43,601 bases of DNA from assembly GCA_026025795.1 (NCBI GenBank), contig JAPEUG010000112.1, positions 1 through 43,601 on the forward strand. The letters are read 5' to 3'. The DNA comes from Thelocarpon superellum. Lineage: Eukaryota. A program made the position numbers and the translations under genes. The notes under the pieces were generated by a model. It had not been told where the DNA came from and searched no databases. It worked only from the letters and a program-made list of their open reading frames with translations. Positions 1 to 43,601 of this stretch are shown in pieces (the stretch's first letter is position 1; each line of letters opens with the position of its first letter).

Positions 1-85
1 AAGAAACGAGCGAACAGCGTTCTCAATGGTGGGAGAAGGCCGTTGCAGAAGAAAGTAGCGCAGCGGAAGGAACGTTGACACTTAC

Positions 86-166
86 AGCTTCGGGCGCCGC
101 CACCGGCGCCGGCGCTTCCTTATAGCTCCCAGGGCCGGGGTGGCTTGCCTCTGGTTGATGAGACAT
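86..166 (-). CDS. Probable first coding exon (MSHQPEASHPGPGSYKEAPAPVAAPEA) of an unidentified gene continuing off the left edge
   Basis: ATG at 166 in CAAATGT context, 27 open codons, then a consensus GTAAGT donor at 85-80. Pyrimidine-rich leader upstream on the minus strand. Product not recognisable. Confidence 0.55.
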
Positions 167-3100
167 TTGGGGATGCGACTGCGCGTGGTCGGGCGTTTTG
201 GTGGAACCGACTAGCGCGTCCCGACGAGCGCCAAATCGGTTGTTGTTAGTCTCGCGGTCGAAGTGGAGCGAGAGGGAGGAAGGAAGGGTTGAGGAAGGGA
301 TGGGGGTGGGGTGCGCCACGGGACTGTGGACGACCCTTATCGATTTAGCCTGGCTTTGGGACGTGGGTGTTTCGCGGCCCCGGTGGAGGAGAATGGAGCC
401 GCCCGCGCAGGTGCGAGAGGCGAGTCGAGTGAAGTCAGGTCAAGTCAGCTCGGTCGCGGCGTGACTGATTAAGAATAGTGGTGCCGCGAATGCTCGTAGG
501 CGAGCGGTGATGGATCGCAGGTGAATAATAAGAATTGCCCAAAGGCGAAAAAGGCGAGGGCGGAGGGTCGTAGCGTCGCCGCAGGCGTGGAGGCCTCGTT
601 ACGCTTGCGTGCGACGTTAGCGTGTCCGTGCGGAGAGCGTGCAGGCGCTGACGGAGTTTGGCGGAGTCGAGGTCGCAAGACCTTGGGTCGTGAGTCGTGG
701 CTCGGGGGTCGGGGGTCGTGGGTCCCTGGGCCTGGGGCGCTCTCCGTACTCGGACTACAGGTAGAGGGCAGACGGTGGACGATAGACGGCCTTGCCACAA
801 GCCGGCAGTTAGGCAGTCCGGGCAGTGTGCGGCAGTTTGGTGCGTGAGCGGCGCGCGGCGCGCTGGAACTGGCGAGTTCTCCTGTGCGCTTAGTAAACTC
901 AAAACACCGAGTCACGTCGGCGTAGCCCTCCACTCTCCGTGCTCTCACTCCAACAATCTCGGCTGTCCCACGACACGAAGGAAGCAGTGTCACCTGCCAA
1001 TCTGGCGCGACGGCGCGATCGGAGCGTCTCGTCACCAAAGGGGCGTCGTCGGGTGGGCTGGGAGACTTGTCCGGTCGGAGGGTCGTGGCCGATCGGTGCG
1101 GTGCAAAGGCAAGTCCAAGGGCGAGTGCGCGCCACCCGTCTCGGACCCCACAACGTTCGGGTCGGGGCGGCGCTGCTCGGCGAGAGAAGCGGCGCACGCG
1201 CGCACACGACGGACTCGACGCGTGGAAGCTGAGGTGGAGCGATGCGGTGCGTGGCGCGCCCGGTCGCACCAGGTCAAATGTCGTTGATGCGACGTGCGTT
1301 TGCTCGTCTCGACGATCGATGTTGATGTTGACCCTTTACTTGGCCGATGTCATTGGCCGGCCGTCGTGGTCGCTGGACGCGCGCGAGGCAGGGATGGGGT
1401 GGTGGCCGTACGCACGAGGGATGTGCAACCCAGCGCCGTCAAGCGATCGGGTAAGCGGCGGGGGTTGGGGGGATTACCAACTGGCCTAGCACGCTGCCGA
1501 CCGTATCCGCGGTCGTTTCCAGCCTTGATGCCTGCTCGCGCGCCCACTTTCAGCCAGACCGTGGGGTTGCGCACGACGAACGAGGCTGCCGTGCTCGTCG
1601 GCGATCGGCCGTTGCTGCGGGTTCGAAAAAATTTCCGACGTAGACGGCGACCCGAAGGCTATACGTCGATCCCGATGGGTCGCTTGCTGCACCTGCACTG
1701 CGGACGGGGCGTGTTGCTGCTGCGAGCTAGGGTGCGGGTGGAGGCCAAGCGCGCCCGGACGGAGGCGACGGCGAAAGGGAAAGGGAAAGGGCCGTGGTGT
1801 GTCGGCGGCCTGAAGCAAGGACTCCGGCTAGCGCGGGCTATAATGGTGTCAGCCAATCAGCCTCGATTCTCGCGATAAGCATCGGGGGTGGGCGGCGCGG
1901 GCAGGTTAATGCACGCTGTGTTTCAGCCTGCTGCTCGCCAAAGCGTGCAGCCAGGAAAAGGGCGTGGGTGCGCGAGGTAAGCGACATGGCTCGGTATGAC
2001 AGGGACGTGGCTTGCAGGACGAGAATGCTCGCCCGCAGTCCAGCGCCAGTGCCAGGACCATTGCCAGTGCCAGTGCCATGGAACCATGGAAATGCCAGGG
2101 TGCGGGTCTCCCCGGGCGTACACAGAGCTCGGGGGGGCCGAGAGGGTGGGGAACGTGCAAAGGTGCAAAAACGAAAGAGTCGGAGGAAAGATTTCGCTGC
2201 AGCGACCGGCGCGGACGGCGAGGCGGACGAGCAGGCTCGACGCGACCGACGCCCCGATGCACGTCGTGTGGGTCGCGGAACGTGCTGCGACCCACCGCTC
2301 CTGGCCATCGCGCCATCCTGGTCGACAGGCAGGTTCGGTGGCAGGGATCAGAATGAGAATGCGGAACCCAAACTTGACAGGCGAGCAGCGAGAGACGAGA
2401 GACACACATGCGCCGGTGCAGGCAGGCCAGGCGGTCAGGGCACCCTGGGACGTCGGACGTCCAACGTCCATTAGGACGCCTGTCGTCGCCGAATGCACTG
2501 TACCGTCCCGTACCGTACCGCAAGAAGGATAAGGCTGAGGGAATGGGCAGAGGAATGATACGTGCGACCGCTTGATCGCGGCCCTTGGCTCCCCCAAAAT
2601 GTGGATGCTAGACGTACCCTTGAGACGTGGTCTGGTTCAATACCGGTACCGACCAGGATGAGGACCAGGTCGCGCGATCGTAACCTGGATGCAGGATGGT
2701 CTGCTGTGGCCGACTCAGTCCATATGTCCGCCGCTGCAGGTTCTCGGACCTCGTGCGAACGCAGACAACGAGGCTCGTCCGCGCGATGGCAAGAAGTTCG
2801 TCTCTCTCCCAAGCGTGTGCGCCGGTCGAGAGATCGAGGGGACCGAGGCACCGGCAGGCTTGCTGGAAGGGGCGAGGCTCGTGCTCGTGCAAGAAAAGCC
2901 GATCAGCACCGTCCTGGTGCGAAAAAAATGCCCGGGTCGAACGCGTGGGTTGACGAGGTCCGGTCGGTGGACGCGTATGGGCAAGGCCCAAGGAACGAGG
3001 GTGCGAGCGCTGACGGATGGCGCGCAGGATGAGGCACGTAGAGCAGGCTTCCCAGTCTCAAGGCAGGGAAGGTGAGCGATCCCCGCGAAATGGACGAGGT

Positions 3101-6100
3101 CGCCGAGGGTAGATCGTGGGCCGTGGAAGGCGACCCGGGCAATGGGAGGAGGTCTGGGACGCGTCAGATCTGCGGTCTACGTCCTTGTGCAAAGCGCCGG
3201 TAGGATGGCGCCTAGATCCGCTGCCGGCCGCGGAGCGACACTCACAAGTGAAGAGGGTTGGAGAGGTCCAGGGCAACAGCACCACGAGCGCAGCGCACGA
3301 CCAACCTCGCGCGGTCAACGACGTCGAGCGTGGATGAGTGGTGTTGACGATGACCTCGTGGCTCCCAGGGGATCAAGGATCTTTACCTGGGCCCGCGGCG
3401 CTGTACTGCATCGAGTAGGGTGCTGGCGACTGGCTGGGGGCCCGCGACCAGGATAGCTCTTAAGACCGCCAAAGTTCTGGCTCGACTCGGCGCGCGTGTG
3501 GCCGGGGGCGCGATAGCAGGGACCACGGATTATACCTGCGCTACAAGTCCAAGCTTGCTAGGCAGCCGGAGGTACGGAGCGTCGAATGCTAGCCGGATGA
3601 GTTGTAACTATCATATTTGTACGAAATAAAGTGCACGCTTTTCGGGCCTTGCACTAGGTCTGACTCGCCCTCTGTCGTGTTCACGTTACTCCTACCGTCC
3701 TCCGACCCTCTGCCTCGCTGTGGCCCAGGTAAGTGTGAGTTGGGGGGATTCCCCGGGTACGCCTCGTACCTGTGTTGGGGGTCTGCCTCGCATGCAAGTA
3801 CCAGTCCTCGTAGCCCCAGGCATTGGTCGATGCCGCGGAAGCACGCCGGACAAGTGGCTTGGAGCGCTACGCCGCCGCTGTTTACGATTTTGCCTGCGGG
3901 CACGGGCACTGGCACTGGCACGATAAATGGCTAACGCTGGGCCCACGCACCGTTGACACGGTAGAGGACGCAGAAAAGGCGTAGCGGCCCCCTTTGCCCT
4001 CTTGATTCGGCGGGCCCGCAGGGCGCGCGCAGGCTCGCTCGAAACGGGTCCGAAATTATTCAGTCACATCCGGGCGGATGCATCGTCACGGAGATGAAAC
4101 GACGGGTATGACCTTTGTGTACGTACAGTGTCAGTGTCACCCAAGACCCGAGGTTACGGTCGGTATGGCATGACCACCTCCGGCCTTGGCAGGCACATGA
4201 CACGCCCGCTACGCTCCATGGTGCGTGTGGTCCGACTGCCGTCCGGTGCTGGCGGACACGCTGGTGGGTTGGTAGGTTGGTGGTGCTGGTGTTGACGCGG
4301 GCCCAGCCCGCCCAACGCCCGGACCCTTCAACTTTGTGGCCAATCGGCCGTCGCAGTCAACTTCCCTTTCCACCTCCTGAGGTCATGCCCCCTTCCTCGT
4401 TCCTGGCCCCTCTCCACCCCGGGGCCCCCGGCCGGCGGTCTCGCCTAGCCGAGTCAGCGTGCTCGCAGGGATTATGGCGGGAGCTTCTTGCAAGGCTGCA
4501 CAACCGACCGCACGATCGGCCCCTTCGTGCTGAGTCGGTGGCGGCAGATCACGGTGAGAAGGTGGGCGACACCTCCGTCCCAGGCACCATGGCACCATGA
4601 CTCTACTACCGACCCCAGCAAGAGCCGCGCCCCACGTGTCCTCCTTGGAGATCGTCGCGCCCGTGCACCTGGGCGCTCTCAACCGAGATTGGGCTCGCCG
4701 CGCTGCCGTTCGCTTGACGCGGCATGGAGTGGTTGGTGGAGCGATCGTCATGGTCCGAATATCCTGTGCGGCGACCTTCCATTCCAGGGTATCATACGGC
4801 CGACAAAATAGCGCGGAGAACTCGCAAAGGAATATGTCGAGGACTGGGCTCTGTCATGCATCCACCACTATTCGAAACGGTGACAGCGAGAAATCGTCAT
4901 TTCTCCAGCCCAGCCGCGTTAGCATGACGTGATAATGGAGGGACATCTCCGTCTCGATTGTAAGGACGAGTGTCAAGTTGCATGATTTCGGCATGAGCCC
5001 GCCGAAACTCCCAACAGAAAAATCTCCATACGCGTGGGTCGGTAGCTATCAATCACGTCTCACCCGAATGTCAGCCGTCAGTGGAGTCATTCGTGTGTGG
5101 CGGCTCCGCCCCGATCGTATCTCCAAACCATCACCTCCGTAGATCGCCCTGGGCCCGAGACCACGTCAGTGGATGACTTGGAGGAACCATATCAGCGTTG
5201 GCGTGCCTGCGCGGCGTCGAGGCAAACCGTGCCGTAGGAGACGGTGCGATAACAGGGAGTACGAGTAGCGCAACATGCGAGTACAAGTATCTTCCAAGAA
5301 CCACCGGGCGTTCCGGCCGAATTGCATCCCCATTCCAGTGGAGGTGCAGCCGACGATCGATGCCGCTGCCGAGAAGGGGGCTCGGTCGGGGGACAATGGC
5401 TATTGTGTGCAGACGCGAAAGGGCGCTGGCAGGATGCGGAGACTCTTCGATCGACAGTACAACTCCCCCTTCATCAAGTAAGAAACGCCATCCAACGGGT
5501 CTTTGATACACCGTGTGCGCCGAGTGCATCGGAACGGCAATGCATAGCCGGGTGCACGGTCCACCTGAAACCTCTCAGGTGCCGGCGTCGTCGGCCGCCA
5601 GCCAGCCGTGTGGCGCATGCCCACCCTGCAATCATGCCAATCAACCCTGGCCCCACATCCTGCTCACCAGTCGGATCGCCCTTCCTTGCTTCCCGCTCCT
5701 TCCTTGCTGGTGTCCGTCCACGACAGGGTCCCCGGACCCGCCCGGCCTAGCACGACGGGAGGGACTTGACGTGGGTATGATGTTGTATGGGTGTGTGGGT
5801 GTGCGAGCATGAGGGCCCGAGGGTCCAAGGGCGCGCCGTGGGAAGTGCCGCCCCCAACATTGTCTACTTGAAACGTAGCTAAAATCGAGCGAAGCGCTTC
5901 GGGTTAAGGAAGAAACGAAGGAAATTGCCATCTCCACCCGCCGGAGCCGGACATGATCCCGTCACGTCATTGGCAATGCTCTCACCCACCGGCCAAGCGC
6001 CACGATGCGCGATGTAGAACGGTCTCTGCAACAACCAGAGCCAAAAGGCCCCGTAGCTGGCTGGTTGATGGCCAGACAGCGGCCACCTCGTCACGCCATC

Positions 6101-7446
6101 TCGTATGTCGTCGGCGCACACTGCCCAATCCACGGCCTTGAGCTCGCTATGGAGAGGACCTTGCAAAGCGGCGATGGCCCTCTCGACGGTGCTTGAGACC
6201 CATGACAGAAGGGTCTACGACGAGTCAGGCCAATGGCGTGACGTGGCCGAGCTCAAGCGTGAGATAGGATTACTCGTACGAGTATGAGTTCTCAGCCGTT
6301 TAACATTTTGAAGCATGTGAAGCCACCCATCGCTGATGGTATCAGACCACTGCCCGTGCAATGGGCGAACAGCAGTTGTACCCTGAGTGCGGCGCCAGTA
6401 GTCGAAACACCGTACAAAGAGCTTTTCCCGAGAAATTGATCCACCATGGAGGATTGTGCCAAGGCCTACCCATCTCACGGACGGACTATCCGAGGCGGCC
6501 AAGTCGCGCAAACACATTCTCGGCCCTCTTTGGCTCTCTGGCTTCCTAGGCAGATAAACAATCTCCGGTTAAAACAGTATCGACGACGGCGCCGCCATAC
6601 GTGGCGTGGCTGATCAGGTGCCCTTTTTACCTAATGAGAGGATCACAAGCGTGCCGGAGAGTCAAGCTTCGGGTGCTTAGATGGGGTTTTGGTTTGATTT
6701 CGCGCTTATGCACGTTCAGGTTTCAGCCGAGCCGGGCTAAGAGATGGGGCCAAACAATTGCCCGAGTATAGAAGTAATGGATGCGTCAGCCTCTTCACGG
6801 TCGAAGCGAAAATCACGTGATCATCATGTCGTAGGTAGCGATTACTGGTCATATTATTATTGCGCAGTAGGAATACAGCATAGATAGTACTACTAAGGCT
6901 GATGTTAACTGTCGCAACTCTGCTTGGGTCTCCCCATACGAAATATATGGAAACCCCTAAAGCGGCAATTCCCACTAAGCTTTCCCATGACCAGCTACTG
7001 ATTATGTCATGTTTCAACAGGTCAGAATGTGGCTCATGAAGAATCCCTGGGCGAGAGCGTCGTCCACTTGCTTCTCTTCATCCTCGTATCGACTGTGTAT
7101 TTCAGGTTTGGTGCATCCGAACTGCAGCGCGTGGAGGATAAAATAGCGATAGATGTGGCAGATTTTCGAATTCAAAACGCTCGCTGGTGCGTGGTCGTCC
7201 GCAAAGACAAAGCCGCCCCAACTTGGATGCCAAAATCTCGAACGTAAAACCATCTTTAAGCGCCTGCGAGTAGATCTATGGGATTCCAAAGGCCGAAATT
7301 GACGCTCGCTGCTGGCGGAAATCAATGTCATCTGAGGCGCCCTGCGCCCTGGGGCTCGAGATGTCGCCATCTTTTATCGGGCTCCGCTCATGTAACTTGG
7401 ACCAGTCAGTGACCGTAGGAAGGCGGGTCCCGGAGGTAGAAGCGTA

Positions 7447-9701
7447 CTACTGTGGGTCGGGCTTGGCCGAGGGTTTGCCAGACAAGTCACTCGGAGGAGC
7501 AGCGGTCTCCTTGCCATCGCGGGATCGTACTGGATGCACGTGGCCAGCGTTCGAGCCATCGTCGTCCGTCAAGGCGTCCTGGCTCGGATCTGAGGTCACA
7601 CTGGGCGGGACGTAGTTGGTCTCCTTCTCGGGACGATCATGAGACGCGCCATCGCCGTCCTCGGTCTTGCGGCGATGGCGATCTCGGTCTCGGTCCCGGT
7701 CCCGGTCCCGGTCCCGATCGCGATCACGGTGCTCCCGATCTTGTTTGTCTGGGTTGTAGCGCTCATCTGATGGTGACAATGTCAGCAGTGGGCATGGGAA
7801 GAGGCGATGGCGTCAGCTATACCTCGAATCGCTTGGGTACGAGCTGCAAACTTCTCAATCTCTTCTCGGGTAAGCACGCGCAGGACGATGACATGGTCAA
7901 GTCGTTCTTCATAGCGTTCGTGTGCCTCATCTAAGGCGGCGGGGTTCACCAGCTTCCGATCGATCTTGGTCCAGCGGGCGCCAGGCGGAATGCCCTTCTT
8001 CCCATCCTTGAGCGCCTCCTTCAGCGGGGCCACCCCTTCTCGAATCGGTGCGGGATCCTCGGGGAATTTCTCGCGCGGCTCGCGCAAGATGCCTTTGACA
8101 GGTGTCTTTCCCTCTTTCTCTCGCGGGGGCGAGACCACGCGAACGTGGTCGGGACGCTCGACGCCACGGTCGGCATCGACTTTGGACTTCTCGCGCTCCT
8201 GCGGCTCGCGGCCGCGGAGGTCGACAAAGTTGGGATCGTTCACACGGCTCTCCTTGCTGGCAACGTCCCGCTCCCGCGGCCGGCGGTCTCGGCCCTCTTT
8301 CCGCGATCCGTCTCGGGCGAGCGCGCCGTCCTGGTCATCTCGACCTCGAGGCTCCTTGCCACGACCATCTTTGTCGGTGGGGTCGCGCTCCCGCAACGGC
8401 GGCGCTTTCTCATGCCCATCTCGCTCACGATTCTCGCGCTCTCGTCGGCGGGGTGTCAACGGCTCGCCATCGGCGTCTCGGTGACGATGACGGTGACGGT
8501 GACGGGCGCGCGATGGATCATCCCCTTCGTCCGAGTAGGAGTCCGAGCTGGGATCGTGCGATCGTGGAGGGATTTGGGTATTGATGCCGTATCCTCGGGC
8601 CTCGACCCGGTCGCGGTACGGCGGCTCGTAGCGCGCACGGGGGTCAAATTCGTCCCGGTAAGGCGACAAGGTCTCGTCACGGTCGTGGTGAAGAACGGCG
8701 GGCTTCTTTCGCGCCGGTCGAGGCGCGGAGGTCGGAGAGCGGTCGCCGTCTCGGGCGCCGGCGCTAGGATAGTCGTAGTGCAAATCGTCGACGGCGGCGG
8801 GATCGCGGGGGTCGATGACAGCCGGTTTCCCTGGGACGGCCAGGCGTGGAAGGCCGCGGCTCGCAGGTGGCAAGTGTTCCTGCCCACTGACCGAGCGCGG
8901 GAGTGCACCTTCCAGCGCGGCCATGCTCAGCGGCCGGTCAGCGCGCATCCCCGTCAGGCTCTCGCCGCGTCGACGGGTTGCGGCTGGTTCGCGATAGAAG
9001 GTCTCGTGGGGATCGGTGTCTCCATAGCCGTAGCCCCCATGGGCGTCATATCTATATCGACCGTCCCCGTCACCATCCGGGTGGCGGACGAGCGGCCCGC
9101 TCAGGTAATATCCTTTGCGCTCTCCTGCGACGCCCGAGCTTCGATAGCCTCCCCGGTCCGCCTGTCGATCTCGCAAATTCTCATGAGGGCCATCAATCTG
9201 CCGCGCGTATCGTCCTGATTCTGGCGCGTCAATGCTGTAAGTTCCACGCCGGTGTCGGGGCCGGGAGGATGCCGGGGTGATGTAGTAGTCACCCTCGTTG
9301 TCGGAGGTGGGATATCGTTTGGAGTACGGACTTGTCGGGCCTTCGATGCCGGCGCTATGTACCACCGGACGCATCGCGGAGGGAGGAATATTGGTTTGAA
9401 TGAAAGGTCGGTGCGGCCCTCCTTCGGGGTCCAGCGTCGACCGACGCGGACGGTTGTAGCCACCTCTCGCCGTGGGAGACGGGGGGATGTGGTCGGCATA
9501 GCCTCGAGGCAGCGGGCGCTCTGGGTAGAGGAGACGTTCTCCGCTCTGACGAGGAGATGTGACGGCTTCGCGCGAACTTCGTGGGGGAGGATAATACGGA
9601 TCGTAGGCGGGGTAGATAGTTCCCGCCGACTGGCTGAGCGGATTGACCATACGACGACCGCCGGGCGGCGAACCCGGGCGGCGATAACGCTGTGATTCCA
9701 T
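7447..9701 (-). CDS. Conserved fungal Arg/Asp/Pro-rich protein of unknown function; exons 9701-7823 and 7766-7447
   Basis: 639-aa ORF. Intron 7822-7767 (GTATAG..GCTGAC..CAG, 56 nt) joins it in frame to the DERYNPDKQDREHRDRD exon. The block PVKGILREPREKFPEDPAPIREGVAPLK...GIPPGARWTKIDRKLVNPAALDEAHERYEER..VIVLRVL resembles a conserved Pezizomycotina domain of unknown function (from memory, not searched). Confidence 0.8.
7684..7725. repeat. (CGGTCC)-type hexamer repeat encoding an RD dipeptide tract in the last exon of the 7447-9701 gene
   Basis: tcggtctcggtcccggtcccggtcccggtcccgatcgcgatc; the minus strand reads RDRDRDRDRDRDRDR. Confidence 0.85.
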
Positions 9702-12302
9702 GGGCGTTCAGCGGCCCCCGTCGGCCTGACCGTGCCGCGTCGTGATCAGACAAAGGGAGTGCGTGCAGGTGCGTGCAGAATGGAAGGGGTAGTCAGTGCT
9801 CTGTCCGAACAGTGTTCTTCACTGGTTGACCCGCCGGGTCGGTCGACAGAGCGAGTTCGACTGGAGATGAGCAGTGACGATGGCCGAGCGACGCAGGAGC
9901 GAACTCAACGCAGAAGATCAGGGTGATGCACTAGGAAATACAGTGCTGGGAAGACTCAAGACTCGACACCGCGAGCGGGTAGGGACAGGGCGACCGAGCC
10001 ACAGCCTTATGCGAGACTGGTGATGTCGTCCTTCACCGACGGAACTAGTGCGGCCACGCGACGGTCGGCTCAGAGAAGTGCTGGAAGCGTCGGTGAGGGA
10101 AGGGCAGCCGTCGGTAGGCGCAGTCGACGTTGCTTTGAGGCAGCCTCGAGGCCTGTGGGACACCGAGGGAATGACCAATGGTATGGTGCCAGTACTAACA
10201 TACTCGTAGTACCAGTACCAGTCTTCCTACCGTTTCCACGGTTCGTCGCCGGCCGTAGGTGATTTCCAACGCCCCGTTTGTCGGAATTTCCCCTCCCTAA
10301 CCCCGCCAAAGGGCGAGTAAGACGACTAAGCTCGCCACAGCCGAGTACTATTCCAGCTCCTCGCGCCGCGGACCGGGGAGCCATGACGAGATCTCCACCG
10401 GTACCCATGCCTCCATCGATTGTTTCAATACTAGGGTCGAAAAGCGCCATCTTCATCCGCCGTTTCCAGAAGAATCCTGAAGACGCGACGGTGCATTATT
10501 GCCTCCACACCACGTGTGGAGTGTGCCACCCAGATGCCCAAGAGATCGCAAATGGAGCATTGTCTCCGGCTCAGATACCGTGTCCTTCCTCCTACATGCG
10601 GCAAGACATGGAAACCGTCGTCTTGCGCCCTTGGCGAACCACCTGATGCTTGGTTCGCATGTGTTCATCTTCGGTACATCTTCATGGTTGTCCAGTAGTC
10701 GTGACGTTGAGTACAATACATGCATATCCCAAAGCCTCGTAAGGCCTCGTAAGGGCTCACCCAGACGACGCCATGCCGTCGCGAAGGTGGATCCATCCTT
10801 CACCGGATGTAGGGTAATTTGGTTACGAGGTGAGCTGTGTGAGCTCTATGAGTCAGGACCCAAGCCTGCCAGACAGGTGATTCGGAAAAACTCTGGGCGA
10901 CGGATACCTCGTCGATACGATGAGAGACTCCATTGTCAGGTGCACAGACCATTCGCCTCTTTCGCGTCACGTGTTTCTGGCACAAAGTGTCTTTGGCCGA
11001 TTCCTGCTAGATGATCCGAACTGGAGCTGCTTTGGATCTACTCTGCACAGACAGCTTTGATGTTGGCAGGCACACTGTGACTCTTGGAGGATATCTCTCA
11101 GTTCATCCTCCTACCTAGAACTTGTGTTCTGCCAGTGGACCAGCAATATGCAATCACATGTCACTCAGTGCGCAAATGTGCAAGATACTCTGCACTGACA
11201 TGCATGTACTAGATCATGGGTATTACATGCATCACAATCGCCTTCAGTATCAGACAAGGAATACTGACACCATGATAATGCCCAAGCATTTCATCATGTC
11301 CTCGTTTTGGGTGAAGATGCTTAGCCTTCTCAGCGCCCGACCTTTCATTCCATGTGCCTGAACATTGGCCTTGAGTCACGATAGGGCATCACTGCAGAAA
11401 CATTCGGTCTGTGAAGGGTCATCCAGGGGACTGTTGAACTCCAAATACCGTCGATCTGGTGAGGCAGGCTCTCTACACAACCAATCCCAGACTTGAACTG
11501 GTTACACCCATCTCTCCCTGTATCGCATCAGCGCTGTACTTGTGGCTCTCATATGTTAGCGGTACGCAGAGGTCCTCTCACGGACGAGGGAGTGCGGGTG
11601 CTGCCCCGCCAGCACCATTCGTAGCCCGTAGCGGCCCAGGTGGGCGCTTGTCACCTTTCAGTGTCCTGCGGCAGAGCCTTGATGCACAACGTGTGTGCAG
11701 AGATGCGAATGTTGTGCAATAAGCTGATAGGTGACCAATCACGAGCACGACTGGTACGTCCGGGGTCTGCGCTCGTCCGTACGGTCGGAACGAGTCTCAC
11801 GGACGCTCCGATACCGATAGCGCCGAAGCAATGGGTTGTTGCGGGATTACTCGCCGTCGGAGGTGGCAGGCTGGGTACAAGAAGGGCGGACGAGAGCTGC
11901 AGCGCCGTCTAAATTCGGCGAATCGAGCCAATCAGATGGCGAGCGGGCGGAGCTAGGCGGTCGGCTAAGCCATGACAACAAACAGAACGCGAGGCGTGTT
12001 GCCAGCCCAGACACCCCGGAAACGGAGCGGAGGAGCACATCCCCGTAACGAGTGGTCGACGCTCGTACCATACAAGTACGTGGTCAGGTCAACGCCGACA
12101 GCGCGAGCGCAATCGCTTCCTCCCTCCCTATCGCCTTCCACCGCTTGCCGTCTCCTCGTCTCTCGTCTCTCGTCTCTTCTCCTCTCCAGCTGACCATCCG
12201 AACATCCGAACATCCGACCAATTCACCCGCTGTCCAACCCCGTGGCCTCCATCCATTCCAGCCTGCCTGCATTGCTGCAGTTCTGCCTCACGGCTTCATT
12301 GC

Positions 12303-12347
12303 ATGAGACTCGCACCCCACCCATTCACCAGACTGAAAGCCGAGTGA
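12303..12347 (+). promoter_or_regulatory. Short upstream ORF (MRLAPHPFTRLKAE*) in the putative hex-1 leader
   Basis: Only ATG between 11975 and the first hex-1 intron; 14 codons plus TGA. Whether it lies inside the transcript is unknown. Confidence 0.35.
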
Positions 12348-12495
12348 TAGAACGTGTTGCTGGCAACTCGTCAACTTCACCTTCTACCTCCCCTTTCAGA
12401 CTTTCTTCTGAAGACAGTCCCTTCTTGTCTTCCTTTCGAATTGTTACCATAACGGTTCGAAAGGCATTCGAGAAGAGACCCCCCACGTCTTCAAG

Positions 12496-14004
12496 CTGGA
12501 CTTTGGTAGGTGGTGCCCGACCGATTGCGTCGGACCCATGGCTCACTCCTCGTCCGTGCACAGACGCCCGAGTCCCGGTGCCCTTCAGGTATGTATAGGC
12601 ATGAGTGAGGGCGAAGGTGAGGATGCCGTGATGTCCCATCGCTGACCCGTCCAGTGTCTTCCCGTCGTCGTACCGGAGCGACGCTGAATCGTCAACTACA
12701 AAAGTCGAGGTAGAGGGTCAAACCGACCTCCCTGCTCGGACTTCGCGCGTCGGACGGGAAGACCGCTACAGCTCCATCTCCGCCACCTTGCCTCGCCGCC
12801 GTCAGGAGCGCGTGGAGGAGGAAGACGTGAACGTCTACGAAGGAGAAGACCGCCGACGCCGCGACCCGTCCCGACGTCAGGAAGTCATCATTGAAGAGGA
12901 ACGCCACCGCCACCACCGCTCGCCCCGAGTTGAAGAGCGCCGTGAGGAAGTCATCATTGAAGAGGATCGGCACCGCCACCACCGCTCGCCCCGATTCGAA
13001 GCACGCCGCGAGGAGGTGACCGTGATCGACGAGGACGAGCGCCGCCATCACCATCATCGTCCGCACCACCGCCACCATCACCACGACCGCGAACAGTAAG
13101 TCCCGCGGCGGCCACGGGGCTCGCGTGGCATGCACGTGCTGACCGTGCTCCTAGCTACCACGAGACCGACCTCAAGTTTGAGGGAGACGAGCTTGACGTG
13201 ACGGAACGGGACTATCGCCACCGCACGCACCCGCGCTTCGCCGAGTACGCCGAGGAGTTTGAGCGCGACTACTCGACCGAGCCTCGTCGCACGACTGACT
13301 TTGAGATCCGCGAGGAAGTGACGTCGACCGTTGATCCGCCCCGTCGCGAACGAGACAGCATGGGCTACTATGACGAAGACGGCGAATACCACTCCTTCCG
13401 CCACGGTGTGCACAAGGCGGCCGACCGACTGCTTCATCCGCACCACCCACGCAGCACCGTGCGTGAGGAGATCCACGTGACGGAGGAGGAGCGCTATCCG
13501 CGGGATCACCACCGTTCAGCGCGAGAGGAAATCGTCGTGTCGGACCGACGGCATTCGACCAACACGATCACGATCCCGTGTCATCACATTCGCATCGGCG
13601 ACCTCGTCATGCTTCAGGGCCATCCGTGCCAGGTGATTCGGATCACGACGTCGGCCCAGACGGGACAATACCGCTACCTGGGCGTGGACCTGTTCTCGAA
13701 GCAGCTACACGAGGAGTCCAGCTTCATCTCGAACCCGTCGCCGTCGGTCATCGTGCAGAACATGCTCGGGCCCGTCTTCAAGCAATACCGTGTCCTGGAC
13801 ATTCGTGACGATGGCCGCGTCGTCGCCATGACAGAGACGGGGGATGTCAAGCAAGGACTGCCGGTGATTGACCAAGGGGGCTTGTGGTCACGGTTGAACG
13901 ATGCCTTTGCCCACGGCCGTGGCAGTGTGCGTGTCATGGTGATCCACGATCGTGGTCGTGAGCTGGCCGTTGATTACAAGGTGGTTCACGGATCTCGCCT
14001 GTAG
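12496..14004 (+). CDS. hex-1: Woronin body major protein Hex1, long isoform (putative CTG start); exons 12496-12505, 12564-12588, 12655-13095, 13155-14004
   Basis: Three GT-AG introns with branch points (12506-12563, 12589-12654, 13096-13154) join LDFDARVPVPFSVFPSSYRSDA... in frame to the Hex1 core. In-frame TGA at ~12409 and no in-frame ATG between it and 13360. Confidence 0.7.
12881..13050 (+). repeat. 66-nt (22-aa) tandem repeat in the Hex1 extension, two near-identical copies plus a degenerate third
   Basis: GAAGTCATCATTGAAGAGGA... at 12881 and 12947, degenerate copy at 13013; encodes EVIIEEERHRHHRSPRVEERRE-type units. Confidence 0.85.
13360..14004 (+). CDS. hex-1: Woronin body major protein Hex1, canonical short isoform (214 aa)
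   Basis: Diagnostic MGYYDEDG start, eIF5A-like core TIPCHHIRIGDLVMLQGHPCQVIRI...YLGVDLFSKQLHEESSF...AMTETGDVKQ, and C-terminal PTS1 -SRL. Confidence 0.97.
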   Translation: MGYYDEDGEYHSFRHGVHKAADRLLHPHHPRSTVREEIHVTEEERYPRDHHRSAREEIVVSDRRHSTNTITIPCHHIRIGDLVMLQGHPCQVIRITTSAQTGQYRYLGVDLFSKQLHEESSFISNPSPSVIVQNMLGPVFKQYRVLDIRDDGRVVAMTETGDVKQGLPVIDQGGLWSRLNDAFAHGRGSVRVMVIHDRGRELAVDYKVVHGSRL

Positions 14005-14856
14005 GCGGATAGCGTGTCTTGGCATCTTGTTCTCTTGACCTCTCGACCTCTTGAAAGGATCGTGAAAGGTGGAGTCGATAGTCGAAGAGCATAGTGTGAG
14101 CAGAGTCAAGGGAATGGAGGAGGACGAGCGTGGAATGGAAAGGAAGGAGGACGTAGACAAGTTGAGGAGACCCCGGACTGTCAGGCAGGACGGAGGGAAG
14201 AGGCAGACGTGCAGATGGAGCATGCGAGAGGTAGTAATTTGAACAATGCCAACGACACGTGACACGCGGCGTTGGGACGCGATGACTGTTGCATAAGAGC
14301 CCTTCCCCTCGTGTGACTTGTTTCCCACCCATTCTGCCTGATCTGCCGTGTCCCCACCGGTCTGTTTCGCTCCCACCTTGTAGCTAGGCGCCTCGTTGTC
14401 ACAGACCTGCAGTCTGCGTCGCCCTATGATTCCATCGTTACGCGTAGGGAGGGCAGTGCTAGCGGTCCTTGGAACTGGGCTTCGCCTTCCATGTCCCGGC
14501 TATGTCGGTCCTTGGGGGCGGGAAGTCTAATCTGTCCGGATCGCGATCGTTCATTGGCCAGACACAAACCGCGCAACGATACCGGGGAGAAGGCTGGGCA
14601 AAGAGGGATCCACTCAGCCCTCCTACGACTGCAGGCTATCATTGAGGCTGTTCCTGCGCACCTTGGCGTTTCTGACATGTCGTGTCGGGATCAATGTGCT
14701 TGCTCATTACCCGCTCACTACAAGTATTCCTTAACTTCAGTGCCCAAGGACATGTTGCGCTCGTACGCGCACATGTCCTCTTTCCTCCCTGTCAACGCCG
14801 AGTGTAGAGCTTGAGTGTCAGTCCCATGCTCTCCATGCCCAAGCCAGAGCGACGTG

Positions 14857-16980
14857 ATGAACCCTCCCGCGGTGCCCAGAGCCTCGGCAAGGGCCGAGTC
14901 AACCACATGGGCTAAACTCATGCCTCTGCCAGGTCTGGTGGTCACCACCTTGGTTTCCTTGTGGTTGCTCGGGGAGAATGTTCGAAGCTACTCCAGCACG
15001 GGATACTTGTACAATGTCGTGCAAAACCATCGATCCCCCGCCCAGACCGTCGTCCAGATCATCTCGAGTGTCCTGGGGGCCGCGCATCTCTACGTCCTGA
15101 CGGCCATGGTCAATCGATGGACCCGACTCAATTGGATGAAAGGTGCCATCAGCCTGGACCGGCTGAAGTTTTGGAATGCCGTATCATCCATCGTCAAAGA
15201 CTTCAGTCTGCCGTTTCGATTCCTCCTTCCGCTGTTGATCATCACCCTGGCCGCCCTCATACCCCAGGGTCTGTGGTCAGGCGCGCTGACGCCCAATTTT
15301 ACCAACTCCACCATGATCTCGCACATTCAGGTGCCTCAATACGGGCCCGACGAGCGAGGGGTTTTCTGGAACCAGACGTGGGATCCCACTCGGTCACGGG
15401 GGGACACCAGGAACAAGCTGGGAACTTTCTCCTACTCGCCTGCCTGGGATCGCGGAGGAGTGATGCTCGATGCTGCAGCGGCCGCGAGTTCGCGGGATAC
15501 GACGCCGGTAACGCACATCAAGAACGACAACACGAGATACTCGTATCTCGGACGATCGTACGGGGTCGGAGCGTCCGTCGGGCTGGTGGACGTGGGAGAC
15601 GTGGATGACATCACGCCACTTCAGACGTACAGCTACCGCGAAACGGGCTACCAGGCCAACGTGACGTGCGGCAAGAACGATACTTCCAATTGGGCAATCG
15701 ACGTGACGCAGGAGAGCGACGACTCGGGGACGCCAAGCATGTACGTCGCGAATGGCACAACGCCGGACAACTCTTTCAACGCGTTTGCCGTGGTTGGTCT
15801 GGGTGACAGTAGCATCGTCGCGCTCGTCTCACATCTATCAACGGACGGCGGGGGAATCGTGGCCATGGCCACCGGCAACTCCCAGGGTGACTACACCTCT
15901 CTCAACAACACCCAATGCAACGTCACCTTCACGCCGACCAATTTCCTGGTCGAAGTGGACGCGGCGCAGCGGGTGATCAACGTGACGGCGCTTCCGGGAC
16001 CGGCGAAAGACATGGACCCGACGGCGTCTGACGGAGTTCACTTCCAAGACTGGCGCTGTATACCGAGATGCGGGCCCTTCAGCAACGTGGGCCGGCCGAG
16101 TCTCGGGGCGGTGGCGACGCAAGTGATGCGATCCATCATGTCCCTCTCGATGATCTACACGACCCTGTACACGTCGCCGGTCGGCAACATGTTTCTGTCC
16201 AACATAGCCAGCGTGCAAGCCGCGCAGGCCAACGGCAGTCTCTTCCCCGGCGAGGACGCGAGCATGATCGGCGTGGCGCGCTCGCTGGAGTCGCTCCTCG
16301 ACGACGCCCTGCTCGCCTTTTCCTCCGCCCAGATCGTCGTCGCGAACGAGACAACGCAGGTGGACGTGTCGGCCGAATACGCAGCGATCAAGATCGGCCA
16401 GTCGACATTCATCTATCTCGTGACGGCGCTGAACGTCTTCCTCGTGCTGGTGTTCCTCGCCGAAGCAATCCGCACACGCTTCTGGCGCGGCCTGCCGCTG
16501 TTCGACTACCGCGACCTCAAGAGCGTCATTGTTGCCTCGTCCATGGGCGGATCCAGCGTGGCTCGTCGCGCCGTCGCACGGCACGGTCTGACGAAGAGCC
16601 ATGGCTGGACGGCCGAGCCCACCGACGCTGTCGTGGGGCGCATGACGGTGATCTTGGGCCGACAGGCGCGCGATGACGGCGGTGACGACGGGGACATGGG
16701 CGGCGCCATTGCCATCATAGACGCGGGCGCCAACGACGACGACGAGGCGGACGGGACGCACGGAGACGCGGCTGCGATGTACCAAGAAAGGGAGAGGGAG
16801 ATGGGTGCATGGAAGAATCAGGTGCAGATTGGCACGCGGACGAAGATGTGGGGAGGAAATTCGAGCACGAGCACCATGCCTTACCAACGCGTCGAGTCGA
16901 CGGACGAGATACCGCACGTATTCATCTCGCCCGAGGCTCAAGAGCACGAGCATGAGCGTGGGTACGGTCACGAGTCATGA
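14857..16980 (+). CDS. Uncharacterised multi-pass membrane glycoprotein (intronless, ~707 aa)
   Basis: Long stop-free ORF with first ATG at 14857. About three N-terminal hydrophobic segments, a large domain with many N-x-S/T sequons and the motif YSYLGRSYGVGASVGL, a C-terminal TM helix (FIYLVTALNVFLVLVFLAEAI) and an acidic tail. Confidence 0.8.
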   Translation: MNPPAVPRASARAESTTWAKLMPLPGLVVTTLVSLWLLGENVRSYSSTGYLYNVVQNHRSPAQTVVQIISSVLGAAHLYVLTAMVNRWTRLNWMKGAISLDRLKFWNAVSSIVKDFSLPFRFLLPLLIITLAALIPQGLWSGALTPNFTNSTMISHIQVPQYGPDERGVFWNQTWDPTRSRGDTRNKLGTFSYSPAWDRGGVMLDAAAAASSRDTTPVTHIKNDNTRYSYLGRSYGVGASVGLVDVGDVDDITPLQTYSYRETGYQANVTCGKNDTSNWAIDVTQESDDSGTPSMYVANGTTPDNSFNAFAVVGLGDSSIVALVSHLSTDGGGIVAMATGNSQGDYTSLNNTQCNVTFTPTNFLVEVDAAQRVINVTALPGPAKDMDPTASDGVHFQDWRCIPRCGPFSNVGRPSLGAVATQVMRSIMSLSMIYTTLYTSPVGNMFLSNIASVQAAQANGSLFPGEDASMIGVARSLESLLDDALLAFSSAQIVVANETTQVDVSAEYAAIKIGQSTFIYLVTALNVFLVLVFLAEAIRTRFWRGLPLFDYRDLKSVIVASSMGGSSVARRAVARHGLTKSHGWTAEPTDAVVGRMTVILGRQARDDGGDDGDMGGAIAIIDAGANDDDEADGTHGDAAAMYQEREREMGAWKNQVQIGTRTKMWGGNSSTSTMPYQRVESTDEIPHVFISPEAQEHEHERGYGHES

Positions 16981-17382
16981 TGTCTATAGATCACCTACTG
17001 CGGAAATGGTTCGAAGATCTAGCAATTACGTCGCGTACGAGTGGCAGTGGCGCACGACTGGTGTAGCATGGTGTGGTATGTTATGCTATGCCGTACCATA
17101 TACCACGAGTAGACATGTAGGTAGGATGCAGGGAAATAAGGAGATGGGGATGGGAAAGAAGAATGCGAAGAAAGACCAACACGTGGCGAGGCATTGGGTG
17201 TGAAGAGTGTCCCAGGCCATGAAGGAGTGACGATGGAGGGACAAAAGGAAGAGAAAAGAAGGGATGGAGGGTCGAGGCAGGATGGAGAACAAGGATGACA
17301 ATGCGGCGAACGAGCAAGAGCAACAATCAATCGCAAAAGCTACGTCAATGCAGTCGTGTGTGCCAGACTTGGCTGCAGGCTG

Positions 17383-17462
17383 AATGAATGGAAATGTATG
17401 AGTTGCCAAATGCGTGAGCGAGCGAGCGACGAGTGAGCGAAAATGGAGTGAATGAGCGAATG
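17383..17462 (-). promoter_or_regulatory. Cluster of CNYT tandem units (Ssd1-type CNYUCNYU elements) in the 3' UTR of the secreted repeat protein gene
   Basis: Minus strand: CATT-CGCT-CATT-CACT (17462-17447), CGCT-CACT (17439-17432), CGCT-CGCT-CGCT (17428-17417), CATT-CATT (17390-17383), 66-145 nt past the stop codon. Confidence 0.55.
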
Positions 17463-17527
17463 AAGAGAGAAGAAGCGAGTTTGAAGACCATCTGTAAATG
17501 AATGTGGGCGCGCTGGTTATCAGCTGC

Positions 17528-20047
17528 TCATTCCGTTCCAGGGAACCGCGCCGGCGTAGAAGCCGCTGCCTGTTCCGCTGGTGTTTCTCCCGAAGAATTT
17601 CCTTTGTCCGTTGCTCGCCCCTTTCCTCCTCCATCATTTGGTCTTGGACGGCGCGCGCTCGTCTGGGTGGAAGGGAGACTTCCAGGAAAGGTACCTACTT
17701 CGCCCTCACCCTCGCCCTCATCCTGATTAGCAGCGCCAAGGTTGGGGCTGATCAACCCTGGGCTACCACCGCCTTCGGCCTCGTTGAAGTTGTCCGATGG
17801 GCTGCCAAGATCGGTCTCGACGAGCTGACGACGGCGACGTTGACGGTTGCGTCGGCCGGTGACCGTTGTGGTGCCACCCTTTCCCCCAGTTCCTTGCTCA
17901 ATCTTCACCACGGTGGGTTGGTTTCCCTTGCTTTGGATGATTTTTCCGCCAGTGCTTTCGGTGGTTTGTCCTCCGTTGCCTCCTTCAGGCACTGTACTGC
18001 CTTCCGTCGACTGCGGAAAATCTCCGGTATTCCCTTGTCCTGTCCCTTCTGCGGCTGCGTCTATCGCCCCTCCCGTGTTCTGTTCTGTACTTCCGGTATT
18101 TCCATTCCCGGTTCCACTTCCCCCGGTTCCACCTCCACCTCCTCCCGTAGTCGGCGATCCTCCGGTGTTTGACTGTGCTTCCCCTGCTGTGGTTGTGGCG
18201 GCAATTTGCCCCGTGGCCCCCAGCTGCTGCTGTTGTCCTCCTTGCTGTTTGACAGGGGTGATGAGGAAGGAACCATCGTCCGGATCCGGAGCCGTCACAT
18301 TGACCGGCATGGGCCCAACTCCGTTGATCATGATCATGCCATTGCCGCCATTCGTACCGGAATCGTTGCCGCCACCGTTAGTGGTTTGAACCGCGGCAGT
18401 CTGACCTCCAGCTGTCGGGTTTTGTCCTCCACCGTTCGTTCCACCAGCTAACCCTACAGGTTGTCCGCCACTGGTCGGTCCATTCATGCTGCTCATGTCT
18501 TGCGTTGTGTTTATTTGAAGACTAATCGGCCCGGTGACGTTTTGTGCAGCGTTATTGCCAAGTCCACCAGTCGCTTGGCCCCCAGTGGTTGGATCACCCG
18601 TAGTGGAAGCCGTTGTTGCTGGGTCTGGATCCGTATCCATGGTGTCTGTTCCACCGGTTCCATTTGTGGCGTCGGCCGCGCCACCATCGATCGAGCCGGA
18701 ATTCGGGTTTGCAGCAGTGGACGCGGTGCCGGCAGTCACTGGCTGCGCACCACTGGTCGCTAGACTCTTTGGGGCCTGAAGAACGGCATTCACCGCGCCA
18801 GGCGGTGAATCGATCGCTCTTGCCACTGTCTCCCCCGTCGCAGGGGCTGCGGCAGGGGCTACTGCAGGGGCCGCAGCAACGACTGGGGCCGCGGCCGCGG
18901 CAGCGGCTGGGGCTGGGGCCGCAGCTGCGGGAATGGCCGGGGCTAGGGCGGCGGCATCGGCGGGAACGGCCGTGGTCGAATCGGCTGCATTTGCAGCGCC
19001 AATCCCTGCAGGAGCTGCTGCTGCTTGAGCTGTCGTATTGGTGGTGTTGGCGGCCACCACCGTGGCGCCTGGATTGGCCGGTGTACCGGGCGGGGCCACT
19101 GCGGCCGCTTCAGCCCCTAGTGTCCCTGCGGCAGCTGGCTGGGCTGCAGTGCCTGCAGGCTGGACGGCGGCAGCGGCAGCGGCAGGCGGGACAGCAGCGC
19201 CCGCAGCTGCATTGGAAACAGATGCGACCTTTGGAGCCGAGGCAGCAGCGGGCTGAACAGCAGCGGCAGCCCCACCAGCGGGCTGAACAGGGGCACTACC
19301 AGCAGCGGGCTGCACGGCAGCAACCCCGCCAGCTAGTTGAGCGGCAGTGACATTAGTGGCAGTGGCGTTCGCGACAGAAATGGCAGCTGGTGGAACGGCA
19401 GCGGCAGCGGCAGCGGCAGGTGCAGCGGCGACAACAGGTGCAGCGACAACAGGTGCAGCGGCAGCGGGGGCGGCGGCAGCGGGGGCGGCGGCAGCGGGGG
19501 CGGCGGCAGCGGGGGCGGCGGCGGTAGCAGGAGCGGCGGCAGCGGGAGCAGCGGCGGTAGCGGGTTTGACAGCAGCAGCAGCCCCTCCGCCAGCCGCTGT
19601 ACCGCCAATGTTCCCTCCGTTGTTGCCTCCATTATTCCCTCCGTTGTTCCCTCCGTTATTACCTCCATTATTGTTGTTGTTGTTCTTATTATTGTTGTTG
19701 TTGGCAATGAGGCTTGCTAACGCCAGATCATCGGTGTTGCCACCATCAAGTGCGCTCGCAACATTAGCAGCATTGTTGTTGTTGTTGTTGCCCCCAAGAC
19801 CAGCCAGAAGGCTTAGACCGACGATACCTCCCGCATCGATCCGTTTGGTAAGTCCAGGTAACTGAGTGGCCGGTGAGAAATCTAGTAGAACATCAGCACG
19901 GGCAAGATCTCCGAATCGCATGCAGAAGGGGCGAGACGTACTGTTGTCGGAGACTTCTCCAGGGAGAACCTCGGCGGTGGGATGGGCCGTCACAACGAGG
20001 GAAGACGATGCCACCAGGGCAGTCAGGAGCGACGAGGAGACCTTCAT
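17528..20047 (-). CDS. Secreted low-complexity Ala/Pro/Gly/Thr/Asn-rich protein (putative cell-surface or matrix protein); probable 60-nt intron 19941-19882
   Basis: Signal peptide MKVSSSLLTALVASSSLVVTA, Kex2-type KR site (LTKR/ID), GGNN and PAAAA repeats. A GTACGT..GCTGAT..TAG intron preserves frame. Confidence 0.8.
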   Translation of the reverse strand: MKVSSSLLTALVASSSLVVTAHPTAEVLPGEVSDNSTSRPFCMRFGDLARADVLLDFSPATQLPGLTKRIDAGGIVGLSLLAGLGGNNNNNNAANVASALDGGNTDDLALASLIANNNNNKNNNNNNGGNNGGNNGGNNGGNNGGNIGGTAAGGGAAAAVKPATAAAPAAAAPATAAAPAAAAPAAAAPAAAAPAAAAPVVAAPVVAAAPAAAAAAAVPPAAISVANATATNVTAAQLAGGVAAVQPAAGSAPVQPAGGAAAAVQPAAASAPKVASVSNAAAGAAVPPAAAAAAVQPAGTAAQPAAAGTLGAEAAAVAPPGTPANPGATVVAANTTNTTAQAAAAPAGIGAANAADSTTAVPADAAALAPAIPAAAAPAPAAAAAAAPVVAAAPAVAPAAAPATGETVARAIDSPPGAVNAVLQAPKSLATSGAQPVTAGTASTAANPNSGSIDGGAADATNGTGGTDTMDTDPDPATTASTTGDPTTGGQATGGLGNNAAQNVTGPISLQINTTQDMSSMNGPTSGGQPVGLAGGTNGGGQNPTAGGQTAAVQTTNGGGNDSGTNGGNGMIMINGVGPMPVNVTAPDPDDGSFLITPVKQQGGQQQQLGATGQIAATTTAGEAQSNTGGSPTTGGGGGGTGGSGTGNGNTGSTEQNTGGAIDAAAEGTGQGNTGDFPQSTEGSTVPEGGNGGQTTESTGGKIIQSKGNQPTVVKIEQGTGGKGGTTTVTGRRNRQRRRRQLVETDLGSPSDNFNEAEGGGSPGLISPNLGAANQDEGEGEGEVGTFPGSLPSTQTSARRPRPNDGGGKGRATDKGNSSGETPAEQAAASTPARFPGTE
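19400..19700. repeat. Coding tandem repeats: 15-nt PAAAA units and 12-nt GGNN units plus poly-Asn
   Basis: (GGGGGCGGCGGCAGC)n at ~19460-19525 and CCTCCGTTGTT-type units at ~19610-19670. Confidence 0.85.
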
Positions 20048-21959
20048 GATTATGTCTCTAGGCGTCGGTAACCATCAGCAGCGCTCCGCGAGGTGCCAAG
20101 TGGCAGGAGCACGAAGAGCTGCAGCACGTCCAGCGGCAGTGGAGCAAGTTGACCGAACTTCCCGGAGCGGATGAACGGGATGAACGGGACATGGTCAACC
20201 CTTTATACGGGGTGGACGATTAGCCCTCTGCGGGCACCTGTCCGGCTGGACTTCTGACATGGCCTGTTCCATGAACGAGACGAGCGTGAACGCTTCACGG
20301 GTGATCGACGAAGCGACGGTGGTGACAGTCGGTGGGTGGGGGCATGGCGTGGTTCAGTCCCGAAGAGGTGGTGGCCGACGTTGGATGGGCGTGATGGCGA
20401 TGGTCAAGGGGATGGAACGCGCGAAGAAGGGACGAGCGGGGGCGAGGGCCTCCACATGCGTTGCAGATCCCCGCCATCTTCCTGCGAGCACTACGCCCAG
20501 CTTCCGAGCGTGCGGATGCTGAGAGGTCACCAATGCGAGCCGGACCGGACTCGTCCGATTGATGGGCGGTGGCAGGTGGCATAGAATCGCACCAGAACGG
20601 CTGTAGATCCCTGCGTTTGGGATAAGCGTCGTTCGACCGAAAGAGGGACGGCAGTGACGTTGGATCCATGGCCCTCAGTCTCTCCCATTCCCCCAGCTAC
20701 GCTGGATGGCCTTAGCGGCACTTCTGTGACGCCGGGGTCCTGGGCGACCGCTGTGACGGCTTGTCCACCGATCACGGACGAATCGCACTGCGGCCCCTGG
20801 GAAGCGAGCCAAGCACCACAAGCGAGGGTGCCCCCGTCGTCTCAAGCACTTTCGGCAACTACCAGACCTCCGCCATCTCGCCCGGCTCGAGGAGCAGGCA
20901 TGATCTTATTGAGGCACAAAGGCCTCCAGACTCTTGTCTCGAGGACAATAGACCAATCTAACTTCCGTCCTTTTCTAAGCTTCCTGACTCAATGCGTGCT
21001 CACATGATATCATGTCATGGCCACCAAGACCGTGGCTGAGTGGGCACTTGGCCGGCGCTGTACCAGCATAACCTTGTGATGAAGACTGACACTACCAAGA
21101 GCAGCTGCGCGCACCCGCGAGCAGTATTTCGTGCGTCGCAGAATGCGGCATGGACAGATGCCGGCAAGGTCAGGATTGCGTGACAGGGAGAGCCAGAGAA
21201 TACTGCCCCGCAGGGCTCGATTTCTTGGCGGGCAGATCAGGGTCGGGTGCGCGACGTATCCCGTCCACTCTTCTTTCGTTGACTCGTCGCGCGGGTCTAT
21301 GATGCTGGTCGGCGTACACGACAGTCAAAGACCGCCACTCGGTGAGTGGAGTGAGATGATGGCAGCTGGCCAAACCCTAGAAGTGGTGCGATCAGCTCAC
21401 AAATGGTCGCGATCATTTGTGATGCTTCGAGCAAGTAGAGCGGAGGACTCCTGATCTCTAACCTTTCCATGTTGTGCTTCGCGCAGCTAGCCAAGTTGAA
21501 GAAGGTTGCCTGCAAATCCCCGGGTCTTTTCCGCCCAAAACAGGCCAGCTTACCGACGTACGGTCGGCACTTACGACGCGCCCCGGTCGCGAAAGTTGGG
21601 TCGAGACAGGGCGACTGCAGGTGCTCTGCAGGTCAGGTACGAGTACGATACCTGCAGGCGAACATCGGCTTAGCGGCGCCGCGTGTTTCAGGCAGTTCAC
21701 TTCCTACAGGCAACGGCAATCCAACTTGACAGGCGTCCGACGAACAGCACTTGCCGCTACGATGAACAACCGATCGATTGCAGCAGTCGATCATCTCCTC
21801 TTCGGATATCTTGTGATCCTCTGGGACGGCCGACCAGCATGTTTGGCCGCGAGGATCACTCGTCTTCGTTTGGGCCTGTACCTTTCTCGTCCTTCACACC
21901 CTGCTAAGAATCACTTATCTACACACCCACAGAGTCATGCCGTCGCGAGATCGTCGTCA

Positions 21960-23638
21960 TTACAGCTCGTCGCGCTTTCGCTTGCCATTGGGTTGGGCCC
22001 GCAGCCGGAACATGGCCACACTGTGCTGGGCCACCTCCGCCGTGAGCGTGCCCATCGGCGCCACCATCGTCGTGAGGTTGCCGAGGACGCGCGGATCACG
22101 CTGGGCGAGCCCGACCGCGTACGGCGTGGCTGTGGCATTGTAGAGCGTGGCCGTCGGTCGGACCAGCATCGGCTTCGTTCCGCTGCCGCCCGTCGTGTGA
22201 TTCTTCGCCTGGAGGATGGAGTCGGCGGTGTCGCTGTCCATGCGGCTCGCCCAGAGATCGTACACCTCCCACGACTGCTGCACCTCGGGAGCCGTGCCAC
22301 TTGGGCCTTGGTCCCAGAAGATGTCCTCCAGCGTCGCCTTCATCACCAAGTCCCGAGTCGCGGCATTGAGTAGGACGACGAGGTAGTCGCCGCCGGCGAG
22401 GTTGCCACTCCACATCTGGATCTCGCCTTGCCCGTGCTCGTCCTGGGGCTCGACGGACGAACGCCACCGCCGCACCGCCGAGTCGCCCGCGGCGTCCTGG
22501 GATATGGCAATAACTGCCGGGTTGGTCAGGATCGAAAAGGCCTGGGGCGTGAGCTGGCCCAAGTTGTTCCCCATGATCAAGGGCGACTTGACGGCGGCCC
22601 ACATGCTAAAGTGCGTGACATACTCGGCATCCGACATGCCACCATTGCCTACCTCCAAGGCATCCAGGTCATTCCACGCGCCTGGGATTCCCTTGTCGAC
22701 GAAGCTCGTGACCTTGTTGAGGATGTTCATGGCGGAACAATGAAAGCCCGGCAAGGCGCAGTTGTAGCCCTCGTCGCCGGAGCACGGGCAGCGCGGATCC
22801 GGCCGATCAAAGGTGTCGACAATGTCGCCCGACATCCGCCACGAGTTGGCCACGGTTTGGGCCCATTTCCACGGATAGTCCTCGCCCCAGTTGCAGAGCG
22901 AATACAGGATTGGCCGGCCCGTGGCATTCAGCGCGTCGGACATGGCCTTGTATCGCTGGTAGGTGATGAGTGGAGTACCGGACTGACCCTCGTTGAAGCA
23001 GTTGTCGTATTTCAGGTAGTCCACGCCCCACTTGGCAAACGTCTGCGCATCGGTCGTCTCGTGTCCCAGGGACCCGGCTGAGGGACGGCAGTCAGCGCCG
23101 CGGCCATTGTGACGTCCGCCGAGGGCGCTCACCGTACTTGCCGCACGTCATGCTGCCGGCGTCCGAATACATGCCAAAGCCCAAGCCCATGTCGTGCAGC
23201 GAGTCCGCAATGTCTTTCATTCCCCGCCTGCCCCGGGTCAGCGGCAATGTCACGGTGCCAGGGCGCCAGAGGTGTCTCCATGACTACGTACGGGAACTTG
23301 GTCATGTTGGGCTTCAAGACCCCGTGCGCGTCGCGCCCATCTGACCAGCAATCATCCAAGATGACGTAGTGATAGCCCAAATCTCGCAGGCCCAGCTCCA
23401 CCATCTTCTTCCCCGTCTCGAGCATCGTCTCCTCGGTCACATTACAGCCGTAAGCATTCCAATTGTCCTGCGACAGTCAGCATCGATCAGCATGCTGCAG
23501 CGCGCAGGCGCGCGGCAACTGGAAGTCCGCACTTACCCAGCCCATCTGAGGCGTGCCGGCGAGGCCATTTGAGACGGCACGGGCCGACATGGACCACGCT
23601 GCCGCGGCCACCAAGACCGCCCGGACGAAACGCCACAT
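21960..23638 (-). CDS. GH27 alpha-galactosidase (melibiase, MEL1-type); exons 23638-23537, 23467-23292, 23227-23133, 23077-21960
   Basis: Signal peptide then NGLAGTPQMGW|DNWN, ILDDCW, GMYSDAG..TCG, nucleophile motif DYLKYDNC, WRMSGDI, MEL1-like RCPC...GFHCS insert and WNDLDALEVGNG. Three frame-consistent GT-AG introns. Ends KRDEL. Confidence 0.95.
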
Positions 23639-24562
23639 CGTGAAAGGGCCACAGGCCCGATGATAAAGGCGGAATCACAGAATCACGCGCGTTCGGCGAG
23701 ACGCGGCGGAGGGCCTCGTATGTGCACCAAAGCACGGATCAGCACGCATGACGAATGATATATGTGTGGGATGGGATGGGGATCTTCTCCACAATCCGGG
23801 GAAGAAACCCTTGCTCGCCACCCCGGTGGGAAAGGGAAGCTGGGAACCGATGGCCCCGGCCCATCCTCTCCGTGCCTTTACGTGTTCCATCCATCCTCTG
23901 TCTGTTCATTTCGTGTCGGGGGCGGACGATGGCCTGGGAAGGAATCGGCGGGGCGCCCCGCTACGAGCCCCAACCGCCGGGGGAAGAGTAGCTTACCTAC
24001 TCTTTCGAGTAGTAGTATAGCACCGTGCGTGGCCGGCGCCTGGATCGCCTAGGGCAGGGGGTCGGAAGGGGAGAGTTAAGCTCCCCCAGTTCTACGGCGG
24101 TTCAGTCTTAGCCCGTGCCAGAGACCTGGAGGGACGCCCCCGTCACTATGTTGGCTCGGTTAGTCGACCCATGCCGGTCGGCCCTATGACGAAGACGCGC
24201 ATGGCGGGGCGAGGCGGGGCAAGACAATACACGTTCGCGAAGAGAAGAGGATTGACAAGACCCCGATTCGGGACCCCACACGACTGAACTGGCGCTACAG
24301 GACTAAACGAATGCGGAAGGAAGGACTTCATCCTGCGAGACGCATACGGTCCGCGTCCGCACCCGTGCGGAAGAAAAGTCCGTCGTACGCAACTCGGCTG
24401 GATGGAGTCCATTTGAGAAATCGTCATTGAGACATGCACGGGTAAATTCTATTGCGCCTGTTGTTCTTGCAAGAGCATGGGTTGTGGGCCTGTGTGGCTC
24501 ATCCATGGCCCATACTCATGACTAGACACACTGGCAAGGCGGCAGATTCGCAAGTTGAGCAC

Positions 24563-27500
24563 TCAACAGATCGCGGCGAGAATCTCGTCGACGGTCTGAC
24601 GGGGATCGTCAACGACGCCCGGCGACAAGTCAAGTTGCAGAAACGTCCGAGCAACATGCTCCTGTACAATATCGCATCGAGATCAGCGACCGGGCGACTG
24701 GTGGCATCGCAATCGGGATACTCACTGCCTCTTTCAACTCCGCCTCGTCACTGGCGCTCACTTGCGCACAAGCAGCCACCAGGTCTTCGCCCTTGGCTGA
24801 TGCGATGATGAGATCGTCGGCCCGCCGTACGATGGCGGGATCGATTCCACTCATCGCCGCGCAGCTGGTCCCGAAGCTCGACGTGCTTCGGCCAGGTTGA
24901 AGACTGGGCGATGCTCAGCGTGCATACCACAGGGAGAGAGAAAGACGCACGTACGTGTACAGGTAGGCAATTTGATCATCTACACACGCTGCATGGCTGT
25001 CAAGTCGGATCTCCATTTGCGCGAAGCCCAGGGCTGGTCGAGGACTCAGGAAGCCGCCCTCGAAGATCTCTGCCGCCGCATGAAGGTGATCAGCGGTCCT
25101 CGACACGGTGGGTCTTATCGCTCGCTCACCGTGACAGTGCGTCGCAGCGATGGCTTTGGGCCGTTCGTCGCCAAGACCCAAGAGGTGCTCAAAGATACCG
25201 CATGCCAGGCCGGCTCCGTCTGAAGTCATGGGCAGCTGCTCCCCGGGTCTTGGACGACAGAGTCTTACCGCTCGCGTCAGTCCCTTTCCCAAATTCGTCA
25301 ATCAGGATAAGGCTCCGTCTAGTGGCCAAGTGGAGAGCCAGCGACATCTGTTGGAGGTCCGTCATGAAGGCGCTTTGCACCTGGGACCGCCCAGTCAGCT
25401 CGGAGCGAACGACTGCCCATTCCAACTACCCTTGACACCGTCTCTCGCGTGGCGATCCGGGTCAAGATCCTGTCCGTCAGGCCGACGGTTGCTTGGCGCG
25501 CGGGAACGAAACTGTCATAGATCAGGCACCGCCGAGTCCCCGAGTACGCTCTTGGGGGAGGCTCACCTTCCGATATGCGCCATGTACACGATGAGAGCCA
25601 CCTGCTTCAGATACACGCTCTTGCCCGAGAAATTGGGGCCCGTCAGCAGCATCAGACTAGGTCCACAACCTGGCATCGTGCTACTCCGTGACGCCCGTCC
25701 CGAGGGCGAAGCGATCTGCTCTTCCGCTATCTCTGTCGCATTGGAGCCCGATCCACCCTCGACCCACGTATCATTGGCAACGAACGAACGGACCGTCAAC
25801 TCCTGCAATGGGTGTCTGAGACAGCGAATGAGCGCCACGCCAGATGATGGTGGATGGGTTGAGACCGGCCTACCTGCCCTCCTTGATCTCAATCACGTTC
25901 TCCCTGACCAGTTGTGGTCGCGTCATGTGGTGTTTTCGAGCACCTTGAGCAAGGGCCGAGAGACTTCATCAGACCATGTCAACGACTGTTTCAGGCAACG
26001 AACGGCCCGGGCTTTACCTGTCCAGCTCGCCGCAGAGATCGGAGCAGGCCACGAGCAGATCCTCGTGCTCGAGCACACTCTGCGCGAGGCTGTGCAAGAT
26101 CTCAACTTCTCGGTCTGCGTGCCAGTATCAGCCGGTCCAGCCAGTCCACTGACGCCGTTTCATCGCACCACGAATCATCTCCTGCAGATAGCCGTACTGT
26201 TCGTCCATTTCCCGCATTTCATTACTCTTATAATAGGCCCCCGTCTCCGTGGAGAAGAATCGCTCCCAAGGGTTATTCGGATCGCGGCTCCCATCATATC
26301 CTGGTCCTCCCGTGTCCAGGTTGGTGGACACGACGATGAGGAATCCCATCTGTGCAAACCAGACGACCTTGTCGATCTGGGCCTCATGTCGGCGGCTCAT
26401 TTCGTGAGCGACAGCGGCGAGCAGCGATTGCAGGCTATCTTGCTGATATCTCCACTCGTCCAGCTCGGTATCGACGCCCACGCGAACCAAGGTTCGACGC
26501 GCTTCTACGGAGCCCTCGAAATCGATCTGTGAGGATGAGACTGATTGAGTCGACGCTGTCATGGTGTGGTAGGCTTACGAGAGAGTTGATAGACCTCCGG
26601 ATGATCTGAAGCTGTGGAACGGAGAAATGGTCTACGATCTGGACTCCGTTAGAGGATTCCCGAGGATGACGAACCAAAACCATGAGCAGGGCTATTACAA
26701 GATTGACGATCGGTAACTCTCGGCCCCCGATGAGCTCCTCGCCGACCAGGTGCTTGATTTTCGTCGCACAATACGCGAACTTACCACCGTCAACCTGACT
26801 ATCCGTGACGGGAGAATAGGGCATGAGAGATGCTTGCCTGGGCGATACTCTTCCAAACCGTCCTCCCCGTGCCGCCTTCCGCCCCGCCAAGGCATCCCAG
26901 TAAGCCTTTCCGCAGTTGGACGACGGACTTCTTCATGTTTTTGACCTGCTTGAGATGCTTGAAGATGCTCTCGAACACCGTCTGACTTTCGGGTTGTAGC
27001 AGCACGCTAATGACGTTCAGCCGATCATTGATCACCCTTGCGTCAAGGCTGGGACGGAGAAAGAGCTTGCGGAGGCAACATTTGCCCTGCGGCGTCCGTG
27101 CAAGATGGTGGAACAAGCCGTAGACGGACAGGCCTTCTTTGGAGCCCGATGATCCTTTATTTGGCCCTTGATTGTGCGATGCTGGGTGAGATGCAACCTG
27201 CATAATCTGCAAGGAGGCCAGCGCATCGGCGTTGATGAACCTTGGACGGTCAGCCATGTGCATCACCTTGTCACTGACTTTGTCCCTTGCATCGTATTCT
27301 TTAGACTGAACATCTCTACGGCCTTGACCTTAAGTGCCGGGTTCGCACTCTCATCTCCTGGAAGGTGATGCATTGCCGTTCTCCGTTGCAGATAGCTCAA
27401 GATTGCGCCAGCACAGCCCAACTGCGCAAGGTGAGGTTTGGTCTCATTTGAGTCCGAATTTCTGGACGCTGAACGTACCGTGGCATGACTCTCCAGATCA

Positions 27501-28343
27501 ATCAAGGCGGAGAGTCGTAGCAGCTTCCCTCGGCCTCCGATGTACTCGTCTTGGAGTGAGCCATGATGGACATGTTCCGAATGCGCGTCGTCGGGAGTAA
27601 CGAAGCTGAGTAGTGGACCGGCCAAAGATGCAATGCGGAGATTGAGAAGGCGGTTCTTGGCAGCGTCATAGCCAAACTCCACAGACGGCCGTAGCTCAAG
27701 GAGGTATGACGAGAGCACGTGGCGGCCTACCCGGTTCTATCTAAGCCGAGGAAAGAGGGAGCACGGGAGCACAGGATGAAACACGGACCTTCTGCTCCGG
27801 CCGAGATGTCATTTCGATCTGTTGGCCGCAAGTGATGGAAGATGCTTTCATCGACACGGGTCGACAGGAGCACGACGGTTGGCTGGACATAGATCATGAC
27901 TGTAGACAGGTCAGCTCGAACGTGTCTTCATGTTGATGTCGAGAACCTGACTTACGGGCGTCGATCAGTTCCTGCCCCCCAAGCTTGCCGTCACCCATGA
28001 AGTAGAGCGTTTCCTCTCGGGCGACAAAGTAGCAGCACCCGACCGTGTCTCGATCTTTCACGTCGACGGCCATCAAGACGTCGTTCCACGAATCGTCGTC
28101 CTCGCTCAGCGGACGCACAGAGTGCCGACCGTGGTTGCTTTCGGCCGAGTTCGAAGATGCTGTAGCAGTCAAAGGATGGCGTGTGGGATTGTGGGGCCTC
28201 GAATGACCGATGGGCTGTGCTGGCCGCGACTGTGATGCTGAGGAAGACGGTGCGATGGATGACGACCTGACGGATGACGACCAGGGCTGAGAGGAGGAAC
28301 TTGCAGGCCCTTGTGGCTCTTGCCTCCTTCTGCAAGACATCAT
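24563..28343 (-). CDS. MSH5: Meiotic MutS homologue 5 (about 17 exons)
   Basis: Walker A LTGPNFSGKSVYLKQVALIVYMAHIG, QSAFMTDLQQM, LILIDEFGKGT, SFGTSCAAMSGI and FINADALASLQI..KEGLSVYGLF..RTPQG; these are Msh5-type motifs. I could join 16 short introns into one continuous frame, ending EILAAIC* at 24563. Confidence 0.92.
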
Positions 28344-28687
28344 CTCCACGAGAATGGGATGCGTGATGGACTCGAGTGCACCAGGTCTACGATCGTGGCC
28401 GTCTCGTCCGCACAGAGCAAAAGAGTTCTTAGCCGAAGAGGGAGACGAGAGGAGGATGGCAAGCATGGATCATCGACTCGTATTCCTCACACGATGGACG
28501 GAGAGGTTCGCTTGGCTATTACCAAGTTGGACAAAATGTAATGGGAGTAGAGAGATTGCGAGGATGCCATCTCAAGTGGACGGTAACGAACCCGAGTGGA
28601 ACAGAGACGCGCCGCCGGAACCCTGACCTCAACGCTGCAAGTCGACGCCAGATACTCGTACCCACATTTACGCCCACTGTACACATT

Positions 28688-30146
28688 TCACACGTGGGAT
28701 CCCAGGACCTCGAGACCTTCGCCGCTGTCCCTAATGCAGACTACGGCAGTGCTGCCATTCTTGATCTCGCCACGGATGATCTTATCCGCCAGACCATTGC
28801 CCACCTCCTTAGCAATCAATCGGTTCAGGGGGCGGGCGCCATAGCGTGGGTTGTAGCCTTTCTCGCAGAGCCAGTCTTTGACCGCGTTGTCCACTTGCAG
28901 GGTGATGCGCCGGTCTTCCAGCCGCTGCTGCAGTTCTTTGACCCGAATATCGACGATGTCACGCAGGGCGGCGCGCGAGAGACGGCGGAAGATGATGAAC
29001 TCATCGATCCGATTCAGGAACTCGGGCGGATAGGAGGCCTCAACGACATCCATGACGGCTTTCTTCGTGGCTGGGGAGAGTTCGGCCTCTTCGTCGGATT
29101 GCTTGTTGGCGTGCAGCGGCTCGGCGTTGACGATGATATCCGCGCCCAGATTGGAGGTGAGGACGATCATAGTGTTACGGAAATCGATCTTATGACCCTG
29201 CGCGTCGGTGAGGAAGCCTTCATCGAGCACCTGAAGCATGAGGGCGGAGATGTCGCGGTGAGCTTTTTCAAACTCATCGAATAGCAGCACGGCGTATGGT
29301 TTCCGACGCACGGCTTCCGTCAGCTGTCCACCCTCGTCCCAGCCGACGTAGCCAGCGGGGCTGCCGATGAGCCGGCTGATGGTATGCTTCTCCTGGAACT
29401 CGCTCATGTCGAAGCGCAAGACGGCGCTCTCGGTGGAGAACAGGAATCCAGCCATCTTCTTGCAGAGCTCGGTCTTGCCCACCCCGGTCGGTCCCAGAAA
29501 CATGAAGCTGGCCAAGGGCCGGTCCTCGCCATTCAACCCGGCACGTTGCATGCGCACGGCATCGGCCACCTTTTCAAGGGCCTCGTCCTGTCCCCGGATG
29601 GACTGTCCCAGCGTCTCCTCCATGTGCACGAGCTTTTCGATCTCGCCAGCCATAAGCTTCGAGACGGGGATGCCAGTGCTGCGAGATACCACGTTGGCGA
29701 TGTCATCGGCCGTCACCGCGTCGTGCAGGAGCGAGCCTTCGCTTCCGGACGGGTCGGCGTCGGTGCCTTCTGGAGGGAGAGCAGCCTCGAGCCGAGGGAT
29801 GGTGGCGTATCGTAACTCGCTGGCCTTGGCGAAGTGACCCTCGCGCTGTGCTTGTTCCAACTCAACCCGGGCTTTTTCCAGGTTCTGCTTGGTGTTCTTG
29901 ATGGCCTCGATCTCGGCACGCTCTTGCTCCCACTTCTCCGTAAGCTTGCCTGCCTCGATCTGCTTCAGCCTCAGCGTATCCTCCAGCTTGGCGCGCCGCT
30001 CTTTGCTGGTGATGTCCGTCTCCTTGCGCAGACTCTCGAGCTCGATCTGGATGGTCATGATCTGCCGGTCGAGCTCTTGTATGGCGTCGGGCTTGCTCTC
30101 CTGCTGAAGGCGCAGGGCACTGGCCGCCTCGTCAACAAGATCAATA

Positions 30147-30181
<35 letters not shown>

Positions 30182-31075
30182 GTTGCTGTACGTCGCGGCG
30201 GCAATGAGGGCCGGGTCGGTGATTCGGACGCCATGGTGTACTTCGTATTTGTCTTTGATCCCACGCAGGATGGACACGGTATCCTGTACGGTCGGCTCCC
30301 CCACCTGTATGGGCTGGAAGCGCCGGGCCAGGGCGACGTCTCGTTCGATCTGTCGATACTCGTTGAGGGTCGTGGCACCACAGCACTGCAGCTGACCGCG
30401 CGACAGAGCCGGCTTCAGCAAATTGGAGGCATCGATGGAGCCTTCCGCCTTGCCGAGACCTAGCAGATTGTGGAGCTCGTCGATGAAGAGGATGACTCCA
30501 CCCTGTGCATCCTCGACCTCCTTCAGCACAGCTTTCAGTCGCTCCTCGAAATCGCCTCGGAACTTGGCACCAGCCACCAGCTGCCCGAGATCCAGAGAGA
30601 TGACCCGTTTATCTTTGATGCTCTCGGGGACGTCGCCGCGAACGATGCGCTGCGCCAGACCCTCGAGGATGGCCGTCTTGCCCGTCCCGGCGGCCCCGAT
30701 GAGCACCGGATTGTTCTTCGTGCGGCGTGATAGGATCTGGATGGTGCGGTGAATTTCTTGGTCACGTCCAATCACGGGATCTAGCTTGCCCTCCTTGGCA
30801 CGCGCGGTGAGGTCGACGCCATATTGTTCCAGCGCAGGCTTCTCCGGCTCGCCCCCCAGGTTCATGCGATGCGTGCCGCCAGGCGGATGGGGCCGGCCGT
30901 TGGTATAGCCTCTGAAGAATGGGAGGGTCGCGAGCTCCGGTCGCCGAACGCCTGTATTCGTGAGGAGACCTGGCCACGGGGGCCGCTGTCGGGGCAGGAG
31001 AGGGCGGAGGGGACGGGCCGAGAGACGCAGGGCCGGAGCCCGAGGCAAAGACCATCTTGCTCGTGCGCGAGACAT
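28688..31075 (-). CDS. HSP78: Mitochondrial ClpB-family disaggregase Hsp78 (intronless, 795 aa)
   Basis: Arg-rich, acid-poor presequence and no Clp N-domain. NBD1 [24 protein letters not shown], coiled-coil M domain, NBD2 [23 protein letters not shown]. Confidence 0.96.
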
Positions 31076-31570
31076 GATGCGGAAATGATGAGATGTTATC
31101 GAAGTTGTCCGGCTCCTTCACAAGTTGGGAGGGAGTTTCGATGCTTAACCATGGTCATAGTCGGTCGACGAGCGCCTGGGCTCTTGAAGACAGCAAAGTC
31201 GCAGGGGGGGCTTCTGGTGCTTTCGCGCGTCTTCGAACATTTCTACTGGCCATGACATCAACCGGGGCGCCCCTAGCGATCCAGCTCGCTCCAGTCGGCA
31301 CCAGTTGCCGTCGGCAGCGGGGTCGTCACAGACAGGGAGACACAGCCGGGGGACACTTTGACGGACTCGCCTCCACATGATTGGTCGCACCACACGCCCC
31401 CGGCAACAGTCGCAAATCATGAGAAGTCGGTAAGTTGGTACCAATCCTCCCACCATAGGACAAGGCGACTCGAGAGTAGACGCTTTGGTGGGAACGACAG
31501 AATCACCACGAACTCACACCAGCACGTCTGCCGTCTCGATTCCGTACATCCCTCTTCCGTCTCCAGCATC

Positions 31571-32682
31571 ATGGGCTTCACCGACTTCGTCTCGGATGCG
31601 GGTTTCACCCGTAAGTCTCCTTGTGCGGCAGTTGTTGCAGCCTCTCTGGCCGGCAATCTGTTCCTCGGTGCCCGTGACGCTGACCATCACAGTGCTCAAC
31701 CACTGGCTCACCACCCGCAGTTACATCCATGGGTATGTTTCTTCTCGAATATCCTCCGCCTTTCTCCTTGGATATCATCTGCTCCCAGCATGAGGAAAAC
31801 AATTGGTCCGTGTTGATGAGGCGGCTTAAGACCCCGCCGCATGACTACTCGCAACGCATTTAGATGCACTTCTGATCTTGCCACCCCCCTTCAATCCTTC
31901 CATTACGGCTTTAGTCGAGCGCACTGCTGATGAAGGCCTGTAGCTACTCTCCGTCGCAAGCTGATGTCGTCACTTTCAAGGCCTTGAAAGGAGAGCCGAC
32001 GCCAGCCAAGTTCCCTCACGCCTATCGCTGGTATAAGCACATCGCCACGTACGAATCGGAGTTTAGCTCGCTCCCTGGCGACCCATCCAAGCCACACACC
32101 AGCTACGGACCGGACGCGAGCGCGATCGCCGTGCACCCGGCCAAGGCGGCCGCTAAGGACGACGACGATGACATGGATCTCTTCGGCAGCAGTGACGAGG
32201 AAGAAGATGCGGAGGCGGTGAGGATTCGTGAGAAGAATCTCGAGGAGTACCGGAAGAAGAAGGCGGCCAAAGGAGCCAAACCTGCGGCCAAGTCGATGGT
32301 GACGATGGACATCAAGCCGTGGGGTCAGTGTTGCCGTCTGAGCTATGCCTCGGGAAGCTAACCAAGCCCGTGACGCAGACGACGAGACGGACATGAAGGA
32401 GCTCGAGGCCAATGTTCGCGTCATCGAGATGGACGGCCTGATATGGTCGGCTTCCAAGCTGGTGCCGGTCGGATTCGGGATCAAGAAACTACAGATCAAC
32501 TTGGTGGTGGAGGACGACAAGGTGTCGATAGATGAGCTCCAAGCCAAGATCGAGGAGGACGAGGATCATGTCCAATCCACGGACATCGTATGTCGACCCT
32601 CCATCCCCCAATGCACCTGCACAAGAACGTGTCCTGAGCTGATTTCATCTTCGCTCTCCAGGCTGCCATGCAGAAATTGTAG
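31571..32682 (+). CDS. EFB1: Translation elongation factor 1-beta; exons 31571-31610, 31693-31732, 31944-32323, 32379-32587, 32662-32682
   Basis: [32 protein letters not shown], acidic [58 protein letters not shown]. All junctions are frame-consistent. Confidence 0.97.
31788..31878 (+). ncRNA. snR18: Intronic box C/D snoRNA, U18/snR18-like (LSU rRNA 2'-O-methylation guide)
   Basis: Inside the enlarged 211-nt intron 2 of EF-1beta. C-like ATGAGGA (31790), guide TTGGTCCGTGTT (31803-31814) complementary to conserved LSU rRNA AACACGGACCAA, D' ATGA (31816), GGCGG/CCGCC stem, C'-like ATGACTA (31841), D box CTGA (31872). Yeast snR18 is hosted by the EFB1 intron. Confidence 0.9.
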
Positions 32683-33004
32683 GAGGTCTGGCCGCTACGA
32701 CCATGTCACCGTTGGTACCACCAAGCTCGACACGGAAGCAACCCACCGTAGCGAAGACGCGGCCATGACCATGATACATGATAGATCAATGATATGACTG
32801 GTGTAACAATGTAGATGGTGATCTGTCTTCTCGTAACGCCCGGATGACGGAACATCGGACGTGGTCCCGTTCATGTGGTGGGGGGTGGAGGTAAGAAAGT
32901 CTTGGCGAGCATGAGCGAGAGCGTCGACAACAAGCTTGACGCGCTACGTATGTTGGAGTCTTCAAGCTCATCGATACACCACAAACGATCTCCAAGTCGC
33001 CACG

Positions 33005-33683
33005 ATGAAAATTCTCTCCAAGAGCCTATCGAGCCTCGGGGCACTGCTGCTCGCCCACGCGTAAGTAGGATCCAACCACAAAAGAAACCCAGGCTTTCCG
33101 GCACGAAAAGCCCAACTAACTCCCTCTCCTCCCATATAGGTGCTACTCTGCGCACGAACACTCCTCCCAACCACTCTCCCGCAGCCTCCGGACATCCTCC
33201 CCTCCTTCGGCCCCATCCCCCTCTTCCATGTCCTCCGCGTCCTCCTCCGCCGCCGCCGCCGTCGCCGCCGCCGCCGCCGCCACCGCCCCCCTTCCACTCG
33301 ACATCATCCTCGAGACGCTCCTATCCGTCGTCCTGTTCTGTCTGGGCCTCGTGCTGGGCAGTCCTGCGCTGCAACCGCTTCGATGGCGCGTGTGGGCCGG
33401 CAAGATCGAGCGTGAAGGCGGCACAGAGGACGTCGTTGGCGCCTCTGGGCCCGTGCCGGTCGTGAATCCCTTTGCTTCTCTGGAGGCACGGGTGGGTTTC
33501 TGGGACGTGCGGGTGAGTAGCTCGACAAGCCTCCCTTGGAGCGTGAAATTGCAGCGGAACGGATTGGACAAGCGTCAAGCGCTGCGACTTCCGAAGGTGC
33601 CGTGCTGATGCTGACTGCTCTAGGCTAAACGGAGAGAGTTTGATGAGTGGGTGAGGGAGAAGGGCGCTCAGGTGCCGTCATAG
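33005..33683 (+). CDS. EMC5: ER membrane protein complex subunit 5 / MMgT family; exons 33005-33060, 33140-33512, 33624-33683
   Basis: MKILSKSLSSLGALLLAHA|CYSAHEH, LPLDIILETLLSV..GLVLGS..LRWRVWAGKIERE, NPF..LEAR.GFWDVR|AKRREFDEWVR; consensus introns. Confidence 0.88.
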
Positions 33684-33912
33684 AGCGAAGGTGGGCCTTG
33701 GTGGAAGGATTAGATAGGTCGTATAGGGTCGATTGTGTGTTACAGTGGCTTCGTTGCGCTGCCTCTCTCGTTTCATCATCTACGGTCCGCCATCTGGCAG
33801 GGGGCCTCCAGTTCCAAGGTCTCGACCAGATACATGGGAGCCAAATGTTCATTGTCTTCCTCGCAGAAATGCTCCATGTGTCCGATTTTCCGTGCTCGCT
33901 TCTCCGTCTCAA

Positions 33913-33955
33913 ATGACAATGCCAATGCCGATGCCAATGCTAGTGCCGATGCCAA
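33913..33955. repeat. Degenerate ATGCCR hexamer repeat between the convergent EMC5 and GLE1 3' ends
   Basis: atgacaatgccaatgccgatgccaatgctagtgccgatgccaac. Confidence 0.65.
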
Positions 33956-33993
33956 CGTCTCACGCTTCCAAGGCGCGTTTGCATGCCTTTGCG

Positions 33994-35685
33994 TCACGAT
34001 GCCAAGGTGAGCTTGCGATTCCGCTGCAACACGTCCGGCAAGACGGCGACGGCGCGGGCGGCGACGCCAGCACCCGGACCACCACTCTGAAGAGTCTGGG
34101 CCGGGAAATCAACGAGGGCCTTGCGCAGGGCAGCCTTGGCAGCGGAGCCATAGAGCTCCAAGAAGCGGTTCTCGTAGTTCTCGACCATGGCCTTGAGCAC
34201 GACGAAGTGCGTCGACGTCGCCTGCGGCGGCGGCACGCTGACGATGCACTGCAGCGCCTGCCAGTAGCGGATGTTGGGGTAGGGATTGCGGAGTTTGGAC
34301 TTGGCGAAGTTGCGCAGCGCGATGGCGGCGAAGCCGGCGCCGAGGCCCGTCATGCGTTCGTTGTGACGTTGCTCCGACACCCACGGTCCGTCTGTCTCTT
34401 CGCGCCACCAGCCCAGGCGCGCTTTGCCGGCCGCGGTACGCTCGTCGCCGTTCACGCCCCAGAGCACGGGACACACGACGTGGAACTTGGCCATCATGAT
34501 GTCGATGAGAGATCGGCCCCGCCATCGGAAGTCGTTGGAGGCGAAGATCTGAACGGCGACGATACCTACCGGATCCGCGGCCTTGGGCGATACGCTCGCT
34601 TCGGAGATGAATTGCGCGATGATGGCTTTGGCGAAGATGTTGATGAGATAGACCAGCAGCCCCGGTAGTGTGCCGTCGCTGCCTCCGGATGCCACATCGC
34701 CAGGGTCGGAGGAGCTGGCGACGAGAAATTGCCGCACGTCCACCGGGGGACCGTCGCGGTCGTCGCGCGCTTCGCGGAGGATGTCGACAATTTTGTTGAT
34801 CTGTCCGCTATCGCATCAGCCGTTGGACTTGTGCACTTGGGCGGGGAGCATGTAACATACCAGGCCGCGATTCGCGCCCTTCCCCTCCGTACACTGACCC
34901 ACGGATTTGCGGATCTCGCGACGCATGTCGCCCATGCGCCGCTTCAAGGCGGCATTCTGCTTGGCGACGTTCATCATGAAGCGGCGGAGCTGCTTCAACC
35001 GTTGGTGGATCTGCCGGTACTCTTGGTGCGAGTCGTTATCCGGCGCCGATTCACGATGTCCATTAGCCAACGCGGGGAGGCTGATTGCCGGCGGAGGAGG
35101 GGGGGGGGACAGTGCAGGCTGAGGATGCACAGGCGGGGGCGTGGCCGTGGCCAGCGAGTGCTGTTTTGGCTGCTCGGCCGCGACTCGTTCCGCACGCCGA
35201 CGCTCCTCCTCAGCCGCCTTTCGCGCTTCGTCGAGGTGCCGTCGCTGTTTCGTGGCGGCCAGGGCGGCCAGGGCGGCCTCGGTCTTGGCCTTTTCCTGGG
35301 CAATCTGCCGTTCAATCTCCGCGTGCTCTGCTCGCTGCTCGGCCTCTCGTTGCTGCACGGCCTCCAGCTCCTTGCGCCGCTCAGCGAGCTCGCGCGCAGC
35401 ACGCTCGTGGCGGATCTTGTCGAGCTCGTGTCGTTCCTCGTCCTGCCGGCGTTTAAGCTCTTTCTGCATCTCATGCTCGAAGCGCAGCCGGGCCACTTCG
35501 GCGCTCTGTCGCACCCGGTCGTGCTCCGCGGCGGCACGGTCCAAGGCGGCGCGATGGGCCTTTTCGCGCTCGAGGCCCTGCCGATCCAATTGGGCGAGGA
35601 ACTCCTCGTCCGCCGACACGCGTAGCCGGCCCATCTCGTGGAACAGATCTTTCGCGGACTCGCTGCGCTGATGCGCGGCGTCCAT
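33994..35685 (-). CDS. GLE1: mRNA export factor Gle1-like protein; exons 35685-34861 and 34800-33994 (start codon uncertain)
   Basis: Glu/Arg-rich coiled coil, then RREIRKSVGQ, YLINIFAKAIIAQFISEA..AADPVG, SLIDIMMAKFHVVCPVLWG, HNERMTGLGAGFAAIALRNF, typical of the fungal GLE1 domain. 60-nt GTATGT..GCTGAT..CAG intron. Confidence 0.85.
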
Positions 35686-38600
35686 GGTGACGACGTCGCT
35701 GGTTGCCCCACCTAGTTCCGTCGGATACAGAGCTCGTCGTGCGTGCTGCGATCGACGGGATCACGGAGCCATGGTTGTCGTCGGGCGCGAAGCGATATAG
35801 CTGCACGTCCAGACGATGAACAAACCAAAGCACAAAGGTTGGCGGTTACTTGATCTGATCTGATAAACTTTAGGCTCCATTCGCATCCAAAGTAACATCT
35901 GCTACTCACATACCATAGTTAAGTCGAGCTGCCAAGACAGACTACTGGCCATAGTTCAGTCACTGTGCCTGGCCAAGTGGCTCTACTTGTTCACGACAGT
36001 TTGGTGAACTACGGCTAGGCGCGGGAGATACCGACAGCTTCACTCGCTTCGAAACTTAGGGTAGGGAGGCAGAGACTACCACAGTATGTCAATCATGTGG
36101 TACACGTCAAGCCGTTCTTCGAATGTTGCCGTCGTCGCCTCAGTAACTGGTATTCCTCGTCTTGTTCAACAGTCCCATCCATCTTCCACTCAGTAACGTG
36201 TTGGCAGTCTGATCTTTATCACATGCACTTCCTATCCCCAGTGGTGCAAAGATGCAGGAAAGAGGTGCGTGTCCGGTTGACTTGGCAGCAGGAGACTTGA
36301 TCAAGCGATCATCCGGACCCACTACACTGCCCAAATCCGAAAGCCAGGATGCGGAATTACTGCCCCTAATGTTTTGGTTCCATTGGATATATGCTGTGCG
36401 GGCGATATCAACACCGAAGAATTTGCCTATTGGGCCATCATCAGACACCGTGCCAAGGACGTCATCTCTTTCGAGTCCCTAGTCGAAGATTTGACGGCCA
36501 TTCTCGGTGCTCTCGAGGGAGGCGCGTATCTAGACAACATTCGATGGCTATACAAGCCTACCAAACTCGTTTGTTCGCTTATCCCACCTCACGCGAACCT
36601 TCCAGGCGGATATCAATCTCTCGGCAAGACGTAAATCGTCGCAAGATCAAAAGAGATCGTGGCCAACCTACAACGACAGGCAGGTCAGGGAAGTAGCGAA
36701 GAAGTCAAAATCTGGACTTCCAGGGCCTCCAAAACATGATTGATTGAGCGGTCTGGACTTGTCTAAGTCGTCTTACCCTCAGGCCGTCACAATTTCTTGG
36801 AGATCATTGCGTTCGCGGGCTCCTACACGAAAAGGAGGTCTGTGTGCTCACGCTCTTTTCGAGAGTCCAGTGGTAGTCTGGTCGGTCTAGCATACGCAAC
36901 TACAGTGTAAGAGCGTGTCTCACCGTGAGCTCTTGAGGCACAGAGGTATCGCGGGATCTATGGCATTTCCGTGATTACGTATAATGTGGATGGTGATGAG
37001 GATTCCATTTCCCATCTCCCGGGCTCAAGCTACCTCCCGTCTGAATAAGCGGAATTGCCGAGACACTTGCACGGTCCTGCAACGAGAATCCTCGCCATAG
37101 AACAAAGGCACCAAGAGTAGTGCGCTGCCATTGGCTGTTGTTGCATAGATGAAACCCTATCAGTCTTGAGTGTCATAGTCACACCGATGAGCTGATGGTC
37201 TGGAGAGCCACAACTGAGTATCCGTCATGCAGCTGTGAAATCGCATGATCGTTGGAGAAAGAGGGTCTGTGAGGGTAGCGCCGCCACCCTTGCACTATTG
37301 TTCTCTACGACAGTACTAGTGCGAGGTTGAACGGCCAAGCCGAGCGCTTGCCGGTGCTTGTCTAAGAGCCGTCTCTACACGTTATGAGTGGGAAAGACTA
37401 CGGAGTCCTCGCCCCCGAACGGATCTCCGTGTAATTCAGCTCACTCAATGCAGCGATCAAGTCGAGTTTGATGGTGGCTGACGACGACACACTAGTCGGC
37501 AGTCATACCTGTAGCAGGTCTTGACATCTGCCTCGTCGAGACGGGAGACGTGAAACTTGGGTAGACAGCAAAGGAAGGGAGAAAAGCGAGCGCGCCGAGT
37601 ATCGGCTCAAGGTAGTGTTTATTACTGGAGGCAGGCGGGTAACAGTGATATCTATGACCAAGCTGCCAGGTCTCTGGACGAGGCGTGAGTACTCGTACTA
37701 CACGAGCACACGCACTCAGCAGCGGTGCTCGTACTGCTACCACAGCACGGCAGGCAGAGGCGGTACGGGACGAGAGTATTTGTACTTGTGGCGAGCTTGC
37801 GTGCATTGACAGGTACTTTAGCGGCGGTATTCGCAGTATCTGCCTCGGTGACCACCCTACGAGTGGTGAGTGGTCGGACGGCCGTCTCCGTCGTTCGTCG
37901 CTCGTCAATCGCCGCTGGGTCGCTGGTTGACAGCGCTGCGGCAAGTGGGCCAGCCGCCTGGCCCCGTCCGCCCTTTCGCCTTCGCTTCGCCGTCAACCGT
38001 CGATCGCTATCATCGTCGCCTTCGTCCTAACGTCTGCCTTTCCGTTACCGAGTTCCTCTCCTTCACCTCCCCTTCCATCTCCCATCTCCCATCTCCCGTC
38101 TCCACCCCACCCTCCCTGATCCGGCATTGGTCTCTTCTGCTTTCCTTTCCCATCTGCGGAACCAATCTCTCCCAACCACTCTCTGCTCTTGGCCCCTCCT
38201 TCTCGCCTGCGTTCGCACAGACCCACCTCCATCCTTATCCCACTCGCCATTCGCATCCCCCTCCCGGCGGCAAGCATCACAAGCAGCCTCACGTTTCCCA
38301 TTCCTTTCGCAACATCGCGCACCCATTCACCCACTCCTTGTGACAGCCGGACGTGCGGTCCCCGGCTCGGCCTCACCGTGATCGATCCTGATCCCCATCC
38401 TCGCCGTCCGTCCCTCTTGTTCCGGCCTCACTCGTGGCTCCCGGCCCGCGTGCTCCATCACGCTCCCCCAATAAGCTGTCGGTCCAGCTCCTCGAGCTTT
38501 GTCGACGCTGTCCGTAGACTCGACGACTCGACCCCAAGCTCCCCACGTCCCGTCGACACACCTCCACCACTCCTTCGTGGTTCCCGTCGCATACCTCCAC

Positions 38601-38727
38601 CTCCGTGTGAGCCCCCCAAACTCTTGACCGCATCGAGCTGTCCAGCCCACCGACCCAACACGGCCCGCAAGTCGTCTTCACCTCCACTGGCGTCGTCACC
38701 CTGTCAGCGGGTGCCAGGTGGCGGCTG

Positions 38728-38763
38728 ATGCCATTCGCCCCGGGTCACTCGAACAAGCAGTGA
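38728..38763 (+). promoter_or_regulatory. Single uORF (MPFAPGHSNKQ*) in the SSD1 leader
   Basis: Only ATG I found between 37657 and the SSD1 start at 38878; it ends 114 nt upstream of that start. Confidence 0.45.
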
Positions 38764-38877
38764 AGCCGTCTCGATCATTGCCGCCGTCGTCTCGTCCCCC
38801 TACGATCACTTCTCGGAGCCATTCCGCTCCTTGACCAGCCGCTCCAAGGAAAACTTTCAGAGTCGTTTACGTATATC

Positions 38878-41800
38878 ATGGATCAACAACAGACCTCCGG
38901 CCCCCAAGCCCCCGGTGGTCGACGGCTACACATTGCTCACCGTCGGAGTCCGTCGGAGCTCACTCCTTTGATGAGTATGCTCGCCACCACTGAATTTATG
39001 TTTTCAGCAGGAGCTAATCTCGTGAACAAATGCTAGGCCAGCAATTGGCCATCCAGCAGCAGCTGGAGTCAATCACTCAACAGCAGCAGCAGCTGAGCTT
39101 CACCTACCAGCAGTATGCGAACATGGGCATGCTACCCCCCCAGCAACATCTCTCGCCGGCTTCAGCCTTCAACCCGGTCCAAGGGCAGATGCAAAATATC
39201 CCACCCAATGTCAACACCTTTCAATACCCCCCGCAGATGCAGCAACCCCAGATGGGTCCGCCCATGAATGCCCCCAATCAGCCATCCTCGCATCGACGCA
39301 ATCAGTCTGCGCTCCCCGGCATGAATATGGGTCCCCCTCCGGCGCCATCGTCGGGCGCCTCTGGCTCGGCCTTTGGCGACTTTAGTCAATCGAACGCTTC
39401 GGCCAACCGCGAGGCCGGTGGACAACGCGGGGGTAGGGGCAGTCATCAAGGACCGCCAGGGGCTGGGCACACCCGTCGCCATTCGCTGGCTCTACCCGAA
39501 GCCAAAAAGGCGGCCGAGTTGGAGAAACAGAAGCGAACAACCTCAGGCTTCCAGTTCCCCATTCCCGGTGCGGCCGGCGCCGCTCCAGCCAGCACCAACG
39601 GCGAGTTAGGCTCCGCCAACAACAATAACGATGAGCGGCCGGCGGATGTTCAGGCTCAGGGAGCCCCGGCGGGCATCGGCAACCATACCGGCCCACCGAG
39701 CCTCGCCACGCGAGCCGGCAACCGCGGTGGGGCCCATGGCCGTAGCCAGAGCTTGGCTGTCAGCTCGAATGGCCGCAATCCGGCGCACGGCCGCAACCCG
39801 AGTGCCTTTCAATTTCCTGGCCCCTCGGACGCTGGTGCAGCGAGCCAAGGCCACCTCCAGGACGTGCAACGTCGGGGCAGTCAAGGCACGCACGCAAGAA
39901 CGTCGTCGCGGAACTTTGAGGGCAACTGGCGTCAACAGAGCAATGGCCAAGGGCCGACTCAGTCCAATGATCACCAGACGCCCATGGGGCAGTTCGGTCA
40001 GGGCCAGGTCCCGAATCCGACCGCCGGAAGTTTCCAGCCAGGTCATCGCGTGCGCGGTTCCATGGGACAGTCCATCGGCTCCATCGGCGCCTTTCAATAT
40101 CCCCCCCAGCAACAGTTTGTTCAACTGGCCTCCGGACAGATGGTTCTGCAGCCTCCGCCGCAGGTCTTCGCCGGCCAACAACTTAATCCACTGCAGATGA
40201 ACCAGCTGCAGGCGCTCCAAGCGGCACAGATGGGCGGGCCGCAAATCTCCGGGCTGCAGGGCAGTCAGCATGCCACGGGCCAGATGTCTAGCCAGCAGCA
40301 ACAGCAGCAGCAGCAACAACAACGCAAGACCCTCTTTACCCCCTACTTGCCCCAAGCCAACCTGCCGGCTCTCCTGAGCGACGGACAGCTCGTCGCCGGC
40401 ATTCTTCGCGTGAACAAGAAGAACCGGAGCGACGCATATGTCACGACTCAGGACGGGCTCTTGGACGCCGACATCTTCATCTGCGGCAGCAAGGACCGAA
40501 ACCGTGCGCTCGAGGGTGATCTCGTCGCCGTCGAGCTGCTCGATGTCGATGAGGTCTGGGGCCAAAAGCGCGAGAAGGAGGAGAAGAAGAAGCGCAAGGA
40601 TCTCACGGACACGCGCTCAGCCGGCGGCGCCGGGGGTCACGATCGATCGGGCAACGCCAGCGCCAATGGCGAGGACAGTCGCTCGGCCAGCAACGATGGC
40701 GGGCTCCGCCGCCGGGGCAGTCTTCGTCAGCGACCCACCCAGAAGAAGAATGACGACGTTGAGGTTGAGGGCCAGAGCTTGCTCCTTGTGGAAGAGGAGG
40801 AGGTCACCGACGATCAGAAGCCGCTCTACGCCGGTCATGTGGTTGCCGTCATTGAACGGGTCGCCGGGCAGATGTTCTCAGGGTGCGTTTTGAGCGCGTA
40901 GATGCCACGCTGATCGATACTGACGCCGTGCACAGGACGCTGGGCCTCCTGCGCCCCAGCAGTCAGGCCACCAAGGAGAAGCAAGAGGCCGAACGACAGG
41001 CGCGCGAAGGGAGTTCCGGTCGGCACCAGCCCGATCGCCCGCAGGACAAGCCCAAGATCGTGTGGTTCAAGCCGACGGATAAGCGCGTGCCCCTGATTGC
41101 CATCCCCACTGAGCAGGCGCCTCGTGACTTCGTCGAGAAGCATCAGGACTACGCCAATCGCATCTTCGTCGCGTGCATCAAACGTTGGCCGATCACCTCA
41201 CTCCATCCATTCGGGACGTTGGTCGAGCAGCTGGGCGAGATGGGAAATCTCAAGGTCGAGACCGACGCACTCCTCCGCGACAACAACTTCGGCGCCGACG
41301 AATTCTCGGACGCGGTCTTGCGCAGCGTCGGCTTTGACGAATGGTCTGTCGCCAAAGAGGACGCGGCCGCGCTGAGCAAGCGTCGCGATTTCCGTCAGGA
41401 GAAGACCTTTACCATCGACCCCAATGGCGCCGAGGAGCTCGACGATGCCATCCACGTCAAGACGGGAGCGGATGGCCTCGTCGAGCTTGGCATCCATATC
41501 GCCGATGTTGCGAACTTTATCAAAGCAAATTCGCTCGTCGATCGCGAGGCTAAGAAGCGCGGTACGGGCGTGTATCTGATGAATCGAACCGTCAGCATGC
41601 TGCCGCCCAAGATTTCCTCGGAGATCTGCTCCTTGAGCCCCGGCCAAGAACGATTCACCGTGAGTATCGTCTTCAAGGTCGACCCGCGTACCGGGCGTAT
41701 CTCGGAGGATGAGACCTGGATCGGCAAGGCCATCATCAAGAGCGCCGGCAAGCTGTCCTATCGAGACGTTGACGCCGTCATCAATGGTGATCATGAAGTG

Positions 41801-43362
41801 GCGCTGCAGGGTGCGACGGTCACCGACATCCAGACCTTGCACGCCATCGCCCAAAAGTTTCGCCAAGCTCGCTGTGGTGCCGAGTCCGAGACGATCCCAC
41901 CCTTCCGTCTACTGTACCAGCTTGACGATGAGAACGTTCCCGTCGAGCACAACATCTTTGACTCAACGCCAGCGCACGAACTGCTGGAGGAGCTCAATTA
42001 CAAGGCCAATGCCTACGTGGCCACGAGGATTGCCGCCGGGCTTCCTGAGAAGGCCCTCTTGCGTCGACAGGCCTCGCCCAACCCGCGTCGTCTACACACC
42101 TTTGCGGATCGCATGACGCGGATTGGGTACGAGATTGACACAGCGAGCAGTGGCACGTTGCAGCGCAGCCTTGTGGAGGTGGAGGATAATGAGATTCGTA
42201 AGGTTCGTTCATAAGTCTCATCTTTCCACGGCAGGGCTTCGCTGACGGGGAGATGACAGGGCATGGAGACGCTCCTGGTCAAGACGATGCAGCGGGCACG
42301 ATACGTCGTGGCGGGCAAGACGGCCAAGCCGCTGCACCCGCACTACGCCCTCAACCTGCCGCTGTACACGCACTTCACCAACCCGTCGCGTCGCTATGCC
42401 GACCTGATCGTGCATCGTCAACTGGAGGCGGTGCTGTCAGATGGAGCCATTGAATTCGCCGAAGACGCCGAGGTGCTGGCGAAGACGGCGGAACAGTGCA
42501 ACACTAAGAAGGATTCGGCCATGAACGCGCAAGAGCAGAGCGTGCATATCGAGTCGTGCCGCATCATGGACAAGAAGCGACAGGAGCTCGGCGACGACCT
42601 CATCAGCGAAGGCATCGTCATCTGTGTGTACGAGTCGGCATTTGACGTGTTGATCCCAGAGTTTGGGTTTGAGAAGCGGGTGCACTGTGACCAGCTCCCG
42701 CTCAAGAAGGCCGAGTTTGACAAGAACAATCGGGTGCTCGAGCTGTACTGGGAGAAGGGGGTGGCGTCGTCGGCGTACATCCCCGAAGATGAGCGGTCCT
42801 CGGGGACGATGCGAGCGGGGTCACTCCGTGCGGGCCACGCCGCGCGCGAGGCGGCGGATCAGGCGGCCAAGGAGCGCGACGAGGCTCAACGACGGCAGAT
42901 GGAGACGGGGACGATCTCGACGGACGACGTCGATGCCCTGTTTGACGATGACGACGACCTTGGGGAGATCACAGAGATGACGTCGGGCGTGTCGCTCAAC
43001 CCGACCGCCACGACGGATCGTCCGACGCAGAGTATGCCGCCCTCGCCATCCAAGGACGCACCTGCGACGGGCCAGCCGCCGCATCGGGCGCAGTCGGACC
43101 CGAAGGGGTTACGGGGTTCGGGACCGGAAGCGAATCTCAGTAACAAGGACAAGTACCTGAAGATGTTCAAGCTGCGCGAGCGCGATGGAGATTATATCCA
43201 GGACGTGACGGAGATGACACGGGTGCCGGTGATTCTTAAGACCGACTTGACCAAGTCTCCTCCGTAAGTGCCTCCATCTTTGACGTTGCAGTTGACGGAG
43301 GGATGGGACTGATATGGAGTAGGTGTCTGACGATTCGGTCGCTGAATCCCTATGCTCTGTAG
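38878..43362 (+). CDS. SSD1: Ssd1/GUL-1 RNA-binding RNase II-family protein; exons 38878-38974, 39037-40882, 40936-42202, 42260-43263, 43323-43362
   Basis: RRLHIAHRRSPSELTPLM, NDR-kinase-type HxRxxS sites (HRRNQS, HTRRHS, HGRSQS, HARTSS), RKTLFTPYLPQA, cold-shock domains (GILRVNKKNRSDAYV, KIVWFKPTDKRVPLIAI), RNB domain (YTHFTNPSRRYADLIVHRQL) and C-terminal PCLTIRSLNPYAL*. Four consensus introns. Confidence 0.96.
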
Positions 43363-43601
43363 GGAAGCACATCTCTATTAAGACGGCCATGACAGGAGGT
43401 GCGATATGGATGGAAGAGGGTATGAGACGAGATGGAGGCGGAGTTGGAGGTGGAGTGGAGACGGGGGGGCATATGCATAGAATGAGAGAGCATATGTGTA
43501 GAAGTGGAGGTGGCGGCGGAGGTGGACGAACAAAGTACAGACCAACAAGCTCTATCTAGCATGGTACATATGGTTTAGCTGAATGCTATTTTCATTCCTC
43601 T

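Follow-up and report, generated by a model that had tools for sequence, protein, structure and literature searches.

Woronin bodies plug the wounds of fungi, and their crystal is built by Hex1. In 25 years of work, this defining Woronin body protein has been treated as one of about 19-25 kDa. Another fungal peroxisome-related protein reportedly has an isoform from non-AUG initiation, according to the title of a 2020 paper, and isoform gain by a non-AUG start is what we propose here for hex-1. Conserved non-AUG N-terminal extensions have been described more widely in fungi, for example in Neurospora crassa cpc-1 (Ivanov et al. 2017, mBio, PMC5487733). There, two proteoforms arise by leaky scanning as far as the annotated AUG, and the same is proposed for hex-1. 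The hex-1 locus resembles them in its in-frame AUG-free extension and its conserved near-cognate codon in good context, but differs in that the extension is very long (216-359 codons among orthologues and 227 in the DNA analysed here), lacks AUGs in every frame, and follows a conserved hairpin. No link of Hex1 to a non-AUG start was found in the literature, and the terms hex-1, Woronin and peroxisome are absent from the main text of PMC5487733, as distinct from its supplementary list.

Isoforms of Hex1/HexA itself are reviewed in a paper on Verticillium dahliae Hex1 (PMC7762394). Both start from MGYYD, and alternative splicing of an intron 3' of that AUG makes them differ by about 20 residues. 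Long annotated N-terminal extensions are treated as annotation errors in the same paper. As in that case, one hex-1 gene here would provide two N-terminally differing isoforms with a common crystal-forming core and PTS1; in contrast, 227 residues lie upstream of the AUG and the proposed route is translational. A further related element is the 'hexA motif' (Li & Breaker 2017, PMC5640933), described in passages of that paper as a long hairpin with internal loops in the hexA 5' UTR or an intron, followed by a conserved tail in which conservation is weakest at each third base. These passages mention a 3'-splice-site-like sequence, propose splicing control and leave the function open. The locus studied here likewise has an interrupted long hairpin upstream of hexA and a tail with 3-nt periodic conservation, but we propose a start codon, which those passages do not.

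The window analysed is a stretch of 43,601 nucleotides from Thelocarpon superellum (assembly GCA_026025795.1, contig JAPEUG010000112.1, positions 1 to 43,601, forward strand). The gene of interest is hex-1/HexA (Woronin body major protein) of this lichen-forming ascomycete. Judged from its sequence and that of its orthologues, the conserved hex-1 layout points to a CUG-started long Hex1 plus an AUG-started short Hex1, a reading to which we assign a probability of roughly 0.8. The Hex1 core has the eIF5A-like two-domain organisation (PF21485, 28.6 bits against a cut-off of 27.1; PF01287, 28.8 bits against 24.2; both in exon 4) and, with single-exon pieces of the window as search queries, shows 60-84% identity with named Woronin body major proteins. 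Its N-terminus, MGYYDEDG, opens a 214-residue Hex1 and carries the hexapeptide MGYYD(D/E) described as conserved in Hex1 (PMC7762394). At the other end, the translation of 13156-14001 finishes in GSRL followed by TAG, which places the PTS1 at the C-terminus. Since Hex1 already has this signal, the extension is not needed for targeting. A reading of the conserved N-terminal peptide as a PTS2 was also rejected: judged by eye, it does not fit the PTS2 consensus R/K-L/V/I-x5-H/Q-L/A.

Table 1. Features of the hex-1 locus in the T. superellum window.
Feature	Positions	Strand	Remarks
Possible uORF, 14 codons	12303-12347	+	Stop 12345-12347; T at -3, weak context; out of hex-1 frame
In-frame TGA closing the hex-1 frame 5' of the CUG	12409-12411	+	
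Conserved leader hairpin	12417-12479	+	From folding and orthologue comparison; probably the published 'hexA motif' (passages of PMC5640933)
Putative initiation context, TTCAAG-CTG-G	12490-12499	+	CUG 12496-12498; A at -3, G at +4
Exon 1, coding part (L D F and first base of D)	12496-12505	+	X2 contig match stops exactly at 12505
Intron 1, 58 nt, GTAGGT..CAG	12506-12563	+	1 ATG; removal restores a peptide contiguous in orthologues
Exon 2, 25 nt	12564-12588	+	
Intron 2, 66 nt, GTATGT..CAG	12589-12654	+	4 ATG
Exon 3, main share of the Arg/Glu/His-rich extension	12655-13095	+	No Pfam domain
Tandem repeat, 66 nt (22 codons), in frame	12875-13014	+	2.1 copies, 89% matches; within the extension
Intron 3, 59 nt, GTAAGT..TAG	13096-13154	+	1 ATG
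Exon 4, last 68 extension codons and canonical Hex1	13155-14004	+	ATG 13360-13362; SRL 13993-14001; TAG 14002-14004

The original prediction, made from the letters alone, had placed a CTG start in the context TTCAAG-CTG-G behind a frame closed by a TGA near 12409 with no ATG after it, had joined 227 open codons to MGYYDEDG across three consensus introns, each containing ATGs, and had ended the frame in a PTS1 -SRL. The locus bears this out (Table 1). The interval between the TGA and the CTG is without ATG, and removal of three GT..AG introns, every one with at least one ATG, joins four exons in frame into a 441-codon ORF terminating in SRL-TAG. The claimed absence of ATGs from the 681 spliced nucleotides before the canonical ATG, which are in frame with it, also stands: none occurs in any frame, where base composition would predict about 6.2. 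A CTRAC-like branch site can be read in each intron, and the spliced N-terminus equals a peptide found intron-free and contiguous in many orthologues, so the gene structure is more than chance. No family match was found for the extension in Pfam. The deposited 431-aa model of this gene appears to take a forced ATG from intron 2 (12623). Further upstream, the ATG at 12303 is the only one within 193 nt 5' of the CTG and may or may not be transcribed; no counterpart of its uORF is kept in the aligned orthologues.

Annotated genes of other fungi carry the same N-terminal module. As the original prediction had stated, long Aspergillus HexA models with an LDFDARVP motif behind poorly conserved N-termini do exist, and those of Penicillium and Onygenales likewise have the module behind unrelated, forced N-termini. 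It is present in long models of Lecanoro-, Dothideo-, Leotio-, Geoglosso-, Xylono- and Eurotiomycetes, whose N-termini are mutually unrelated, which is the outcome expected from forced AUG starts. No Sordariomycete is among the matches listed (120 in each of two listings), and the arrangement may therefore be absent from N. crassa, in which Hex1 was defined.

The putative start codon was compared across an orthologue set of 80 loci from metagenomes. The conserved N-terminal peptide occurs in 65 of them, and every one of these begins it with CTG. All 55 loci that match the peptide pattern have the CTG and an A at -3; an in-frame stop precedes the CTG by 12-141 nt, with no in-frame ATG between. 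When a nucleotide pattern with the first codon left free was used instead, 63 motif matches were preceded by CTG. The one true exception is locus L045, where CAG in this position is an intron acceptor and a CTG in the same context stands directly before a GTATGA intron. Over columns -110 to +5 of 37 non-redundant sequences, the only invariant positions are A(-3), CTG, G(+4) and A(+5), although these sequences are related and the counts overstate independence. As a control, we took eight Leu positions that are invariant in the Hex1 domain across the 37 loci; each is encoded by four to five different codons, with CTG in 50 of 258 cases. Thus, a near-cognate codon at the LDFD position and its Kozak context are conserved, as the original prediction would have it, and free synonymous variation of the start Leu, against which it was to be weighed, is absent while control Leu codons vary.

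Conservation of another type begins at this codon. From codon 2 onward residues are conserved, each with 2-8 synonymous codons, whereas codons -4 to -1 lack amino-acid conservation, so that the near-cognate codon in its strong context marks the 5' edge. Frames are open across the whole extension in 21/21 distinct sequences, and in less diverged pairs most changes fall at third positions (45 versus 20 and 16, for example). In the leader, indels among orthologues are not multiples of three, and the window's conserved leader block is offset by 2 nt from the CTG frame. Such comparisons show that the in-frame extension, with its upstream stop and no AUG, is conserved in the manner of protein-coding sequence.

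The AUG depletion downstream of the CUG is conserved as well. The 21 distinct open extensions (648-1077 nt) contain neither an ATG in any frame nor a Met, whereas shuffling of their synonymous codons gives 51.9 ATGs in total and no fewer than 35 in any of 300 shuffles. By comparison, out-of-frame ATGs are not depleted in the main CDS (123 observed, 95 expected). Furthermore, 19 spliced transcript-like contigs are free of ATG from their 5' end to the canonical AUG, including 147-334 nt 5' of the CUG. An ATG is present at -135 to -148 in several lichen loci (L003, L011/12, L015/16/20/22 and L031). If transcribed, these and the ATG at 12303 in the window form short uORFs, and the leader is then not AUG-free in every species.

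Transcript-like sequences of relatives contain both the leader and the extension in spliced form. Contigs L033, L036, L046 and L050 lack a 178-nt GTAAGT..CAG intron held by the genomic contigs L039 and L048, and are collinear with the genome up to their 5' ends. Because they also include the in-frame stop, an upstream AUG exon, which would have spoken against the original prediction, is excluded in those relatives. For the species itself, two sequencing runs share small parts of the window (0.10 and 0.07 of words), leaving most gene parts without cover, and these short pieces are uninformative on expression level or transcript ends. One run, X2, taken as RNA by a guess from its record, has a 180-nt contig identical over 12333-12505, including the TGA; the match stops exactly at the predicted exon-1 donor, and the letters of the contig are identified up to that point, short of the joint between exons 1 and 2. 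The other, metatranscriptome run X1, has a 176-nt contig of depth 2 with two differences that covers 12520-12695 unspliced. It could be DNA or pre-mRNA and gives no support for splicing.

The leader has a structural feature of its own, which the original prediction had not included, nor had it linked the locus to the published and unexplained 'hexA motif'. About 90 nt 5' of the CTG are conserved at the nucleotide level, and in the window the MFE fold has an outer stem separated by an internal loop from an inner stem of 15 bp, which is capped by a 3-nt loop. The 3' edge of the hairpin lies about 16-18 nt before the CUG (16 in the window). When folded separately, each of the 37 leaders gave an MFE fold in which a single helical domain prevails; 32 of the folds have one hairpin loop and 5 have two or three, and dG lies between -15.9 and -40.6 kcal/mol. 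Counted for a structure that we specified ourselves, 82.7% of hairpin cells are paired versus 27-61% for slid partners, and 8/15 pairs have changed on both sides. RNAalifold returned no consensus structure for the leader alignment, which is attributed to misalignment of divergent clades by MAFFT. Shortly downstream of the CUG (-12 to +90, 32 sequences) it gave only four pairs at -2.38 kcal/mol; no conserved downstream structure like a START-type hairpin, about 14 nt after the start, was found in hex-1. Rfam 15 has no match within 12100-13400. Going by the text description in the passages of PMC5640933 cited above, the window hairpin is probably the published 'hexA motif'.

Several other explanations must be weighed against a CUG start followed by leaky scanning. 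The long form might be CUG-started while the short Hex1 comes mainly from separate shorter transcripts with an internal start site. One clade hints at such a source, since contigs L035, L041, L047 and L054 either start inside the intron of 351-362 nt that lies 5' of the last coding exon or keep it unspliced, and a separate short transcript starting there could supply the short isoform. However, L043 and L053 of the same clade are full-length and spliced, the short contigs may represent pre-mRNA or assembly fragments, and the corresponding intron of the window is far shorter (Table 1). The loss of AUGs from all frames of the 21 extensions is, moreover, difficult to account for if ribosomes need not scan as far as the canonical AUG, and we consider separate transcripts unlikely as the main source. 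It is more doubtful still, and very improbable, that the extension obtains its AUG from another exon farther 5' or through an alternative splice close to the hairpin. The sequence TCTTCAAG/CTG of the window can be read as a weak acceptor, and splicing control is what the motif paper proposes in the passages cited. Nevertheless, an AG immediately 5' of the CTG is missing from most orthologues (GTCAAT and GTCAAC, for example), and TTCAAG/CTG was rejected as a 3' splice acceptor on this ground. In addition, the genome-collinear transcript contigs of relatives hold the in-frame stop and no AUG upstream, the X2 contig is contiguous across its whole match, and the annotated N-termini have nothing in common upstream of the module.

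Conservation for RNA function rather than protein, with the region serving as an untranslated structured regulatory leader, would agree with the nucleotide conservation and covarying hairpin fold of the 90 nt 5' of the CTG. This too is very improbable, as codon-type conservation takes over 3' of the CTG, where the open frames, the synonymous variation and the third-position changes stand against it and where a consensus structure was not found by RNAalifold. The extension could also be started in the same frame at another near-cognate codon, or by internal entry driven by the hairpin, with the CTG kept merely as Leu. Between stop and CTG, some sequences do contain an in-frame AAG, ATC or ATT, but these codons are not conserved. 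Only 12 nt separate stop and CTG in L074, and none of the three codons there (CCA GGC AAT) is near-cognate. An ordinary Leu codon should vary like the eight controls, and L045 keeps its CTG despite an intron between it and the rest of the ORF; we regard a start elsewhere in the frame as extremely unlikely.

Initiation at the CUG, with leaky scanning past it, would work as follows. The hex-1 mRNA would begin with a leader of about 150-330 nt, followed by the open extension in frame with the MGYYD start. Translation of the extension would start at the invariant CUG in its strong context and yield a long Hex1 of about 441 aa, whose first residue would be Met, as near-cognate starts are generally read by initiator tRNA as Met. 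Those 40S subunits that pass the CUG would encounter their first AUG, whatever the frame, at the canonical start, from which the 214-aa crystal-forming Hex1 would be made, and both products would carry the PTS1 -SRL at their ends. From the layout we infer the ribosome start at the CUG, the production of both proteins from one mRNA by leaky scanning, and the existence of a ratio between them that this sets. In the original prediction, the long form would be the minor product and would act as a core-modifying subunit. The stable hairpin 5' of the CUG would belong to the same unit and may set the frequency of CUG use; its role, like that of the long isoform, is suggested by position and conservation. 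More speculatively, and with considerable doubt, the hairpin might act as a 'backstop' that refolds behind the scanning 40S subunit as the CUG enters the P site, raising near-cognate initiation. An effect of downstream hairpins on near-cognate initiation is known, and an upstream backstop would be its mirror image. In that case helicase activity, temperature or stress, for instance, could tune the long:short ratio, and the long isoform, which would not fit into the crystal lattice, might cap or tether the Woronin body core.

For genome annotation, gene callers that accept only AUG systematically mis-annotate the hex-1 locus, as in the 431-aa model of the window. If the dual-start reading is true, it would account for the long, mutually unrelated N-termini of database HexA models, which PMC7762394 regards as noise, and would provide a role for the orphan 'hexA motif' RNA. 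It would also provide an unusually clean natural case of near-cognate initiation combined with a very long AUG-free coding leader. The module is also present in Aspergillus genes, which opens the case to tests in Aspergillus models. For Woronin bodies, a conserved Hex1 isoform of 45-60 kDa would be an unrecognised component of their assembly or tethering, and if it does cap or tether the core, it would count as a structural component so far overlooked in most Pezizomycotina, Aspergillus and Onygenales among them.

The original prediction was that one hex-1 mRNA yields a Hex1 of about 441 residues started at CUG and, by leaky scanning, a 214-residue Hex1 started at AUG, and in the window every detail of the observation behind it is real. 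The CTG at 12496-12498 stands in the context TTCAAG-CTG-G, and its frame is closed upstream by a TGA at 12409-12411 with no ATG between the two. Three short GT..AG introns (12506-12563, 12589-12654 and 13096-13154), all with good donor, branch and acceptor sequences, leave 227 codons in frame ahead of the canonical ATG and 441 in total. Whichever frame is read, ATG does not occur in the 681 spliced bases of this extension, where base composition predicts about 6.2; the introns have one, four and one, respectively. The exon 4 product carries the eIF5A-like domains PF21485 and PF01287 (Pfam). The extension matches no Pfam family, is rich in Arg, Glu and His, and is most conserved in its first 22 residues. 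It includes a tandem repeat, the unit of which is similar to the variable region directly after the canonical AUG.

Features of the hex-1 locus in the window
Feature	Position	Strand	Remarks
hex-1/HexA gene	12490-14004	+	sequence reading
Exon 4, canonical Hex1 from ATG 13360	13155-14004	+	MGYYDEDG N-terminus, C-terminal -SRL then TAG
Possible uORF, 14 codons, weak context	12303-12347		ATG 12303; 148 nt upstream of CUG
Long hairpin with internal loop	12417-12479	+	fold; 3' end 16 nt before CTG
In-frame 66-nt tandem repeat in extension	12875-13014		2.1 copies, 89% matches; encodes Arg/Glu/His-rich unit

The start codon is conserved across orthologues. Metagenome contigs were scanned with exon 4, and the best 80 of 295 confirmed relatives were taken as orthologous loci (L-numbers below). 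A pattern for the N-terminal peptide that demanded Leu at the first position found 55 of the 80; each of these begins with CTG, has A at -3 and is preceded at 12-141 nt by an in-frame stop, with no in-frame ATG between. Because this pattern had required Leu, a second search used a nucleotide pattern with the first codon unconstrained, and CTG preceded the motif in 63 matches. Matches in L037 and L052 lay at unrelated positions. In L045 the CAG before the motif is an intron acceptor, and a CTG in the usual context (GGCAAC-CTG-G) directly abuts a GTATGA intron, so the codon is retained even where its exon contains no other coding triplet. Counting L009 as well, the motif is present in 65 of 80 loci, always with CTG (65/65); in the remaining 15 either the contig is short and truncated or introns interrupt the motif. 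The position of introns within the first 10 codons differs by clade, falling right after CTG in L045 (L045:2660-2740), after codon 8 in L029, L034 and L044, and after codons 3 and 11 in the window, and the CTG and the spliced peptide are kept in every case.

After removal of near-duplicates, 37 sequences including the window were aligned from -110 to +5, and the only invariant columns were A(-3), C, T, G, G(+4) and A(+5). Free synonymous variation at the start Leu was looked for and is absent there, but it is present at eight invariant Leu positions of the Hex1 domain in the same 37 loci, which use four to five codons each (CTG in 50 of 258). These sequences are related by descent and the counts are non-independent events, yet the control positions share the same tree and vary. 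In 32 orthologues contiguous in the region, the residues after CTG are conserved with 2-8 synonymous codons each (eight for Arg, three to four for Pro), and the amino acids of the four codons ahead of CTG are not conserved.

Downstream of CTG, the frame is open for 648-1077 nt to the canonical ATG in all 21 distinct intron-free sequences, and changes between members of the less diverged pairs fall at third codon positions roughly two times as often as at either of the other two (e.g. 45 vs 20 and 16; 85 vs 33 and 30). The 150 nt upstream include indels of 1, 2, 4 and 5 nt. A block about 20-95 nt upstream of CTG shows high nucleotide conservation, and in the window it is offset by 2 nt from most relatives (stop at -46; many others at -48). 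Given this offset against the CTG frame, the 'HSRKDA' conservation in annotated models is that of a translated RNA element, not of a protein.

The predicted AUG depletion is also borne out: none of the 21 extensions has an ATG, whether in frame (as Met) or out of frame, against a total of 51.9 out-of-frame ATGs in synonymous-codon shuffles within each sequence (minimum 35 in 300 shuffles). The same shuffles of the canonical coding part revealed no depletion (123 observed, 95.1 expected). Such depletion would be expected of an extension that scanning ribosomes have to cross before they reach the canonical AUG. In 19 transcript-like contigs, the 147-334 nt from the 5' end to CTG are likewise free of ATG. 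The 14-codon uORF of the window is not conserved; in some lichen loci (L003, L011, L015 and L031) an ATG at -135 to -148 opens a uORF of 2-12 codons, the placement of which in transcripts is putative.

In minimum free energy folds of the 95 nt upstream of CTG, one helical domain dominates in 37/37 sequences. The number of hairpin loops is one in 32 sequences and two or three in five; dG ranges from -15.9 to -40.6 kcal/mol vs -9 to -25 for shuffles. In the structure as we named it, 82.7% of cells pair vs 27-61% with slid partners, and 8 of 15 pairs have changes on both sides. MAFFT misaligned the clade of L034, L043, L044 and L053, in which a central CG/GC is swapped in both arms, so the pair count understates covariation. 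In its account of the 'hexA motif', Li & Breaker 2017 (PMC5640933) describes a long hairpin with two internal loops in hexA 5' UTRs or introns, followed by a conserved tail varying every third base; splicing control was proposed and the function left open. The tail, as described there, can be explained as the beginning of the CUG-initiated reading frame. A search for conserved structure downstream of CTG found none, so the classical aid of a downstream hairpin does not apply; we suggest that the upstream hairpin might refold behind the 40S subunit and thereby favour CUG recognition. Two more nucleotide-conserved leader or promoter blocks occur among lichen-type relatives (window 12351-12375 and 12243-12265), one a GTGTTGCTGGCAAC-like near-palindrome and the other TTCCATTCC, close to the 5' ends of relatives' transcripts; short CT-rich repeats occupy 12149-12217.

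One alternative to a CUG start, an unlikely one, would be an AUG supplied from elsewhere. The top database match of exon 4, 100% identical, is the window's own deposited model, P0003, a 431-aa 'hypothetical protein' from a Thelocarpon superellum metagenome-assembled genome. It opens with 'MP' and then runs into exon 3; we infer a 5-nt first exon, ATGCC (12623-12627), within intron 2 and a 27-nt 'intron' (together window 12623-12654), a start that looks like an artefact of an AUG requirement. A spliced upstream AUG exon was sought in transcripts of relatives. A 178-nt GTAAGT..CAG intron present in the long genomic contigs L039 and L048 is missing from four short contigs (L033, L036, L046 and L050), which are collinear with the genome to their 5' ends. 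These four are therefore spliced mRNAs in which leader and in-frame stop are followed by the CTG, the extension and the core, without any such exon attached. Another clade shows in-frame removal of an intron that interrupts the coding sequence for the conserved N-terminal peptide (L043 vs L034). Two sequencing runs match the window itself, both weakly. In X2, whose record is a guessed 'RNA?', a 180-nt contig is identical to 12333-12505 and ends exactly at the predicted exon-1 donor, a hint, not a strong one, of splicing there; in the metatranscriptome X1, a 176-nt contig of depth 2 spans 12520-12695 unspliced and may be DNA or pre-mRNA. In one clade, short contigs (L035, L041, L047 and L054, vs L044/L034) begin in or retain a 351-362-nt intron preceding the last coding exon, which could reflect an internal promoter or merely pre-mRNA.

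Long annotated models with the conserved N-terminal peptide occur in Lecanoromycetes, Candelariomycetes, Lichinomycetes, Coniocybomycetes, Dothideomycetes, Leotiomycetes, Geoglossomycetes, Xylonomycetes and Eurotiomycetes. Many Aspergillus, Penicillium and Onygenales proteins were among the matches listed in a search centred on a Talaromyces model. In the original account, long Aspergillus HexA models hold the motif behind poorly conserved N-termini, and all five examined (A. fumigatus, A. niger, A. flavus and A. terreus included) hold the peptide behind unrelated N-termini. The full motif is present in 11 of 16 long models examined; the other five join the extension further down. Sordariomycetes were absent from the matches listed, which does not prove their lack of it.

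The Hex1 lattice is dense, so a disordered arm of 227 residues would probably be excluded from its interior, and a surface role of the long form in capping or tethering is plausible. The literature on Woronin bodies and Hex1 searched with non-AUG, CUG, near-cognate, leaky scanning and 'hexA motif' proposed no non-AUG start for Hex1/HexA, and the main text of Ivanov et al. 2017 (PMC5487733) does not mention hex-1; a Verticillium dahliae Hex1 paper (PMC7762394), in its remarks on the subject, regards long database N-terminal extensions as probable annotation errors. Comparative and transcript evidence supports the original interpretation well, with translation itself predicted, and hex-1 would be a well-supported case of a near-cognate-initiated N-terminal extension with leaky scanning. 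This known type of system would here operate in a prominent gene, and the CUG start would also account for a published orphan RNA motif.
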